DNA from: Candidatus Coprovivens sp.
Lineage (GTDB): Bacteria; Bacillota_I; Bacilli_A; RF39; UBA660
Direction: 5' to 3'
Length of the DNA: 64,000 nucleotides
Assembly: GCA_051892935.1 (NCBI GenBank)
Contig: JBJFGS010000024.1
Location: 32,001 to 96,000 of the forward strand
Of this stretch, positions 1 through 64,000 are shown in pieces. The position numbers and the translations under genes were made by a program. The notes under the pieces are model-generated. The model was given only the letters and a program-made list of their open reading frames with translations. It was not told where the DNA came from and did not search any database. Within the stretch, counting starts at the first letter, position 1, and each line of letters opens with the position of its first letter.

Positions 1-177
1 TTCAGATATTGTATAACTTTCAATTCCTTCTAGTCTGTTTCCATATTTATCTGAGCCATTTCCAACGTAGAAACATTGGATTAATACTGTAGCAATTAGG
101 ATTAAACATGCTACTACTACAGCCATTAAGATAATAAAAATACGATGTTCTTTACAAAATTTTTTTATTTTATTCAT
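1..177 (-). CDS. N-terminal part of a membrane-anchored hypothetical protein (runs off the window edge)
   Basis: ATG at 177 after a GAGGTGG RBS. Open frame MNKIKKFCKEHRIFIILMAVVVACLILIATVLIQCFYVGNGSDKYGNRLEGIESY with one TM helix. Not in the ORF track. Confidence 0.75.
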   Translation of the reverse strand, partial: MNKIKKFCKEHRIFIILMAVVVACLILIATVLIQCFYVGNGSDKYGNRLEGIESYTISE

Positions 178-326
178 TTGTTCCCACCTCTTTTTAGGTA
201 CTTAAATTATACTACAATATGATGTTATAAGCAATTATTTACGTTTTCTATATTTTTATTGAAAAGGAATATTTGACTTTATTATGTTGTTTATATATTA
301 TATACAATCAAAGAGGGGTAATATGT

Positions 327-1430
327 ATGATAAGTACAAATAATACTATATTAAGTTCTTTAAATAAAGATGAGTTATTGACTTTGTTTAAAGAGATAAA
401 TAATATGTCTTTGAGATATAGAGATTTTTTGAACTTACCAGATTATGTGACATTTGGTAATGAAATTGAAGTGAATAATATTCCTTTACATATATCACTA
501 TTTTTGGTGGAATTATTTAATGATGTAGCTCGGTTAGAAGGAAAAGATAGATATACTATTCATCAAGAAGAAACTGCATCTACTGAGGTGGTAACTTCTA
601 TTTTAACTAATACTACTACTAATTGGGGGAATTTTCATGAGATGTATTTACGTTTATATGATACAGGTGCTACTATAGGAGGAAATACTTCTAGTCATGT
701 TCATATTGGAGCGCATCCTATTAATACTCCTGAAAAGTTGTCTTTACTTTTGAAAACTTTGGTAGTATTTGAACCTATTATTTTTAAATTCGGGTATGGT
801 AATTATTCTAATCCTAGATTATATCTACGTGCTAATGAAAATAGAGTTATTTTTTCACCAATGATGACTCCTCAGAGAGTTTGCCGTTTCACGGACACTT
901 TAGACAGATTTGACTATAATAATTTTGATAAGATGAGGAAAGCTTTTGATGAATTTATCGCTCCTGAATTAAAGTTTAGACCTGTTTTTAATTTTAAAGA
1001 TTTCAATTTTGATAAATTTCAGTATAGTGATGCTGAGGTTGGATTACCTAGTGAAGATGATCACTTTGAAGTAAGATGTTTTAACGGTACTTTATTTCCT
1101 GCAATTTCTCAAAATAATATAAATTTAATTACTAAAATATTGGTTGCGGTTGTTGAAGGTAATATTGATAAAGAATATATATTAGCAGAATATAAAAAGT
1201 ATAAAAAGAAAAGATATAATTTTGATAGATTTTGCTGTATTCTTCATTCTGAAAAAGAGCGTATACAATATAATAGATTGTTAGATGGATTTAATAAGGT
1301 TAAATTAGAAAAAGCTCTTAAGTTAGCTGATATGATTTTTGATAATGATTTGGATAAGTGCTATTTTTTAAAACAGTATTTGAAACTATTTAAAGCTAGT
1401 AATGAATATGTGCATAGTTTAATTAAGTAA
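327..1430 (+). CDS. putative amidoligase (COOH-NH2 ligase, Amidoligase_2-like)
   Basis: Motifs TFGNEIE, EVVTSIL, TSSHVHIG and HFEVRCFNGT. Start moved to ATG 327 behind GAGGGG. Confidence 0.7.
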   Translation: MISTNNTILSSLNKDELLTLFKEINNMSLRYRDFLNLPDYVTFGNEIEVNNIPLHISLFLVELFNDVARLEGKDRYTIHQEETASTEVVTSILTNTTTNWGNFHEMYLRLYDTGATIGGNTSSHVHIGAHPINTPEKLSLLLKTLVVFEPIIFKFGYGNYSNPRLYLRANENRVIFSPMMTPQRVCRFTDTLDRFDYNNFDKMRKAFDEFIAPELKFRPVFNFKDFNFDKFQYSDAEVGLPSEDDHFEVRCFNGTLFPAISQNNINLITKILVAVVEGNIDKEYILAEYKKYKKKRYNFDRFCCILHSEKERIQYNRLLDGFNKVKLEKALKLADMIFDNDLDKCYFLKQYLKLFKASNEYVHSLIK

Positions 1431-1460
1431 AAAAGAATCGTTTTAACGATTCTTTTTTTT
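1431..1460. terminator. bidirectional intrinsic terminator
   Basis: Hairpin aaaagaatcgtt-tt-aacgattctttt with A/T tracts, between convergent genes. Confidence 0.8.
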
Positions 1461-2883
1461 ATTTATTTAACCACTCTTTCTTTTTATTTAAACTTGTTAT
1501 GATAAATATTAATATAGTAAGTAATCCGATAACTAATATAATTACTATATCCTTTGTATCTGGATTTTTTGGAATAAAAGTAGCTTCGATAGTTACGTCA
1601 GATGATGGCATTGTAAAAGTATTATCAGTAAATGTAAGAACATTACCATTAGAATCTGTAACTTTTATTTCACTTAGTACGTAACCTTCCTTCGGAGTTA
1701 TTATAAATGTTATAAGCTCATCCATAAATCCTTCATCATTAGAAATTTCTATACTCCCATTGCCATCTGTTTTAGCAATTACCTTATGTTTTAAGATATA
1801 TTCAGTGGCAAATATTTCGTCTTTTTTAGATGATGAAATAATACCTGGAACTATAAATCCATCATCACTTGGAATTATTGTTTTTCCAACTTGAAAGATA
1901 TTTTCTATGCTTCTATCCATGTTCTTACTTGCATCAATATTCCGAATTAAATTGAAGTTCATATCATATATTTCTAATAAGACATTTGTACTGTAATAAG
2001 GACCATAGAAACTAGTTGCTACAATATAGTCATCTATTATTATAACTGAGCTGTAGTCATGATATATTCCTTCGGAATCTTCTCCTTGCATGAATAATTC
2101 GCTTGTTCCATCCTGTGATATTTTATATATTCCAAAGTGAGCATAATAGAAATCATCATTAACTTTTATTAAATTCATATTATACGATATATTATAATTT
2201 CCGGTAATTGGAGTTGATTTTATATAATTCAAATCTAAGTCGTATTCATTTAATGAATATCCACTTGATAATGTTGAATCTTCATTTGTATAACTATAAT
2301 ACTCGATTGTATAAACTCTATCTTCACTTACATAAAGAGCTTGATTATAAGCTATAACGTTTTTTTTGTCTTTATACTTCGTTGATATATCAAATTGCTT
2401 AAGTACTTCTAATTGGTTATTTCTTTTCTCTATTGTTACTATTTCAGTTTCTTCGTTATAGTTTTCTAGGTAAAATAAATTATCTTTTTTTACTACATTA
2501 TAAGCTGATATTTCTTTTTGGGATAAAATTGTTCCGTCATTACTCATAATAATATATATTTTACTTGTAAAAATAACGAAAGATGTATCTGTTAGTTTGT
2601 ATGTATAGATTTCTCTTTCATCGTAAATTGTTTCAGTTAATGGTATTTCTTTAATCCAGGCATTCTCACCGTTTAAATTACTCTTTCTTACTAATAGTTT
2701 TGTATAATCTTCGTGTGTAACAATTATGTAACCATCAGATATTTTAGTAGCGTTAAATAAGTCTTGATCCAACTCATAAATGATATTTACATTATTACGA
2801 AATACTTCTTCAGCTATTACATTTTTTATAAATAAGCAATTTGTTATTATTAGTAAAAATATTATTATTTTAATTTTTTTCAT
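1459..2883 (-). CDS. surface protein: signal peptide, beta-rich domain, divergent InlB B-repeat-like domain, sortase-like C-terminal anchor
   Basis: N-terminal signal peptide; ITPKEGYVLSEIKV..FTMPSSDVTIEATF repeat motif; NPDTKD followed by TM helix and basic tail. Confidence 0.65.
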   Translation of the reverse strand: MKKIKIIIFLLIITNCLFIKNVIAEEVFRNNVNIIYELDQDLFNATKISDGYIIVTHEDYTKLLVRKSNLNGENAWIKEIPLTETIYDEREIYTYKLTDTSFVIFTSKIYIIMSNDGTILSQKEISAYNVVKKDNLFYLENYNEETEIVTIEKRNNQLEVLKQFDISTKYKDKKNVIAYNQALYVSEDRVYTIEYYSYTNEDSTLSSGYSLNEYDLDLNYIKSTPITGNYNISYNMNLIKVNDDFYYAHFGIYKISQDGTSELFMQGEDSEGIYHDYSSVIIIDDYIVATSFYGPYYSTNVLLEIYDMNFNLIRNIDASKNMDRSIENIFQVGKTIIPSDDGFIVPGIISSSKKDEIFATEYILKHKVIAKTDGNGSIEISNDEGFMDELITFIITPKEGYVLSEIKVTDSNGNVLTFTDNTFTMPSSDVTIEATFIPKNPDTKDIVIILVIGLLTILIFIITSLNKKKEWLNK

Positions 2884-2974
2884 ACTATCATCCTATTCTA
2901 CGTATAGTATAGAATAATGTATTTTTTTTCATAAGTTTTATTTTATAATTATTAACAAATATTAACAAAAGAAG

Positions 2975-5850
<2,876 letters not shown>

Positions 5851-5865
5851 TTTATTCCTTCTTTC

Positions 5866-7953
5866 TTATATTTTTTTTATACTTTTATGATTTTTTAATA
5901 GTTTTTTTATTCCATAATTTTTAGCAAAAGCTACAGTGATGAAATCTCCTTTTACTTCTATTACTACTCCTCTGCCATATATCATATGCATTATTATGTC
6001 TCCTTCTGCAAATTCAACTTCACCTTCATTGTGATATAATTCCTCACGATTTATTTGTTCTTCTGGAATCATTTTTTCATTTTCTATTTCTAGTAAGTCA
6101 GGGTCTATTTCTTTGATGAATCTACTTGGAGCATTCATGATGTCTTTTCCGTATAGCATTCTTCTTTTAGCATTTGTAATATATAATCTTTCTTTAGCTC
6201 TTGTAATACCAACATAGCATAGTCTTCTTTCTTCTTCAAGTCCTCCTTCTTCACAAAATGAATTTTGATGTGGAAAAATACCATCTTCCATTCCAACTAG
6301 GAAAACAATAGAAAATTCAAGTCCTTTAGCACTATGCATTGTCATTAATGTTACAACATCCTCATCTTCTTGGTGTTCTGTTATATCGGCAATTAAACTT
6401 ATTTCTTCTAGGAAGTCACTTAGAGATACTGAGCCTGTTCTTTCTTCGAAAGACTTAGTAATTGATTTAAATTCTTCTAGTACTTCTAGTCTTCTTTCGC
6501 TTTCTAGTGTTTTTTCGTTTTCGTATTCTTCTTTCATTCCTGTTTCTTCTAGTATTAAATCAATTAATTCGGTTAGGGATAAGTTTTCACTTTCTTTTGT
6601 TAAATGAATTATCAACTCTTTAAATAGTTGTTCTTTTCCTTTGGAAATAACTTGAAAAATAGATGTATTTTGTTCTTTGGCTTCTTGGTCTAATTTGGAT
6701 ATAGTTGCTTCACCAATACCACGTTTAGGAACATTTATTACTCTTCTTAAGCTTATTTCATCATCATTGTTAAGGATTAATCTTAAATAGCAGATTAAGT
6801 CTTTTATTTCTTTTCTATTATAGAAGTAGTAACTACCTACTACTTTATAAGGCATGTTTGATTTTAGAAACATTTCTTCTACGACACGAGATTGAGCATT
6901 GGTTCGGTATAGTACTGCTATATCACTTTTTTTATATCCTTCATCTAGTAATCTTTTTATTTCATCTAGTACAAGTTGTATTTCATGTTTTCCATCATAT
7001 GCTCTTAAGTACTTTGTTTTTTTTCCTTCACCAACGCTACTCCATAGAGTTTTTTCTTTACGTTCTTTATTATTTTTTATTACTGAATTAGCGGCATCTA
7101 AGATGTATTTTGTAGAACGATAGTTTTCTTCTAAAGGAATTACTTTAGCATTTTGGTAGTCTTTTTCAAAGTTTAGGATATTACGGAAGTTAGCACCTCT
7201 GAACATATATATTGATTGATCAGGGTCTCCTACTATAAAGATGTTTTTGTATTTTTTGGCTAGTAGTTTACTTAGCTTATATTGTACTTCATTAGTATCT
7301 TGATATTCATCTATCAAAATATATTTGAATCTGTCTTGGTACATTTCAAGAACATCTTGGTGTTCTTGAAATAGCTTTACTGGTAATCTAAGTAAATCAT
7401 CAAAATCTACTGAGTTATTTTTCTTTAATATTTCAATGTATTCATAGTATACTTTTTCCGCTACTTTATCTTGAGGTGTATTATAGAATTTATTTATATC
7501 ATCATTGGATAACATGTCATTTTTTATACTACTAATTTTATTTCTAATGTAGGCTGGAGCTGTTAACTTAGGATCTAATCCTAAGTCTTTCATTATTCTT
7601 TTTATTAAAGAAATGACATCATCGCTGTCTATTATAGAAAAGTTTCTATCTAATCCTAGTAGTGGAGCATTTTCTCTAATAATTCTTACTCCTAATGAGT
7701 GGAATGTACCAACAAACGCATTATTATCTGGTACTATGCTAGATAGTCTATCTCTCATTTCTTTAGCTGCTTTATTAGTAAATGTAATTGCTAGAATATT
7801 ATATGATGGTATACCGTTTTCTATTAAATTAGCTATTCTTGTTGTAAGTACTCTTGTTTTACCTGAACCTGCACCAGCAATAACAAGACATGGTCCATCT
7901 TTGTGAAGCACAGCTTCTTTTTGTTTTTCATTAAGTCCGTTTAATAAGTTCAT
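5866..7953 (-). CDS. pcrA: ATP-dependent DNA helicase PcrA/UvrD
   Basis: AGAGSGKT, DEYQD, GDPDQSIY, NYRS, HSAKGLEF, EERRLCYVGITRA; lies near ligA. Confidence 0.97.
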   Translation of the reverse strand: MNLLNGLNEKQKEAVLHKDGPCLVIAGAGSGKTRVLTTRIANLIENGIPSYNILAITFTNKAAKEMRDRLSSIVPDNNAFVGTFHSLGVRIIRENAPLLGLDRNFSIIDSDDVISLIKRIMKDLGLDPKLTAPAYIRNKISSIKNDMLSNDDINKFYNTPQDKVAEKVYYEYIEILKKNNSVDFDDLLRLPVKLFQEHQDVLEMYQDRFKYILIDEYQDTNEVQYKLSKLLAKKYKNIFIVGDPDQSIYMFRGANFRNILNFEKDYQNAKVIPLEENYRSTKYILDAANSVIKNNKERKEKTLWSSVGEGKKTKYLRAYDGKHEIQLVLDEIKRLLDEGYKKSDIAVLYRTNAQSRVVEEMFLKSNMPYKVVGSYYFYNRKEIKDLICYLRLILNNDDEISLRRVINVPKRGIGEATISKLDQEAKEQNTSIFQVISKGKEQLFKELIIHLTKESENLSLTELIDLILEETGMKEEYENEKTLESERRLEVLEEFKSITKSFEERTGSVSLSDFLEEISLIADITEHQEDEDVVTLMTMHSAKGLEFSIVFLVGMEDGIFPHQNSFCEEGGLEEERRLCYVGITRAKERLYITNAKRRMLYGKDIMNAPSRFIKEIDPDLLEIENEKMIPEEQINREELYHNEGEVEFAEGDIIMHMIYGRGVVIEVKGDFITVAFAKNYGIKKLLKNHKSIKKI

Positions 7954-8075
7954 GTTGTATCCTGCTTTCTTTTCATATTATATCATGATAAAGCTATATT
8001 TAGATATATATTTTTGTTATAAAAACGAACTTTTGTTTTTGCTTTGCGTAATAAAAAAAGTAGATTTCTCTACTT

Positions 8076-8363
8076 TTATAGATATTCCATTATTGCAACG
8101 TTTTTTTCTAGTTTAGCAACTAAGTCTTCTCGATCATATTTTGAAAATATTTCATCAAATGTTTCGTTATCTATTAAAAACATATTATAGAATTTAACAA
8201 AAGCTTCTACGTAATTAGTTACTCCTAATTCAAGTAGATACTTTATATTGTTAGTTACTACTTCTTCATTTTCATTTAGTTTTTCTACTGCAAGAGCAGG
8301 AATATTTTCACACATTAGATTGATAATTTCTTCATCAAACCCTAATTCTTTCAAATACATCAT
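8076..8363 (-). CDS. small hypothetical protein with mTERF-like helical repeats
   Basis: YLKELGF and NIKYLLELGV units; ATGA overlap with the upstream gene. Confidence 0.6.
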   Translation of the reverse strand: MMYLKELGFDEEIINLMCENIPALAVEKLNENEEVVTNNIKYLLELGVTNYVEAFVKFYNMFLIDNETFDEIFSKYDREDLVAKLEKNVAIMEYL

Positions 8364-10627
8364 AGTGTCATCCCTCCTAGTGTATTCGCTTTATTAAAAC
8401 CCAAGCAACTACCTACAACATTTCTTAATGTCTCTTCGTCTTGACGAAGGTTATATAATGCAGATGCTAGGATGATCTCTCTTTCAACACCTACAGTAGA
8501 TTGTTTACTTTGAGCTAGCGCATTTAAAACTATTATTAAGTTTCTTTCAAATTTATTCTTAGAAATACATATATTTCCTAGTTTATAAGTATATTTACCA
8601 ATTATTTCAGCGTGGTATTCTTGTTCCATAATTTGAACTAATCTATCAAATTCATCTTTCATTTCTGGTACAATTTCTTGACCAAGTACTGTTTTAATAT
8701 TTTTGTAGTTGTCTTCTAATGTATTTATTACTATTTCTGTGTAATCTTCATTACCGATTATACTTGGTAGCATACTATTTACTTCATTCATTGAAATTAT
8801 ACTTGGGAAGTTTTTAGTTGGACCATATTTTTTATAGAAATCTAAGTAGTATATTACATGTCTACAGAATTCTGTAGGGCCATTTCCTTCATATATTGGT
8901 TCTCCATGTTCTTCACAATATTTAACTCTCTTTATTAATTCGGTAGCACTAGTTCCAAGTATTTCTGGATTAGTCGCCATAATGTTTTCTAAGTCTGCCT
9001 CTATAATACTATCAATGTCTCTTAATAAATCTAAAGGTTTTTTCCAGAATACTGATAAAGCATATTTACCATTATTTTTAACAATTTTGATTAAATATTC
9101 TTTTAGTACTGATACATCTTCTTGAATATTGATATCTTCAAATAGTAGTAAATTATGGTTTCTTACTTCTTTTTCATCAAGTTCATAACCATTTGCCATT
9201 AATGTATCAATATTTTTTTCATATCTAGCAACATTTGCTTTTAATAAATATAATTGGCTTTCGTCAAATTTTTGATGAAGGCTTTCAATAGCAGATATTC
9301 TTTCTTCTAGTGTAGTTAGAGTTTCTCTTAAACCACTATTTGTATCTCTTATTAAGTCTTGAATTTTTAATTCAGATATACCTTTAGCTCTTAGTAGTGT
9401 TATTTTTTTATTTAATTCTTCATCAGCTAGATACATATGGTGTTTACGTAATTTATAAGCTTCTTCTTCTAAAGATATACTTCTTAAGATTTCATAGTTT
9501 TCTTCAATAACTCTTTTATCTACAGATGATAACATATTATATACTGTTTCAATATCTTCTGTATTATATTCCTTAAATTTATCAAGGTCTAATCCAATAC
9601 TTTCTAAGAATTGTAGAAATTCATCTTTTTCACTATTATTTTGAGTATTTAGTTCATATTCAGGAGTTGTTATAGTATCAGTTGTTGTTGCGGTATCTGA
9701 AGTTGTTTCTGGTTTAGTGTCAAATTCATCATTTTCCATGTTTAGTGCAGATAAATCTATAATTGTTGTTTTTTCATTATCACTATCTACTTTACTATAA
9801 ATGTCTTCTGTTACACTTTCGTTTTCTGATGGAGTTGGCTCTATTGTAATAACTGGTTCAATAATAGGAGTTGGTTCTTCTGGTTCAATGGCAAGTGTTG
9901 GCTCTTCCGGTTCAACATCTTCTGGAATAGGTTCTTCGTATTGTTGGTCTATTGGATTTACCAGTCCTTTTTCTAATCTTTCTTGGTAAGTTTGATTATA
10001 TTGATATAGCCCTTCATCTGGGAACATAATCAATTTAGTTAACTTACTTAATTCTGTTTCAGAGAAAATACCAAATGAAGAAAGCACTTTCTTAACATAA
10101 TGAGCTGTTAGTGAATCTCTTTCTATTTCATTTGGTGATAAACTTTGTTCTAATAAACTTACTAGTTGTTCTCTTTCCCATTCAGCTTTCTTTTGTTCTT
10201 CTTGTAGGCTAGCTAATTTAGTATCTAGTTCGTCTTTTCTTTTTTCAGCTTCTTCTATTTCTGTTTGGAAACCTTTTATTCGTTCATTTAGTTTTTCACA
10301 ATACTTTGGAGATCTGTCGCCTATAGCAGTCAGTAATGTTCCTATTTCTAGATTAATATCAATTTGACGAAGTGCTGAGAATGTATCGTCATTTAGGCCT
10401 TGAAAAGCTTCCTCAAAAGTTTGTTTTTGAGTTATAAATACTTCTAATGTACCTTCACTATCAATTTTATTTATCTCACTTTTAGTTCTATTATTCTCAG
10501 TTTCTTCAATGTCAGATTCCGTATTTCTTATTTCATTAGCTAATCCTTGTAAGATTACGTTATCATCACCTTTTAAATTATAAAGTCTATCTAATAATGT
10601 TTCTATATTTTGTGTTAATCCTGCCAC
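8360..10627 (-). CDS. large hypothetical protein: N-terminal coiled coil, Pro/Glu-rich linker, mTERF-like repeats
   Basis: Long ORF; likely GTG start at 10627 behind GAGGTG; EPEEPT repeats; NPEILGTSATELIKRVKYC motif. Confidence 0.6.
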   Translation of the reverse strand: MAGLTQNIETLLDRLYNLKGDDNVILQGLANEIRNTESDIEETENNRTKSEINKIDSEGTLEVFITQKQTFEEAFQGLNDDTFSALRQIDINLEIGTLLTAIGDRSPKYCEKLNERIKGFQTEIEEAEKRKDELDTKLASLQEEQKKAEWEREQLVSLLEQSLSPNEIERDSLTAHYVKKVLSSFGIFSETELSKLTKLIMFPDEGLYQYNQTYQERLEKGLVNPIDQQYEEPIPEDVEPEEPTLAIEPEEPTPIIEPVITIEPTPSENESVTEDIYSKVDSDNEKTTIIDLSALNMENDEFDTKPETTSDTATTTDTITTPEYELNTQNNSEKDEFLQFLESIGLDLDKFKEYNTEDIETVYNMLSSVDKRVIEENYEILRSISLEEEAYKLRKHHMYLADEELNKKITLLRAKGISELKIQDLIRDTNSGLRETLTTLEERISAIESLHQKFDESQLYLLKANVARYEKNIDTLMANGYELDEKEVRNHNLLLFEDINIQEDVSVLKEYLIKIVKNNGKYALSVFWKKPLDLLRDIDSIIEADLENIMATNPEILGTSATELIKRVKYCEEHGEPIYEGNGPTEFCRHVIYYLDFYKKYGPTKNFPSIISMNEVNSMLPSIIGNEDYTEIVINTLEDNYKNIKTVLGQEIVPEMKDEFDRLVQIMEQEYHAEIIGKYTYKLGNICISKNKFERNLIIVLNALAQSKQSTVGVEREIILASALYNLRQDEETLRNVVGSCLGFNKANTLGGMTL

Positions 10628-10776
10628 AATACACACCTCGCTTATTATGTATAAATTATAACAAAAAGAAAAGAAAGTGTAAATCTTTTTTAATATACTT
10701 GTTATTTCTTTATTTAAAGTAAGAGAACCAATAAATTGAATAATGAATATAATATTATGAAAGTAGGAGGGATTTT

Positions 10777-11376
10777 TTGAAAAAAATTATTATAATTATA
10801 GGATGTTTATTCTTAATAATATTTAGTATTTTTTCTTTTATTAATAAAGATAAAAGCGATGAATTAACTACTATTAAATTGGCTGAAGTAACTCATAGTA
10901 TATTTTATGCGCCGTTATATGTGGCATTGGAAAATGGTTATTTTAAAGAAGAAGGATTAAATATTGAATTAATATTAACTAGTGGAGCTGATAAAGTTAG
11001 TGCTGCTGTATTATCAAACACTGTAGATATAGGATTTGCTGGTCCAGAATCAGCAATATATGTATATAAGAACAAAGAAAAAGATTATCTTGTTACATTT
11101 GCAGGATTAACTAAAAGAGATGGACAATTTATTGTTGCTAGAGAAAAATATAAAAATTTTTCTGTTAATGATTTATATGGAAAAGAAATACTTGTTGGCC
11201 GTTCTTCTGGAATGCCTGCTCTAAACTTTTTTAATGGAGTTAAAAATGTTAGTGGAGATATTTCTAAAATAGATGTAAATACTAGTATAGATTTTGCTTC
11301 TTTATCGGGAACATTTATTGGTGGAGTTGGAGATTTTGTTAACTTATTTGATCTTAATGCAACTAAAAGAAAATAA
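10777..11376 (+). CDS. 5' part of split NitT/TauT-family (YtlA-like) ABC substrate-binding protein
   Basis: EVTHSIFYAPLYVA..GYFKEEGL..GMP..DF motifs. The family-like sequence stops at NLF (11349); the final DLNATKRK comes from the inserted element. Confidence 0.9.
   Translation: MKKIIIIIGCLFLIIFSIFSFINKDKSDELTTIKLAEVTHSIFYAPLYVALENGYFKEEGLNIELILTSGADKVSAAVLSNTVDIGFAGPESAIYVYKNKEKDYLVTFAGLTKRDGQFIVAREKYKNFSVNDLYGKEILVGRSSGMPALNFFNGVKNVSGDISKIDVNTSIDFASLSGTFIGGVGDFVNLFDLNATKRK
11335..11370. other. left att junction (crossover dinucleotide GA 11350-11351)
   Basis: ttatttGA|tcttaatgcaactaaa; the element-side arm is the reverse complement of the arm at the right junction. Confidence 0.85.
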
Positions 11377-11398
11377 AAAACTACTTAATAGTAGTTTT
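11377..11398. terminator. bidirectional terminator at the element's left end
   Basis: Hairpin aaaactact-taat-agtagtttt between the truncated SBP gene and the convergent WXG100 genes. Confidence 0.75.
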
Positions 11399-11723
11399 AT
11401 CCTTCATATTCTGATGTTAGTAAATCTTCAGCATTCTTTTTAATTGATGTATCAGCTTCTTCGTATTTTGTTGCTGTTGTTGATAAGAATGTTGCATACT
11501 TAGTAATTGAGTCATAAAAATCACCAAATTTTGCATATAAAGAATGGTATTTTTCTCTTAGCATATCTGCTGATTCACTTTTAAAAGAATCTTCTGTATT
11601 ACTCATTACTGTAGTAGCTTTATCTAAAGCCTGTTTCATAACATCAACTTTGTTTATCATAGCTTCAGATGCTTCTTTTAAACCTGTATATGATACTGAA
11701 ATATCCATTTGATTATTACTCAT
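11397..11723 (-). CDS. WXG100-like protein (degenerate WxG, YxxxD motif)
   Basis: 108-aa helical hairpin pattern; SFKSESA at the WxG position; KYEEAD near the C-terminus. Confidence 0.75.
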   Translation of the reverse strand: MSNNQMDISVSYTGLKEASEAMINKVDVMKQALDKATTVMSNTEDSFKSESADMLREKYHSLYAKFGDFYDSITKYATFLSTTATKYEEADTSIKKNAEDLLTSEYEG

Positions 11724-11739
11724 TTATATTACTCCTATT

Positions 11740-12030
11740 CTATAATCTTCCAGCTGCACTAGAAATATCTGTTTGTAAATCATTTAAACTTCCTGATGAA
11801 TTATTTAAGAAAATAGCATAATTGTTTACTACTTGCCCTAAAGCAACTATTTCTTCTTTGTAACTGTTTATTTTATTAGCAAATGCAACATTATCTGTAC
11901 CTTGCCATGAAGTAGTTAGATTATCAACAATTTTATATAATTCTGTTACAGCATTATTGTACTCAACGGCTGCATCGTTAATCTCCTTAGCTTCGTATTT
12001 CATTTGATCTAAATTAGCTTGTAAGTTCAT
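11740..12030 (-). CDS. WXG100 family type VII secretion substrate
   Basis: 96 aa; central SWQGTDNVAF motif; AGGAGG RBS. Confidence 0.85.
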   Translation of the reverse strand: MNLQANLDQMKYEAKEINDAAVEYNNAVTELYKIVDNLTTSWQGTDNVAFANKINSYKEEIVALGQVVNNYAIFLNNSSGSLNDLQTDISSAAGRL

Positions 12031-12077
12031 ATTATCCTCCTATAATATAGTCTTTTCTTCTTTTATTTTACATTTTT

Positions 12078-12106
12078 ATTATATTTCATATTTTGTGCTT
12101 CTTCAA
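12078..12106 (-). promoter_or_regulatory. sigma-A-like promoter for the WXG100 pair
   Basis: TTGAAG-17 bp-TATAAT on the minus strand upstream of 12030. Confidence 0.6.
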
Positions 12107-12144
12107 TAAAAGTTCCAAAAAATGTAAATTTATTTGACAAGATA

Positions 12145-12939
12145 TTATTTTTTTATACCAGAAGATTCCTTTAACCGCATTTGATTCCAAAGGGATTTAG
12201 GTAGTAATATAGCACTTAATTTAGCTGTATTTTGTTCTTCATTTATTTCAACTTTTATTATCTTAGAAAGACTACCACAATTTAAAATATATTCTAGTTG
12301 AGACTTAGAATAACTTAAAACATCTGAAAGAAGAATTGCTCCATCTTGGCATAGAGAAGGAACAAAATATTCTATTTCTATATTACAAGTATCATGCCAT
12401 TCTAAATCTTTTCTTCTAAAATAACTAGTATTTCTTAATAGAGATGTTGAAGTGAATCCTTGTTCATATATGTATTGTCCTTGCATTAATGATAGGTCTG
12501 ATATTGTAGTAATTCCATAATCATAAAAGGCTTTAATACTTATTCCTCTATATGATTTTATATTAATATTTAGTGAAGGAAACTTATCAATTATGTTTTT
12601 AATAGATTCTCCTAATTGTTGATAGTATTCTTTTTTCTCTGAAGTTAATAAACCATTTTCTTCGTAGTTCCATTTATTTCTCATAGTATTATTAATAAAT
12701 CTATATTCATAACCTGTATAAAAACGTAAATCACTTAGTTCTTTTAAGCTAAGACTGTCAATGTAGTCTCTGACTATTTCAAGAAATGTCTTGTTTATTT
12801 GTTCTACTGATGTAAATTCAACAAATTCTTCTTTTAATACTTGTTCTATATATGATGAGAGTTCTTGTACTTTTTCAGAACCTAAATTATTTAGTATATA
12901 TCTAGTAGAAAAGCTTGTACCTTTTTTATTTTTTATCAT
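12145..12939 (-). CDS. ADP-ribosyltransferase, VIP2/C3 exoenzyme-like (R-S-E class)
   Basis: FYTGYEYRFINNTMR helix; SYRG; GFTSTSL; SQLEYIL (QxE catalytic motif). No signal peptide. Confidence 0.85.
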   Translation of the reverse strand: MIKNKKGTSFSTRYILNNLGSEKVQELSSYIEQVLKEEFVEFTSVEQINKTFLEIVRDYIDSLSLKELSDLRFYTGYEYRFINNTMRNKWNYEENGLLTSEKKEYYQQLGESIKNIIDKFPSLNINIKSYRGISIKAFYDYGITTISDLSLMQGQYIYEQGFTSTSLLRNTSYFRRKDLEWHDTCNIEIEYFVPSLCQDGAILLSDVLSYSKSQLEYILNCGSLSKIIKVEINEEQNTAKLSAILLPKSLWNQMRLKESSGIKK

Positions 12940-12995
12940 ATAATCACCTACTATAAATAGTATATCAATTATTATTTATTTGTTGAAATAGTATG

Positions 12996-14384
12996 TTACT
13001 CTGATTCACTTTTTATTTTTCTTAAAGTGTATTTTATTTGATATTTTTTATTATGATTATCATATCTATTAAATATGAATATTTTGTTTTCTATTTGGTT
13101 TAGTAAACTATAATCTATATTTAAATATATAGTTAAATAGGCTGTTGATAATTCTTTAGTTAATAACACTTTATCTAGTATTAAAGGAATAATATTAACG
13201 TTAGGAATAGATATTTTTCTTTTATATAATGAAGATAATAGTTGAGATATCTGAGAATAGTTTATATCTATTTTTTTTATTATATATTGAAAAATTTTAT
13301 TTATTTCTGATTCTCTTATGTTTGTATAGCATTTGTTTCCTAATAGATGTTCTTTACATATCCAGGTTGTGTCTTTAGAGTTTTTTAATTGCTTTCTTCG
13401 ATGAAGATAGCAATTATGTTTAGTACATATTAATTTTTGAGTATATTGGTATTGTTTATGATAATTTGTATTGTCTTTTGTTTTTTTTAAGAGTTTATTA
13501 TTAGTTTCGTTCCAAAGAGATTCTTCTATAATAGGTGGAATGTGTTTATAGTCTTTATATATTTTCCATTTATTGGGATTTATTTTTTTTACTTTTTTTG
13601 TCATATAATCTTCTGTGTATGTTTTATTTCCACAGTAATATCCTTTATATTTAGGGTTTTTTAACATTCTAAGGATAGTTGAAGAACACCATTTTTTATT
13701 ATAGTTAGTAGTTATTCCTTGATTATTAAGATAGTCGCATATATATGGAATTGATTTATTTTCTATTGTGTACATAGTAAAGATTTTTCTTACAATAGTA
13801 GATTGTTTTTTGTTAATAGTCATTTTATTTTTGTTTTTTTTATATCCATATAATTTGTTATTTCCAAGGATTATTCCTTTTTGTATTGACATATTTACAC
13901 CGAATTTTACTCTTTCTGATAAACGGCGGATTTCATCTTGTGCAAGGCTTGACATTATTGTGAGTCTTAACTCACTATCTGAATATATTGTATTAATGTT
14001 ATCGTTTGTAAATAAAACTGCTACTCCATTGTTTAATAATTCTCTAGTATATTTAAGGCTATCTAAGGTATTTCTTGAAAAACGAGATATTTCTTTTGTA
14101 ATAATTAAATCAAATAAGTCTTTTTTTGAATCTGATATCATTTTTAGAAAGTTTGCTCTTTTTATTGATGTTGTACCTGATATGCCTTTGTCAATATAGC
14201 CTTTAACATATGTCCAATTAGGATTATTTTTTATTATAGATTGAAAATAATCTTCTTGGTTGGATAAAGATGTTTGTTGATCTTCATGATCTGTAGATAT
14301 TCTTCCGTAATATGTTACTCTTAAATTAAGATTGGATATTGGAATTCCTTGATTAAGTTGTTCTCTTATTTTATATAGATTCAT
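12996..14384 (-). CDS. large serine recombinase (integrase)
   Basis: YYGRISTD with catalytic Ser, DKGISGT, KEISRFSRN, recombinase domain (LKNPKYKG, HIPPII) and Cys/His Zn-ribbon region. Confidence 0.93.
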   Translation of the reverse strand: MNLYKIREQLNQGIPISNLNLRVTYYGRISTDHEDQQTSLSNQEDYFQSIIKNNPNWTYVKGYIDKGISGTTSIKRANFLKMISDSKKDLFDLIITKEISRFSRNTLDSLKYTRELLNNGVAVLFTNDNINTIYSDSELRLTIMSSLAQDEIRRLSERVKFGVNMSIQKGIILGNNKLYGYKKNKNKMTINKKQSTIVRKIFTMYTIENKSIPYICDYLNNQGITTNYNKKWCSSTILRMLKNPKYKGYYCGNKTYTEDYMTKKVKKINPNKWKIYKDYKHIPPIIEESLWNETNNKLLKKTKDNTNYHKQYQYTQKLICTKHNCYLHRRKQLKNSKDTTWICKEHLLGNKCYTNIRESEINKIFQYIIKKIDINYSQISQLLSSLYKRKISIPNVNIIPLILDKVLLTKELSTAYLTIYLNIDYSLLNQIENKIFIFNRYDNHNKKYQIKYTLRKIKSESE

Positions 14385-14518
14385 TATATTATTGTTAATT
14401 TATTTAAAAGATAGTTTTGGATATTTAAATATTCTTGATATGTTATTTCTTCTTTTTTATATAATTCTTCGTTTATAAGAAGAGATATTTTTATAATTAG
14501 TTGTTCTTTTTTTATAAT
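14384..14518 (-). CDS. small SHOCT-like ORF coupled to the recombinase (candidate directionality factor)
   Basis: AAAGGAG RBS, then an ATT/ATA start (an in-frame GTG at 14524 overlaps the RBS). IKKEQLIIKISLLINEELYKKEEITYQEYLNIQNYLLNKLTII; its stop overlaps the recombinase ATG (TAATG). Confidence 0.6.
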   Translation of the reverse strand: MIKKEQLIIKISLLINEELYKKEEITYQEYLNIQNYLLNKLTII

Positions 14519-14554
14519 TAACACTCCTTTATTTTAATAATATTATGTAATTTA

Positions 14555-14590
14555 TTTTTTATGCATTAAGTGAACCTAATGCTACTAAAT
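14555..14590. other. right att junction (crossover dinucleotide GA 14572-14573)
   Basis: atgcattaagtGA|acctaatgctactaaa; SBP coding sequence resumes exactly here. Confidence 0.85.
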
Positions 14591-14979
14591 TAGAAAAAGA
14601 AGGATATGGATATGTTGTAGGAAGTGTTGGAGAATTATCTGGAGAAATGCCTTATACAGCTTTTTATGCTAGAAAAAGTTATATAAACAATAATGAAGAT
14701 ATTATTAAAGGTTTTAATAATGCTATTAATAAAGGTTTAGATTTTGTTAGTAATAATTCTGATAAAGAAGTTGCTGAAGTTATTTTAAAACAGTTTCCTG
14801 ATACTTCATTAAATGATGTAGAAGCAATTGTTAAAAGATATAGGGATGCTGATAGTTGGCTTTTAAATACTACTATTACAGAGGAATCTTATAAAAATTT
14901 AGAAGATATAATGATTGATAATAATTTATTGGATAGTTATGTTTCATTTAGTGATTTAGTAATAGATTTTAATGAGTAA
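14572..14979 (+). CDS. 3' part of split ABC substrate-binding protein
   Basis: Reads EPNATKLEKEGYGYVVGSVGELSGEMPYTAF from 14572, in frame with the 14647 ORF. The reconstituted protein is 326 aa. Confidence 0.9.
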   Translation, partial: EPNATKLEKEGYGYVVGSVGELSGEMPYTAFYARKSYINNNEDIIKGFNNAINKGLDFVSNNSDKEVAEVILKQFPDTSLNDVEAIVKRYRDADSWLLNTTITEESYKNLEDIMIDNNLLDSYVSFSDLVIDFNE

Positions 14980-15721
14980 AATATTAGAAGTTAAAAATAT
15001 TGAAAAAAAGTTTAATACTATAAATGGTGAGATAGAAGCTATAAATAATATATCTTTAAATATTAATGAAGGAGAATTTGTTGCAATAGTTGGGACATCC
15101 GGTTGTGGTAAAAGTACTTTACTATCTATTATGGCTGGTTTAGAAAAATTTAGTGCGGGAGAGATTAATTATGAAATAGATAATCCAGTAATTGGATATA
15201 TGTTGCAAGAAGATGCTTTATTTGAACATCTAAAAATAAAGGACAATATATTATTAGGATTAAGAATTCAAAATAAATTAACTGAAGATAATAAAAAATA
15301 TGCTTTTGATTTATTAAAAAAGTATAACTTAGATAAGTTTAAAAACAAAAGACCAAGTGAACTTTCAGGAGGAATGAAACAAAGAGTTGCTTTAATAAGA
15401 ACATTAGCTATAAGACCAGATATTCTATTTTTAGATGAACCTTTTTCGGCATTAGATTTTAGTACTAGATTGTCAGTTTGTGATGATGTTTATAAAATAA
15501 TAAAAGATACTGGTATTACAACAATTATGGTAACGCACGATATTTCAGAAGCTGTAAGTGTAGCTGATAAAGTAATAGTTTTAAGTAAGGGTCCTTCTGT
15601 AGTGAAGAATATCTATAGTATACAATTGGACAATAAGGGATTACCTACACAAAATAGAAATGATACTAAGTTTAATTATTATAATGAATTAATATGGAAA
15701 GATTTAGATAACAATGAGTAA
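14972..15721 (+). CDS. NitT/TauT ABC transporter ATP-binding protein
   Basis: GTSGCGKST, LSGGMKQR, LDEPFSALD and VTHD motifs. Confidence 0.95.
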   Translation: MSKILEVKNIEKKFNTINGEIEAINNISLNINEGEFVAIVGTSGCGKSTLLSIMAGLEKFSAGEINYEIDNPVIGYMLQEDALFEHLKIKDNILLGLRIQNKLTEDNKKYAFDLLKKYNLDKFKNKRPSELSGGMKQRVALIRTLAIRPDILFLDEPFSALDFSTRLSVCDDVYKIIKDTGITTIMVTHDISEAVSVADKVIVLSKGPSVVKNIYSIQLDNKGLPTQNRNDTKFNYYNELIWKDLDNNE

Positions 15722-16499
15722 TGAACAAAGAAAGTTTATATTAAAGTATAAACTAAATAAATTTTTTATCATAATTACTCAAGTTTTAATTGTATTATCA
15801 TTTTTTCTTACGTGGGAGATTCTTAGTAGAAAAGGTATTATTAATTCTTTTATATTTAGTAGTCCTACTAAAGTAGTAAATACTATATGTGATTTATTTG
15901 TTAATAATAACTTATTAAGGCATATTTGGGTGAGTGTTTATGAGACTTTAATTGCTTTTGGTATAGGATTGTTACTTAGTGTAAGTATATCGATTATTCT
16001 TTATATGTTTAATAATTTATATAAAGTTTTAGATCCTTTCTTAACTTGTTTAAATTCTCTACCAAAAGTTGCTTTGGGACCGATGATTATTATTATAGCT
16101 GGAGCTAATATAAAAAGTATTATAGTTATGGCAGTTTTAATAAATGTTATTGTTAGTACAATAGTTATTACTAATGGATTTTATAATACTGATAAAATTA
16201 AACTAAAATTAATGAAATCTTTTAAAGCTAGTAAGTTTCAGATACTTAAATATTTGGTAATTCCTAGCAATTATAAAACTATTATTAGTTCGTTTAAACT
16301 AAGTATAAGTATGAGTATGATTGGAGTTATTACAGGAGAGTTTTTAGTTAGTCAAGAAGGTTTGGGTTATCTTATAATATATGGTACACAAGTATTTAAT
16401 TTAGATTTAGTAATAAGTGGTATTATACTTTTATTGATTATATCTTATATACTTTATAAGGTTGTAGAATATATAGAGAAAATATTATTAAGTTTATAA
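15714..16499 (+). CDS. NitT/TauT ABC transporter permease
   Basis: Multi-TM; SSP, LPKVALGP, GEF and GLGYLI motifs; overlaps the ATPase stop. Confidence 0.93.
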   Translation: MSNEQRKFILKYKLNKFFIIITQVLIVLSFFLTWEILSRKGIINSFIFSSPTKVVNTICDLFVNNNLLRHIWVSVYETLIAFGIGLLLSVSISIILYMFNNLYKVLDPFLTCLNSLPKVALGPMIIIIAGANIKSIIVMAVLINVIVSTIVITNGFYNTDKIKLKLMKSFKASKFQILKYLVIPSNYKTIISSFKLSISMSMIGVITGEFLVSQEGLGYLIIYGTQVFNLDLVISGIILLLIISYILYKVVEYIEKILLSL

Positions 16500-16593
16500 A
16501 GAAAAGAATTAATCTTTTCTTTTTATCTAATAAGTTTTAATTTATAATATTATTATAAATATTTTTGGTATAATTCTTATAGTAGGTGATGTT

Positions 16594-17712
16594 ATGAGTA
16601 CAGAAAAAAATAAAAAAGCAAAAAATAAGACAGATAAAGCTTTAGATAATAAATGTCCTGGATGTGGAGCTCCGATACATTTTAATCCAACAGAAGGCAA
16701 GTGGAAATGTGAGTATTGTAATAGTATTTTTACATTAGAAGAAATGCAAAAATATAATAATGCTAGTAGTAAAGAGAATAATGTTGATGAAGTTATAGAA
16801 GAAGTTAAAGATGATGATACTACTTATGTTACATATAAATGTAAGAATTGTGGTGCTTCCGTTGTAGCTGATGAACAAACGGCTGCTACTTTCTGTGTAT
16901 ATTGTGGAAATACTGCTATTTTAAAGGATAAGCTTTCTGGTAGTTTTAAACCTGATTATATTATTCCTTTTAAAATAGAAAAAGATGCTGCTATAAAAGC
17001 TTTTGAGGAATTATCAAAAGGTAGACCTTTTATGCCTAAGGATTTTAATAGTAAATCTAATATAGAAAAAATAAGAGGAGTATATATTCCTTTTTGGTTA
17101 TATAATTTTATTGTAGATGGTGATCTTAATTTTAACGGAGAAAAAACGCATACGACATCTACGCCTAGTGCAACTTATATAAAGACAGATCACTATAAAT
17201 TATATAGAACTGCTACAATGAATTTTATAAAGATTCCGGTAGATGGATCAACAAGATTTGATGATGATATTATGAATTCTATTGAACCTTTTAATTACGA
17301 TGAATTAGTTCCATATAACCATGCTTATCTTTCTGGCTTTTTAGCAGAAAAATATGATTTAGATTCTGATGAATCAAGTAAGGATGCTCAAGAAAGAGCA
17401 TTAGAATCTTCTAGAGCAAAGATATCCAATGATGTTGCTAGTGAGTTTGCTTCCTATTATGTTACAGAAGATTCTTTAAAAGCAGAAGTTACTGAAAAAA
17501 AATATGCATTACTGCCTGTATGGATGGTCAATGTAAAATATCAAGATAAATATTATTTGTTTGCTATGAATGGTCAAACAGGAGAATTTATAGGAAATAT
17601 TCCATTAGATAAAAATAAAGTTATATTATGGTCTGTTATTTCGTTTATAGTAGTTTTTATAATTGTTGGAGTAATAAGTTTTATCTTGTATTTAATGGGA
17701 GGTAATGTATGA
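16594..17712 (+). CDS. double Zn-ribbon membrane protein, YdjG-like
   Basis: CPGCGA/CEYC and CKNCGA/CVYC; YIPFW, LLPVW and MNGQTG; C-terminal TM. Confidence 0.75.
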   Translation: MSTEKNKKAKNKTDKALDNKCPGCGAPIHFNPTEGKWKCEYCNSIFTLEEMQKYNNASSKENNVDEVIEEVKDDDTTYVTYKCKNCGASVVADEQTAATFCVYCGNTAILKDKLSGSFKPDYIIPFKIEKDAAIKAFEELSKGRPFMPKDFNSKSNIEKIRGVYIPFWLYNFIVDGDLNFNGEKTHTTSTPSATYIKTDHYKLYRTATMNFIKIPVDGSTRFDDDIMNSIEPFNYDELVPYNHAYLSGFLAEKYDLDSDESSKDAQERALESSRAKISNDVASEFASYYVTEDSLKAEVTEKKYALLPVWMVNVKYQDKYYLFAMNGQTGEFIGNIPLDKNKVILWSVISFIVVFIIVGVISFILYLMGGNV

Positions 17713-18617
17713 AAAAGTTTATACTAGGTATATTGGTATTTTTTGTAGGAATAAATATTGGAAATGCAGCTTTAGTTTATGATAGAAATGAACTTGATAA
17801 CTATGGTGTTAATAAAGATATAGAGATTACTGATAGAAATAAAAATGATATTTTAAATACCAAAGCGGTTGATTCTTCTGAAAAAGTATATGACTTTGCT
17901 AATATTTTAAGTGATAATGAAGAAGAAAATCTAAAAAAGATAGCTTTAGATTTTTATGATGAAACCGGTTTTGATTTAGTTATTTTGACTGATAGTTTTT
18001 ATAATTATGATTATGAAGATAATTATGAATATGTTCAAAACTTTTATGATTATAATGACTTTGGTATAGATGATGAATATTATAGCGGAGTTGTTATTTT
18101 AAGAAATAATTATCCTGATTATCCTTTTTATAGTATTAGGTTATTTGGTGAAGCTCAATTATATTTTAGTGGTAAGCGTACAGAGAAAATACTTGATGAT
18201 ACATCTTATTTAATAGCTAATAAGGATTATAGTTCAGCTTTTATTGAAGTTGTTGATTATTTATTGGATTATTATGATGATGGGATTTCTCCTGAATTTA
18301 AAGGTTATGAAATAGATAAAAATGGAATGTTAGTAGCACCATATAAATTTCCTTTTTTAATAGCTATTATAGTTTCTTTAGTGTTTACATTATTTTATAT
18401 TGGTCATTATGTAAATAAGAATAAGATGGTTTATAAAGCCAGATTAGCTAATGATTATCTTGATAAAGAAAGTGTTACCTATAAAGTTAAAGAAAATAAG
18501 TTTTTGCATACTACTACAAGAACTATACCAAAATCTACTGATAGTAGTGGTGGTTCACATGGAAGCTTTAGTGGTTCTTCTGGAAGAGGAAGTAGTGGCG
18601 GTGGACGTAGAGTATAA
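17709..18617 (+). CDS. TPM-domain membrane protein, YdjH-like
   Basis: VYDFANILS TPM start, TM helix and Gly/Ser-rich tail GGSHGSFSGSSGRGSSGGGRR. Confidence 0.8.
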   Translation: MKKFILGILVFFVGINIGNAALVYDRNELDNYGVNKDIEITDRNKNDILNTKAVDSSEKVYDFANILSDNEEENLKKIALDFYDETGFDLVILTDSFYNYDYEDNYEYVQNFYDYNDFGIDDEYYSGVVILRNNYPDYPFYSIRLFGEAQLYFSGKRTEKILDDTSYLIANKDYSSAFIEVVDYLLDYYDDGISPEFKGYEIDKNGMLVAPYKFPFLIAIIVSLVFTLFYIGHYVNKNKMVYKARLANDYLDKESVTYKVKENKFLHTTTRTIPKSTDSSGGSHGSFSGSSGRGSSGGGRRV

Positions 18618-18647
18618 AAATAGAAGGTATTTATTACCTTCTATTTT
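18616..18647. terminator. bidirectional terminator
   Basis: aaaatagaaggta-tttat-taccttctatttt hairpin. Confidence 0.75.
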
Positions 18648-20176
18648 GTTTTTTCTATTCTAATTAGTTTTTCTTTTTTTGTGGGTTTCTTTGATTCTTC
18701 TATTTTCTTTTTTGTAGGTCGATTAATTTTTTTTATATCTTGTGGATTTAAATTTAATTTAATGCTCCCCTTTTGTTCCTCTGTTTTAGTACTTTTCTTA
18801 GGTTGGCGATTAATCTTTTTTATACTATTTGGATTAAGTTTTAATTGTTCTTTTTTCTTTTTTTCTTTAGAAAGAGCTTCTTTTCTTAACTTCTTTATAT
18901 CTTCACCAATTGGTGGTTCAATTTTTAAACGAGTATTAGTTTGAGGTATATTTACATCTAAACTAATAAGGTTTTCTTTTTTAGGAGTTTTTTTAGGAGA
19001 TGTTTTGCTACGCTTTTTATTTTTAGTATCTTCTATTTTTATAACCTTAATTTTATTACCATTTAGAAAATTATCTACTTCGATAACTTCGTTTTGAATT
19101 TTTTCTACTGGTTGGATACTATCAATATCCTTAATCATTTTATCTATTTTTTGAATATTATTATCATATTCTTTTATTTTTATATTTAAATCATCTGTAT
19201 CTAGTACTTCATATTCTTCATTAACTACTAAGTGTTTAGGTTTTATTTTGGGAAGTTCTATTTCAGATTTATTTGTTTTTTCAGGAATTATTTTTTTAGT
19301 ATCTACTTTAGTAGGTATTGGGACTTCTGGTTCATCAGTCTTTTCCAATTCAATTTCTTTTGATATAGGAAGATTCTTTTTGTATTTATTTTCTTTCACT
19401 TTAAGAATTGTTTCGCTATATTTTTCCAAGAAACCATCTGGTTCTTCTGAACTTCTAATATAAGAATCTTTTCTTGATTCGTTTTTTTGTAACGTATCTT
19501 TAATTTTTTCTTTTAATAAGGTTTGTTTTTCATAATCTATTTCATCATTAGTATTAGGTTTCTCTTTTGTTTCGACAACTTTATTTACTCTTTTTCTTAA
19601 ATCTAATAAATCTATTAATTTAAATATTTCTTTTAATAAATATATACCAATTGGTATTATTAATATAAACAACCAGCCTTTTTGATTAGCTATTAAAAAT
19701 TGAATATATCCTACTTTTGGAATGGTTATTATTTCTTTCCCAATGATGTTATTAAATGTTACATATACACTATCTGGTTCTGTATTATTATCTCCTTGGG
19801 TTAAGAATTCATAAGTACCATCTGGTAGCTGTTCTTTAGCAATAACACGATGTGTTATTGTCATTCCTTCGGAAGTTGCAGCAGTAGATTTATAAGTTAT
19901 TATATCGCCAATCTCTATTTCATCAGGATGTTCTGGTTTAATATTAATAACTACATCATAAACATTTATGTTTGGAGTCATACTAGGAGATACTATAGTA
20001 TATATAGAAATGCGTGGTTTATAATTTGGGTTATTAGCATTTATTTGAGATGCTATTATGTAATATACTAAAAAAGCAACAACAAGACATACAAAAGAAA
20101 TCACTAGGTAGTATAGTAATTTAGATATTATTGTGAATACTTTTAATAATAATTCTTTTGTATTTTTTTGTTTCAC
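18641..20176 (-). CDS. SipW-type (S26B) signal peptidase I with long Lys-rich C-terminal extension
   Basis: IVSPSMTP (Ser), ITHRV (His) and TQGDNN motifs; two TM helices. Confidence 0.85.
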   Translation of the reverse strand: MKQKNTKELLLKVFTIISKLLYYLVISFVCLVVAFLVYYIIASQINANNPNYKPRISIYTIVSPSMTPNINVYDVVINIKPEHPDEIEIGDIITYKSTAATSEGMTITHRVIAKEQLPDGTYEFLTQGDNNTEPDSVYVTFNNIIGKEIITIPKVGYIQFLIANQKGWLFILIIPIGIYLLKEIFKLIDLLDLRKRVNKVVETKEKPNTNDEIDYEKQTLLKEKIKDTLQKNESRKDSYIRSSEEPDGFLEKYSETILKVKENKYKKNLPISKEIELEKTDEPEVPIPTKVDTKKIIPEKTNKSEIELPKIKPKHLVVNEEYEVLDTDDLNIKIKEYDNNIQKIDKMIKDIDSIQPVEKIQNEVIEVDNFLNGNKIKVIKIEDTKNKKRSKTSPKKTPKKENLISLDVNIPQTNTRLKIEPPIGEDIKKLRKEALSKEKKKKEQLKLNPNSIKKINRQPKKSTKTEEQKGSIKLNLNPQDIKKINRPTKKKIEESKKPTKKEKLIRIEKTK

Positions 20177-20197
20177 TTCTATATCCTCTTTTTCTTT

Positions 20198-20812
20198 TTA
20201 TTCTAATAAAGATGTTTTGTTATCGTTTGCTTCTACTACTATTTTAGAATTGTAGTAATTATTGTAATTTCCTTCTTCAATAGTTCCTTTAAAAGCGACC
20301 TTAATAACATATGTCTTTGTTTCTTCAGGGGTTATTGTAATATCTGAGACAATTATTTTATCTGATAAAGGTAATTCTTTAGTAATAGAAGTTTCATTAT
20401 TACATGATATTGTATATACTAAATTATTTGTAGATAATAAAGAAGATTGAATACTTACTAATTTTATATCAAAAGTAATATCTGAATCTCCTTCATTTGT
20501 AATTTGAATAACCTTAGGATTCGTAAGTTCATATCCGTTGCCTATACCTGTTAAATTAAGATTTTGATTACCATTAAATGTTATTGATAATGTTTTATAA
20601 TAAGTGGATGATACTGATTCATTCTTATCTAATTTTTTTGTGGCAGAGAGAGCCTTATACGAAAAGATAACGCTTATTATTACACTTACGAAAGTTATTC
20701 CTAATATGATAAGCAAAACTATAAATCTTTGATGTTCTTTTTTTTCTTTTGCTTTGATAAGGATAGTATATTGAGTTTCTAATTCTTCTTTAAAGTCTTC
20801 ATTTTTTTCCAT
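20198..20812 (-). CDS. putative SipW-processed, TasA/camelysin-like protein
   Basis: N-terminal TM, ITNEG, ITPEETKTY beta-sandwich pattern; co-oriented upstream of the SipW-like gene. Confidence 0.5.
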   Translation of the reverse strand: MEKNEDFKEELETQYTILIKAKEKKEHQRFIVLLIILGITFVSVIISVIFSYKALSATKKLDKNESVSSTYYKTLSITFNGNQNLNLTGIGNGYELTNPKVIQITNEGDSDITFDIKLVSIQSSLLSTNNLVYTISCNNETSITKELPLSDKIIVSDITITPEETKTYVIKVAFKGTIEEGNYNNYYNSKIVVEANDNKTSLLE

Positions 20813-20827
20813 CCTTATCACACCCTT

Positions 20828-21385
20828 CTATTCTTTTATAACGAATTTATATGTACCATTAAATGATTTATTATAGTTATAAGATTGATCTGCACCTTTT
20901 GTAATAAAACTAATTTTGATGGTACAATCGTTAGACTTATTAGTCTTAAGTTCTAAATTTTCCATTATTATCTTTTCATCAGAGTTAGTTGGCATTTGTT
21001 TATTTTCGATTTTTTCACCATTAGTACAAGATATACTATAAACAAATTCTTCCGGATGAGCTTGATATCCTGAATTAGATACAGACCATGTTGAAATAAT
21101 ATCAGTCCATTCAATGTTATATTTTATGGTATTAGAATTGTTATTAGTTATTGAAAAGTATTGTTCAAGAGTATATCCGGGAGTTAATCCCGATAGACTT
21201 AATGTGTTATTACTATTATAAATAAGGGTTGTGCTTTTATAAATATTATTGGATGCTATTACTTTATTACTATTAACTTCTGTTCGAGCTTTCTCATTAA
21301 AAAAGACAAGACATGAGCAGATGATTGAAGATATTAATGTAAGCACAGAAAAAAAGCAAACTACTATCACTAACTTCTTATCCAT
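20828..21385 (-). CDS. putative SipW-processed, TasA/camelysin-like protein
   Basis: N-terminal hydrophobic segment; LTPG..FSITNN..IKYNI and DQSYNYNKSFNGT patterns. Confidence 0.55.
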   Translation of the reverse strand: MDKKLVIVVCFFSVLTLISSIICSCLVFFNEKARTEVNSNKVIASNNIYKSTTLIYNSNNTLSLSGLTPGYTLEQYFSITNNNSNTIKYNIEWTDIISTWSVSNSGYQAHPEEFVYSISCTNGEKIENKQMPTNSDEKIIMENLELKTNKSNDCTIKISFITKGADQSYNYNKSFNGTYKFVIKE

Positions 21386-21498
21386 TCCAATCACCCTTTA
21401 TTATATATAATTATAATAACAAAATTATAGTTTATTATCAAGATTATATTTGTTACAGAAGACTTTAAACTATGCTATAATTACTATGAGGTGTTAAC

Positions 21499-22401
21499 AT
21501 GAAGTTAAGCATAATTGTTCCTTGTAAAAATAGGAATGATAATATTATAGAACTGCATAATAAGATTAAAAATGCATTAGATAAAATAAAATATGAGATT
21601 ATTTATATAGATGATGGTTCTACAGACAGAACATTAAACCAATTAAAAAAAATATATGAAGAAGATATGCAACACGTAAAAGTTTTATCTTTTTCAAGGC
21701 AATTCAATAAGGATGCTGCTATATTGGCAGGTATTAAATATTCTAGTGGAAAATATGTATGTATAATGGATTCTGAATTAGTTAGTAATCCTCAAGAAAT
21801 ACTAACACTTTATAATTACTTAGAAGAGCATGAGGAATGTGATATAGTTTCTATTAAGAAAAATATAAGAAAAACTAAAATAATAGAATGGATTAATAAG
21901 TATATTTGTAAGCATTATAATGTTGATATGGCCGATATATATTCTATTGATAAGATGTTTAGAAATAATGTGAAAGAAGCATTAATTAATAATGGTAATA
22001 AGTTTTCTCAAAGTATATATAGTTGGATAGGTTATAATTTAAAATATATAAATGAAGATAATATAAGTGAAGAAAGAATAGAAAATAATTATTATAATTA
22101 TGTTTTTGATGTTATTAAGTTATATTCTGTAAAACCATTTTCTTTTAGTATTTATCTAGGAATATTTAATATATTAATTGCTATTATAATTTTTATCATT
22201 TCATTAATATTTACTATGGGATTAGATAATACTTTTAATACTGGTTGTATAATTATTATTCTTTTATTAATATTATTTGGTATCCAATTTATTTTAACTG
22301 GAGTTGTTGGTAATTATATTGTTGCTCTTAATAAAAATATGAATAATAGTTCTTATGTTATTAAAGAAAAAATAGGTTTTAGTAATGAAACGATTCTTTA
22401 A
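21499..22401 (+). CDS. GT2 polyprenol-phosphate glycosyltransferase (GtrB/YkoT-like), divergent
   Basis: LSIIVP, IDDGSTD, FSRQF and two C-terminal TMs; the DADLQ motif reads DSELV. Confidence 0.8.
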   Translation: MKLSIIVPCKNRNDNIIELHNKIKNALDKIKYEIIYIDDGSTDRTLNQLKKIYEEDMQHVKVLSFSRQFNKDAAILAGIKYSSGKYVCIMDSELVSNPQEILTLYNYLEEHEECDIVSIKKNIRKTKIIEWINKYICKHYNVDMADIYSIDKMFRNNVKEALINNGNKFSQSIYSWIGYNLKYINEDNISEERIENNYYNYVFDVIKLYSVKPFSFSIYLGIFNILIAIIIFIISLIFTMGLDNTFNTGCIIIILLLILFGIQFILTGVVGNYIVALNKNMNNSSYVIKEKIGFSNETIL

Positions 22402-22449
22402 GGTATTCTTTTTATAGTAAAAGAAGTTGTATATATATTTAAAGTTTAC

Positions 22450-22478
22450 TTGCATTCAAGATATTTGAATTATATAAT
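22450..22478 (+). promoter_or_regulatory. sigma-A-like promoter
   Basis: TTGCAT-17 bp-TATAAT upstream of 22559. Confidence 0.55.
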
Positions 22479-22558
22479 AATTTTAGATATTGTAGTTATG
22501 TTTCTAAATATAATAGATACTAACTAAGTTAATAGTTTTTAAACTAGGAGGTAATGAT

Positions 22559-23683
22559 ATGGGTTTAATTAAAGCTTTAACTAGTTCTACAGGAAGTGTG
22601 ATGGGTGATCAGTTTAAGGAGTTTGTCACTTGTCCTACTGTTGAATCTAATGTATTAATGGCAAGAGGTGTCGTACAACATGGTGATGGTAATAAGAAAC
22701 CATCTGATGGGGTTATTACTAACGGAAGTAAAATAAACATTCCTCAAGGATGGGCAATGATGTTAGTAGATAATGGTAAAATAGTTGAATTTTCTTCTGA
22801 ACCAGGAGAGTTTATTTATGATTCTGGAACAGAACCTACTATTTTCTATGGTGGATTAGGAAAAGGAATTGTTGATTCTATCAAAACACTAGGAAGTCGT
22901 ATTACTTATGGTGGACAAACTGCTAGAGATCAAAGAGTTTACTATGTTAATTTATTGACTGTTACTGGTAATAAATTTGGATCTGCTCAACCTAAGAAGA
23001 TAACTGATGAAAAATATGGAATTATAGAAGTTACTTTCTTCGGTGAATACGCTTATAGAGTTGATGATCCGGTTGCTTTAGTTGGCAATATGTTAGGTGC
23101 TAACCCTAAAGATCAAGTTACTATTGATGAAGTAATGGGAAGTCAATTGAAGAATGAGTTTGTTGAACAAGTTTCTAAAGCAATTTCTGAAGTTATGAGA
23201 GTTAATAAAGTTTCTTTCGGAGATATGCAATCATATGGAAGTGATATTTCTGATAAGATGAATGAAATATTAAGTCCATCTTGGAAAGCTAAATACGGAC
23301 TTGTAGTTACAGATGTAGCTATGGGAGATATTAATGTTACTGATGCTTCTATGGAACGTATCAATAAGATTGATGATGCAACTATATTCTCTGATGCTAA
23401 GTTACAATCAGGTTTAATGGCATCTGCTTCTGCTGAAGCTCTTAAAAACGCTGCTTCTAATGAAAATGGAGCTATGTTAGGGTTTGCCGGATTGAATATG
23501 GCAAGTTCTGCTGGAGCTGGTATGATGAATGCAGTTAATCAAAATGTAGCCGCTCAAGGAAGTGCACCTGTTCAAGGGGCTGCAGTAGTAACTGGTGGAA
23601 CTATTCCTAATTTCTGTCCTAATTGTGGTACTAAAACTAATGGTGCAAATTTCTGCGGAAATTGTGGAACTAAATTAAATTAA
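22559..23683 (+). CDS. SPFH/band-7-like protein with C-terminal Zn ribbon, YdjI-like
   Basis: MGLIKA start, NGSKI..EPG and GG...DQRVYY motifs, Gly/Met-rich linker, FCPNCG..FCGNCG. Confidence 0.8.
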   Translation: MGLIKALTSSTGSVMGDQFKEFVTCPTVESNVLMARGVVQHGDGNKKPSDGVITNGSKINIPQGWAMMLVDNGKIVEFSSEPGEFIYDSGTEPTIFYGGLGKGIVDSIKTLGSRITYGGQTARDQRVYYVNLLTVTGNKFGSAQPKKITDEKYGIIEVTFFGEYAYRVDDPVALVGNMLGANPKDQVTIDEVMGSQLKNEFVEQVSKAISEVMRVNKVSFGDMQSYGSDISDKMNEILSPSWKAKYGLVVTDVAMGDINVTDASMERINKIDDATIFSDAKLQSGLMASASAEALKNAASNENGAMLGFAGLNMASSAGAGMMNAVNQNVAAQGSAPVQGAAVVTGGTIPNFCPNCGTKTNGANFCGNCGTKLN

Positions 23684-23713
23684 TATAATTAAAAGAAGTG
23701 GATAACATTTAAG

Positions 23714-23938
23714 TTATCCACTTTTTTTTCTTAACATTTCAAATTTGTTTTTTAAATCTTTTTTTCTTTTCTGTTCTAATATTTCATCTTTTATGTACAT
23801 GTTATTTTTATAGAGAAGTATATTGCCTTCTTTAGTGTTTGATGGAAGTTCTGTTATAGGAATTTCCTTTTTTTCTTTATCTTTTAATGATTCTAATATA
23901 GCAATGTTTTCTTCTATTCTATCAACTGAATATTTCAT
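23714..23938 (-). CDS. DUF3006-like protein
   Basis: YSVDRIEENIAILE..LP...KEG pattern; typical neighbour of ComEC-like MBL genes. Confidence 0.75.
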   Translation of the reverse strand: MKYSVDRIEENIAILESLKDKEKKEIPITELPSNTKEGNILLYKNNMYIKDEILEQKRKKDLKNKFEMLRKKSG

Positions 23939-23946
23939 ATAATCAC

Positions 23947-24864
23947 CTATCCGTTTGTATTCGTACTATAGTTATTTATATTTATATTATTACCATCACT
24001 TGTTAAAACTATTGTTCCTAAGTCTTTTGTAATATAAATATTATTTGTATATTTTTTTAATCTGTTTATTGTCTCTTGATTTGGATGACCATATTTATTA
24101 TCTTCTCCTGCACTTATTATAGCGTATTCTGGAGTTGCTACGCTTAAAAACGCTTCGCTAGTACTAGTGCTGGATCCGTGGTGAGCTACTTTTAGTACGT
24201 CAATATCGATATTGTTATTTAGAATTGTTGATTCTACTTCTTTAGTGGTATCACCTGTGAAAAGATATGTATGATTACCAAATGTCATTTTTAGTATTAT
24301 TGATGCTTCATTTAAGTCTTTAGTACCTGTTCCTGTGTATATTACTTCGAAGTTTAAGTCTCCTAATGAAAATTTATCCCCTATTTTAGGTACTGTTATA
24401 TTTAAGTTATTATTTTCTATTGCATCTAAAACATCTTCAAATGTTTTAGTAGTAGTCATAGCTTCTGGAAGATATACTTCTGATACTTCAATACTATTTA
24501 TTATATCATCTAAGCCACCTATATGATCTTCGTGTGGATGTGTTCCCACAACATAGTCTATTTTGTTTATATTTAATTCATCTTTTATATATGGTACTAG
24601 TAATTTTCCATCTTCATTATTTCCAGCATCTATTAACATGCTATATTCATTGTTAGTAATTAAGATACTATCTCCTTGTCCAACATCAATATAATAAATT
24701 GACAAATTAGTTGAGACTTCTTTGTTTATTTCTTGAGTTTGGCTGTTTTCTTTATTAGAATAAGTTTCTTGATTATATGTTGAATAGTAGTATCCAATTA
24801 TTAGTAGTATTACAACTATATATCTAAAAAACTTATTTTTTTTATTATTTTTGTTTTTTTTCAC
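23947..24864 (-). CDS. ComEC/Rec2-like metallo-beta-lactamase-fold hydrolase
   Basis: DVGQGDS, THPHEDHIGG, LFTGD, KVAHHGS and YGHP motifs; N-terminal anchor. Confidence 0.9.
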   Translation of the reverse strand: MKKNKNNKKNKFFRYIVVILLIIGYYYSTYNQETYSNKENSQTQEINKEVSTNLSIYYIDVGQGDSILITNNEYSMLIDAGNNEDGKLLVPYIKDELNINKIDYVVGTHPHEDHIGGLDDIINSIEVSEVYLPEAMTTTKTFEDVLDAIENNNLNITVPKIGDKFSLGDLNFEVIYTGTGTKDLNEASIILKMTFGNHTYLFTGDTTKEVESTILNNNIDIDVLKVAHHGSSTSTSEAFLSVATPEYAIISAGEDNKYGHPNQETINRLKKYTNNIYITKDLGTIVLTSDGNNININNYSTNTNG

Positions 24865-24887
24865 ATTATATCATCTTTTCTAATGTT

Positions 24888-25340
24888 TTATTTACTAGGA
24901 GCTATTTTATTAACTTTTAATCTATATAAAGAATTAGCTCCTGGTTCTATAATATCAAATCCTAGTTTTTGGAACATACTATTAGAAGCATTATTATAGT
25001 CTCTTACATGGGCTGCTATTGATTTACTCTTATTTTCGCCATTTTTTATTGCTATTTTCATAAGCTCAGTTCCAATCCCTTGATGTTTTTTATTATTTTG
25101 AACCGCTATTTGATTAATATATAAGGAATCTTCTAATTCTATTATAGAATTAAAACCTATTGGTGTAATTCCTTCTAAGCATATTATTAGGTAGTCAGAA
25201 TTAAATACGATACCTGAATAGTTTAAGGTACCACCATTTTTCTTTAAATTTTCTTCTACTATTTTTTTATCACAATATTGACAAATTTTGTTAAATACAG
25301 GAGATTGATTTGAAATAGTTATATATTTATAATTTGACAT
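24888..25340 (-). CDS. GNAT acetyltransferase
   Basis: IAV...HQGIGTELM motif A; N..S..MFQKLGF. Confidence 0.85.
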   Translation of the reverse strand: MSNYKYITISNQSPVFNKICQYCDKKIVEENLKKNGGTLNYSGIVFNSDYLIICLEGITPIGFNSIIELEDSLYINQIAVQNNKKHQGIGTELMKIAIKNGENKSKSIAAHVRDYNNASNSMFQKLGFDIIEPGANSLYRLKVNKIAPSK

Positions 25341-25437
25341 CTTATCACCTCTATTTTCTTTTTTATTATATCATAAATATAATATTTAATATTCTAATTA
25401 TACATAAAAAAACTCGGATATCCGAGTTATTCTTATT

Positions 25438-25511
25438 TGGAGGGGCCTACCGGATTTGAACCGGTGCTCAGGGAGTTGCAGTCCCTTGCCTTACCGCTTG
25501 GCTAAAGCCCC
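25438..25511 (-). tRNA. tRNA-Cys (GCA)
   Basis: 74-nt cloverleaf; anticodon loop CT-GCA-AC; GGTTCAAATCC; U discriminator; encoded CCA. Confidence 0.95.
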
Positions 25512-25700
25512 ATTTATAATTTTCTTTCACATACAAAGTATTTTACACTAATAAGTTATCTTTGTCAATTGCCATGTTTATAATTAATAATATTTAAATT
25601 ATTATTTTTAATGCTTTATTTGTAGAGTTTTGTTTAAATATATAAAAATCTACACAAAAGTGTAGATTTTTATATATGGAATTCATTATTATACTAAGTT

Positions 25701-27305
25701 TTATTTAGCTTTTATTGTTAAGCTTTTATTTCTTACTGTTAAAATCATGTCTATTTCATCTGCTAGTAATAATGTATTAGGAGCTTCATAAACACTTTTT
25801 CCTTCTAAGAATTTAGGCGTTACATTTTTTAAATTAGCTGTTTTAGTACGAGGTCCTGTATCTCCACCTATATTTATAGTGTATGTGTATTGCAGTTTTA
25901 TAAAATCGCTATAGAAATCTTTATCGCTATTTTTATAATATGATGAGTTTTCATCCATAATTAACTCGTCTTCTATTATTACTAATGCATTTCCTCCAGA
26001 TGGTAATATAACATCTTGTACTTTTTTACAATTATTTTTATTATCACATGATTCATAATTATATATATAAGATTGTACTACTTTTAAACCTTTTAATGTA
26101 AATTTAGTTTCACCTAGTGTAGTTTTACTTAAATCGATTTCTTCATTTAATTTTTTGTTCCCTAATTTTTCAGTTTTTATTATATTTTCAGGTCTGATAC
26201 TAATCTTTTTGTACTTAGTTAGTAGTTTTTGATTTTTTTGGGTTAGTCCACTAAGAATACGCATTTCATAAGTACTTTTTAATTGTTCTTTGCTTAACTT
26301 ATAGACAAATACATAATCATTCGATTCATCATTTTTTATTTCTTCTCCTTGATATATTTTGCCAATATCAATAAATCTTGAACTCTTATCATAACTAGGA
26401 TATAATACTTCGTCTCCAACATATATTCTAAAGTTTGATTTATCTATTGATGTTGCCTGTCCTTTATTGTGTATACCTATTTTTATTGCTAGATAATATA
26501 TATCATTTGATAATAGTTGACCTCGATAATCCCTATTTGTTATATAACTATCTTTTAAGGATAAAGAGAAGTTTTCTAATGAAAATGCTTGATTAATAGT
26601 AAATGATTTATTATACGTTTGATAATAATTATACGAAGTATATCCAACTATTAGGAAAATCACTACTGCTATACAAGTGAAAACAAATTTATTTTCTAAT
26701 ATATAATATCTTAATTCTCTTATTAAATGAGTAATATTTCTTTTTAGTGAATTGCTATCTGAACCTATTTTTATTTCAATATCATCGTCTTCTTCTTCAC
26801 TTATTTTTAAATCTGAATGATTGTCTAGTCTAAATGTTTTTACATTGAAGCCAATTGCTTTGCTGAATCCCCAGATGATTAATAAATAAGAAGGAATGAC
26901 ACACATTGATGATACATCTCTAACAAAGTTTGCAAATGTTGCATCCATTGTGTATGTTTCTATACTTTCAAGAGAAGCGCTAAAAAAGAAACTTGCTATT
27001 AATAAAATAACATAATATATTGCGCCAACTAAGTTATATAGAGATACTTTTTTCTTTGTAGATAGTATTGCATATATTAGAATATTAGCAATTAGCATTA
27101 CTGTAATTGCTGTTGTTGATAATATCGTAATATATGTTTCTGTGAAACCTGTTTCTTTGGTTGAATAACCATTTGCAACATAGTCTCTAAAAAAATTCGA
27201 TAAATCATTAAAATTTAAGATAAGGTAAATCATTGGTATTAATAATAATAAGTTTATGATTTTATAATGTTTAACAATGAAACCATATGGGTTTCTGATT
27301 ACCAT
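25701..27305 (-). CDS. hypothetical multi-TM membrane protein with extracellular beta domains
   Basis: 534 aa; about 5 TM segments followed by a beta-rich region. Confidence 0.7.
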   Translation of the reverse strand: MVIRNPYGFIVKHYKIINLLLLIPMIYLILNFNDLSNFFRDYVANGYSTKETGFTETYITILSTTAITVMLIANILIYAILSTKKKVSLYNLVGAIYYVILLIASFFFSASLESIETYTMDATFANFVRDVSSMCVIPSYLLIIWGFSKAIGFNVKTFRLDNHSDLKISEEEDDDIEIKIGSDSNSLKRNITHLIRELRYYILENKFVFTCIAVVIFLIVGYTSYNYYQTYNKSFTINQAFSLENFSLSLKDSYITNRDYRGQLLSNDIYYLAIKIGIHNKGQATSIDKSNFRIYVGDEVLYPSYDKSSRFIDIGKIYQGEEIKNDESNDYVFVYKLSKEQLKSTYEMRILSGLTQKNQKLLTKYKKISIRPENIIKTEKLGNKKLNEEIDLSKTTLGETKFTLKGLKVVQSYIYNYESCDNKNNCKKVQDVILPSGGNALVIIEDELIMDENSSYYKNSDKDFYSDFIKLQYTYTINIGGDTGPRTKTANLKNVTPKFLEGKSVYEAPNTLLLADEIDMILTVRNKSLTIKAK

Positions 27306-27381
27306 TTAATATATACCTCCTATTCTATTATGATTATATCATATTAATAATAAAAAAGAAAAAATATGATTGCTCATATTT

Positions 27382-27831
27382 TTAATTTTTTTTAACTAGT
27401 AGCTGACCTGGTAGTAAATATATTGTATCATTATTATCTAAGAAATCTTTGTGTGATACATTAAATTTTTTTGTTACTATATCAAGTGTATCTCCTTCTT
27501 TGGTAACATAATAACTATAGTTACTTTTTGGAATTAGTATTTCTTGGTTTGGATAAATATAATCATCACTATTTAATCCATTTAATATAGCTAATAAATC
27601 TGGATTTATATTGTATTCTCTAGCTATGCCATATAACGAATCACCTTTTTTAATTGTGTAGTATTCAAAGTATTTCTCTTTATTTATAGGAACTATTATT
27701 TCTTTTCCTGCACGTAACATATCAGGAAATGGAATATTATTTAAATCCAAGATTATCTTCTCATTAGTATTAAATCTTTTAGCAATAGTGCTTAAAGTAT
27801 CCCCTTGCTTTATTAGGTATTTATCATACAT
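27382..27831 (-). CDS. LysM-repeat peptidoglycan-binding protein (3 LysM)
   Basis: Three Y.(I/V)..GD(T/S)L..I repeats. Confidence 0.9.
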   Translation of the reverse strand: MYDKYLIKQGDTLSTIAKRFNTNEKIILDLNNIPFPDMLRAGKEIIVPINKEKYFEYYTIKKGDSLYGIAREYNINPDLLAILNGLNSDDYIYPNQEILIPKSNYSYYVTKEGDTLDIVTKKFNVSHKDFLDNNDTIYLLPGQLLVKKN

Positions 27832-27869
27832 AAAATCACTCCTAATATAACATATGTATAATTTTGATT

Positions 27870-29012
27870 TTAGTTATTGATAAATATTAAATTTTTATAA
27901 TTAAATTGCCATTCAGAATACTTAACAAGTTTTATTTCACCGTATTTAGGATTATATCTGTATAGAGTGTCATCTATTAAGTAGTATACATTAGCTTCAT
28001 TAGTATATATTATTGTATCTATTTTTTTGTTAGATATTTGTGTTTTTATAGAAGAATCTATGTAAGATAGATATAAAGTATTATTTATTAATTGATATTT
28101 ATAATCTTTTTTATATATAAATGATTGTTCTTGATTTGTTAGTTTAGTCATTGATACTTTTGATATTTGACCATTTTCATATATTGTTCCTTGGTTGTTA
28201 GATTTTGCTATTATTCGCATTTTCTTTTTGTGAGGAACTAATTCATATTCTATTTTATCTTTTTTATCTATTAGATATATTGATTTATCATTAGTACCTA
28301 GGATATAGCTATCAAATGATATTTCATATTTTAAAGACCATTCTTCTGTTTCTAAGGTATCTAAATCTATTATATATATTTTATTGAAATAGTGTTCTTG
28401 TTGGTAATCCGGAATTATTATATAATTATTAATTTTGGTTGCTAAAGGAATTTCATAGATATCTTTGTCAAATATTTTTATAAATTTATTATTGTCTTTA
28501 CTTATATAATTAAATCCTTTATAAGACCATATAAATATCTGATCATCTTTATTATAAATCGTATAATTTTCATATTTTTCATTTAGTTCTTTAGTGATTG
28601 TAAAGTAATCAAAAAGCTCTTCTTTTAACTTATCATTTATTAGGTGATAATCTATGTTACTTTCTTTGTTACTACATAGTGGATATGTATTTATATAATT
28701 GCTTTTAACTATTAAACAGGTATAATCTTCATCTTGATACTCTTTTATTTCATATATTAATTTTTTTTCTTTATTATATGAAGCTTTGTATATAAAATTA
28801 TATTTCTTTTCATTGGTTGTTATTTCGTAATAATAGTATTTTTTTTCATTGTTATAATTTTCGCTTATATCATAGTTATCAATACTATATTCCAAACTAT
28901 ATGATTTAGATTTAAATAATGATATTATAAATGATATAAAAATTATTATGATGATTATTAATAAAATTGAAACAATAATAGCACTTTTTTTTAATTTGTA
29001 CTTTTTCTTCAT
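27870..29012 (-). CDS. hypothetical membrane-anchored protein
   Basis: Basic N-terminus, one TM helix and a Tyr-rich beta region. Confidence 0.7.
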   Translation of the reverse strand: MKKKYKLKKSAIIVSILLIIIIIIFISFIISLFKSKSYSLEYSIDNYDISENYNNEKKYYYYEITTNEKKYNFIYKASYNKEKKLIYEIKEYQDEDYTCLIVKSNYINTYPLCSNKESNIDYHLINDKLKEELFDYFTITKELNEKYENYTIYNKDDQIFIWSYKGFNYISKDNNKFIKIFDKDIYEIPLATKINNYIIIPDYQQEHYFNKIYIIDLDTLETEEWSLKYEISFDSYILGTNDKSIYLIDKKDKIEYELVPHKKKMRIIAKSNNQGTIYENGQISKVSMTKLTNQEQSFIYKKDYKYQLINNTLYLSYIDSSIKTQISNKKIDTIIYTNEANVYYLIDDTLYRYNPKYGEIKLVKYSEWQFNYKNLIFINN

Positions 29013-29028
29013 ATTTTACTCCAATTAT

Positions 29029-29481
29029 TTAACGTTTACCTAAAAATCCATATTTTTTCTTTTCTTCCATCATTGCTGTTGATATAGCAGTTTCTATTTC
29101 TGCTAAGGCTTTTTTTTCAATGTTAGTAAATACTACTACTTCTTTTATGGAATCAATTATTATTTTTCCCCATATAATGCCTCGGTATACAGTTAAATCA
29201 TTGAATAAATCCGGTGTTATCGAAGTAAGTGTATAACCTGTTAAGATATGATCTTGTCCTATTAATATTCTTTTTGATGTCATACATAAAACAGATGTAG
29301 AAAAAATATCAAAGACACTATCATTTTTTTGAGCCGCAAATGAATATAGTGGTTCTTCATCTGGATTCAAATGATCTTCTATTACTTTAGCGTGTTTTTT
29401 TAAACGCCACCATACTATTGATCCTGGATATTTTGCTTTATACATACATACTTGGTCATAAACTTTTCCCATACTACTCAC
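29029..29481 (-). CDS. bacterial PH-domain protein
   Basis: HLNPDEEPLY..LCMTSKRILI..GIIWGKIII pattern. Confidence 0.7.
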   Translation of the reverse strand: MSSMGKVYDQVCMYKAKYPGSIVWWRLKKHAKVIEDHLNPDEEPLYSFAAQKNDSVFDIFSTSVLCMTSKRILIGQDHILTGYTLTSITPDLFNDLTVYRGIIWGKIIIDSIKEVVVFTNIEKKALAEIETAISTAMMEEKKKYGFLGKR

Positions 29482-29980
29482 CTATTCCTTCAATTATTGC
29501 ATTTAATTCTTCATTATCGAATGTTGTAATCGAAATTATTTTTTTGTTGCTAATTGTGATTATATAGTTTGTTTCTAATTCTGATAATCTGCTATCTTTT
29601 TCATAAAACTTTACTTCTTCTTTTTTAGAAAGTTTGCTTATTTCTAATAGATATATTTTAGTATTTCTATAATAAGCAGTTTTATTTATTAATTCAATAA
29701 ATTTGTTATATGTTGTTGATGAATTGTCTATTATAGCAATTGTTGATATATTGTTACTTTTCCATAAATTATTAAATTTTTTATAAGTAATTCTTGCATA
29801 ATACTTTTCGTTAGGATTATATTCTTCTGATGTCTTAGTAAATAAAACTTCTTCTACAATTGTTTGTTCTTTGTTTTGATTACTAATTAAAAGATAGATA
29901 ATTATAATAGATAATATTAGAGTAATTATTAATAGAATTATATTTTTGCTATTAATTTTATTATTACTTTTTTTAACCAT
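29474..29980 (-). CDS. membrane-anchored thioredoxin-like protein lacking CxxC
   Basis: TM helix followed by ITYKKF..IAII-DNSSTTY-NKF..KIYLLEI pattern. Confidence 0.45.
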   Translation of the reverse strand: MVKKSNNKINSKNIILLIITLILSIIIIYLLISNQNKEQTIVEEVLFTKTSEEYNPNEKYYARITYKKFNNLWKSNNISTIAIIDNSSTTYNKFIELINKTAYYRNTKIYLLEISKLSKKEEVKFYEKDSRLSELETNYIITISNKKIISITTFDNEELNAIIEGIGE

Positions 29981-30049
29981 ATAACCCACCCTTTGCATAG
30001 TTTTATTTTATAATGTTTTCTTTTTTAATGCAATAAAAAGGAAACTATA

Positions 30050-31336
30050 TTAGTTTCCTAAAGTTAATATTACTACTACAATACCCAAGCCGATTCCACA
30101 TATTAAAGCAACTGCTCCAAGTAGTAATGTTGTTGCTGCAAATCCGCCTGTTGTTTTTGATTCTTCTTCTACAATTAGTTTTATATCTTCATCAGTTATT
30201 TTTTTATTATTTAATAGTTCTGGATGTTCTTTTGGATTAATCGGATATTTCTTTTGAATTAAATCTAATTTTGTTGTTACTCTAACATTCAAACTTTGAG
30301 TTGCCATTGTTCTTTCAACTTTATTTGTTTTTTGTTCTTTATCTAGAGTTTCTTCTATTTTAGTTTGTAATTTAGCTATTTTTTCGAGATTTTTAATTAT
30401 TTTTGATTCTATAATTGGCGCTCTTTCAAGATTTGTATTGTTATAGATAATTCTACTTATTGCATCTTTATATAGTTTTATTGCATCATTTATAGCTTCA
30501 GTCATTTTTCTTATTTCAGTAAAATGCTGTTCAAATAATACTTCTAATAAAACATCTCTATTGATTAGTTTATTATTAAGCATATATTCATTATCCCCTA
30601 CTAGTTGATCTTTATCTATACTATTTGAAATAGATATTGGACTTAAGTAGGAATCAATCCATTCTGGTTTACCTTGTTCATTAATTTTACTGATTAGATA
30701 ATAATCTAATCCTCTATATTTACGACCTACAATATAGTCGAATAATATCATTCTTGCATATTTTTTTATTAATGCTTCTTTACTATTTTCACTTAATGGT
30801 ATTCCTTTTTGAAGTTCGATTTCTTTTGTTAGTGAATATGTCCCAAGATTGATTATATCGTTTATTTGAGCTTTATCAGTAATTGCATTTCCTTTTGATA
30901 CAGCTGGATATTGCAATACTTTGGTTATCCATGAAGCTTCCTCTTCATTTATTAATCTTTGATTAACATATTGAATTATGTGGTTAAGAACAGTTGTTGC
31001 AGAAATTCTTGTTTCAATATTTTTACTATAGTTTAATAGAGTAAAAACACCTACGTTATTTTCTTCTGTTACTATTCTTTTTGTTTCTTCGTGATCTACA
31101 TCAAATAATTCGGCAATATCACCTTTTATTATATCATAATCATCTATATTCATTAATTCAGGATTTAGACCATTTGATTTATAAACCCCTAATATACTTT
31201 TATTTAATTGAACTAGTTGAGAACCATCTTTAAAACTATTGATTACGTCAATAGTTATAGGTTCTTCCTTGCGGATACCATTATCAAGGGATACTATATA
31301 AAATTGTTCATTTGTATATACATCATTTTTATCCAT
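30050..31336 (-). CDS. hypothetical protein: degenerate HipA/PI3-4-kinase-like motif and C-terminal TM anchor
   Basis: MILFDYIVGRKYRGLDY resembles FD.xxGNxDRHxxN; hydrophobic C-terminal helix. Confidence 0.5.
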   Translation of the reverse strand: MDKNDVYTNEQFYIVSLDNGIRKEEPITIDVINSFKDGSQLVQLNKSILGVYKSNGLNPELMNIDDYDIIKGDIAELFDVDHEETKRIVTEENNVGVFTLLNYSKNIETRISATTVLNHIIQYVNQRLINEEEASWITKVLQYPAVSKGNAITDKAQINDIINLGTYSLTKEIELQKGIPLSENSKEALIKKYARMILFDYIVGRKYRGLDYYLISKINEQGKPEWIDSYLSPISISNSIDKDQLVGDNEYMLNNKLINRDVLLEVLFEQHFTEIRKMTEAINDAIKLYKDAISRIIYNNTNLERAPIIESKIIKNLEKIAKLQTKIEETLDKEQKTNKVERTMATQSLNVRVTTKLDLIQKKYPINPKEHPELLNNKKITDEDIKLIVEEESKTTGGFAATTLLLGAVALICGIGLGIVVVILTLGN

Positions 31337-31454
31337 AATAACTGCTCCTAGTCTATATAGCAATTATAACAGATATTTACAATAATGTGTATAAAAAATG
31401 GCTTTTTCTTTTGGATAAAAGAAAAAAGACCATAAAGGTCTGTTAATTTACATA

Positions 31455-31530
31455 TGGTGCCGAGGGACTGAGTCAAACAAGTCTCCTTACACAAACAAAG
31501 TGTACGTTCTAACGTTACAACTACCTCGGC
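31455..31530 (-). tRNA. atypical tRNA-like RNA (Thr-like acceptor stem, nominal anticodon UGU)
   Basis: 76 nt; perfect GCCGAGG/CCTCGGC acceptor stem plus A-CCA; TACAC/GTGTA anticodon stem; non-canonical D- and T-loops. Confidence 0.7.
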
Positions 31531-31689
31531 ATTAATATTGAACTTTTCAGTACATTATTATAATAGCACATAATTATTTAAATATACAAATTTTAGTGTT
31601 TTACTTTACATTTTTATTACGTTTAACTTATACTTCATTTCGATAAATTAAAATGTTATAATATATTTAGAATAAAGGAGTTGTATTAT

Positions 31690-32715
31690 ATGAAAGCAGT
31701 AGCTATTAAATCTTTAAAGAATCTAGAAGTTGTCGAAATACCAACACCAAGAGTTAAAAATGGTAGTGTTGTTGTAGAAGTCAAAAAAGCAGGTATTTGT
31801 GGTTCTGATATTCATTATTGGGATATGGGATTACCTGAAAATTTAGTTATGGGTCACGAATTTTGTGGAATCGTCACTAATCCTGGTAGTAGAACTGATT
31901 TAAAAATTGGTGATAGAGTCACGGCTTTACCTATTTCGCCTTGTGGAAAGTGTCCAGCATGTAAATCTAATAATCATCAATATTGTCCTCATACTTGGGA
32001 TGAGGCCGTAGGATTATCATTAACTAATCCTGGAGCTTATGCAGAAATGACTACTGTAAGACCTGATTTGGTTGTAAAGGTTCCTAGTAATATTACTGAT
32101 GCGGAAGTTGCTATGGTCGAACCAACTGCAGTTGCATTACATGCTGTTAATTTAGTTGATATTAAAGTTGGTAGTAAAGTATTAGTTATAGGCGCAGGTA
32201 TTATTGGTGATTTATGTGCTTTATTTGCTAAAATGAATGGCGCTTCTTATGTAGCAATTTCTGAAACTAATGTAAAACGTGGTAAAAAAGCTGTTTCTTT
32301 GAAATGTGCTGATGAGTATTTTAATGCCAAAGATAAAAATTTTATGGTAGATGTAAAAAGAGAATGTCCTTACGGATATGATGTTGTTATTGATTGCTCT
32401 GGTAATAGTGGCGCTGTTACTTCTGCATTATTATGTGTTAAGCCAAATGGTTCTGTAGTTTTGGTTGGCGTTTCGACTTCAAATATTAGCATTCCTTCTT
32501 CATTTATTGTTATGAAAGAATTAAAAGTATTTGGAGCTATCGGTTATACTTATGATGAATTTGTAAATTGTATTAAATTAATGGCGGACAGACAAATAGA
32601 TACTTTAAAGTTTGTTGATGATATAGTTGGTCTTCATGATGTTCAAAATGCTTTTGAAAGATTAACAAGTGGAGATGATAACGCTATAAAAATACTAATT
32701 GATCCTAAGAAATAA
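31690..32715 (+). CDS. Zn-dependent medium-chain alcohol/polyol dehydrogenase
   Basis: GICGSD, GHE, CGKCPAC..C and GAGIIG motifs; ATG 31690 behind AAGGAG. Confidence 0.93.
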   Translation: MKAVAIKSLKNLEVVEIPTPRVKNGSVVVEVKKAGICGSDIHYWDMGLPENLVMGHEFCGIVTNPGSRTDLKIGDRVTALPISPCGKCPACKSNNHQYCPHTWDEAVGLSLTNPGAYAEMTTVRPDLVVKVPSNITDAEVAMVEPTAVALHAVNLVDIKVGSKVLVIGAGIIGDLCALFAKMNGASYVAISETNVKRGKKAVSLKCADEYFNAKDKNFMVDVKRECPYGYDVVIDCSGNSGAVTSALLCVKPNGSVVLVGVSTSNISIPSSFIVMKELKVFGAIGYTYDEFVNCIKLMADRQIDTLKFVDDIVGLHDVQNAFERLTSGDDNAIKILIDPKK

Positions 32716-32725
32716 AATAGTTATT

Positions 32726-32754
32726 AAAAAAAACGATAGTAATATCGTTTTTTT
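32726..32754. terminator. bidirectional terminator
   Basis: aaaaaaacgata-gtaa-tatcgttttttt hairpin. Confidence 0.8.
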
Positions 32755-34228
32755 ATTGAATTCTTAAAAGTAATTGTTTAACTTCTTCTTTTGTTTCTTT
32801 TGTTGCCTCGTGATTTATTATTCCTTGAGCTTTTTCTTCCCAATTACCGGCGTGAATTATTCTTTTGCATCTTTTATCTTTAATTAGTGTTGGTTTTGAT
32901 AATTTACTTAAATTGTCAAAATACATTGCTCTAATGTTATAAATTGCTTCACCTATTGTAGGAATGCAATTTTCGTAGTCATCAAAAAATTTTTCCATTA
33001 ATATTTCTCCATTAGGATATATATATGCAATGTATCCTTCAAAAGCATTTTGACCATAAAGTTTATGAATATATCCACTATTATCGAAGAATCTTCTTTT
33101 TCTTTCATAAGTTGAATATCTTTCTAGAATTTTCTTTTCTTTTTCTTCTGGTGTTAAATAATTATATTGTCTGTTTAATGAATCTATTACTTTCCTATTT
33201 AATTCTGTTTCAGTTCCTGGAGGAATTATTTGCCAATCTACATTTGTAAAAAAATATTTTTTTACATGGTTTTCAACATGTTTAATATGATAGCCTTTAA
33301 AGTTTTCTCTTTGCTCATCAATAGGTTTTAAAATAGGATTGCTTTGAAGAAGTTTTTTATATTTTCGAACTATATGCTTAAAAGATATATTTTGCCCTTG
33401 ATCGTTTTTTATAACTATATTACTTACTTTAGTTTCTCTTATGTATGTTGCAATATAATAAATGCATTGCTGTTTTATTTTATCGTCTTCTGTTTCATAA
33501 GCTTTTTCTAAATATTTATCAGCTAAATATAGTTCAAATTTTTCTTTGTCTAATCCTTGAAACATTGAAAAATCTATACTAGAACGATTAGTATATCCTT
33601 CAACAAATTGTCTTCTAACAATAAGGTTTCTATATAATGTTGATTGTTTTAATATAAAGCGATGAAAATCTGTATCTAAAGCAGAGCTATTATATATGTT
33701 ATATTGTCTATTAATAGTTGATACTATTTCTATTGTTCTGTTATTACTATGTCTTTCTTCGTATTTTTTTATTTGATGATATGCATTGATTGATAATTCA
33801 TAATCAGCATAAATATATGGAAATTTTTCTTTCAGTTCAGTAATTGATGTTATATTTTTTAGTTCTTCTACCTTTTTTAGTAATTCTTGACTAAGTTGTT
33901 GATCATTAAAATCTGTGCTAGGATTTGTTACATTCAGAAATCTTTTTAATTTATTAATAAATGGTATGGGTGATATATATATTTTTGTTTCAGCATTTTT
34001 ATAACTGGTAATTAGTCTAAAATAATCAAAGAAATCTTCTTTTGCTTTTGTATATCCATTAATCTTTATAATATTTGTACGATATAGTTCTTTTAATAAA
34101 GAAAATTCTTTTTCTAGTTGTTCTCTATTTGAAGAACATTCATTTAATAGAGTTTGGGTATTAAGTTCTATTATAACATAGTTGGGTATTCCTTTATTTA
34201 TTGCTGTATACATTTCTTGTTCATTCAT
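32753..34228 (-). CDS. hypothetical cytoplasmic protein
   Basis: 491-aa ORF with AAGGAGG RBS; FEGYIAYIY...RIIHAGNW region in the C-terminal half. Confidence 0.75.
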   Translation of the reverse strand: MNEQEMYTAINKGIPNYVIIELNTQTLLNECSSNREQLEKEFSLLKELYRTNIIKINGYTKAKEDFFDYFRLITSYKNAETKIYISPIPFINKLKRFLNVTNPSTDFNDQQLSQELLKKVEELKNITSITELKEKFPYIYADYELSINAYHQIKKYEERHSNNRTIEIVSTINRQYNIYNSSALDTDFHRFILKQSTLYRNLIVRRQFVEGYTNRSSIDFSMFQGLDKEKFELYLADKYLEKAYETEDDKIKQQCIYYIATYIRETKVSNIVIKNDQGQNISFKHIVRKYKKLLQSNPILKPIDEQRENFKGYHIKHVENHVKKYFFTNVDWQIIPPGTETELNRKVIDSLNRQYNYLTPEEKEKKILERYSTYERKRRFFDNSGYIHKLYGQNAFEGYIAYIYPNGEILMEKFFDDYENCIPTIGEAIYNIRAMYFDNLSKLSKPTLIKDKRCKRIIHAGNWEEKAQGIINHEATKETKEEVKQLLLRIQ

Positions 34229-34537
34229 AGTTTACCTCCTTTTTTCGTTGCTTATTATATTTCTTTTTATGGGATTGTCAAATATTGGTTCTATTATAAA
34301 AATAAAACTCTGTATTGATAGAGAACGAGTTTTTTTTATTAATCAAACACCTTTATTTAGAAAAAGATATTGGTGATTTATTTGAGGTATCTTTTTAATA
34401 TGTCATAGTTTTTAATTGTTTATATAGAAGAACACTTTTTTTAGAGTTTTCGCTATTTCATATTTGGCAATATTTTATATCATCACTAATAAAAAAAAAG
34501 AGCATTTTTTGCTCTACAAATTGCTATTTAAAATCTT

Positions 34538-35758
34538 TTAATCTTCATAGTTTGGTTTAGCACATTGTGACAGATCAATATTTATTGATTCTAAAAATTC
34601 TTTTAAGTATTTGTTATCAAAGTCGGTAATAAACGAATGTCCTTTACCTGAAGAGATTAAGTATTCTGGTAAACTTTCATTAGTATATTGATGAATATTA
34701 GCGTCCACACTATGTTTTATAATTTCAATAACATCATAGTCATACTTTCCTTCAATAGGTTTCATATATTGTAGCATCATGGTACATGTTTTTCCTGGTT
34801 TACAAGCTTTATATTCAGTATATATTGTATATTTATTATTATTGTAAATATTTAATAAAACAGGAATATCACATTTACTTTTTTTATATTCAACTGAAAA
34901 AATCAAATCATTATATATTAGATCATTTATTGTGATTTTACTCATGTCTAAATTTAAATAATCATAATATATATTCTTTTTTTGCTCAACTTCATTAAAT
35001 AATTTGTTTATGTTCTTTTCTTTATTAAAATTTAATACTTGGTATTCTATTATACCTGGAAACATTGCTTTAATTGATGAAACATATTCATTTCCATCTT
35101 TAGGATAGACAATGTCTTGTAATTTATTATCTTTAAAAATCGCTTTAATTGGCATAGAACTACCCGAAGATATTGCTAATCCTGCTCCATATTCTTCACT
35201 TTCAATATAATAGCTTTGCTGATATATCCACATATATACATATTTATAACTATGCTTTTTTTCTATTCCAAATCCATGATAGCTATAAAAGACATTGAAA
35301 TCATTATAATTAGAGTCTGGATTTTCATCAAATTCTTTACCTTTAATAAAATTTATTACCTCATCATATAAAAAATCTGAATCGTTAACCAAATTTACTT
35401 TTAGATTTCTGTTATAATAAATAAAAATACTGAAAGTTATTATAAAAATTGCAATAAATAAAGCTAATATTTTTTTTGAATTTCTTTTAATCTTTTCTCT
35501 TTCTTTTACTGTTGATATGATTGCTTTTTCTTTAGCTTCTTCACTAGTATCTTTTTCTCCATTTATGAGTTCTTCAATATTTATGTCCAATTCATTACAT
35601 AAATTTTTATATAACGATATATCTGGAAAGCTCAAACCTCGTTCCCATTTGCTTACTGCATTTATACTAACTCCCATTTTTTCGGCTAGTTGTTCTTGAG
35701 TCATGTTTTTTTCTTTTCTCAATTTAGCAATAAATCTTCCGCTTTTATTTTGATCCAT
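34538..35758 (-). CDS. XRE-family HTH regulator with TM helix and extracellular domain
   Basis: LRKEKNMTQEQLAE..AVSKWERG..PD, then a TM helix and a Cys-containing domain. Confidence 0.85.
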   Translation of the reverse strand: MDQNKSGRFIAKLRKEKNMTQEQLAEKMGVSINAVSKWERGLSFPDISLYKNLCNELDINIEELINGEKDTSEEAKEKAIISTVKEREKIKRNSKKILALFIAIFIITFSIFIYYNRNLKVNLVNDSDFLYDEVINFIKGKEFDENPDSNYNDFNVFYSYHGFGIEKKHSYKYVYMWIYQQSYYIESEEYGAGLAISSGSSMPIKAIFKDNKLQDIVYPKDGNEYVSSIKAMFPGIIEYQVLNFNKEKNINKLFNEVEQKKNIYYDYLNLDMSKITINDLIYNDLIFSVEYKKSKCDIPVLLNIYNNNKYTIYTEYKACKPGKTCTMMLQYMKPIEGKYDYDVIEIIKHSVDANIHQYTNESLPEYLISSGKGHSFITDFDNKYLKEFLESINIDLSQCAKPNYED

Positions 35759-36161
35759 TTTTTCACTTCCTCAAAATGATATTATCACTTTTATATAATA
35801 ATTAACACACACTGTTGGTTTAATTTTGATTTAATTACCATACAAATTACTTTTTTCAAAAAATTAAATTCATTTCTTATATATGATTTATTTTTCTTTG
35901 TTTATTCTGAATAAGATCAGCATATTTCAAATAATTTTTTTGGTTGTTCTTCAATAGTTATTATATAATTATTATACATTGTTCTTAATAAAACTTCCCA
36001 ACTACCTGATTGGGAAATAGCTTTTTCATATTCGGATTTATACATGTAATAATCTTCTTAACAGATTATTTGTTATTCATTTTATTAGAAGTATAAACGA
36101 TTCGAGTAAATAGTACTAAATAAAGTTAATATATGTTATAGTAATTATAGAAGTGATATAA

Positions 36162-36545
36162 ATGAATAGAGATAAACAAGAATTATATAACCAAGTTATA
36201 AGTGATTTAGAATCTTTAGATTTAGAATCACTTACTAGATTGAAAGAAATATTAATAGCAAATCCGGAGCAATATAAAACTAATCCAGTTGAAGCAATAA
36301 AAAATGCTTTAACTACGATTATGAATGATGAGCAATTAACAACTCCAGAGGATCAAGGTTATGCAAGAACTATCCATAGTAATCAAGAGAGAGGAAAATC
36401 GTTTGTAGAATCAATGTCATCTCAAGCAAGAGTATATAGAGAAGGTTTGGCAACACAAAGAGAACAGAGGTATGAAGAAATGATATCTGAAGCTGAGGAA
36501 AAGCTTGGTCCTATTGAATCGCCGATGGATAGATTAAGAAGATAA
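36162..36545 (+). CDS. hypothetical protein
   Basis: 127-aa helical ORF with ATG start. Confidence 0.6.
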   Translation: MNRDKQELYNQVISDLESLDLESLTRLKEILIANPEQYKTNPVEAIKNALTTIMNDEQLTTPEDQGYARTIHSNQERGKSFVESMSSQARVYREGLATQREQRYEEMISEAEEKLGPIESPMDRLRR

Positions 36546-36854
36546 TTATTATAAAAAGTGAGATTGATGATTGTTTGATAATGATTTTGCTGGGTATCGT
36601 TTTAAAATGAATAAGAAAGAATCTCTTTTTACGAGCTGTAGCTCGTTTTTTATATCAAATAATCTATATCTTTAGTTTTTACTATATAAGTTTTAATATT
36701 ATTTTCTATTTAAATGTGTCTCGTTCAATCTTTAAGTTTAAATAAAAAACTAGTTATTTCTAGTTAGTAATCTATTTTCGTTGGCTTTTTCCAGTATTTA
36801 TAATTTTTTCGAAACACCTATACTCATATTTTTTTTATTATCATCAGTATCTCC

Positions 36855-37290
36855 TCACTTTAAAATTGAATACATTATTATTGTTACCATACCTATAACA
36901 AAACTTATAATTAAAGATAAAATAACAACATTAACATAACCTTTACTTGACAAAGAAGAATTTGAATTTGTTTTTACTAGTGTTTTTTGTTTTTCCACCT
37001 GTTTTTGTTGTTGCTTGTGTTTGAGCTATTGCTTGATTTTTAAGTTGTGTTTGTTCTGCTATTCGAATTTCGCTCTGACTTCTTTGGTCAAAAGACTTCT
37101 TTTTATTGTTTGAAATATTTTCATTTACTTGTGAATAAGTTGATGATATATTTGTACTTTCATCTTTATTTCTATGATTAGCTTGTGGTTGTATCAATTG
37201 TTCTTCAACGTTGGTTCTTTTGCTTTCTATACTTTCTGTTTATTATTTTCAATTGTTTTAGATGAACTATTATCATCTTGTATTCTTAAC
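36855..37290 (-). pseudogene. frameshifted polar linker plus C-terminal membrane-anchor module
   Basis: Across a frameshift near 37020 it reads SFDQRSQSEIRIAEQ..KNQAIAQ / KQQQKQVEKQKTLVKTNSNSSLSSKGYVNVVILSLIISFVIGMVTIIMYSILK*. Confidence 0.6.
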
Positions 37291-37291
37291 A

Positions 37292-38089
37292 TCAAAAGGT
37301 TTTGGTATTTTGTAAATTTATCCTATATTCATCTATTAGTGCGTATGCTTTTGTATAATCTATAGAATTATATTTTTGAGCTTTTTTGAATGGACCTGTT
37401 AAACCAGGAAAATTGTATTTCATATATTTGTTATGAAACTCTTTTTCCATTGTTGACTCTAAATCAAAAAAGAATGACGATGCTTCAGATGATACTGAAT
37501 CTAATAATTCTTTTATTTCCCAATGATTTTTTGAAAAAGAAATCTTATTTATAATATCTTCTCCAAATATTTTCTCTAATTCATATGCTATTTTTGTTTC
37601 CTTTGGATATCCGCAAGAAGATGTTAATAAACCATATTTTTTTGCCAATTGTCTTGTTTTTAATTCATTTATTCCTTCTCTAATTGCTGTTCCACCGCCA
37701 CTACCACAAAAATGCAAAGTTTCATGAAGAAGAATTTCTTTATAATATTCTTCAGGAGTTAAACCCTTTAAAAAAACATGCTTTATATAAGTTAAATATG
37801 TATTATCATTTATAATCATATTATCTAGATTACAAGTTTTATGTTTTTTCATCATACCAAATCCTGGTATTTTTTTTAATGTTCCTAACACTTTAAAGGC
37901 ATCTAAAGGAAAGTAAAAATTCTTACCTCTTACAAATAATGATATAGTTCCTGTTTCTTCTATATGCACCTTTTCTTTTAAGTCATAATCAATTGGTATA
38001 TCAACAAGATTAGGATATTCTTTTTTTATAATTTCAACTAATTTTTCTATTTCAGAAATTAAACTATTTTTTATATCATTTATATTCAT
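37292..38089 (-). CDS. putative zinc metallopeptidase (HExxH with downstream EGxxE)
   Basis: LLHETLH, IREGINE and GYP motifs. Confidence 0.65.
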   Translation of the reverse strand: MNINDIKNSLISEIEKLVEIIKKEYPNLVDIPIDYDLKEKVHIEETGTISLFVRGKNFYFPLDAFKVLGTLKKIPGFGMMKKHKTCNLDNMIINDNTYLTYIKHVFLKGLTPEEYYKEILLHETLHFCGSGGGTAIREGINELKTRQLAKKYGLLTSSCGYPKETKIAYELEKIFGEDIINKISFSKNHWEIKELLDSVSSEASSFFFDLESTMEKEFHNKYMKYNFPGLTGPFKKAQKYNSIDYTKAYALIDEYRINLQNTKTF

Positions 38090-38202
38090 CAAATCAACTC
38101 CCAAAAACATAATCCCACTTTACTTTATACAATCATTATATCATTAAAAGTTGGTTGTATTGTAAAAAGTGTTGGTGAGTATTTCACTAATACTATTTTT
38201 AT

Positions 38203-38526
38203 TTAATGAAAAAGACATAATGTTGATACAATGCAATTGCGAAAATAATTTGTCATTTTTTTCTTGAATTTTAAATCTTTAATATCCCAATATTTTTTCT
38301 CTTCAAGCTTAATAATAATTTCACAAGCTAAATCATTTTTAGAGTTATTACTAACATGAGTAAAGTAATCTTTTGTTTTTCTATTTACTCTTGTTTGTTT
38401 AGAATTATATTCTTCTTTCTCCTCTTCAAATTCTTCAACATAAAATTTCTTAACATTATCAACTAGATAAGAAGTATCTCTCTTCCTCTCTAAATAAAAA
38501 CGATACTGCTTCTTAAATATTTGCAA
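38203..38526 (-). pseudogene. fragment of a Mob/Pre (MobV) relaxase
   Basis: EEF...EYNSKQTR..RK..DYF..V.....LACEIII segment as in Firmicute Pre proteins; N-terminus and HxDExxPHxH motif are absent. Confidence 0.55.
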
Positions 38527-38953
38527 ATTAATACATCATTCTATTTAATCTGTCTAGTATTTAAGCCTTAAATACCATTAATTTTGGCTTTTAATGTAGT
38601 TTTCAAGTTCATTTATCTTAATTTTTCTACTTAAAATATTGATATAGATTTCATTAGAATAGTTAAAAGCAAGAAATATATTATTATTAATTATTATTTT
38701 ATGGGTTCAATATAACTTAAATTAGCTTTGTCAACTTTTTCTAATATTAGCATTTATAAAAATCGGTATAGTATTACAAAAATCACATATAATCATTATT
38801 CGTTGTTTTAAGGATTCTTCAATCTCTATTTCTTTTATAATATATTTAATCAAGATTCTATCATTCTATGATTTTTTCTTATAAAACGAAAAAATCAATC
38901 ATAAATGATTGATATCTATCTAAAAGTCCGAATAGTTCGGACAGATTCACAAG

Positions 38954-39029
38954 TGGTGCCGGCAAGAGGAATCGAACCCCCAACCTTCTGATTACGATTC
39001 AGCTGCTCTACCAATTGAGCTATGTCGGC
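38954..39029 (-). tRNA. tRNA-Thr (CGT)
   Basis: 76-nt cloverleaf GCCGACATAGCTCAATTGGTAGAGC..AT-CGT-AA..GGTTCGATTCC..ACCA. Confidence 0.93.
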
Positions 39030-39116
39030 CTAATGAAATTATATAACATTTTTTTTAATTTTAAAATTCTTTTTTATATATATTATGTTATAATTATGAT
39101 AATTGGAGAGATGATG

Positions 39117-39974
39117 ATGGAAAATAGTAAAAGTAAAGATTTGTTAGTTATTCTAATTGTTTTATCACTATTAGTTATTGTATTAACTTTGGGGTATGTT
39201 ACATATAATAAACTTTTTAATACTAAAGATGATACAAATAGTGGTGAAAACTATTCTAATAACAATAGTAAAAACGATGATAAAAGTATTGAAAATTTAG
39301 ATATCAGCTCGCAAATTGTAAAAGATGTAATGGAGCGTTATAGTGATTTATATATATCTGAAGATGATCTTTATAAGAATAATAAATATAGTATTTCTTC
39401 GATAAGTGATTATGATTTGGTATCAACAGCATTGGGTAATGTTGATAATAATAAAATTGCTTATTGTATTTGGGAAGAAAGTCAATTGAAAGATGCTGTT
39501 TCTATTGATGAATTAAATAGTATTCTTGATGATTTATTATATAATAAAGATATTTCGATTAGTACTATTAAGTCGTCTAGTGAAGAAGTATCATATCCAA
39601 TAGCTGATTATCAAATCAATAATATAGGAATAGTTTTAAGTGATAATGGATTAAAATTAATTGGTTCATGCGATGGCGGATATGGATTTATAAAGTATAC
39701 CGATAAAAAAATTATAAAAGCAGAAAAAAATGGTGATTACTTATTTGTTTATGAAAAGCAAGCTTTTGGTGAAGATTATATGGAAGATGATAATGATAGA
39801 TTTTTGACAAATTATTATAAAGACTATGATAGAACTGTTGTCTTGGAAAAAGGGTTAATTCGTGATGCTGATGATCCTACTCCTAATTGGGATTTATATA
39901 ATACGTATAAGTATACTTTTAAAAATATTGATGGAGATTATTTCTTTGAAAGTTTAGAACTTGTAAACGAATAA
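39117..39974 (+). CDS. membrane-anchored extracellular hypothetical protein
   Basis: ATG cluster 39111-39117 after GGAG; TM helix, Asn-rich linker, YKYTFK..DG.Y.F end. Confidence 0.75.
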   Translation: MENSKSKDLLVILIVLSLLVIVLTLGYVTYNKLFNTKDDTNSGENYSNNNSKNDDKSIENLDISSQIVKDVMERYSDLYISEDDLYKNNKYSISSISDYDLVSTALGNVDNNKIAYCIWEESQLKDAVSIDELNSILDDLLYNKDISISTIKSSSEEVSYPIADYQINNIGIVLSDNGLKLIGSCDGGYGFIKYTDKKIIKAEKNGDYLFVYEKQAFGEDYMEDDNDRFLTNYYKDYDRTVVLEKGLIRDADDPTPNWDLYNTYKYTFKNIDGDYFFESLELVNE

Positions 39975-40007
39975 AAGAATCACTGATTTTGTGTCAGTGA
40001 TTCTTTT
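39973..40007. terminator. bidirectional terminator
   Basis: aaaagaatcactga-ttttgtg-tcagtgattctttt hairpin. Confidence 0.85.
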
Positions 40008-40030
40008 ATTTGGTATTAAATATTATCATA

Positions 40031-40426
40031 TTATTTATTGTCTTTATTTTTTAATAAATAAATTGCTAAACAGCACATTCCTATTCCTTGAATAGGAATA
40101 GCACTATTTATATCTATTTCTTTTAATATAGAAGTAACTATTAGACAAATTCCCATTGCTAAGCCGATTCCAATTAGTGCTAAATCTATAATTTCATCGG
40201 TTTTGGTAAGGTTTTTCTTGGTTTTGGCATTTAATAATTCTTCTATTGTTATATCTAATATTTGCGCTAGCTTTGGAATAGAGTTAATATCTGGACATGA
40301 TAGGTTTCTTTCCCATTTTGACACTGCCTTATCTGTAACTTTCATTTTTTCTGCTAACTCACTTTGAGTCATGCCTTTTTCTTTTCTTAGAGTACTAATC
40401 ATATCCCCCATACTTTTATTTGTCAT
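40031..40426 (-). CDS. XRE-family HTH regulator with two C-terminal TM helices
   Basis: LRKEKGMTQSELAE..AVSKWERN..PD. Confidence 0.88.
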   Translation of the reverse strand: MTNKSMGDMISTLRKEKGMTQSELAEKMKVTDKAVSKWERNLSCPDINSIPKLAQILDITIEELLNAKTKKNLTKTDEIIDLALIGIGLAMGICLIVTSILKEIDINSAIPIQGIGMCCLAIYLLKNKDNK

Positions 40427-40826
40427 AATAAAATCTCCTTTGTTAATTTAATTCTAATACCATTGTTTTATAAACTCAACCGACAATTAGTTTACTTTGA
40501 TAAACTCTTGGTTTAGTTTTAATTTACTACTAGATTTTCCTTTGGTTTTCTTAGTATATTTTTTAATTTTTATGGTTATAATCGTACATGATACAATTAT
40601 TTCATAATACCATTTATAGGTAAAAAAAAATTATATTATTATTAGTTATATTGTTAGTGGCATTAGTGTTTTTTACTATCAATTTTTTTGATAGTAGAAT
40701 AATGTTAATGATCTGTTGATTGAAAAAGATATCATCATTTATGCTATTTGGAGTTAAATAAAAAATAAATAGATAATGCAGTCTATTTATTTTTTAGTAC
40801 AAGATATAATTAGATGTTGGAATTTT

Positions 40827-41276
40827 TTATTTTGATGAGTCCATATTATTAGTTATATATTTCATATTGTATCTAGTTTCTGTTTCTAGTTTTATAATAA
40901 ATCCTAGTTGTTTGTATAGCTTAATAGCTCTTGTATTTTCTTTATAAACCCATAGATAAACAATATTATTGTTTAGAATTTTTCTTATTATATCTGTCCC
41001 AATTCCTTTATTTCTATATTCTTCTTCTAAGTATATTTCATCTAACATAATTCCATCTTCGTGTTGTATTACAAGAAGACATCCTACTCTTTTTTTATTA
41101 CAAAGAATTATTTTATATTGTTCTATTTCTTGAGGAATATGTTTATCTACATATCTTTTAATTTTTAGTTTTTCATCTTCTGGCAAATGATGAGCATAAT
41201 TAAAAATATTATATAACTTGGCATTTTTTATAAAATTAATATCTTTATTTTGAGCATTTATTATCTTGTATTTCAT
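40827..41276 (-). CDS. GNAT acetyltransferase
   Basis: YRNKGIGT and NTRAIKLYKQLGF motifs. Confidence 0.88.
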   Translation of the reverse strand: MKYKIINAQNKDINFIKNAKLYNIFNYAHHLPEDEKLKIKRYVDKHIPQEIEQYKIILCNKKRVGCLLVIQHEDGIMLDEIYLEEEYRNKGIGTDIIRKILNNNIVYLWVYKENTRAIKLYKQLGFIIKLETETRYNMKYITNNMDSSK

Positions 41277-41281
41277 ATATA

Positions 41282-41769
41282 TCATATTCTTTCTATTTTA
41301 TTTATAAATAAATAATAAAATATTATTCCATTTATTATAAAATCATAAATTCTTAATCTATCAAATAGAATGATACTTGTTAGAAATGATACTGTAATAA
41401 TGCCAATGCTTATTATTTTAGGTAATATGCCTTTTGATTTTGTCATCCAAGTAAAATAGGCCATTATTGGTGAACAAAGAGCGAAAATAGTCCATCCTAT
41501 TATAAAAATATTACTATATATACCATTTGTACTAAAGGCTACAAAATAATATGTTATAAGCATACCTATACAAAATGTTAAAATATTTAACATAGCTTTC
41601 TTTTTTGAAGGACTATATATGGAGATTAATACTCCAAATAGTATCCATATTGCCATTTGTGAAAATATATTTCCTAAGTTTTGAGTATATATATCAAGTA
41701 ATCTACTATGATTCCTAGTGTTAATCCACTTATAAACATTCCAACTGGATTTAATAATACTTTTTTCAT
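41282..41769 (-). pseudogene. frameshifted multi-TM membrane protein (DUF6518-like)
   Basis: GGAGG plus ATG 41769 gives MKKVLLNPVGMFISGLTLGII; one missing base near 41707 switches into the SRLLDIYTQNLGNIFSQMAIW frame. Confidence 0.6.
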
Positions 41770-41791
41770 ATTTAACCTCCATAAAAAATAT

Positions 41792-41998
41792 TTATTTATT
41801 GTCCATCTTATTAGTCATTTGGTATTTATTTAAAACAACTTTATAACATGGATATTTATTATTATCTGGATTATTATGAAGAATATTGTCTACAACTTTT
41901 ACTAATTTCTTATTTTCTAAATATACGACTTTTTGTCCGTAAGTTACTACTTTGTTTTTGGAATTGTTACTAAGAAATCATATACTTTTTTTCATCAT
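41792..41998 (-). pseudogene. decayed MGMT/alkyltransferase-like gene
   Basis: Fragments KVYDFLVTIP / KVVTYGQ..NILHNNPD..YPCYKVV in shifting frames. Confidence 0.65.
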
Positions 41999-42215
41999 TT
42001 TATCCTTCTAATTATTTTTTTATATCTATTCGGTTGTATTATATCATTATTTTTAATTTATTTTCTAATTTTCTACTATTTTGTTTCTTGATTGATTGCT
42101 TGTTTTTAAATATCTTTTATTAGTTTCACTATATATTTCAAAATGAAAAAAACACTTTACAAAACAAGTGATTTCTATTTAAAACTTGATTAAAATATTT
42201 CAAGTAAAATTCTAA

Positions 42216-42572
42216 TGGTGGAGTAGAGGAGAATCGAACTCCTGTCCAAGATACTCTGCAATACAACGTCTACAAGTTTAGTTAGATTTTTAATTTCATT
42301 AAGCGGCCGGCTATAACGTACCTACCATCTTAACTATTCTAAGTAATATTCATTACTATATCTTAGAAACTATAGTAATATACTCTGTATGTATGAACCC
42401 TTATATTAATCTACAGATAAAACTAATTAAGAGTGCTCCCAAACCTTATATTAGGCAAAAACAGGAGCGAAACTATATGAAGTTTCGTCATTTAATTTTA
42501 AGTTTGAATTTTAGGTATTCCTACCACTTGCAGTCATACTCAGATATACCCTGTCGAAACCAAGTCTACCCC
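42216..42572 (-). ncRNA. ssrA: tmRNA; predicted tag (A)DETSYSFAPVFA
   Basis: GGGGTAG/CTACTCC-A-CCA acceptor stem with G3-U; GGTTTCGAC near the 5' end; GTTCGATTC T-loop; tag ORF 42489-42451. Confidence 0.95.
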
Positions 42573-42682
42573 ATGTATGTAGTAATTATAACATATTTTT
42601 AGAGTTTTTACTAATTTATACATATGATTTAAGTGAAATAATACGGATAATTAAGTAATTAGTTTATTTTATGTGGCATTTT

Positions 42683-42796
42683 TTGATGTATTGTTAGAGA
42701 TATGATATACTTTAGACGAGTTGAAAAATTACTATTACTAAGAATTGCTCTTTATATATAGATAAAGTTGACATTTCAAGCTTATAATGGTAGTAT
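42683..42796 (+). promoter_or_regulatory. two candidate sigma-A promoters upstream of 42839
   Basis: TTGATG-17-TATACT with TG extension (42683-42711) and TTGACA-17-TAGTAT (42768-42796). Confidence 0.5.
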
Positions 42797-42838
42797 AACT
42801 ACTCGTAAAAAGAAATTTTTCTAAAGGGGGAATTAGAA

Positions 42839-44614
42839 ATGAATTCTAGAGAATGTTATGAAATATTAGGAATACCTAATGGTTATAATCAAGATGATTT
42901 TGATGATGTTGTATTCGATGCTTATATTAAAAAAAATCGAGCACTACAAGCTAAACTGGATAGAAAGGAAATAAGTTACCAAGAATATATTCATTTATTG
43001 GGGCAATTAACTGAAGCTAAAAATACTTTAAGTTCATTAAGAAAAAGTAAAATAACTCCTAGCGAAGAAAGAGTTATAGAGACGGATGATAGGGAAATGA
43101 GTCCATTGGTTGATGGAGGAATTGGTTCAGTAGATGATGAAGAAATGGGTTTAGATACCGATGGTGGTGAGTATCGTGAGCTTGGTGACTTTTTAGGTCA
43201 AGATGATTATGATGATATTGACGACTCTTTAGACCAAGATGATTATGAAACAGGTGCAGTTTCAAGGCCTAAAACAAAAAGTACTAATGGAAATGCTTTT
43301 AGAAGAGTTCTTGCTACTGCTGGTTGTGTGGTAGTTATTGGAGGTTCTATTGCTTTAGGTTGGTTTTTACATAATGCTTTAGATAAAAAAGCTGACTTAA
43401 ATAATGTTGTTGGTGTAGAAGCAGTTGTTGAGGAAACACAAAATCCAAATTACAATACTGAAGCTCCTACTGAGACAACTATTCCTGCTGAAACAGCTAC
43501 TCCGACTGAAGAAGTAGTGGAAGTAAAACCAATGGTAATGAACTATGGTGATATTTCTGATACAAATTTAGTTCAACAAAGAGCTACTAATGTTGCTAAT
43601 CAATTAAGTAAAGCTGGTGTTATTAATATGAATACTGGTTTACCTTATACAGTTGATGAGATTATTAAAGTAAATCAATTTATTTGCGGAGCTTATGTTC
43701 CAGAAGTTGAAGCTGAAGCTTATTCAATGGTTAATGATTATTTAAATTTCTGTATTATGGATAGTGATTTAACTATTGCATTTGCTAATGTAAACGGTAT
43801 TGATTGGAATAGTATTGAGGAGCAAGAATTACTAAACGCTTTAAAAAATACTGATTTACCAAATCTTCAAAGATTACAAGAAACAACACCTAAAATAATG
43901 ATTGTAGATAATATGTTATATGGAGATGTTTCAGTTGCTGCTTATAATTATTTAAAGATGTTTGAAAGTAAGTATCAAGAAATGATATATTCAACTGATC
44001 AAAAATTATGTGATGATATATATTTAGACTTAACTTATTCTTTAACTAGATTAAGAGTTAATGGTGAATATACATTCACATGGAATAATGAGCAATATAC
44101 AGTAACGATGAATGACTTTAGTGGTAAAGATAAAATCAATGCTGGTAATATTTTACAATATTATGTATTTATGTATCAAACTGCATTCTCTAAAATTGAA
44201 GAAGCTAAAATGAATGAACTTGGAAATCTAGTATACGATGGTATAGATGATCCTTCTGGTGATAAATACACATATACTTATGTTCCTGGTGAGGTTCATG
44301 GAGAGACTGTTGAAGATTCAGAACATTTAATAGGTTATCATGATGAAAATATTTCATTAGATGATAGTGTTAATTATGCAGATCATAAATATCTTGAAAC
44401 AACTGAATATTTTAATGCTGCATGTTATCAAAGTATATCTTTAGAAGATATTGCTTTAGATGATGATGGATATATTTTCCTAATTGGAAATCAAGAAGGA
44501 GAAAATTTCTCAACTATGAATCAAGTTAATTCTATTAATGCTGCATTAGCTAACTTCTATGCAAAAGGATTAGATTATTATAACCAAACATTCAATAAAA
44601 CATTGAAAAAATAA
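42839..44614 (+). CDS. single-pass membrane protein with J-domain-like N-terminus lacking HPD
   Basis: CYEILGI..AYIKK..LTEAKNTL; acidic linker; TM helix; PTET-rich stalk. Confidence 0.6.
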   Translation: MNSRECYEILGIPNGYNQDDFDDVVFDAYIKKNRALQAKLDRKEISYQEYIHLLGQLTEAKNTLSSLRKSKITPSEERVIETDDREMSPLVDGGIGSVDDEEMGLDTDGGEYRELGDFLGQDDYDDIDDSLDQDDYETGAVSRPKTKSTNGNAFRRVLATAGCVVVIGGSIALGWFLHNALDKKADLNNVVGVEAVVEETQNPNYNTEAPTETTIPAETATPTEEVVEVKPMVMNYGDISDTNLVQQRATNVANQLSKAGVINMNTGLPYTVDEIIKVNQFICGAYVPEVEAEAYSMVNDYLNFCIMDSDLTIAFANVNGIDWNSIEEQELLNALKNTDLPNLQRLQETTPKIMIVDNMLYGDVSVAAYNYLKMFESKYQEMIYSTDQKLCDDIYLDLTYSLTRLRVNGEYTFTWNNEQYTVTMNDFSGKDKINAGNILQYYVFMYQTAFSKIEEAKMNELGNLVYDGIDDPSGDKYTYTYVPGEVHGETVEDSEHLIGYHDENISLDDSVNYADHKYLETTEYFNAACYQSISLEDIALDDDGYIFLIGNQEGENFSTMNQVNSINAALANFYAKGLDYYNQTFNKTLKK

Positions 44615-44635
44615 TAATAGATTGGAGGAATAATT

Positions 44636-46825
44636 ATGTACGATGAAAATAATATTACTTATAGAGTTGGTATAAACTGGAAAGATATATTAGTAAAAAT
44701 AATTATGTTAATTCTATTTATCTTATTACTATTATGGATATTTCCTAAAGCTGATTTAGATGTGTTTTACGATCAAGTTTATACTAATAATATAAAAACT
44801 ATGAAAGAAGCTGCTAGAAATTATTATACTGTTGATAGGTTACCTAAATCTGTTGGTGATCAAACATCTATGACATTAAAAGAAATGGTAGATAATAAAA
44901 TGATTATAAGATTTACTGATAAAGATGGTAAAACTTGTGATGAATCTAGTAGTGGTATTGAAATTACGAAAACTTCTGATAATGAATATACAATGAAGGT
45001 AGAACTTAATTGTGGAGATCAAAAAGATTATATATTAGAAACTATCGGATGTACTACTGTTTGTTCTAATGGTACTTGTCAAACAATTATTAATAACGGA
45101 AATAATAGTAGTAATATAGTTGCTGATGGTTCATCAAATAATGGTTATAATAATGGAACTGGATCTACTAATAATAGTGATACTGTTCAAGATAATACTG
45201 ATTGGGAAAGTATGACAGGTAGTTCGAAAGATGATGTGTATAAAATAAAAGTTACATATTATCAACATAAGAAAGCTGTAACTACTACAAAGACTGTTTA
45301 TACTTGTCCTGATGGTTATACTAAGAATGGTACTAAATGTACTAAGAAAACTACTGGTGCTACTATAGATGCTACTCCTGTATATAATCCTGATACTGTA
45401 GAAACTACTGATGCAAAATTTAATTATAATGGATCATATACAATATATGCTGATCCTATAAAGACTAAAGTTGATACTGATATAAGTTGTCCTACTGGAT
45501 ATACCTTGAATGGAGCTTATTGTATTAAATATACTGATGCTACTGAAGTAAAAGGTGAAACTACTTATACTTGTCCTAGTGGTTATACTAAGAATGGTAC
45601 TAAATGTACTAAGAGTTATGATGCTACATATAAAGCTGGAGCTACAACATATACTTGTCCTAATGGTGGTACTTTAAATGGTACTAAGTGTGTATTAACT
45701 ACTACTGCTACTTCTAATACTGAATATACTTGTCCTAGTGGTTATACTAAGAATGGTACTAGTTGTTATAAAGTTTATACAGCTACTTCTAAAACTTCAT
45801 ATACATGTCCTAATGGTGGTTCTTTAAGTGGTACTAAGTGTGTAACTTCTTCAAGTTATAATGCTACTGCTTCAACAGTTTATGGAAGTTGGGTGAGTCA
45901 AGGTACTAAGTATTATACTTCTGCTGGTCAAGCTTATACTGGTGATACTTCAAAATTAGTATATGTTGGTAAAATAACTGGTGCTGCTTGTGGTAGTCCT
46001 TGTGGAAACTCTGGTATTTGGTATAAATATACATATTATACTAGAAGTAAAACTACTAAATATACATGTCCTAATGGTGGTTCTTTAAGTGGTACTAAGT
46101 GTGTAACTTCTTCAAGTTATAATGCTACTGCTAATACTACTTATACTTGTCCTAATGGTGGTACTCAAAGTGGTGGTAAATGTACATTAACAGCTAATGC
46201 TACTGCCAATACTACTTATACTTGTCCTAGTGGTTATACTAGAAATGGTACTACTTGTACTAAAACATATGATGCTACTGCTAATACTGGAGCAGGATCA
46301 TATACTTGTCCTAATGGTGGTACTTTAAATGGTAGTAAGTGTATTGTTACTATAGATGCTACTCCTACTACTGGAGCTACTACATATAGTTGTCCTACTG
46401 GATATACTTATAATGAAACATTGAAGAAATGTGAATATAAGATTACTGCTACAATTACTGATGTTTATGAATATAGTTGCCCTACTGGTTATACAAAATC
46501 TGGTGAAGGTGAAAAAACTATTTGTTCTAAGACTACTCAAGGTGAAAAAGTATATTATTGTGAAAATGCAAATGCTGTATTAAATGGTACTAAGTGTATT
46601 TTAACAATAAAAGGTGGCATTAAGAATTATACTTGTCCTACTGGTTATACATTAAATGGTACTAAGTGTACTAAGAATTCAGTTGTTACTATTGATGCTA
46701 CAGCTACTACTAAGAAATCTACTACATATAAATATAAATGGAGTAAGAGTTCTCAGTTAGATGGTTGGACATTTACTGGTAAAACTAAAGTTGTTGAAGA
46801 AACTTATACAGCTGGACAAAAATAA
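44636..46825 (+). CDS. surface protein: N-terminal TM/pilin-like domain plus 14 YxCPxGxxxxGxxC repeats
   Basis: TM; NNIKTMKEAARNYY..TLKEMVD pilin-like segment; repeats counted in the translation. Confidence 0.75.
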   Translation: MYDENNITYRVGINWKDILVKIIMLILFILLLLWIFPKADLDVFYDQVYTNNIKTMKEAARNYYTVDRLPKSVGDQTSMTLKEMVDNKMIIRFTDKDGKTCDESSSGIEITKTSDNEYTMKVELNCGDQKDYILETIGCTTVCSNGTCQTIINNGNNSSNIVADGSSNNGYNNGTGSTNNSDTVQDNTDWESMTGSSKDDVYKIKVTYYQHKKAVTTTKTVYTCPDGYTKNGTKCTKKTTGATIDATPVYNPDTVETTDAKFNYNGSYTIYADPIKTKVDTDISCPTGYTLNGAYCIKYTDATEVKGETTYTCPSGYTKNGTKCTKSYDATYKAGATTYTCPNGGTLNGTKCVLTTTATSNTEYTCPSGYTKNGTSCYKVYTATSKTSYTCPNGGSLSGTKCVTSSSYNATASTVYGSWVSQGTKYYTSAGQAYTGDTSKLVYVGKITGAACGSPCGNSGIWYKYTYYTRSKTTKYTCPNGGSLSGTKCVTSSSYNATANTTYTCPNGGTQSGGKCTLTANATANTTYTCPSGYTRNGTTCTKTYDATANTGAGSYTCPNGGTLNGSKCIVTIDATPTTGATTYSCPTGYTYNETLKKCEYKITATITDVYEYSCPTGYTKSGEGEKTICSKTTQGEKVYYCENANAVLNGTKCILTIKGGIKNYTCPTGYTLNGTKCTKNSVVTIDATATTKKSTTYKYKWSKSSQLDGWTFTGKTKVVEETYTAGQK
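45799..46132 (+). repeat. 73-bp perfect direct repeat (45799-45871 and 46060-46132) within the Cys-repeat gene
   Basis: Identical atatacatgtcctaatgg...aatgctactgct copies offset by 261 bp, in frame. Confidence 0.9.
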
Positions 46826-46826
46826 T

Positions 46827-46856
46827 AAAAAAGACTTAAAATTTAAGTCTTTTTTT
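46827..46856. terminator. bidirectional terminator
   Basis: aaaaaagacttaaa-a-tttaagtctttttt inverted repeat. Confidence 0.8.
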
Positions 46857-46886
46857 ATGATAAATCATCTTATTAAAAACAAGGAG

Positions 46887-48464
46887 TTATACTCCTTGTT
46901 CTTTTTCTGTATTTTCAACTGAAATATCTTCTGGATTTTCATTTTCTTGAGTATTTTCATTAGATGGATTTTCAATTGTTGGTTCTTCTTCATTATTATT
47001 TTCTTGAATATCTTCTAAAGGTTCTTCTATTGTTTCTTCTTCATTTTCTTGATGTACTAATATATATAATTTACCATTATCTAGGACTAGCAGTTCATTA
47101 TTATCTGTATTTAATATTAAGTATTTATTATTATCTGTAGATACAATATATCTTAGGTCTGATGCTGTTGGAGCATCATCTAGTTCTTTAAATGAATCTT
47201 TTATATTATTAAGGTATGATTCATCATCACTGAATGAATCTTTTGTTAATGATTCACTATAATATACTTTTGTATCTGTTTGATATTCATTTAGTCCTAT
47301 TAACATCATTTTATATATACCATTGTCTTCTACTATGATAAATTGTATTATATCTTCTAATATTACTTCTTGGTTAGTTTTTAGATTAGTTATACTAAGT
47401 TCATATGCATCATTTAATGATACTTTTAGATGCAAATTTTTTATTGTATATTCTGTATATACTGGACTTATTATTTCTTGATATGCAATATTTTTCTCTT
47501 CATATTCATAGCAAATTTGTTCATTTTCTACTGTTGGAACAAAATTAATTCCAAAGAAGAAAATAATGGCTGCTAAGATATAGTATTTAGAACGTTTTTT
47601 AGATTTTGTTAATTCTTCTGGAGTAAGATTTTCTCCTTCAATATACCCTTGAGTTTTGTTTTTTCTTAAAACATATAACCCTACCATTGTACTTGCTAAT
47701 GCTATAAGTAATGATGTTATTAACGAAAATATTTTTCCTTCTAATGATGAAGTTGCATCTGTACAAGCTTTAATAACGTTTATTTCGCCTAAAAATATTG
47801 AAAGATCCCAATATCCATGTAAGAATACTACTGACCATATATTTTTAGTTCTATAGTAGATTGAACCTAGTAAGAATCCTAATCCTACAGCTTGGACTAT
47901 TTGAGCAATCGTTTCTATTACACTTTGCCCTCCTATCCAAATGTTACTAATATGAATTCCACCAAATATTAAAGATGATAAAAAAATACTTAGTATTACA
48001 CCTTTTCTTGTGTTATCAAATCGTTCTAGGAATTCATTTTGAATCCAACCACGACACAAGAATTCTTCAAATATACCAATGAATAAGCAAAATATTATTA
48101 AAGAACCTAGGTCTAATATGTTTATTGTTCCTTTTATTGAAGTTATAGAAATACCTAAAAGAATTGTTGCTATTACAGTTATATATCCACCTACTAGTAG
48201 TGATTTTAGAAATCCTGTTTTCTTTTCAGTAAATATATATGAATTTTTAAATAGTAACAATACAATAAGTATTATAAAAGCACATACCGCTTCTACTATA
48301 GCTGATGAACCATATTTTCCATAAAGAAACATTCTTGATATGATTGGATATAGTAGACCATTTACTATATCAAAGATAATCATCGATAAGACCATTACAA
48401 TAAAGAATATTATTATATTTTTTGTTCCTTTTGATTTGGTTACTTCTTTTTGTTCATTTTCCAT
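46887..48464 (-). CDS. CPBP (Abi/CAAX) intramembrane metalloprotease with extracellular C-terminal domain
   Basis: EEFLCRG, FGGIH and HGYWD motifs; acidic tail; start at ATG 48464. Confidence 0.88.
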   Translation of the reverse strand: MENEQKEVTKSKGTKNIIIFFIVMVLSMIIFDIVNGLLYPIISRMFLYGKYGSSAIVEAVCAFIILIVLLLFKNSYIFTEKKTGFLKSLLVGGYITVIATILLGISITSIKGTINILDLGSLIIFCLFIGIFEEFLCRGWIQNEFLERFDNTRKGVILSIFLSSLIFGGIHISNIWIGGQSVIETIAQIVQAVGLGFLLGSIYYRTKNIWSVVFLHGYWDLSIFLGEINVIKACTDATSSLEGKIFSLITSLLIALASTMVGLYVLRKNKTQGYIEGENLTPEELTKSKKRSKYYILAAIIFFFGINFVPTVENEQICYEYEEKNIAYQEIISPVYTEYTIKNLHLKVSLNDAYELSITNLKTNQEVILEDIIQFIIVEDNGIYKMMLIGLNEYQTDTKVYYSESLTKDSFSDDESYLNNIKDSFKELDDAPTASDLRYIVSTDNNKYLILNTDNNELLVLDNGKLYILVHQENEEETIEEPLEDIQENNNEEEPTIENPSNENTQENENPEDISVENTEKEQGV

Positions 48465-48547
48465 TTTTCTACTCCTTTCTATTGTATTTAATATAACAAT
48501 TTTGTTTCTTTTAAGCAATAAAAAAAGTTATTTTTTTATAACTTTTT

Positions 48548-50914
48548 TTAACCTCTTAATTTAGCTCCTGTTTTTTCTTCTACTTCTTTAATTATTCTAT
48601 TGAATATTTCCATTACCTCGTTGTCTAGTAAAGTTTTTGTTGCATCTTTAAATACTAGTTTATATGCTATTGATTTTTTGTTTTCTTCTAAATTTTCATA
48701 TACATCAAATACTTGTACTGTGTCTAATAGTCTTCCTCCAGATTTTTTAATTTGATTTTTAATTATTTCACTTTCAATATTGTTATCTACTATAAAAGCT
48801 AAATCTTTAGTTATTTCTGGGTATTTTGATGCTTCTTTAAATTTTATAGGTTTAATTTCTTTATTATATAGTTTTGTCATTGATACTTCTGCCACATAGA
48901 TTTCATCTTTTTTATATGATGGATGAACTCGTCCTAACATACCTATTTCTTCTTTATCTAATAGTATTTTAGCTGTCATACCAGGATGCATTTCTGGTAA
49001 AGAGCTTGCTATGAAAGTATATCTATTTTTGAATCCTAAATAATCTAGAAGATTTTCTATAATTCCTTTTAAAGTGTAGAAATCACATTTTGTAGTGTTA
49101 TGTAGACAATCATTTATTAGATAGTTTCCTTTCATAAGGATAGATACTTTGGTATCTTCGTTATATTCTTTGTCATATGTTTTGGCAATTTCATATAGTA
49201 GAATATCTTTTATATTGCGAGATTTATTATATTCATATACATTAATTAGAGATGGTATTAGGGAAGTTCTTACTACTGATTTGTCTATACTCATTGGATT
49301 TGGTAGGACTACTGCTTCTTTGTTTTCATATTTGAATTTTGAAGCCATTTCTGGACTAGTTAATGTGTATGTCTTTGTTTCATTTAAACCTAGTAATCTT
49401 AATCTTTTAGATATTTGTTTTCTTATACCAACATCTCCTACATAAGTTCCACGTCTTATTGGGACTCTTGGTAATGTTGATTCTAAGTTTTCATAACCAT
49501 ATAGTCGACCTATTTCTTCTGCTATATCATTAACATTTGGATCAATATCTAATCTTCTTCTAGGAATAGTTACATGGAATGTATCTTTTTCTAATTTATA
49601 TGGAAACATTAATCTATCTAATTCTGTTTCTACATCTTTATCGGTTAAAGTTAGTCCTAGTAGAGTAGATACTTCAATAGTTTTAAATGTTACTATTTTT
49701 TCTGTTTTATCAATTTTATCATGAATTGCTGTTCCCTTTAATACTTGAGCATTTGCATATTTTTCTAGAAGATAGCAAGCTCTTTTTAAGGCAGCATCAG
49801 TATATTCGTAAGATAGACCTTTACCATAACGAATTGATGCTTCACTACGTAAATCTAGGCGTGATGAGGTATATCTAATACTTACTGAGTCGAAAATTGC
49901 ACTTTCTATTAAAATATCTTTTGTTGTTTCGTCAACATCTGTATTTTCTCCACCCATTACTCCTGCTATACATACTGGTTTATTACCATCTGTTATAACT
50001 ATATCATTTGATACTAAATCTCTTTTTTGACCATCTAGTGTAATTATAGTTTCTCCTTCTTTTGCTTGTCTTACTAGTATTTTATCTCCTAGCTTATCTT
50101 TATCAAAAAAGTGTAATGGTTGACCATATTCTAGCATTACATAGTTTGAGATATCTACTACATTGTTAATTGGTCTCATTCCAGCGGCTATTAGCCTTTT
50201 TTTAATGAATTCTGGTGACTCTTTTATTTCTACACCTTTAACCATTTTTGCTGTATAGTAAGGACATTTTTCGGTTTTTACTTCTACTTTTATATGTTTA
50301 TTTACATCATCATTTATTTCTTTATAGTCTGATTCTGGTAGTGATACTTTTTTATTTAGAATTGATGCTATTTCATAAGCAAATCCAATGTGGTAATAGC
50401 AGTCATTATTACGATGTTTATGGACGTCTAATTCATATAGAGTATCATCTGTACCTAAAAGGATGTTTGCGTCTGTACCAGGCTCTAAATCGGTTTCTAA
50501 TACCTCTATTCCTTTTGCATATGTTTCTTCTGTCTTTTCTTCGATACCAAGTTCGAATAAAGCACATATCATACCGTTTGATTCTTGGCCACGAATTTTT
50601 CCTGATTTTATTTCAAAATCACCAGGTAGTATGCAACCAGGTAATGCTACTAGTACTTTTATCCCAGCTTTAACATTTGGTGCACCACAAACTATTTGAG
50701 TTGTTGTTTTTCCTATATTAACTTGGCAAATATGTAAATGATCACTATCTGGATGATTGGTGCATTCTATAATTTCTCCTATTACTAGATTTTCAATACG
50801 ACTATCTACTACTTTTTCTACATTAACTCCTGCTTTAGTTATTTTAACTGCAAGTTCATGTAAATCTTCTTTTTCTAAATCAATATAATCTTTTACCCAA
50901 TTTAAACTTATCAT
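48548..50914 (-). CDS. pheT: phenylalanine-tRNA ligase beta subunit
   Basis: ISLNW, IVCGAPN, RPINNVVDISNYVMLEYGQPLH and FDX-ACB C-terminus. Confidence 0.98.
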   Translation of the reverse strand: MISLNWVKDYIDLEKEDLHELAVKITKAGVNVEKVVDSRIENLVIGEIIECTNHPDSDHLHICQVNIGKTTTQIVCGAPNVKAGIKVLVALPGCILPGDFEIKSGKIRGQESNGMICALFELGIEEKTEETYAKGIEVLETDLEPGTDANILLGTDDTLYELDVHKHRNNDCYYHIGFAYEIASILNKKVSLPESDYKEINDDVNKHIKVEVKTEKCPYYTAKMVKGVEIKESPEFIKKRLIAAGMRPINNVVDISNYVMLEYGQPLHFFDKDKLGDKILVRQAKEGETIITLDGQKRDLVSNDIVITDGNKPVCIAGVMGGENTDVDETTKDILIESAIFDSVSIRYTSSRLDLRSEASIRYGKGLSYEYTDAALKRACYLLEKYANAQVLKGTAIHDKIDKTEKIVTFKTIEVSTLLGLTLTDKDVETELDRLMFPYKLEKDTFHVTIPRRRLDIDPNVNDIAEEIGRLYGYENLESTLPRVPIRRGTYVGDVGIRKQISKRLRLLGLNETKTYTLTSPEMASKFKYENKEAVVLPNPMSIDKSVVRTSLIPSLINVYEYNKSRNIKDILLYEIAKTYDKEYNEDTKVSILMKGNYLINDCLHNTTKCDFYTLKGIIENLLDYLGFKNRYTFIASSLPEMHPGMTAKILLDKEEIGMLGRVHPSYKKDEIYVAEVSMTKLYNKEIKPIKFKEASKYPEITKDLAFIVDNNIESEIIKNQIKKSGGRLLDTVQVFDVYENLEENKKSIAYKLVFKDATKTLLDNEVMEIFNRIIKEVEEKTGAKLRG

Positions 50915-50916
50915 TA

Positions 50917-51960
50917 TTACACATCCTTTCTATCGAAGGTTACGGACTCTCTTAAATCTGTTTGATAGAATGTTCTAATATCATTTATTCCGTATTTTAA
51001 CATTGCTAGTCTTTCTGCTCCGAATCCAAAAGCGAATCCAGACCATTCTTTTGGATCATATCCACAATTTTTTAATACGTTTGGATGAACCATTCCCGCT
51101 CCACTAACAGTTATCCATCCAGTATTTTTACATAGTTGGCAACCTTTTCCTTTACATACGAAGCAAGATATGTCTGTTTCTACTGATGGTTCAGTAAATT
51201 GATAATAACTAGGTCTAAATCTTGTTATGCAATCTTCACCAAATAGTTTTTTAGCTATAACATCAAATGTTCCTTTTAAATCTGATAAACGAATATTTTT
51301 ATCAACTAATAATCCTTCTATTTGCATGAATTGATGTGAATGTGTGGCATCGTCTGCATCACGACGGTATGTTTTCCCTGGACATATCATTCTAATTGGT
51401 TTGTTACCGCCTGCAGCAATCATTGTTCTAGCTTGAACAGGAGATGTTTGACTTCGTAAAAGGATTGTTTCGTCTTCGATATAAAAAGTATCTTGAGCAT
51501 CTCTTGCCGGATGTCCTTTTGGTATATTTAGTAATTCGAAGTTATATTTATCTTCTTCTATTTCTGGACCATCTACTACATCGTATCCCATTGACATGAA
51601 TACTTCTTCTACTTCTTCAATTATTTTTTCTAGGATGTTTGGAGCTCCTACTGGAATTTTGGTTGCTGGTAGTGTTACATCGATTTTTTCTGAACTTAGT
51701 TTTTCTTTTAATGCTTCTTCTTCGTAGTATTTTATTTTTGTTTCTATACTAGATGTTAGTTCTTGTTTAAGATTGTTTAGTAGCATACCAAATTCTTTTT
51801 TTTCTTCACTATTTAGTTCTTTCATGTGGGCAGTTAGTTCTTGAACTGGTCCTTTTTTTCCTAGATATTCAACTTTTATGTCGTTTACTTCTTTAAGAGT
51901 AGTTGTTTTTTCTAATTTTTTTGCAACTTCAAGTTTTAAATTTTCTACTTTTTCTTTCAT
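50917..51960 (-). CDS. pheS: phenylalanine-tRNA ligase alpha subunit
   Basis: HPARDAQDTFY, DATHSHQF, FTEPS and GFAFGFGAERL; start at ATG 51960. Confidence 0.98.
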   Translation of the reverse strand: MKEKVENLKLEVAKKLEKTTTLKEVNDIKVEYLGKKGPVQELTAHMKELNSEEKKEFGMLLNNLKQELTSSIETKIKYYEEEALKEKLSSEKIDVTLPATKIPVGAPNILEKIIEEVEEVFMSMGYDVVDGPEIEEDKYNFELLNIPKGHPARDAQDTFYIEDETILLRSQTSPVQARTMIAAGGNKPIRMICPGKTYRRDADDATHSHQFMQIEGLLVDKNIRLSDLKGTFDVIAKKLFGEDCITRFRPSYYQFTEPSVETDISCFVCKGKGCQLCKNTGWITVSGAGMVHPNVLKNCGYDPKEWSGFAFGFGAERLAMLKYGINDIRTFYQTDLRESVTFDRKDV

Positions 51961-51974
51961 AAATTTTACCTCCA

Positions 51975-52195
51975 ATAAAAAAAATCTAAAACCAAGGGAC
52001 GAAATTATATTCCGCGGTACCACCCTAATTCTAGAAATCTAGCTCTTTATTATAGATATAACGCTTCTATATGCGGTTCTAACTCCAACGATGAATTTCA
52101 TTATATTATTTATCTATAAGTGCTTTCAGCCGCTGACACTTAATCTCTAAATGAAGAACTTAATATAATTACTTGGTTCGTCTTCAACGTTTTTC
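51975..52195 (-). promoter_or_regulatory. Phe T-box riboswitch leader
   Basis: AGGGTGGTACCGCG T-box at 52026-52013; AGAGA and GCTGAA stem I motifs; specifier GAAA-TTC (Phe) at 52095-52093. Confidence 0.9.
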
Positions 52196-52280
52196 TGCTT
52201 TGTATTTTAACACAATTGTTTTATTTATGCAAATAAAACATTCTATTTTGCAACTTAAATAACAAATAACTAAAGTTTAG

Positions 52281-53126
52281 TTATTTGCTACTAAATTCTT
52301 TTATGTCACTATAAATATTAATTATTTCTTTTTGTTCTTCTTCTTTATAATTAGATAATAGTATCTTTAGTTTTTCTTCTTCCTTTAATTTAGAATTCTT
52401 CAGTTGATTTTCATAGTTATTTAGTACTATTTTAATGCTTTCTTCATCTGATAGTCTTGTATATGATGGTATTTGCATTATCCCATATTTAGTTTCTTTC
52501 TTAGTTATAGCTCCGATATATGCGTTGATATTTCGATATATTTTAGGTGTTTTATAATCTTCATAAATCATTTGAGAATATACAAGATTATTAATTAGTT
52601 CACTTTTATTATTTATTATTGAATAGTATCTGTTTTTAAATTTTGCATATTGCATTATAATTTTTTCTTTTTTTAGAGTTTTTAATTTTGTTTTTTCTGT
52701 TTTTTCTTTATTTCTTGTTTTAACTGAATACAGATATACTAGATATAATATTATGAGAAACCAAATAAATGCTTTTATATCTTCTGGATTTGGTATAACT
52801 GTATCTACTTGAGAAATAAAGTAATTATAAGTAAATAAGCTTAGAGCTATGCTTATAACACTTTCAATTATATATGTAATATTACTTATTTCATTATTAT
52901 TGTTAACAATATTTGTTATGTAGAAGTTTCTTATGAATATTTCAAAGACTACTATTAAAAAGATATTTTCTTTAATAGATGGTATGAGTGCTGATATTAT
53001 TATTGTATAAATAGTTGGAATTAGTAATTGGTTTATTCTTCTATTATCCTCTTTTTGAAAGATATTTAATATGATTGTTAATGGTATTGTTAATAATATT
53101 TGCAGTATTATAGTAGTTAGTGTCAT
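52281..53126 (-). CDS. hypothetical membrane protein
   Basis: About 5 TMs followed by a soluble domain containing YGIMQI. Confidence 0.7.
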   Translation of the reverse strand: MTLTTIILQILLTIPLTIILNIFQKEDNRRINQLLIPTIYTIIISALIPSIKENIFLIVVFEIFIRNFYITNIVNNNNEISNITYIIESVISIALSLFTYNYFISQVDTVIPNPEDIKAFIWFLIILYLVYLYSVKTRNKEKTEKTKLKTLKKEKIIMQYAKFKNRYYSIINNKSELINNLVYSQMIYEDYKTPKIYRNINAYIGAITKKETKYGIMQIPSYTRLSDEESIKIVLNNYENQLKNSKLKEEEKLKILLSNYKEEEQKEIINIYSDIKEFSSK

Positions 53127-53204
53127 AGGTATTCTCCTTTTCAATGAGTTATACTACTATAATTTTGTTTAAAAGTCAATGAAACAAAAAAGCAGATTCC
53201 TCTG

Positions 53205-53450
53205 CTATATTTGTGATTTTAGTATTCTAGTTAATATAATAATTAATTCTGGATCTTTTACTCTATCTACGTATGTGTCTTGTCCATCAATTATTTCTTC
53301 AACTATAGCTACGTTTGTTGGAATGATATCTTTGTTTTCGTCTACTCCCATTACTAAGAAGTATTTTACCCCTCCATACATAGTTTCATTTAATACTACA
53401 TATTTTTCGTTGTTTTCTAAACTTATTATTGTGTTTGTTCTTAGACTCAT
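53205..53450 (-). CDS. small acidic protein, DUF1292-like
   Basis: 81 aa; LENNEKYVV..YFL..VKDPEL pattern. Confidence 0.55.
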   Translation of the reverse strand: MSLRTNTIISLENNEKYVVLNETMYGGVKYFLVMGVDENKDIIPTNVAIVEEIIDGQDTYVDRVKDPELIIILTRILKSQI

Positions 53451-53466
53451 TTTATCATCTCCTTGA

Positions 53467-55746
53467 TTAAGCTTCTTCTTGTCCTAATTCATTTATGAAT
53501 TTATTTAACTCGTTAGTTAAATCTTCATTTGTTACTATAGTATCACTATTATTTGATTTTGTGTTATTAAACATATTATTTATTGATAAATCATTATTGT
53601 TTAAATTTTGCTCCTCTATTATTGGATCTATAAGTGCTCCTATATCTAAAGGAATTTCTTCGTTTTCTTGGATGTTATTTGTTTTTCTAGAACTATCTAT
53701 TATGTTATCGATTTCTTCTTCAATTTTTGCATCTTCTATTTCTTCTAGTGATTTATTTATATTTTCTATTTTTTCAATAGATTGTTCTTCTGTGTTTTCT
53801 TCTTCGTTTTCTTCAATTGCTTCGATTTTTTCTTCAATTTCTTGGTTAATATTCGAAGGTTCATCCACTATTTTTTGCTCTATATTATCTTCTTGCACTT
53901 TGTCTTCTTCAACTATTTTTTCTGCATTTTCTTCAGACTCTTTTATAGTTGTTGAAAATTCTTCATTTATTTCATTTTCTAATCCAAATGGATTTTGTAT
54001 TTCATCAAGTTTGGAATTTTCTAGATTTTTTTCTATGTTTTCTATTGGTGTTGATATTGTTGCTTCGTTTATTACCTTTATTCCCCTTTTTGGCAATGGC
54101 TCAGATATCGACAAGTCTGTATCAACTTTTACTTCAACAGGCATTTCAGGTTCTAGATTAGTATATTCATCGTAGTTTTTAGCTACTATATTGGAATTAT
54201 TTTCTATTATAGTATTATCTATTTGATTTTTTAATTGAATACCTAACATTTCTTCTAATCTTTCTATTATTTCGATTGGAGTTTCTGGAAATTGACGACG
54301 GTGTTTTATATCTATTACTATTTGAGCCAATTCTTTTAAAGTCTCTTTGTCTTTATTTTTTGAAGTAATATCAATTAATCCAGTTTTTTTAGTAGTCAAT
54401 CTGTTTTTTATATCAGATATTTCTGTCTCAGCATCCTTTATATTTTGAACTATTTGCTCGTAGTCATATTTCATAGATTTAGTTGCTTGTGCAATATCAT
54501 CTGATTCATCTTTACGGAAAGATGTAGCTATTTTTTCGGCTTCGATGATATCTTCCTTTTTTTCATCTAATTGGGCTTTTAAACTAGCTTTGTAGCTGAT
54601 ACTTGTATCTGGCGTTTCATCATATGCTTTTTGAAATTCTTTTAAATCTATTTTCATTGTATTAATCATATTATAGAGTTGTTGAGTTTTTCTTTCATAA
54701 CTATATTCTTGATCTTTATCTACTTTTTCAACTTTTTCTTTAATTTGTTTTAGTTCTTCTTGCCATCTTGCAATTCTTTCATTTAAGAACTCTACTCGAA
54801 GTTTTTCTGGTGTGTCAGCTTCTAAAATATTGTAGCTTTTTTGATCTATTTCGTTGGCAAATGAATCTCTCGCTTGGGTAGCTTTTAATAGTTCTTCTTC
54901 TAATGCATTATCAGCTGGAACATTTATGTATGGTTGTTTTATTACATTGTTTATTAATTCTATTAAGAATCCCTTAGCAGTTTCGATATTTTCATTATTG
55001 TTAATAGCATCTTTTATTTTTGATTCAAGATATTTAGGGTCTTTTCTTATTTCTTCTAATCTTTTAGATAATTTATCAATTTTTTGTTCTAGCTCTGTAA
55101 TTCTTTTCGTATTTTTTTCTTTTTTACTTTTATCGATGTAATTATCTTTATTTTCTAAGTTGGCTTGTGTTTCTAGTAATAATTTTTTCTTTTTTTCGAT
55201 TTTTTCTTCTAATTCTTTAATTTCTTCTGTTAAGTTAATTATTTCTTCTTGAATAGAATTATATTGATTTGTCTGTTCTTCTAGTTCATCACTGATTTTA
55301 GCTGCTTTTTCTGTAGTTTCTGCTATTAAAGCATTATATCGATCGATTACTTCATAATTATTTGCTTCTGATACTCTTTCTTGCATACTAATAATATATT
55401 TTTCTTGACTATTTTTTGTATCTTTTAGTAGAGTATTGTTTTTATATAAGCTTTCTTCCTCATTTTTTAATTCATTAAGTTTTTTATTTTTGTCTTTTAA
55501 GTTTGACTTTAATGTTTGTAATTGTTTTTTGGTAATGATTTCAATATTTCGGTCAGCCATTTCAGCACTTGTATCGTATATTTCTTCTTCTGTTTGAACT
55601 GCAATTTCTTCTATTTCTTGTTTATATGATTTTATTTTTTCATTTAGTTCTACTTCTTCAATGCGCAATGATGGACCATCACTCTTAGAACGACACATTT
55701 TTACCAATACTTCTAAATTCCAAAAAATTTTTAATTTATCGTCCAT
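53467..55746 (-). CDS. long coiled-coil protein with acidic C-terminal region
   Basis: Heptad-rich E/K/I sequence over about 500 aa; no Walker motifs. Confidence 0.75.
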   Translation of the reverse strand: MDDKLKIFWNLEVLVKMCRSKSDGPSLRIEEVELNEKIKSYKQEIEEIAVQTEEEIYDTSAEMADRNIEIITKKQLQTLKSNLKDKNKKLNELKNEEESLYKNNTLLKDTKNSQEKYIISMQERVSEANNYEVIDRYNALIAETTEKAAKISDELEEQTNQYNSIQEEIINLTEEIKELEEKIEKKKKLLLETQANLENKDNYIDKSKKEKNTKRITELEQKIDKLSKRLEEIRKDPKYLESKIKDAINNNENIETAKGFLIELINNVIKQPYINVPADNALEEELLKATQARDSFANEIDQKSYNILEADTPEKLRVEFLNERIARWQEELKQIKEKVEKVDKDQEYSYERKTQQLYNMINTMKIDLKEFQKAYDETPDTSISYKASLKAQLDEKKEDIIEAEKIATSFRKDESDDIAQATKSMKYDYEQIVQNIKDAETEISDIKNRLTTKKTGLIDITSKNKDKETLKELAQIVIDIKHRRQFPETPIEIIERLEEMLGIQLKNQIDNTIIENNSNIVAKNYDEYTNLEPEMPVEVKVDTDLSISEPLPKRGIKVINEATISTPIENIEKNLENSKLDEIQNPFGLENEINEEFSTTIKESEENAEKIVEEDKVQEDNIEQKIVDEPSNINQEIEEKIEAIEENEEENTEEQSIEKIENINKSLEEIEDAKIEEEIDNIIDSSRKTNNIQENEEIPLDIGALIDPIIEEQNLNNNDLSINNMFNNTKSNNSDTIVTNEDLTNELNKFINELGQEEA

Positions 55747-55871
55747 AATTACACACCCTTTTATCCTAGTCTACTTTAATAATAACACAAAGCGTACCTA
55801 TTTTCAATATAACTATTTTATATGTTTAATTTACTTTTTAATACATATATTTAAGATAAGTGAGATGATTT

Positions 55872-56213
55872 ATGAAAGATTTTCCACCTAATATAGATCC
55901 TAAGATTGCTACAATTAGTGCTGTAATTATTGGTTTTGCGTTAATTGATAATTTTTCAGCAGCAGAACAAAGTGCTATTGGTAATTGGTTTATTACAATA
56001 GGCCAAACTCTTTTTAATAATTCGCAATGGCAAGCTATGATTGAATCTAGAATTGGTGGCAATACTATTAATATTAATAGTCAGAATTGCAAAGCTACTG
56101 GTAATCCTTATATGAATAATAAATCATGGGTGAATTCTCCTACTGATATGGAAATTGAAAGATTGAAAAATGTTATTAAAATTATGCAAGATGAAATTGA
56201 TAAATTAAAATAA
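55872..56213 (+). CDS. small hypothetical protein
   Basis: SAVIIGFAL..SAAEQSAIGNWFITIGQTL motif and a C-terminal coil. Confidence 0.7.
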   Translation: MKDFPPNIDPKIATISAVIIGFALIDNFSAAEQSAIGNWFITIGQTLFNNSQWQAMIESRIGGNTININSQNCKATGNPYMNNKSWVNSPTDMEIERLKNVIKIMQDEIDKLK

Positions 56214-56225
56214 AAAAAAGAACTA

Positions 56226-56570
56226 TTAAACTAGTTCTAATTTTACAGTTAAAGCGTCATCGCCAACTCTTTCTTTTAATTTTATGATTCTAGTATATCC
56301 ACCATTTCTAGTTTCATAACGTTTTGCTAAGTCGTCAAATACCTTGCTAACTACTTGATTATCATTATTTAGGAATGCAAGAGCTTTTCTTCTAGATACT
56401 AATGTACCTTTTTTTCCGTAAGTTATCATTTTGTCAACAAATTTTCTTACTTCTTTAGCTCTAGCTTCAGTTGTAACAACTGATTCATTTAAGATAACAT
56501 CTTTTGTTAAGCTAGCTAAAATACTTCTACGAATACTTTTTTCTCTATTTAATCTTCTATATTTTGCCAT
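56226..56570 (-). CDS. rplQ: 50S ribosomal protein L17
   Basis: TTEARAKE and RNGGYTRI motifs; follows rpoA. Confidence 0.98.
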   Translation of the reverse strand: MAKYRRLNREKSIRRSILASLTKDVILNESVVTTEARAKEVRKFVDKMITYGKKGTLVSRRKALAFLNNDNQVVSKVFDDLAKRYETRNGGYTRIIKLKERVGDDALTVKLELV

Positions 56571-56596
56571 TAGAATTTACCTCCTTGTTTTATTTA

Positions 56597-57541
56597 TTAG
56601 TCGCGGAACTTAAGTCCCATTTCTTTAACTTTATCTATAACTTCTTTTAAAGATTTTTTACCTAGATTACGTATCTTAGTAACTTCTACTTCTTTTTTAG
56701 AAATTAAGTCTTGAACTGTGTTAATTCCAGCTCTCTTTAAACAGTTGTATGCACGAACTGAGAATTCGATTTCTTCGATAGGTGTTTCTAGAGTTTTTGT
56801 AATTGTATCAACTTTCTTTTCAGCCATTAATCCTGAAACATCACTTATTGAGTTTAAGTCAGTTACTATGTTGAAATGTTCAATTAGTATTTTTGCTGAA
56901 AGTGCCATTGCTTCTTCTGGAGTCATTGATCCATTTGTATAAACATTCATTATTAGTTTATCAAAGTTTTCGTTTTGACCAACACGAGCGCTTTCAACTT
57001 CGTAGCTAACTCTTTCAATTGGAGAATACAAAGAGTCAATTGCGATAACTCCAACCTTATTTTCTCCTAATAGTTTTTGGTTAGTTTTAGAATCAACATA
57101 ACCTCTACCATTACTTACTGTCATTTCCATTTCTAGTTTTCCACCTTTTACAAGGTTTGCAATAACTAGTTCAGGATTAATAATTTCGATATCAGCATCT
57201 CTTTCGATATCTCCAGCAGTTATAGCTCCTTCTTTATCAGCATAAAGTCTTATAACTTTGTCTTCTTCAGAATGATTTTTAATTACTATGCTTTTTAAAG
57301 CTAATACGATAGCTGTTACGTCTTCAACAACACCATCGATTTTTTGGAATTCATGCATTACACCTTCAATTTTTACAGAAGTAATTGCACTTCCTGGTAA
57401 TGATGATAGCATAACTCTTCTTAAAGCATTACCAATTGTTGTACCAAAACCTCTTTCAAGTGGTTCTAGCTCAAATTTTCCATAGTGATTGCTCTCTATG
57501 TATTCTGTAATTTTGTATTCTGGTTTTTCAAATCTTAACAT
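56597..57541 (-). CDS. rpoA: RNA polymerase alpha subunit
   Basis: EPLERGFGTTIGNALRR and SVRAYNCLKRAGI. Confidence 0.99.
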   Translation of the reverse strand: MLRFEKPEYKITEYIESNHYGKFELEPLERGFGTTIGNALRRVMLSSLPGSAITSVKIEGVMHEFQKIDGVVEDVTAIVLALKSIVIKNHSEEDKVIRLYADKEGAITAGDIERDADIEIINPELVIANLVKGGKLEMEMTVSNGRGYVDSKTNQKLLGENKVGVIAIDSLYSPIERVSYEVESARVGQNENFDKLIMNVYTNGSMTPEEAMALSAKILIEHFNIVTDLNSISDVSGLMAEKKVDTITKTLETPIEEIEFSVRAYNCLKRAGINTVQDLISKKEVEVTKIRNLGKKSLKEVIDKVKEMGLKFRD

Positions 57542-57563
57542 ATCCTTAAGTCCCCTCTTTCAA

Positions 57564-57947
57564 TTAATTTCTTGGACGTTTTGGTGGACGGCATCCGTTG
57601 TGTGGAACTGGAGTAACGTCATTGATAGATGTAATTTCTAATCCTGCAGTTTGTAATGAACGAATAGCGTTTTCACGTCCTGCACCTAAACCTTTAACAA
57701 ATACTTCTACTTTTTTAACTCCGTTATCCATTGCAGCTTTTGCAGCAGCTTCAGCACTCATACCAGCAGCAAATGGAGTTTTCTTTTTTGATCCTTTATA
57801 ACCGATTGTACCTGCAGAAGCCCAACTTATTGCGTTACCATCTTTATCAGTTATAGTAACTACTGTATTGTTATAAGTTGAATGAATATGAGCTTGTGCT
57901 TCAGGTATATTCTTTTTAACTTTTCTTTTTCTTCTATTATAAGCCAT
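57564..57947 (-). CDS. rpsK: 30S ribosomal protein S11
   Basis: STYNNT, TPFAA and [14 protein letters not shown]. Confidence 0.99.
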
Positions 57948-57967
57948 AATCTTCTACCTCCTATTTA

Positions 57968-58342
57968 TTATTTAGTAGCCTTTTTCTTATTAGCAACTAC
58001 TTTACCTTTACCTTTTCTTGTACGAGCATTTCTTGAAGTTCTTTGACCATGTACAGGAAGACCTTTTTTATGTCTAGTACCTTGGTAGCTATTGATTTCC
58101 ATTTTATTTTTGATGTTCATTTGAACTTCACGACGAAGGTCACCTTCTACTAGTTGTTTTTCAACTTCAGAACGTAATTTACTTACTTCATCATCTGTTA
58201 AATCTTTTATTTTTTTACTTCTTTCAACACCAGCAGCATCACAGATTTGGTTAGCTAAACTTCTACCAATTCCGTAAATAGCAGTTAAACCTATACAAGT
58301 ATGTTTTTCTCCTGGTAATTCAATATTTTTAATACGTGCCAT
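57968..58342 (-). CDS. rpsM: 30S ribosomal protein S13
   Basis: IYGIG, EGDLRR and GLPVHGQRT. Confidence 0.98.
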
Positions 58343-58356
58343 ATTTTACCTCCTAA

Positions 58357-58470
58357 TTAGCCTTGTTTTTGTTTGTGTTTTGGATTTTCACAAATAACCA
58401 TTATTTTTCCTTTTCTTCTAATTATTTTGCATTTTGCGCAAATTTTCTTTACTGATGGTCTTACTTTCAT
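58357..58470 (-). CDS. rpmJ: 50S ribosomal protein L36
   Basis: [37 protein letters not shown], translated manually. Confidence 0.97.
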
Positions 58471-58486
58471 AATATTTGTACCTCCA

Positions 58487-58705
58487 TTATTTTTTATTCC
58501 ATGTTATACGCCCACGTGTTAAGTCATAAGGCGATAATTCTATTGTAACTGTATCACCTGGTAAGATACGAATCATATTAACTCGCATTTTACCAGAAAC
58601 GTAGGCTTCTACAGTATGTCCATTAGGCAATTCTACGATTGGTGTTCCACCTTTTAGTATTTCTACTACTTTGCCTTCAACTTCTATTTTTTCTTCTTTA
58701 GCCAT
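58487..58705 (-). CDS. infA: translation initiation factor IF-1
   Basis: SGKMR and [12 protein letters not shown]. Confidence 0.98.
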
Positions 58706-58755
58706 GCTTCTTTATCTCTCCATAACTTTTAGAGTTTGTAGATGTGAATAACTTG

Positions 58756-59424
58756 TTAGTTATTCACATCTTCACCCTTAAGAATTTTTTCTATTTCACT
58801 AAAAGTCTCCTCAGTATCTTTACTTGAATCAACAACTTTTAGTACGCCTTTTTGTTTATAATAATCAATTATTGGTTCAGTTACTTCAAAATATGTTTTA
58901 ACTCTAGTATTCATTGATTCTTCGTTATCATCAGCTCTTTGATATAACTCTCCACCACACTTATCACATATTCCGTCTTGCTTTGGCTTGAATTCTTCGT
59001 TATATACATTATATATAGCTCCGCATTCTTTGCAAATGCGACGACCAATAATTCTTTGCTTTAACAGTTCTTCAGGTATTGTTAAATTTATAACTACTCC
59101 TAAATCTTTGTTAAGCTTCTCTAATATTGTATCATATCCTTTAGCTTGTTCCAAATTTCTTGGAAAGCCATCAAGGATATAACCATTTTCGCATTCTGGT
59201 TGATTTATTTTATATTCAATAGCTTCGTATATTATATCGTTTGAAACAAATATACCATTGTCTATTAAATCTTTTATTTGTTTGCCAAGTTCATCGCCTA
59301 CGGCTGCTCTTTCTCTAAGAATATCTCCTGTAGATATATGAGCATATCCATATTTTTCTTGTAATTTCTTAGCAAATGTTCCTTTTCCAGCGCCTTGCAC
59401 TGCTAAAAATATAATATTCTTCAT
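58756..59424 (-). CDS. adk: adenylate kinase
   Basis: GAGKGT, STGDILR, DGFPR and a Zn-lid with two CxxC. Confidence 0.98.
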   Translation of the reverse strand: MKNIIFLAVQGAGKGTFAKKLQEKYGYAHISTGDILRERAAVGDELGKQIKDLIDNGIFVSNDIIYEAIEYKINQPECENGYILDGFPRNLEQAKGYDTILEKLNKDLGVVINLTIPEELLKQRIIGRRICKECGAIYNVYNEEFKPKQDGICDKCGGELYQRADDNEESMNTRVKTYFEVTEPIIDYYKQKGVLKVVDSSKDTEETFSEIEKILKGEDVNN

Positions 59425-60683
59425 TATCTTTTAATTGCCTTTCTGTGACTACGACTAATTAAGCTACTCTCTAGTTGCTTGTATGTTTCTATTGCAACAC
59501 CAACAACGATAAGTAATCCAGTTCCTCCAATTGTTACTGTACTTGATAGCCCAGAAAAATTAGAGAAAAGTATAGGTAGTCCAGCAATTATCATTAGAAA
59601 TAAGGAACCTACGATTGTTAGCTTACTTAAAACATTACTAACATATTCAATTGTATCATTTCCTGGTCTAACACCTGGAATGTATGCACCACTTTTACTT
59701 AAATTCTTTGACATTTCTTCTGGATTCATTTGTAAGAATGTATAGAAATATCCAAAGAACAAGATAAGTAACATATATAATATGAATCCCGTAAATGATG
59801 TATATTCAATATAATTTTCCACAAAATTTATTGCAGTATCATTTTTTATTAAATTAACAATAGTTACTGGGATTGTAATTAATGTCGATGCAAAGATAAC
59901 TGGGATAACTCCAGCAGAATTTATTTTTATAGGAAGGAAGTTTTGGTGTCCTCCATATGCACTATTTGTTCTGTTAGCATATTGAATTGGTATTCGCCTT
60001 TCGGCTAATTGAATCCATACCATACCTACTATTATTAGTAAGTAAATGATTACAAATGCTCCAAATAATAGTGAACCTATTATAGTATTGAATGTTTCTG
60101 CTAACACCAATTCTTTGAAAGCAGTTACGAATACTGATGGTAATGATTGAAGAATACCAGCCATAATTAATAGTGACATTCCATTACCAATACCATGTTT
60201 AGTAATTTGATCACCTATCCATAATAGTAAACTTGTTCCAGCAGTTAATACTACTGTTGTTTTTAGGATTGTAAATACGTCTTTTGTACCTGAGTAAACA
60301 ATAGTAAATATAAAACCTTGAATAAAGGCAAATAGTATACCTAAATATCTAGTTATCTTATTTATTTTTTGCTTACCTGTATATCCTTGTTCTTTTAGTT
60401 CTTTAAAATAAGGAACTATATCCATTTGGAGTAATTGAGTAATGATTTGAGCTGTAATATATGGTGATACACCTAAGGCGAAGATAGAGAAATGTTTTAA
60501 TCCTCCACCTGCCATTAGGTTAAAGATTTCAAGGAAACCTAATTCTTCATATATTGTTCCAGCCCACGGAACTGTTATATTACTTCCAAAGCAAAATATT
60601 GCTAAACAAAATAATGTAAAATAAATTCTTTTTCTTAAATCTTTATTTGAACGGTTAAATAGCTGTTTTAGATTAGAAAACAT
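59424..60683 (-). CDS. secY: preprotein translocase SecY
   Basis: FSIFALGVSPYITA, GIGNG, AGVIPVIFA, IPGVRPG and GGTGLLIVVGV. Confidence 0.99.
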   Translation of the reverse strand: MFSNLKQLFNRSNKDLRKRIYFTLFCLAIFCFGSNITVPWAGTIYEELGFLEIFNLMAGGGLKHFSIFALGVSPYITAQIITQLLQMDIVPYFKELKEQGYTGKQKINKITRYLGILFAFIQGFIFTIVYSGTKDVFTILKTTVVLTAGTSLLLWIGDQITKHGIGNGMSLLIMAGILQSLPSVFVTAFKELVLAETFNTIIGSLLFGAFVIIYLLIIVGMVWIQLAERRIPIQYANRTNSAYGGHQNFLPIKINSAGVIPVIFASTLITIPVTIVNLIKNDTAINFVENYIEYTSFTGFILYMLLILFFGYFYTFLQMNPEEMSKNLSKSGAYIPGVRPGNDTIEYVSNVLSKLTIVGSLFLMIIAGLPILFSNFSGLSSTVTIGGTGLLIVVGVAIETYKQLESSLISRSHRKAIKR

Positions 60684-61127
60684 CTAGATCACCTCAGCTT
60701 TTCCGCCAGCACTTTCAATTTTTGTAACGGCTGAACTTGAGAATCTATTAGCTCTAATAGTTAATTTCTTTTCTAGTTCACCATTGCCTAAGACTTTAAC
60801 ACCACAAAGTTGTTTTTTGATAATTCCCTTTTCTTTTAGTAATTCAGGAGTAACTACGTCTCCATCATTAAAATATTTATTTAAATCACTTAAGTTAATT
60901 GTTGCATATTCAGTTTTGAATTTTGCATTACTAAATCCACGTTTAGGAACTCTTCTATATAGAGGAGTTTGTCCACCTTGGAACCAAGCTGGAATACTTA
61001 CTCCTGAACGAGATTTTTGACCATTTTCTCCACGGCCAGCAGTTTTTCCTAAACCACTACCAGCTCCACGGCCAACTCTTTTTCTAGTTTTTGCTTCTGG
61101 AGAAGCGTTTAATTCATGTAATTTCAT
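60684..61127 (-). CDS. rplO: 50S ribosomal protein L15
   Basis: RVGRG.GSG.GKT and [15 protein letters not shown]. Confidence 0.98.
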
Positions 61128-61128
61128 A

Positions 61129-61632
61129 TTATAGCTCCTCTACTTTCTTTCCTCTTAATGCTGCAACATGTTCAGGTGTCTTTTGCATTTTAAGAGCTTC
61201 TAAAGTAGCTTTTGCTACATTTATTTTTGTATTTGAACCAAGTGATTTAGAAACTATATCATGAACACCAGCAAGTTCAAGAACAACTCTGGCAGATCCA
61301 CCAGCGATGATTCCTGTACCTTCTTTAGCAGGTTTAACAAGAACTTGTGCACGTCCAACTTTTCCTATAGCTTCATGTGGGATTGTTCTATTATCAATTA
61401 ATGCAACTTTTGTTACGTTTTTATTAGCTGCTTGAATAGCTTTTTTAATAGCTTCTGGAACTTCGTTAGCTTTTCCTGTACCAATTCCAACTAATCCTTT
61501 TCTATTTCCAACTACTACTGTAGCAGAAAATCTAAAATGACGACCACCTTTTGTAACTTTTGTTACACGGCCGATAGAAACTACTTTTTCTTCAAGCAAG
61601 TTTTTCTTAGAGTCCATTTTTGTTTTTGGCAT
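61129..61632 (-). CDS. rpsE: 30S ribosomal protein S5
   Basis: [10 protein letters not shown] and GTGIIAGG. Confidence 0.98.
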
Positions 61633-61648
61633 AATTTGTACCTCCCTC

Positions 61649-62005
61649 TTAGAATTCTAGTCCATTTTCACGTGCTGCTTCAGCTAAAGCTTGAACACGT
61701 CCGTGGTAAAGGTATCCACCTCTATCGAAAACTACTTTATTAATTTTTAATTTTTTAGCTTTTTCAGCAATGTCTTTACCTACTAGTTTAGCACCTTCAA
61801 CATTGCCTCCGTTTTTAATTTTTAATTCGACAGATGAAGAGCTAGCAAGAGTAACGCCCTTAACATCATCGATAATTTGAGCAAATATTTGTGTATTTGA
61901 TCTAAATACGTTTAATCTTGGACATTCTGCAGTTCCGTTTACTTTATTACGAATACGAGCATGTCTTTTCTTACGTAAATCATTTTTTGATTCTTTAACT
62001 ATCAT
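61649..62005 (-). CDS. rplR: 50S ribosomal protein L18
   Basis: PRLNVFRS and [12 protein letters not shown]. Confidence 0.98.
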
Positions 62006-62025
62006 AATATCTCGACTCCTTACCC

Positions 62026-62565
62026 TTATTTAGCTGCTTTCTTACCTTCTTTACGACGAACATATTCACCTTTGTAACGAATACCTTTACCTTTGTATGG
62101 TTCTGGTTCTCTTACTGCACGAATATTAGCCGCAAATTCAGTAACCTTTTGCTTATCGATACCTGAAATAGTAATTTCAGTATTATTAATTTGTTCTGCT
62201 TTTAGTCCAGCAGGAACTTCTATTACTACTGGATGAGAATAACCAGCATTAATAGTTAATTTATTTCCAGAAACTTGGAATTTGTATCCAACTCCAACAG
62301 CTTCTAATCCTTTTTGGTATCCTTCTGTAACACCAGTAATCATATTTTTTACCAATGCATTTACAGTACCATGTAATTGTTTTGATGTTTTAGCATCATT
62401 TGGTCTTTTTGTAATAATTTTGCCTTCAACTTCTTCAACAGTGATTAAAGCTGGTTTTTCGTAGCTTAATTCACCTTTAGGACCTTTAACAGTTACAGTA
62501 TTTTTGTCAACAGTAACAGTAACTCCAGCAGGAACTACTAATTCTCTTTTTCCTATTCTACTCAT
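62026..62565 (-). CDS. rplF: 50S ribosomal protein L6
   Basis: MSRIGK and [11 protein letters not shown]. Confidence 0.98.
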
Positions 62566-62578
62566 AACTTATTTTTCC

Positions 62579-62974
62579 TTACCAAATATAGGCAAGTACT
62601 TCTCCTCCTAGACCAGCTTCACGAGCTTCTTTATCAGTCATTAATCCTTTTGAAGTTGAAATGATTGCAATTCCTAGTCCATTAAGAACACGAGGAATTT
62701 CATCAGTCTTGGCATAGACACGTAATCCTGATTTTGAGATTCTCTTTAATCCAGTGATTACTCTTTCTTTCTTTTCTCCATATTTAAGTGTTAAAGTTAA
62801 TTTATCACCTTTAGTATTTTTTTCATATTTGAAATCAGCTATGTAACCTTCACGTTTTAAGATCTCAGCAATACCTAAAGTCATTTTTGAACCTAAAACT
62901 TCAACAGTTTCATATTTCATTTGATTTGCATTACGTATTCTTGTAAGCATATCTGCTATAATATCTCCAACCAT
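62579..62974 (-). CDS. rpsH: 30S ribosomal protein S8
   Basis: [10 protein letters not shown] and GGEVL. Confidence 0.98.
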
Positions 62975-62992
62975 AATCTAAATTCCTCCTTC

Positions 62993-63178
62993 CTACCAAC
63001 TTGACTTCTTAACGCCAGGGATTTGTCCATTATTTGCCATTTCTCTAAAGCAAATACGACATAATTTGTATTTACGTAGAACTCCGTGAGGACGTCCACA
63101 TCTTTCGCAACGAGTATAAGCTCTTGACTTGAATTTAGGAGCTCTTTGTTGTTTAACTTTTAAACTTGTCTTTGCCAT
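62993..63178 (-). CDS. rpsZ: 30S ribosomal protein S14, Zn-binding type
   Basis: 61 aa; CERCGR..LCRICFR. Confidence 0.95.
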
Positions 63179-63196
63179 AAATATTTCCTCCTCTTT

Positions 63197-63736
63197 CTAC
63201 TTTCTAAATGGCATTCCGAAACCACTTAATAGTTCGTATGCTTCTTCATTTGTTTTTGCTGTTGTAACGAATACTATATCCATTCCTCTTAATTTAAGAA
63301 TTTGATCATATTCGATTTCAGGAAAAATTATTTGTTCTTTAACACCTAGAGTATAGTTTCCTTTACCATCAAATGCAGTTTTTGAAACTCCTCTAAAATC
63401 TCTAACACGAGGTAGTGCTATTTTTATTAGTTTTTCCATGAAATTATACATATTTTCGCCACGTAGAGTAACTTTTGCTCCAATCGTTTGGCCTTCTCTT
63501 ATTTTAAAGCCAGCTATTGATTTACGAGCTTTTGTTACTACAGGTTTTTGACCAGCAATTAATTCTAGGTCTTTTACTGCTGCTTCAATATATTTTGAAT
63601 CTGTTGCAGCTTCTCCAACTCCCATATTAATAACTATTTTTTCTAGTTTTGGAACTTCCATCTTTGAAGAATAGTTAAATTTTTTCATTAGAGAGTCAGT
63701 TATTTGTTCATTATATAGTTTTTTAAATGTACTCAT
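63197..63736 (-). CDS. rplE: 50S ribosomal protein L5
   Basis: KIVINMGVG and LPRVRDFRG; start at ATG 63736. Confidence 0.98.
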
Positions 63737-63751
63737 ATCTTCACCCACTAA

Positions 63752-64000
<249 letters not shown>

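Follow-up and report, generated by a model that had tools for sequence, protein, structure and literature searches.

The ABC substrate-binding protein gene at positions 10,777-14,979 of the window (the whole stretch of DNA analysed, 64,000 nucleotides from Candidatus Coprovivens sp.) is interrupted by a 3,222-bp cassette. With a probability of roughly 60%, this insert is interpreted as an integrated and still-active site-specific element of the skin, gin and SCC kind, which would excise precisely from the gene in which it intervenes. From apparent purifying selection on both gene halves and the recombinase, and a divergence that seems to run in step with the host, we infer that the transporter may be switched in a regulated manner. 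The features concerned are as follows.

10777-11349, plus strand: 5' part of the ABC substrate-binding protein gene (NMT1/SsuA-like), residues 1-191, assigned from the ORF, the Pfam match and the junction alignment
11350-11351: GA crossover dinucleotide of attL, the dyad centre; with the preceding T, the only contiguous bases common to both junctions here
11352-11380: left end of the element, P' arm of attP (inverted repeat I1)
11377-11398: likely bidirectional terminator (9-bp hairpin, U-runs on either strand), downstream of both the truncated binding-protein frame and the WXG genes
11397-11723, minus strand: WXG100-like gene, 108 aa (PF06013 26.7 bits, just under the 27.3 cut-off; NF035934 60.2 bits, below the 100 cut-off)
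11740-12030, minus strand: WXG100 gene, 96 aa (PF06013 33.1 bits, over the 27.3 cut-off)
12145-12939, minus strand: ADP-ribosyltransferase exoenzyme-like gene, 264 aa (PF03496 47.5 bits, cut-off 23.4)
12996-14384, minus strand: large serine recombinase, 462 aa, without coiled-coil motif (PF00239 5.9e-27, PF07508 3.8e-21; fold matches to solved serine integrases)
14384-14524, minus strand: 46-aa ORF whose TAA overlaps the recombinase ATG (translational coupling); candidate cofactor or directionality factor
14543-14571: right end of the element, P arm of attP (inverted repeat I1)
14572-14573: GA crossover dinucleotide of attR, from the junction reading
14572-14979, plus strand: 3' part of the binding-protein gene, residues 192-326, sharing its start with the attR GA
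14972-15721, plus strand: ABC ATPase of the same operon, intact in the window (PF00005)
15714-16499, plus strand: ABC permease of the same operon, intact (PF00528)

Split gene and att sites

The ORF at 10777-11376 (plus strand) follows the binding protein up to 11349 (...GGVGDFVNLF), then runs into foreign DNA and ends with the tail DLNATKRK and a stop codon; the frame picks up again at 14572 as EPNATKLEKEGYG and ends at 14979. The 5' part matches PF09084 (NMT1, 2.2e-13), and an intact orthologue scores 53.9 bits against TIGR01728 (SsuA_fam), under the cut-off of 163.5. The transporter is the sole copy in the genome. The initial annotation had proposed a split at 11349/14572 and a crossover at GA that removes 3,222 bp to leave 326 aa. 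Joining the halves at GA in silico gave exactly this product with zero stops, and it aligned with 12 intact orthologues at 66-79% identity, gap-free over 30 columns on each side of the junction. The junction lies inside the conserved motif GDFVNLF/EPNA (the slash marks the cut), so that the insert sits within a coding frame that precise excision would, on the in-silico evidence, rebuild. The host flanks adjoin directly in all six intact orthologues compared at base level.

The TGA said to be common to both junctions was read as T-GA at 11349-11351 and 14571-14573. Joining the element ends yields TGCATTAAG-T-GA-T-CTTAATGCA, the dyad around a 2-bp core that had been described as near-perfect, and the best inverted repeat in 11250-14680 is this end pair (11353-11380 and 14543-14570; 28 nt, 75% complementary). 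An imperfect dyad around a two-base GA crossover, with a different attB, agrees with the large serine recombinase type of att geometry previously claimed. The left end of the element mimics the B' arm of the host: counting outward from GA, the two agree at 15 of 18 positions. The common junction geometry, with host ...ttattt, GA and (A/T)C(T/A)TA... at one junction and ...TAAG(A/T), GA and acc(t/a)aatgc host at the other, was found again in assemblies of 8 other species, and the arrangement is therefore more than chance. The hairpin folds at -8.4 kcal/mol (z -4.2) on the plus strand and -9.4 kcal/mol (z -2.2) on the minus strand; it was absent from a consensus terminator scan that demands at least three G-C pairs.

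Recombinase and coupled small protein

The enzyme agrees with a large serine recombinase in its catalytic domain (PF00239, 95 bits against a cut-off of 23.3), DBD1 (PF07508, 75.7 bits against 21.1) and att dyad, but lacks the coiled coil that controls direction in textbook members. The closest catalytic-domain match is 3g13, a “putative conjugative transposon recombinase” of C. difficile (2.5e-37), and whole-chain Foldseek matches to solved integrases reach E 3e-17. CcrC and CcrB are the best NCBIfam matches, yet their 87.8 and 80.7 bits against cut-offs of 900, and 48.6 against 700 for a third Ccr model, led us to reject assignment as a Ccr. The catalytic Ser30 and Arg28 and the zinc-domain cysteines C320, C343 and C352 are invariant in all 17 aligned recombinases. 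The zinc-ribbon domain PF13408 is reported for longer relatives and not for the window recombinase, in whose structure model the zinc-ribbon region shows beta strands; the Pfam scan returned no DUF4368 (PF14287). Approximately 88 alignment columns that hold the coiled-coil motif in G012, G010, G005, G042 and P0106 are empty in the window recombinase, and its structure model has only helices 358-372 and 376-387 at that place. The motif is absent from 12 of the 17 relatives, and these shorter forms are themselves conserved. In experiments, deleting the coiled coil reduced LI integrase to about 2% activity in both directions and inactivated phiC31 integrase (PMC10754689), and the missing motif is for this reason counted against an active cassette.

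A mini-ORF of 36-50 aa lies upstream of the recombinase in 9 of 9 elements, its stop codon overlapping or abutting the recombinase start in 8 of them, and the product has 168 representative relatives at E<=1e-3. The complex model of recombinase and mini-ORF product scored 0.71 (runs 0.71, 0.71 and 0.69; best of three controls 0.00), a level that 58 of 80 solved complexes attained, as opposed to 2 of 110 mismatched pairs. The score may partly mirror known structures because solved integrase-RDF complexes exist (9dxd, 9tep). At least 90% of contacts were common to the runs, with a partner pLDDT of at least 78, and the modelled interface comprises recombinase residues 372-402, 422-427 and 456-459. 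Known directionality factors sit at the DBD2-CC junction (PMC12286644). The 46-aa protein is modelled where such factors bind and is a candidate small directionality factor. The importance attached earlier to this ORF is borne out by its conservation, its coupling and its modelled binding.

Cargo

The ADP-ribosyltransferase gene is the only PF03496 match in the genome. In its alignment R131, S164 and E216 are invariant and YRG, STS and QLE are present; R / S-T-S / (Q/E)-x-E are the catalytic residues of PF03496 ADP-ribosyltransferases. By profile and catalytic residues, the 264-aa protein appears to be an ADP-ribosyltransferase exoenzyme, while a search of the PDB gave no sequence match at E<=0.01. 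Together with two EssC loci, both over cut-off in the profile search, the WXG100 profile points to type VII secretion cargo, and it is plausible that the ADP-ribosyltransferase and the two WXG100 products are substrates or partners of the host type VII secretion systems.

The constant core of the elements is the recombinase and the mini-ORF. The elements measure between 3.0 and 20 kb and differ in cargo, which includes ADP-ribosyltransferases (6 of 8 fully assembled elements), permeases, kinases, TIR, RhuM, ABC-2 exporters and dlt-like genes. Profile scans detected no phage, replication, conjugation or packaging genes in any element scanned, in agreement with what had been reported for this cassette. 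The accompanying description of a minimal host-retained element needs correction, as the cassette bears an ADP-ribosyltransferase and two WXG100 genes and is one of a genus-wide family with very variable cargo. In kind, this family seems to have more in common with SCC or gin islands than with a remnant kept purely by the host.

Occupied and intact alleles

The comparison of related genomes that had been called for shows both alleles: the gene is cut after one and the same codon in 9 of the 21 genus genomes carrying it and intact in the other 12, as well as in three farther relatives (44-46% identity). Among the best 120 clusters from a collection of 5.8 billion proteins, 64 are truncated (193-250 aa), 55 have at least 300 aa and one lies in between; in 63 of the 64 truncated forms the junction motif gives way to a short foreign tail whose first residue is E or D (a GA- codon). 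In one allele pair, the truncated P0132 (198 aa) and the intact P0133 (329 aa) share 100% identity over 195 aa. Two more metagenome loci, with recombinases at 61-64%, keep the neighbourhood of mini-ORF, 3' gene half and ATPase. For this genome's gene, few sequences are available; the nearest intact allele has at most 84% identity, and the two nearest clusters (100% and 98%) are truncated.

In 6 other species, elements with recombinases of a second family interrupt the neighbouring ATPase gene, at a highly conserved motif of its own; the recombinase of one such element, in G018, has DUF4368. In G005, G010, G012 and G042 the binding-protein gene and the next gene are both split, each by a different element. 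Two excisions would thus be needed to restore the operon, which is counted against the active-cassette reading.

Selection and divergence

The dN/dS of the binding-protein gene was 0.11-0.24 in nine occupied-occupied pairs vs 0.05-0.35 in five intact-intact pairs, and stop codons occurred in 0 of 20 joined frames. Values in the occupied clade were 0.10-0.15 for the ATPase and 0.15-0.19 for the permease, and the recombinase gave 0.12-0.48. These ratios indicate that the gene halves, the transporter genes and the recombinase evolve under purifying selection. In the halves, such selection could also be sustained by gene flow from empty alleles if the population is polymorphic, and the host need not profit from it.

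For the same pairs, dS was 0.63-1.48 for the recombinase, 0.62-1.07 for the binding-protein gene and 0.83-1.67 for the ATPase. The recombinase values are comparable with, or higher than, those of the adjacent host genes, which suggests that recombinase and host diverged together; they fall short of proving strict co-divergence, since dS of 0.6-1.5 is near saturation in a 25% G+C genome and RpoB dS (0.32-0.55) is lower than that of the recombinase. The recombinase groups agree with the RpoB tree, G000, G004 and G003 forming a starred clade and G012, G005 and G014 falling together.

Proposed mechanism and alternative explanations

The cassette would enter by attP x attB recombination at GA, within the GDFVNLF/EPNA codons of the binding-protein gene. 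In the integrated state the gene would yield a 199-aa stump, and the hairpin terminator at the left end probably halts read-through, so that by polarity the sole transporter copy would be off. Subsequently the recombinase, probably with the small protein at its zinc-domain/coiled-coil stump, would recombine attL x attR at GA, releasing a 3,222-bp circle and exactly restoring the 326-aa frame. Since the halves, the downstream transporter genes and the recombinase stayed under purifying selection during species divergence, excision presumably still happens and matters to the cell. The interruption is probably reversible, because the broken gene and the recombinase are both well preserved and the spot is occupied in many relatives. 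Excision might be confined to terminally differentiated cells, such as the sporulation mother cell in the case of skin, SPbeta and gin, or take place in a fraction of growing cells; the two appear about equally likely.

The skin-like analogy of the initial annotation gains some ground from the sporulation genes of the host. In the genome, SpoIVA scores 609.6 bits against a cut-off of 459.9, full-length sigma-K/E-like matches reach 283 and 240 bits, below the cut-off of 298.65, and a full-length Spo0A-like match reaches 115 bits, also below its cut-off. The interrupted transporter gene is not a known sporulation gene, which is counted against the active-cassette reading. The binding-protein gene was not found in six genus genomes where SpoIVA was also not found, these genomes being close kin.

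An ordinary selfish integrative island, for which the conserved gene stretch is a landing site, is possible but on the whole unlikely. It would move in and out of the population, its transfer aided by phage, plasmid or DNA uptake, with no gain to the host and no timing, and the gene halves would look healthy because empty alleles keep circulating. The variable, accessory-looking cargo suits such an island, as do the patchy occupancy (at least four changes among 18 RpoB-tree rows scored occupied or intact) and the identical split/intact allele pair P0132/P0133. The second recombinase family at the ATPase motif likewise fits conserved sequence as a good landing site, and TndX also targets a conserved coding domain at GA (PMC4430133). 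However, every element scanned is free of transfer, replication and packaging genes, and the smallest (3.0-3.2 kb) hold little to be selfish with. Moreover, recombinase divergence tracks the host instead of being much lower, as recent spread predicts, and all nearest relatives of this genome's allele are occupied.

The active-cassette reading may also be extended, in a form offered more tentatively still. The coiled-coil-less recombinase and its coupled 36-50-aa partner would be a natural minimal recombination module, whose direction or timing the small protein alone would set, in place of the customary coiled-coil lock. With this module, and with the second recombinase family acting on the adjoining gene, a genus of uncultured, spore-forming Bacilli would hold the operon in its split form throughout the germ line and reassemble it solely in particular cell types or states; the cassette would at the same time carry exchangeable type VII toxin cargo.

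A fixed, dead insertion, in which excision was lost (for example with the coiled coil) and the transporter became a pseudogene in this lineage, is improbable. The recombinase does lack the coiled-coil motif, and no intact allele appears at species level among the few sequences. Against this, the halves, the ATPase, the permease, the recombinase and the mini-ORF are free of stops and frameshifts here and in other occupied species, and dN/dS is far below 1 for all of these over dS of 0.6-1.5. The invariant catalytic and zinc-domain residues, and the conservation of the coiled-coil-less forms, likewise speak against decay. An assembly or binning artefact joining unrelated DNA, to which a draft of 53 contigs (92% complete, 3% contamination) might be open, is effectively refuted, since both junctions lie within one long contig (window C24:32001-96000; longest contig in the cluster table 151,180 bases) and the architecture is repeated in 8 other assemblies and 2 metagenome contigs.

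Relation to known systems and significance

A close likeness is to gin in gerE of Bacillus cereus ATCC 10987, a non-prophage gene-intervening island with a serine recombinase and a small factor (GirC and GirX), dyad att sites with a central dinucleotide, strain-variable cargo, no transfer genes and excision that rebuilds the frame (PMC5595907). With its 31 genes, among them three recombinase genes, gin interrupts a sporulation regulator and has been shown experimentally to excise (PMC5595907), whereas the cassette has five genes, one recombinase without coiled coil and a transporter target, its excision being predicted from sequence. In skin (sigK) and SPbeta (spsM) of Bacillus subtilis and skin of Clostridioides difficile, a large serine recombinase excises precisely and rebuilds the gene under the control of a small directionality factor in a spore-forming host (PMC4191935, PMC5499854, PMC5025042). 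These are prophages or remnants of tens of kb in mother-cell genes, in contrast to 3.2 kb without phage genes.

The fdxN element of heterocyst-forming cyanobacteria is excised from a gene by the serine recombinase XisF in a terminally differentiated cell; the NCBIfam match of our recombinase to XisF is weak (68.5 bits, cut-off 375), and phylum and target differ. SCC (Ccr) resembles the cassette family in its use of a large serine recombinase, its single fixed chromosomal site, its highly diverse cargo and its lack of transfer genes. Insertion of SCC at the end of rlmH does not destroy that gene, whereas the cassette cuts mid-gene and its recombinase is not a Ccr. The GA crossover dinucleotide of the TnpX/TndX type is found in the cassette. 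TndX (Tn5397) and TnpX (Tn4451) are large serine recombinases that use a central target GA, favour a conserved coding domain and by nature act in both directions unaided by accessory proteins (PMC4430133, PMC2475636); Ccr enzymes are likewise bidirectional without a directionality factor (PMC5595907). The elements of TndX and TnpX encode functions for conjugation or mobilisation, and a coiled coil is predicted in TnpX, in contrast to a cassette free of transfer genes, DUF4368 and coiled coil.

Serine-recombinase gene-intervening elements are known mainly from the sporulation genes of Bacillus and Clostridioides species in culture, as inserts of prophage size. Here, a five-gene cassette has gene-intervening geometry in a transporter gene, across an uncultured genus and in over half of the best 120 protein clusters, with a fully defined set of att sites of roughly 50 bp. 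The evolutionary signatures suggest that the interrupted gene is still in use. The cassettes are also linked to the spread of ADP-ribosyltransferase and WXG100 cargo. Furthermore, a large serine recombinase that by nature has no coiled coil, paired with a very small conserved protein, could help in understanding or engineering the control of direction.

Junctions and att geometry of the split gene

The 3.2-kb element interrupts an ABC substrate-binding protein gene in the window's own genome (G000; other G-numbers denote further genomes of the genus, and L-numbers related loci). The binding-protein frame resembles its orthologues as far as ...GDFVNLF at position 11349, then runs through eight foreign codons to a stop, and the orthologous frame restarts at 14572. 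Five genes, all on the minus strand, are located between the two halves:

10777-11376, + strand: ORF with the 5' part of the gene for the NMT1/SsuA-like ABC substrate-binding protein (to 11349; Pfam PF09084, 2.2e-13)
11723-11397, - strand: WXG100-like protein, 108 aa (26.7 bits, slightly under the 27.3 cut-off)
12030-11740, - strand: WXG100 protein, 96 aa (33.1 bits against a 27.3 cut-off)
12939-12145, - strand: ADP-ribosyltransferase exoenzyme-like protein, 264 aa (PF03496, 47.5 bits against a 23.4 cut-off)
14384-12996, - strand: large serine recombinase, 462 aa (PF00239, 5.9e-27; PF07508, 3.8e-21)
14524-14384, - strand: mini-ORF, 46 aa (no Pfam match at E<=0.01)
14572-14979, + strand: 3' part of the binding-protein gene, beginning EPNATKLEKEGYG..., its 3' end overlapping the ATPase gene
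14972-15721, + strand: ABC ATPase gene, intact in the window
15714-16499, + strand: ABC permease gene, next after the ATPase gene

The bases T-GA are present at both junctions. Joining the halves in silico at GA removes 3,222 bp and yields a 326-aa frame with zero stops, the alignment of which with 12 intact orthologues is gap-free within 30 columns of the junction. Joined to each other, the element ends give the dyad TGCATTAAG-T-GA-T-CTTAATGCA, and as a 28-nt inverted repeat with 75% complementarity they rank first in the region. The join, the 12-orthologue alignment and the inverted-repeat search thus bear out every detail of the initial annotation regarding the T-GA junctions, the GA crossover, the 3,222-bp excision, the 326-aa frame and the end dyad. 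Counted from GA, 15 of the first 18 bases of the left end are identical to the displaced host sequence. The left end (11350-11376) keeps the host frame, reading D-L-N-A-T-K, a near-copy of the displaced E-P-N-A-T-K, and the P' and B' half-sites therefore have almost the same sequence. The G+C content of the insert is not distinct from its surroundings at 22-30%.

Distribution of the element across the genus and beyond

Twenty-seven genomes of the genus, including the window's own, were compared, and the binding-protein gene was detected in 21. Comparison of intact with interrupted alleles, as proposed in the initial annotation, found both: 12 of the 21 have an intact gene (open frames of 328-354 aa), and in nine it is cut after the same phenylalanine codon (G000, G003, G004, G005, G007, G010, G012, G014, and G042). 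The host flanks directly abut in the six intact orthologues compared at the site, and the gene is uninterrupted in three relatives from outside the genus (44-46% identity). In eight of the nine occupied genomes, the 3' half is adjoined by a related recombinase (50-79% identical); G007 differs in having a PfkB kinase gene between the two. The elements measure 2,955, 3,222, 4,432, 5,954, 8,528, 16,141, 16,810, and 20,252 bp, eight being fully assembled and that of G014 split over two contigs. The joined ends of every element read ...TAAG(A/T)-GA-(A/T)C(T/A)TA.... The 5' half in G042 (L024) is distributed over contigs C17 and C67: one holds residues 2-157, the matching stretch containing two TAA codons, and the other holds residues 143-191. 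An assembly break, a variant or another interruption may account for this.

Among the best 120 protein clusters of a large collection, 64 are truncated (193-250 aa), 55 are at least 300 aa, and one lies in between. In 63 of the 64 truncated forms, the junction motif leads into a short foreign tail, which starts with E (49) or D (14). Such a start corresponds to GA plus a variable base. This is consistent with GA being all that has to be shared, and it explains why most other genomes share GAAC and the window's genome just GA. Over 195 aa, one truncated allele matches an intact one at 100% identity, so gain or loss takes place over short periods in at least part of the group. For the species of the window, the clusters contain only truncated alleles (100% and 98% identity), the nearest intact allele being at 84%. 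Two metagenome contigs with recombinases at 61-64% identity have the same neighbourhood as the window element; four contigs with recombinases at 45-51% are without it, and one contig is too short to tell.

A recombinase without the coiled coil and its constant candidate partner

Alignment of the window recombinase with 16 relatives demonstrates that R28, S30, and the zinc-domain cysteines are kept, and that about 88 columns holding the coiled-coil motif are absent. These columns are present in G012, G010, G005, G042, and P0106 (a protein relative), the coiled-coil-bearing relatives being 540-580 aa long. The motif is missing in 12 of the 17 aligned recombinases, with at least two changes on the tree. 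In the AlphaFold model (mean pLDDT 75), just two short helices occupy the coiled-coil position, and the fold matches solved serine integrases (best E 3.4e-17). The catalytic domain is nearest to 3g13, a C. difficile "putative conjugative transposon recombinase". According to the available portions of two studies (PMC10754689, PMC5499577), removal of the coiled coil abolishes directional bias, LI integrase being about 2% active each way and phiC31 integrase inactive. Excerpts of two others (PMC2475636, PMC4430133) describe TndX and TnpX as naturally two-way without accessory proteins, TndX having a central GA. A second large serine recombinase gene of G000 lies outside the window (C31:121530-122498; 29% identical, open frame of 649 aa).

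An ORF of 36-50 aa, a candidate directionality factor, is found immediately upstream of the recombinase gene in all nine elements, and remains with it even in G007 and G042, where other genes come between the recombinase and the end of the element. In eight of the nine, the mini-ORF stop codon overlaps or adjoins the start codon of the recombinase gene (TAATG in the window). Pairwise dN/dS of the mini-ORF is 0.30-0.63. A profile of the mini-ORF matched 168 representative small proteins at E<=1e-3, five of them at E<=1e-10. It has no named family: Pfam gave none at E<=0.01, and the top Atlas score of 0.77 was to unnamed clusters. The idea that it is the coiled coil supplied in trans was rejected on homology, since hhalign against 16 long-form recombinases gave a probability of 0.13%.

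A model of the mini-ORF/recombinase complex scored 0.71 (runs 0.71, 0.71, and 0.69) against 0.00 for the best of three controls; 58 of 80 solved complexes reach this mark, as do 2 of 110 mismatched pairs. At least 90% of contacts are common to the runs, with a partner pLDDT of at least 78. In the model, the small protein contacts recombinase residues 372-402, 422-427, and 456-459, the junction of the zinc domain and the coiled coil, where known directionality factors bind according to the accessible part of PMC12286644. As solved integrase-factor complexes exist, the score demonstrates likeness and does not prove binding.

Cargo of the elements

The absence of phage, replication and conjugation genes asserted in the initial annotation held for the elements scanned: no such domain occurs among the scanned element proteins (37 cargo proteins, Pfam). 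ADP-ribosyltransferases are present in six of the eight fully assembled elements (G000, G003, G004, G007, G010, and G012); in G012, the domain is the C-terminus of a 1,343-aa protein adjoining WXG100 genes. These proteins (window 12145-12939; L013, L018, L019, and L014) evolve fast, at 43-70% identity and dN/dS of 0.23-0.50. The window's copy, the single PF03496 match in its genome, retains the R, S-T-S, and Q-x-E positions and has no sequence match in the PDB at E<=0.01. The catalytic motif is Q-x-E in G000 and G004, and E-x-E in G003, G007, and G012, variants associated with different target residues. The ORFs of the 3.2-kb element include no evident immunity-like gene. The window's genome has 12 WXG100-profile matches and, outside the window, two genes for EssC-type type VII secretion ATPases above the curated cut-off (G000:C24:144217-148080, on the window's contig, and C14:40900-44802).

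Further cargo comprises a xanthine/uracil permease, PfkB kinase, nucleoside phosphorylase, MFS transporter, aminotransferase-GNAT fusion, radical SAM enzyme, ABC-2 exporters, TIR, PD-(D/E)XK, and SPFH proteins, RhuM, and an MBOAT gene. In the 16-kb element of G010 (L015), the cargo resembles a defence set, with two TIR/zinc-ribbon/SH3 proteins together with one PD-(D/E)XK nuclease and one SPFH protein.

Probable transporter silencing, sporulation context and neighbouring features

A hairpin with U-runs on both strands, detected by folding only, is located at the left end (11377-11398), where transcripts started at the binding-protein promoter would be terminated within the element. The transporter, single copy in the genome, should thus be off while the element is integrated. 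The terminator scan found none, and the promoter scan was uninformative, its 42 sites comparing with 37.2 +/- 5.7 in shuffled sequence. In some elements, inspection by eye suggested a CATA-type -10 ahead of the mini-ORF; it was rejected as a sporulation promoter, being too weak in A+T-rich DNA.

The window's organism is probably a spore former, with a SpoIVA match of 609.6 bits (cut-off 459.9); its matches to sigma-K-like (283 bits) and sigma-E-like (240 bits) factors are full-length and lie under the 298.65 cut-off, as does a full-length Spo0A-like match (115 bits) under its own. SpoIVA occurs in 19 of the 27 genomes, and all six lacking the binding-protein gene (G011, G015, G016, G020, G021, and G041) are among the eight without a SpoIVA match. 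This joint absence is only a lead; it may reflect a sporulation-linked role of the transporter or shared ancestry, these genomes being close kin and some incomplete.

In six other species (G005, G006, G010, G012, G018, and G042), the ATPase gene of the same operon is split by a second, unrelated family of large-serine-recombinase elements, directly after ...SGGMKQRV(A/G) at residue 140 (L067 in G018, L068 in G012, L069 in G005, and L070 in G010; the homologous point in the window is ~15391/15392). These inserts measure 5.4-8.2 kb where both ends were located, and their cargo includes a Fic/RhuM protein and a 1,753-aa M60-like peptidase. Both genes are split in four species. Upstream of the operon, a 758-aa gene (8360-10636, - strand) is syntenic and fast-evolving, with 28-60% identity across the genus by tblastn, and has no Pfam or NCBIfam match.

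Selection, divergence and overall interpretation

The frame is open in all 20 binding-protein genes joined in silico. Their dN/dS is 0.11-0.24 in occupied pairs (nine), 0.05-0.35 in intact pairs (five), and 0.14 in two occupied-intact pairs within the same clade. In the occupied clade G000/G004/G003, values are 0.10-0.15 for the ATPase, 0.15-0.19 for the permease, and 0.12-0.22 for the recombinase, which reaches 0.28-0.48 in the other clade. Recombinase dS is 0.63-0.90 in the G012 group and 1.12-1.48 in the G000 group, similar to or somewhat greater than that of the flanking host genes in the same pairs (binding protein 0.62-1.07, ATPase 0.83-1.67, permease 0.55-0.85) and greater than that of RpoB (0.32-0.55). 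On the RpoB tree of 23 genomes, which omits G010, G042, and G006 (no RpoB match), G000, G004, and G003 form a starred clade, all occupied; G014, G012, and G005 group together, G008 with its intact gene falling among them, and G007 branches elsewhere. The occupied/intact label requires at least four changes on this tree.

Taken together, selection, dS and tree are what long residence with occasional loss would give, and they speak against both a recent sweep and a decaying insert, bearing in mind that dS is near saturation, that related genomes are not independent, and that the halves could also have been kept intact by gene flow from empty alleles. From these sequence comparisons, we interpret the element as a gene-intervening cassette that is active and belongs with skin, gin and SCC. 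Indirect support is good for excision that still takes place and matters, with a probability of about 0.6; it may be developmental or stochastic, the two being about equally likely. The main rival, a merely selfish island, is less likely and still deserves consideration. A dead insert is much harder to entertain beside the preserved frames and low dN/dS, and an artefact is scarcely conceivable with the same cut recurring in nine genomes.

Among the papers listed on gene-intervening elements and active lysogeny, none contains a description of this element. Its new features are the small size, the target gene, the genus-wide spread, a recombinase without the coiled coil together with a conserved mini-partner, and the toxin cargo.

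Follow-up and report, generated by a model that had tools for sequence, protein, structure and literature searches.

What would a cell that encodes a full canonical set of threonine tRNAs do with one more, a tRNA-shaped RNA that default tRNA finders do not call? The question is raised by a locus in a 64,000-nt stretch of DNA, hereafter the window (GCA_051892935.1 contig JBJFGS010000024.1, positions 32,001–96,000 of the forward strand). On its minus strand, positions 31455..31530 encode a 76-nt tRNA-Thr-like RNA with the anticodon UGU at positions 34–36 and an encoded ACCA end, as judged from the sequence as read, a relaxed ARAGORN search, a covariance model built for this RNA (R1) and covariation.

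Sequence, shape and transcription signals

Read from 31530 to 31455, the minus strand matches the originally predicted RNA letter for letter. The acceptor stem consists of 7 bp (GCCGAGG/CCUCGGC) and is followed by a discriminator A and an encoded CCA. The anticodon stem consists of 5 bp (UACAC/GUGUA) and closes the loop UUUGUUU, which has a U at position 37; both stems are perfect, as had been claimed. These stem lengths, the 7-nt loop with U33 and the 3′ NCCA are those of a cloverleaf. The elbow and core do not conform to the cloverleaf consensus (A14, G18-G19, U54-U55-C56, purine 37). The D loop, UAACGUUA, is 8 nt long and has no GG, with G18 U19 in its place, and the T loop is UUUGACU (U54 U55 U56 G57 A58); U14, G13/G22, U32 and U38 are also present. 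Lost are A14, the G19-C56 elbow pair (U19/U56 instead), the purine at 37 and the regularity of the T stem. Standard tertiary partners of tRNAs are retained at A9, G10-C25 with G45, G26/A44, G18/U55, U54/A58 and G53-C61. The predicted loss of D- and T-loop consensus is therefore real as regards the missing GG and the altered T loop, but incomplete, since G18, U54, U55 and A58 remain. Complete pairing of the T stem requires one bulged U, again as predicted: across aligned copies, 63% of T-stem cells are paired in the standard register versus 100% in the bulged register. RNAalifold, applied to the alignment, favours a non-cloverleaf fold in which the D and T regions pair with each other; such a fold is a possible alternative to the cloverleaf and counts against our best reading.

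The RNA is not called by ARAGORN under default settings. Rfam RF00005 gives no match to it at the gathering threshold (29 bits), nor at E ≤ 10 on a 401-nt region, where only noise was returned, and it is missing from the 32 RF00005 matches across the genome. At the 90% threshold (-ps90), ARAGORN calls a tRNA-Thr(tgt) at exactly 31455..31530, one of 17 calls that this setting adds genome-wide. The minimum free energy z-score of the single sequence is −1.79. By itself, the sequence is not remarkable; it is conservation across genomes and covariation that lift it above chance.

An extended −10 element, TGCTATTAT, lies upstream on the minus strand at 31560..31568 (TATTAT at 31565–31560, TG at 31568–31567) and recurs in relatives. 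A weak −35-like hexamer, TTGTAT, is found 18 nt 5′ of it at 31584..31589 (minus strand, read 31589–31584). Because this hexamer agrees with TTGACA at only three of six positions, the promoter is absent from the listing of a consensus scan. The motif TGnTA[T/A][A/C/T]AT precedes the RNA in 16 of 17 copies, at a distance from G1 of 28–34 nt in 14 copies, 19 nt in genome G015 and 12 nt in G011. The promoter thus appears to be essentially an extended −10: the part of the original promoter prediction with the TG extension stands, while its −35 hexamer is weak. Between promoter and RNA, a predicted 5′ leader (31531..31553, minus strand) can form a small hairpin, which most relatives have as GUACUU..AAGUAC and which is imperfect here. 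The hairpin is predicted for 14 of the 17 copies; G002 has a variant in which GUAC is replaced by UGC. We infer the transcription start and the processing, in which the leader is presumably cut off by RNase P. The predicted intrinsic terminator was also listed by a terminator scan; it occupies 31417..31441 on the minus strand, with the stem AGACC-UUUAU-GGUCU at 31441–31427 followed by the T run UUUUUUCUUUU. A hairpin and T run 3′ of CCA can be found in 16/17 copies (folds read by eye). Amongst the metatranscriptomes searched, one run touched the stretch, and its sole RNA-library contig there (238 nt, 31867–32104) falls on the neighbouring dehydrogenase gene alone.

The next gene downstream (30050..31336, minus strand) provides a syntenic context. 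It encodes a 428-aa protein with a C-terminal membrane helix and has its own extended −10 promoter. No Pfam family was matched at E ≤ 0.001, with weak noise alone at E ≤ 5, and a "HipA-like C-terminal domain" suggested by a protein atlas (rank 25, score 0.89) was too weak to be accepted. The gene lies within ~250 nt of the RNA in 15 of the 17 loci and ~1 kb off in G019, and falls outside the locus sequence examined for G022.

Conservation within the genus

Covariance model R1 detected the 76-nt RNA in 17 of the 27 genomes of the genus, scoring 105.6 bits here and 94–109 bits in the 16 others. The next-best matches in the genus, at 56.5 bits or less, are canonical tRNA-Thr, and all other matches of the model are tRNA-Thr species. 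Another 150 genomes of the order sample yielded no homologue above 61 bits. A phage or mobile origin was considered and rejected, as blastn against 50,697 phage records returned no match. An 18-nt D-arm motif shared with two viral contigs was dismissed as a chance match because these score 13 bits with R1, contain no tRNA and consist of repetitive, coding-looking sequence (by eye).

An alignment of 16 copies contains no indels. Averaged over pairs of copies, identity is 0.91 for the core but drops to 0.61 over the 60 nt on its upstream side and to 0.45 over the 60 nt on its downstream side. Double compensatory changes occur in three pairs: 7:66 (G-C/A-U), 29:41 (C-G/U-A) and 30:40 (A-U/G-C). 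Compensatory cells number 19, versus 6.8 ± 3.1 in shuffled alignments (0 of 500 reach 19) and 0–1 in slid controls. Pairing is preserved across copies at 100% in the acceptor stem and 98.6% in the anticodon stem, and neither U33 nor ACCA varies. The anticodon stem drifts, while the D and T regions stay nearly invariant. Judging from these patterns, the gene is real and under selection. The check that had been proposed, for conservation and covariation amongst relatives, thus comes out against random divergence.

Threonine identity and co-loss with a Fem transferase

A review places Thr identity in base pairs of the acceptor stem and in anticodon nucleotides (PMC9976931). Acceptor pairs 1–5 and A73 of the RNA recur unchanged in the genome's own tRNA-Thr(UGU) and tRNA-Thr(CGU), and the identity elements of the host set (acceptor pairs, G35 and U36) are all present, in line with the Thr identity originally proposed. 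In the 16 aligned copies, U33, G35, U36 and U38 do not vary. At position 34, 14 copies have U and two have C, and either anticodon is that of Thr; position 37 is the predicted U rather than a purine in 15 of 16, with A in G024, and A also in G041.

Canonical tRNA-Thr species with the anticodons UGU, GGU and CGU are all encoded in the genome. The canonical tRNA-Thr(UGU), whose presence had been left to be checked, means that the tRNA-like RNA is not the sole decoder of ACA, and with all three species there it is redundant for decoding. The tRNA-Thr(CGU) gene, which shares acceptor pairs 1–5 and A73 with it, is found in the window itself, on the same minus strand 7.4 kb upstream (38954..39029). 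Global identity of the RNA to canonical tRNA-Thr is 57–74%, highest for the 74-nt GGU type of the family, and it is, on sequence grounds, a diverged paralogue of tRNA-Thr. It has in common with the canonical species the ACCA end (all three), G35, U36, the 76-nt length and the 5-bp anticodon stem. It differs from them in failing RF00005 and in U14, U19, U56, G13/G22, the 8-nt D loop, the extra T-stem U, U32, U37 and U38. Genome G011 has a canonical tRNA with the anticodon loop CUCGUAA directly upstream of its copy of the gene. The genome has one thrS gene, which is T-box controlled.

The original prediction had also called for a search for Fem-type transferases, and three intact FemAB (PF02388) genes are present, with ~25% mutual identity. 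The extra paralogue accordingly sits beside a full canonical Thr set in a lineage with Fem transferases. The tRNA-like gene adjoins no Fem gene. The paralogue Fem3 (G000 contig C31:10790-12031) is a FemAB-type protein whose nearest solved structures are S. aureus FmhB (6snr) and FemA (1lrz).

When the RNA is mapped onto an rpoB tree with four other genera as outgroup, a single gain, at the base of the genus, and a single loss are required. The loss is real, since six genomes without the RNA keep both the downstream gene and an intact, RNA-free intergenic region. In all six, a Fem3-type gene is absent and Fem4, with an identity of 44–48% (47–50% by genome search), is found instead, directly upstream of Fem1 in G005, G010 and G012. 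Fem4 branches outside the entire Fem3 clade, and the replacement of Fem3 by Fem4 is seen only in the clade that lost the RNA. Fem1, Fem2 and the neighbouring gene in this clade are ordinary orthologues (58–78% identity). A Fem3-type gene accompanies the RNA in 16 of the 17 genomes that carry it. As this is a single evolutionary event, the link to Fem3 could be a coincidence within one clade. Five genomes with Fem3-like genes yielded no homologue of the RNA. Genomes G192 and G193, which lie outside the 27 and are small assemblies without a completeness figure, have Fem3-type genes of 61–62% identity and no RNA at the 90-bit level.

The 16 further calls that ARAGORN makes at its 90% setting were also considered as possible tRNAs for Fem1 or Fem2. 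Five of them were inspected, and these five were rejected as AT-rich false positives without a CCA end or a G+C-rich acceptor stem; four lie within long ORFs.

Candidate functions

The original interpretation, a Thr-chargeable RNA with a non-ribosomal or regulatory role, is partly supported by these results, in that each computational check named for it turned out favourably. Our best reading, which we hold with evenly balanced confidence, is that the RNA could be a non-proteinogenic tRNA-Thr dedicated to peptidoglycan bridge synthesis. It would be transcribed alone from its extended −10 promoter, and processing would leave a tRNA-shaped RNA of 76 nt whose CCA end is encoded. The single ThrRS would then charge it with threonine, which is proposed because the acceptor-stem and G35/U36 identity elements of canonical tRNA-Thr are retained. 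The altered elbow (U14, U19, U56), the bulged T stem and U37, at which t6A37 would not form, would exclude it from EF-Tu and ribosome traffic. The Thr-tRNA would be the substrate of a FemAB-type peptidyltransferase, with Fem3 the likeliest of the three, and this enzyme would insert L-Thr into the interpeptide bridge of peptidoglycan; Thr in the bridge of this genus is thus a prediction. That the RNA is charged, that it is kept out of translation, which Fem protein it serves and which amino acid enters the bridge are inferences by analogy and from one coincident loss. EF-Tu affinity is set by the first three pairs of the T stem, and in the bulged register these are G-C, A-U and C-G, as in the canonical tRNA-Thr(GGU) of related genera, so that weak binding to EF-Tu is not evident from these pairs alone.

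The analogy is with the staphylococcal tRNA-Gly species NP1–NP3, which are used by FmhB, FemA and FemB. These have a U-derived base at 19, an altered T loop and poor EF-Tu binding (PMC7826273). Each is, like the RNA described here, an extra, lineage-restricted paralogue that keeps its synthetase identity, with the D-loop GG replaced, the T loop altered and Fem-family transferases in the same genome. They differ in the amino acid, here predicted to be Thr, and in the host, here an uncultured genus of gut Bacilli. The weak A-U pairs at 49-65 and 51-63 of the staphylococcal species have a bulged T-stem U as their counterpart here, and the present RNA has a pyrimidine at 37 and a single gene with its own promoter.

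Thr-tRNA can reportedly serve as a donor for peptidoglycan bridges: work on Micrococcus roseus by Strominger and Soll in the late 1960s is said to have described tRNA-dependent incorporation of L-threonine into interpeptide bridges. To our knowledge, no dedicated tRNA-Thr was described in that work. A tRNA-derived shape is also said to have a role outside decoding in the Bacillus cereus pseudo-tRNA "tRNA-Other". The E. coli thrS operator, which mimics the anticodon arm of tRNA-Thr (PMC9976931), is a further case of a tRNA-derived shape acting outside decoding; it has no acceptor arm, whereas the RNA described here has a perfect one and CCA.

Instead of donating an amino acid, the RNA could be a regulatory or decoy mimic that titrates ThrRS, targets a T-box or some different tRNA sensor, or diverts a tRNA-targeting nuclease. 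We consider this unlikely. The ThrRS-type identity elements are conserved, thrS is under T-box control, and the RNA, having its own promoter, could be independently regulated. However, the ACU specifier of the thrS T-box mismatches U34/C34. T-box stem I stacks on the tRNA elbow, and it is there that the G19-C56 pair is altered. The perfect 7-bp acceptor stem and ACCA suit an amino-acid acceptor and exceed what an anticodon-arm mimic needs, and the locus has no linked gene for a nuclease or for defence. A role as a T-box effector was specifically rejected: no ACA or ACG specifier was found in the thrS leader or in the eight other T-box leaders that were read; another weak match, the tenth (L034), lies below the cut-off.

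A role in translation is distinctly improbable. The RNA would then be a working, if odd, fourth isoacceptor, tRNA-Thr(UGU), that is handled by EF-Tu and the ribosome, perhaps in specific circumstances. The 7-nt anticodon loop with U33, the Thr anticodons UGU or CGU in all 16 aligned copies and the encoded CCA would suit such a role, as would the A37 of G024 and G041 and the identity of the three bulged-register T-stem pairs with the relatives' tRNA-Thr(GGU). Against this, canonical UGU, CGU and GGU species already exist, and t6A37, which is expected for tRNAs that decode ANN codons, would be precluded by U37 in all but one of the aligned copies. A14 and G19-C56 are gone, the T stem is bulged and RF00005 finds nothing even at E ≤ 10, and one clade has cleanly lost the gene without visible replacement.

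There is a slim chance that the RNA donates Thr to an aminoacyl-tRNA-dependent enzyme other than a Fem protein, such as an unrecognised peptide, lipid or natural-product transferase, or to the unannotated downstream membrane protein. The link to Fem3 is circumstantial, and synteny with the RNA is kept in 16 of the 17 loci by the 428-aa gene, which belongs to no known family. This gene was nevertheless rejected as a dependent partner, because each of the six genomes in which the RNA was lost retains it (58–62% identity); it also has its own promoter behind the terminator, and it probably lies outside the mechanism. Neither an MprF C-domain nor a CDPS was found in the 92%-complete assembly. A search with Lant_dehydr_N (LanB-N) gave no match and is uninformative, since the control matched in none of 14 control genomes.

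That the RNA is a tRNA-Thr pseudogene conserved merely through close kinship of the genomes is hardly credible: default tRNA finders do reject it and its folding z-score is modest, but its flanks have fallen to 45–61% identity around a 91% core, compensatory double changes preserve three pairs, promoter and terminator are kept in 16 of 17 copies and the genome's true tRNA-like relic (C13:15946-16019) is, by contrast, found in no other genome of the genus, all of which agrees with the original view that this is not random decay.

Dedicated non-proteogenic cell-wall tRNAs are a textbook curiosity. According to a 2020 study, S. aureus and S. epidermidis are the only species in which they had been detected by then, as tRNA-Gly (PMC7826273). 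If the peptidoglycan reading holds, the RNA would be the first such tRNA outside staphylococcal tRNA-Gly. We suggest tentatively, rating it somewhat less probable than its opposite, that cell-wall-only tRNAs were invented a second time, independently, in this uncultured genus of gut Bacilli. The product would be a Thr tRNA whose elbow and T stem have been reshaped, which escapes standard tRNA finders and has co-evolved with a single FemAB paralogue. The dedicated cell-wall tRNA would then have evolved more than once, and such tRNAs would recur wherever peptidoglycan bridges and translation compete for an aminoacyl-tRNA. Functional tRNA paralogues can fall just under the tRNA thresholds of ARAGORN and Rfam and so be missing from annotations; if our reading is true, further cell-wall tRNAs would be hidden under detection thresholds in other genomes. 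The RNA would also be a natural experiment on which features exclude a tRNA from EF-Tu and the ribosome yet keep its synthetase and Fem enzyme, and an L-Thr-containing peptidoglycan bridge would be predicted in organisms that have never been grown.

Sequence and expression signals of the tRNA-like RNA

The tRNA-like RNA is a 76-nt gene resembling tRNA-Thr at window positions 31530..31455 on the minus strand, where it matches the originally reported sequence exactly. By direct reading, it comprises an acceptor stem GCCGAGG/CCUCGGC with an A73 discriminator and an encoded CCA, a 3-bp D stem with the D loop UAACGUUA, a 5-bp anticodon stem with the loop UUUGUUU and anticodon UGU, and a T arm of GACUUG-UUUGACU-CAGUC. 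The promoter in the original prediction can also be read directly on the minus strand, with a -35-like hexamer TTGTAT (31589-31584) 18 nt before a -10 TATTAT (31565-31560) that has a TG extension (31568-31567), but a consensus scan missed it because the -35 fits at only 3/6 positions. The predicted terminator, a hairpin followed by a T run (31441-31427, minus strand), was reported by the consensus scan. An extended -10 (TGnTA[T/A][A/C/T]AT) is found upstream of 16 of 17 copies. Its distance from G1 is 28-34 nt in 14 of these; genome G015 has 19 nt and G011 12 nt. Folding predicts a small hairpin in the leader of 14/17 copies, and CCA is followed by a hairpin and T run in 16/17 (folds judged by eye). 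We infer that the RNA is a separate transcription unit with its own start, and that cleavage by RNase P and trimming at the 3′ end would yield the tRNA-like form.

Default ARAGORN called only tRNA-Cys, tRNA-Thr(CGU) and a tmRNA in the window (42216-42572, minus strand; tag peptide DETSYSFAPVFA), and Rfam at gathering thresholds matched the same two tRNAs, with the tRNA-like RNA going uncalled by both. The Rfam tRNA model gave no match to the 401-nt region around it even at E ≤ 10, and its single-sequence folding z-score is -1.79. With the threshold lowered to 90%, ARAGORN reports tRNA-Thr(tgt), 76 nt, at its exact coordinates, and makes 17 extra calls across the 1.81-Mb genome holding the window (G000); five others that were inspected are AT-rich and lack CCA, four of them lying inside long ORFs. 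The lone sequence therefore proves little, and the case is carried by comparative data.

Other RNA signals were seen in G000. Window positions 6165-6264 (minus strand) match Rfam RF03531 (68 bits; gathering threshold 65.2), an sRNA of Clostridioides difficile described as internal to a helicase gene. A second tRNA-like sequence, outside the window at C13:15946-16019 (minus strand; locus L177:1447-1520), scores 44.5 bits with RF00005 and is called "tRNA-???" with a 2-nt anticodon by ARAGORN. Its D and T arms are canonical, its anticodon arm is malformed and CCA is absent. It falls within a 309-aa ORF, is nearest to tRNA-Val and tRNA-Ala, and was found in no other genome of the genus. It appears to be a true tRNA relic, which may mark an old integration site.

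Conservation, fold and descent from tRNA-Thr

When 41 relatives were searched at the DNA level, 15 further genomes of the genus proved to contain the tRNA-like stretch, and the 76-nt core is conspicuous in the alignment against diverged flanks. All 16 aligned copies are exactly 76 nt without indels, at a mean column identity of 94%. Between pairs of copies, identity averages 0.91 for the core, 0.61 for the preceding 60 nt, promoter included, and 0.45 for the 60 nt that follow. With the T stem bulged, the cloverleaf pairs in 98.9% of cells. Both partners change in three pairs: 7:66 (6 distinct rows with G-C, 8 with A-U), 29:41 (7 with C-G, 7 with U-A) and 30:40 (7 with A-U, 6 with G-C, 1 with G-U). 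Double-change cells number 19, compared with 6.8 ± 3.1 in shuffles (0/500 reach 19) and 0-1 in slid controls. The covariation across relatives that the original prediction had proposed as a check is thus present, and its view that the gene is not decaying at random agrees with the conserved core and these compensatory changes. Its structural claims also hold, since the T stem pairs fully only with a bulge (100% of cells, against 63% in the standard register), one extra U being present, and purine 37 is lost, with U37 in 15 of the 16 aligned copies.

RNAalifold proposes an alternative fold, in which the D region (9-18) forms a long-range helix with the T region (52-60). Compensatory support is absent for this helix and for the cloverleaf's D and T arms alike, because these regions hardly vary. 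The L-shaped tRNA fold is nevertheless favoured, because many tertiary-contact nucleotides are retained: A9, G10-C25 with G45, G26/A44, G18/U55, U54/A58, G53-C61 and, in most copies, A15 with U48, all of them standard tRNA tertiary partners. Departures from the usual tRNA pattern include U in place of A14, U19/U56 in place of the G19-C56 elbow pair, and the lack of a regular 13-22 pair.

A covariance model built from the aligned copies (R1) scores true copies at 94-109 bits in 17/27 genus genomes, G000 included. Below these, it finds only canonical tRNA-Thr genes in the genus, at ≤56.5 bits (50.4 bits for tRNA-Thr(UGU) of G000). Among 151 genomes sampled evenly across 87 genera of the order, only G000 scored above 60 bits, and the ten best other matches inspected are ordinary 74-nt tRNA-Thr(GGU) genes. 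The tRNA-like RNA is 57-74% identical overall to canonical tRNA-Thr species. Closest is the family's GGU type, with a T stem (GACUG/CAGUC) that equals that of the tRNA-like RNA minus the extra U. The tRNA-Thr(GGU) of G000 itself, 2.3 kb from the transferase gene Fem1 on the same strand (C11:28796-32425), has AUAAG/CUUAU instead of the GACUG/CAGUC of other genera and some genus members. In G011, the tRNA-like gene lies directly behind a canonical tRNA with the anticodon loop CUCGUAA. Taken together, we regard it as very nearly certain that the tRNA-like RNA is a real, selected, tRNA-Thr-derived RNA gene overlooked by annotation.

Key threonine identity elements in E. coli are G1-C72, C2-G71, G35 and U36. 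The tRNA-like RNA shares G1-C72, C2-G71, C3-G70, G4-C69, A5-U68 and A73 with the UGU and CGU tRNA-Thr species of G000. U33, G35, U36 and U38 are invariant across the 16 aligned copies, and 14 copies carry U34 and two C34, both anticodons reading Thr codons. Threonine identity is placed in acceptor-stem pairs and anticodon nucleotides in a passage of PMC9976931. Judged from these sequence features, charging with Thr by ThrRS is probable. G000 has one thrS and, as well as the canonical tRNA-Thr(UGU) that the original prediction had wanted looked for, the GGU and CGU species, which makes the tRNA-like RNA a fourth, redundant species of Thr type.

Distribution in the genus and candidate users

R1 matches are missing in 10/27 genus genomes. 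A 428-aa protein gene (window 30050-31336, minus strand) lies directly 3′ of the RNA in 15/17 loci and is detected in 24/27 genus genomes. The middle of its product is coiled-coil-like and a membrane helix lies at the C terminus; the protein matches no Pfam family and gave only a weak lead to HipA-like C-terminal domains in a language-model search (rank 25, score 0.89). As this gene is also missing in G007, G016 and G021, the locus is probably unassembled there, and in G013 the contig stops ~50 nt before the expected RNA site, judged by the near-identical arrangement in G019. In G005, G008, G010, G012, G014 and G042, the RNA is absent with the downstream gene and upstream intergenic region intact. 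The corrected tally is 17 genomes with the RNA, six truly without it and four not scorable.

A role as a T-box ligand is not obvious, since thrS of G000 is T-box controlled with specifier ACU and no ACA/ACG specifier occurs among eight other leaders inspected. Ten T-box matches were seen in G000, with specifiers judged Asp, Gly, Tyr, Ser, Ala, Thr and others; one leader in the window (51992-52196, minus strand; 96.6 bits) has the specifier region GAA-AUU-C, probably Ile-type.

Fem-type transferases, which the original prediction had proposed looking for, are present: the 92% complete G000 assembly carries three intact FemAB-family genes, Fem1 (C11:28796-30022), Fem2 (C36:13092-14345) and Fem3 (C31:10790-12031). 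Neither an MprF C-domain nor a cyclodipeptide synthase was found in it. A Lant_dehydr_N search of G000 gave no match, which says little as the control search likewise matched no reference genome. The Fem paralogues share ~24-26% mutual identity, only Fem1 and Fem2 match PF13480, and the closest solved structures to Fem3 are S. aureus FmhB (6snr, E=1.3e-26) and FemA (1lrz).

Fem1 and Fem2 are ordinary orthologues in genomes with and without the RNA, those detected in the RNA-less clade being 67-78% identical. A Fem3-type gene (68-87% identity) is present in 16/17 RNA-bearing genomes, and such genes were also seen in G013, G016 and G021; the RNA-bearing G003 (210 contigs) matches neither Fem1 nor Fem3. 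Internal stops flagged in several Fem3 matches apparently lie in a 13-residue extension before the likely start M14; G009 and G017 support this with uninterrupted ORFs of 400-402 aa. Fem3-type genes are missing from all six RNA-less genomes, whose best matches are 47-50% identical. The divergent proteins extracted from them (Fem4) are 44-48% identical to Fem3 and form a long-stemmed clade of six (100/100), outside the clade joining genus Fem3 with Fem3-like proteins of other MAGs (93/94), which points to replacement by a different paralogue or to extreme divergence. Fem4 lies directly upstream of Fem1 in an apparent two-gene operon in G005 (C3:22036-24517, L170), G010 (C10:35839-38356, L169) and G012 (C17:6384-8865, L171), with a conserved 320-aa gene upstream of Fem4.

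An rpoB tree was rooted with four genomes from four other genera, leaving out G013 (bad partial row) and G006, G010, G011 and G042 (no rpoB match). The genus is monophyletic (100/100), and the four RNA-less genomes included form one clade (99/97) nested in a clade of 12 genomes (100/97), of which the remaining eight all bear the RNA. The fewest changes are two, gain of the RNA at the genus base and one loss. As the RNA-less clade represents one loss and carries Fem4 instead of Fem3, RNA loss and the Fem3-to-Fem4 swap map to the same branch, which is suggestive rather than statistical, being one event among non-independent relatives. Two small genomes outside the 27 have 61-62% identical Fem3-type genes and no high-scoring RNA, compatible with Fem3 being older than the RNA or with incomplete assemblies.

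Parallels with staphylococcal tRNA-Gly

Passages of PMC7826273 describe three non-proteogenic tRNA-Gly isoacceptors in S. aureus, a lineage-specific cluster in which position 19 is dihydrouridine and the T-loop triplet is altered. These isoacceptors bind EF-Tu-GTP and ribosomes poorly and are preferred by FmhB (4.5-fold), FemA and FemB. Our literature search found no non-proteinogenic tRNA-Thr, the reports of "non-proteogenic tRNA" that it found being all staphylococcal. The tRNA-like RNA resembles these tRNA-Gly species in logic and in its sites of deviation (D and T regions, position 19), but differs in amino acid, lineage, T-stem bulge and U37. In the bulged register, its EF-Tu-relevant T-stem pairs (G-C, A-U, C-G) are those of canonical tRNA-Thr(GGU) from related genera, and these count against a simple EF-Tu argument. 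By analogy with the staphylococcal system, a Fem transferase, probably Fem3, may use the tRNA-like RNA as a donor outside protein synthesis, a role to which we would assign an even chance.
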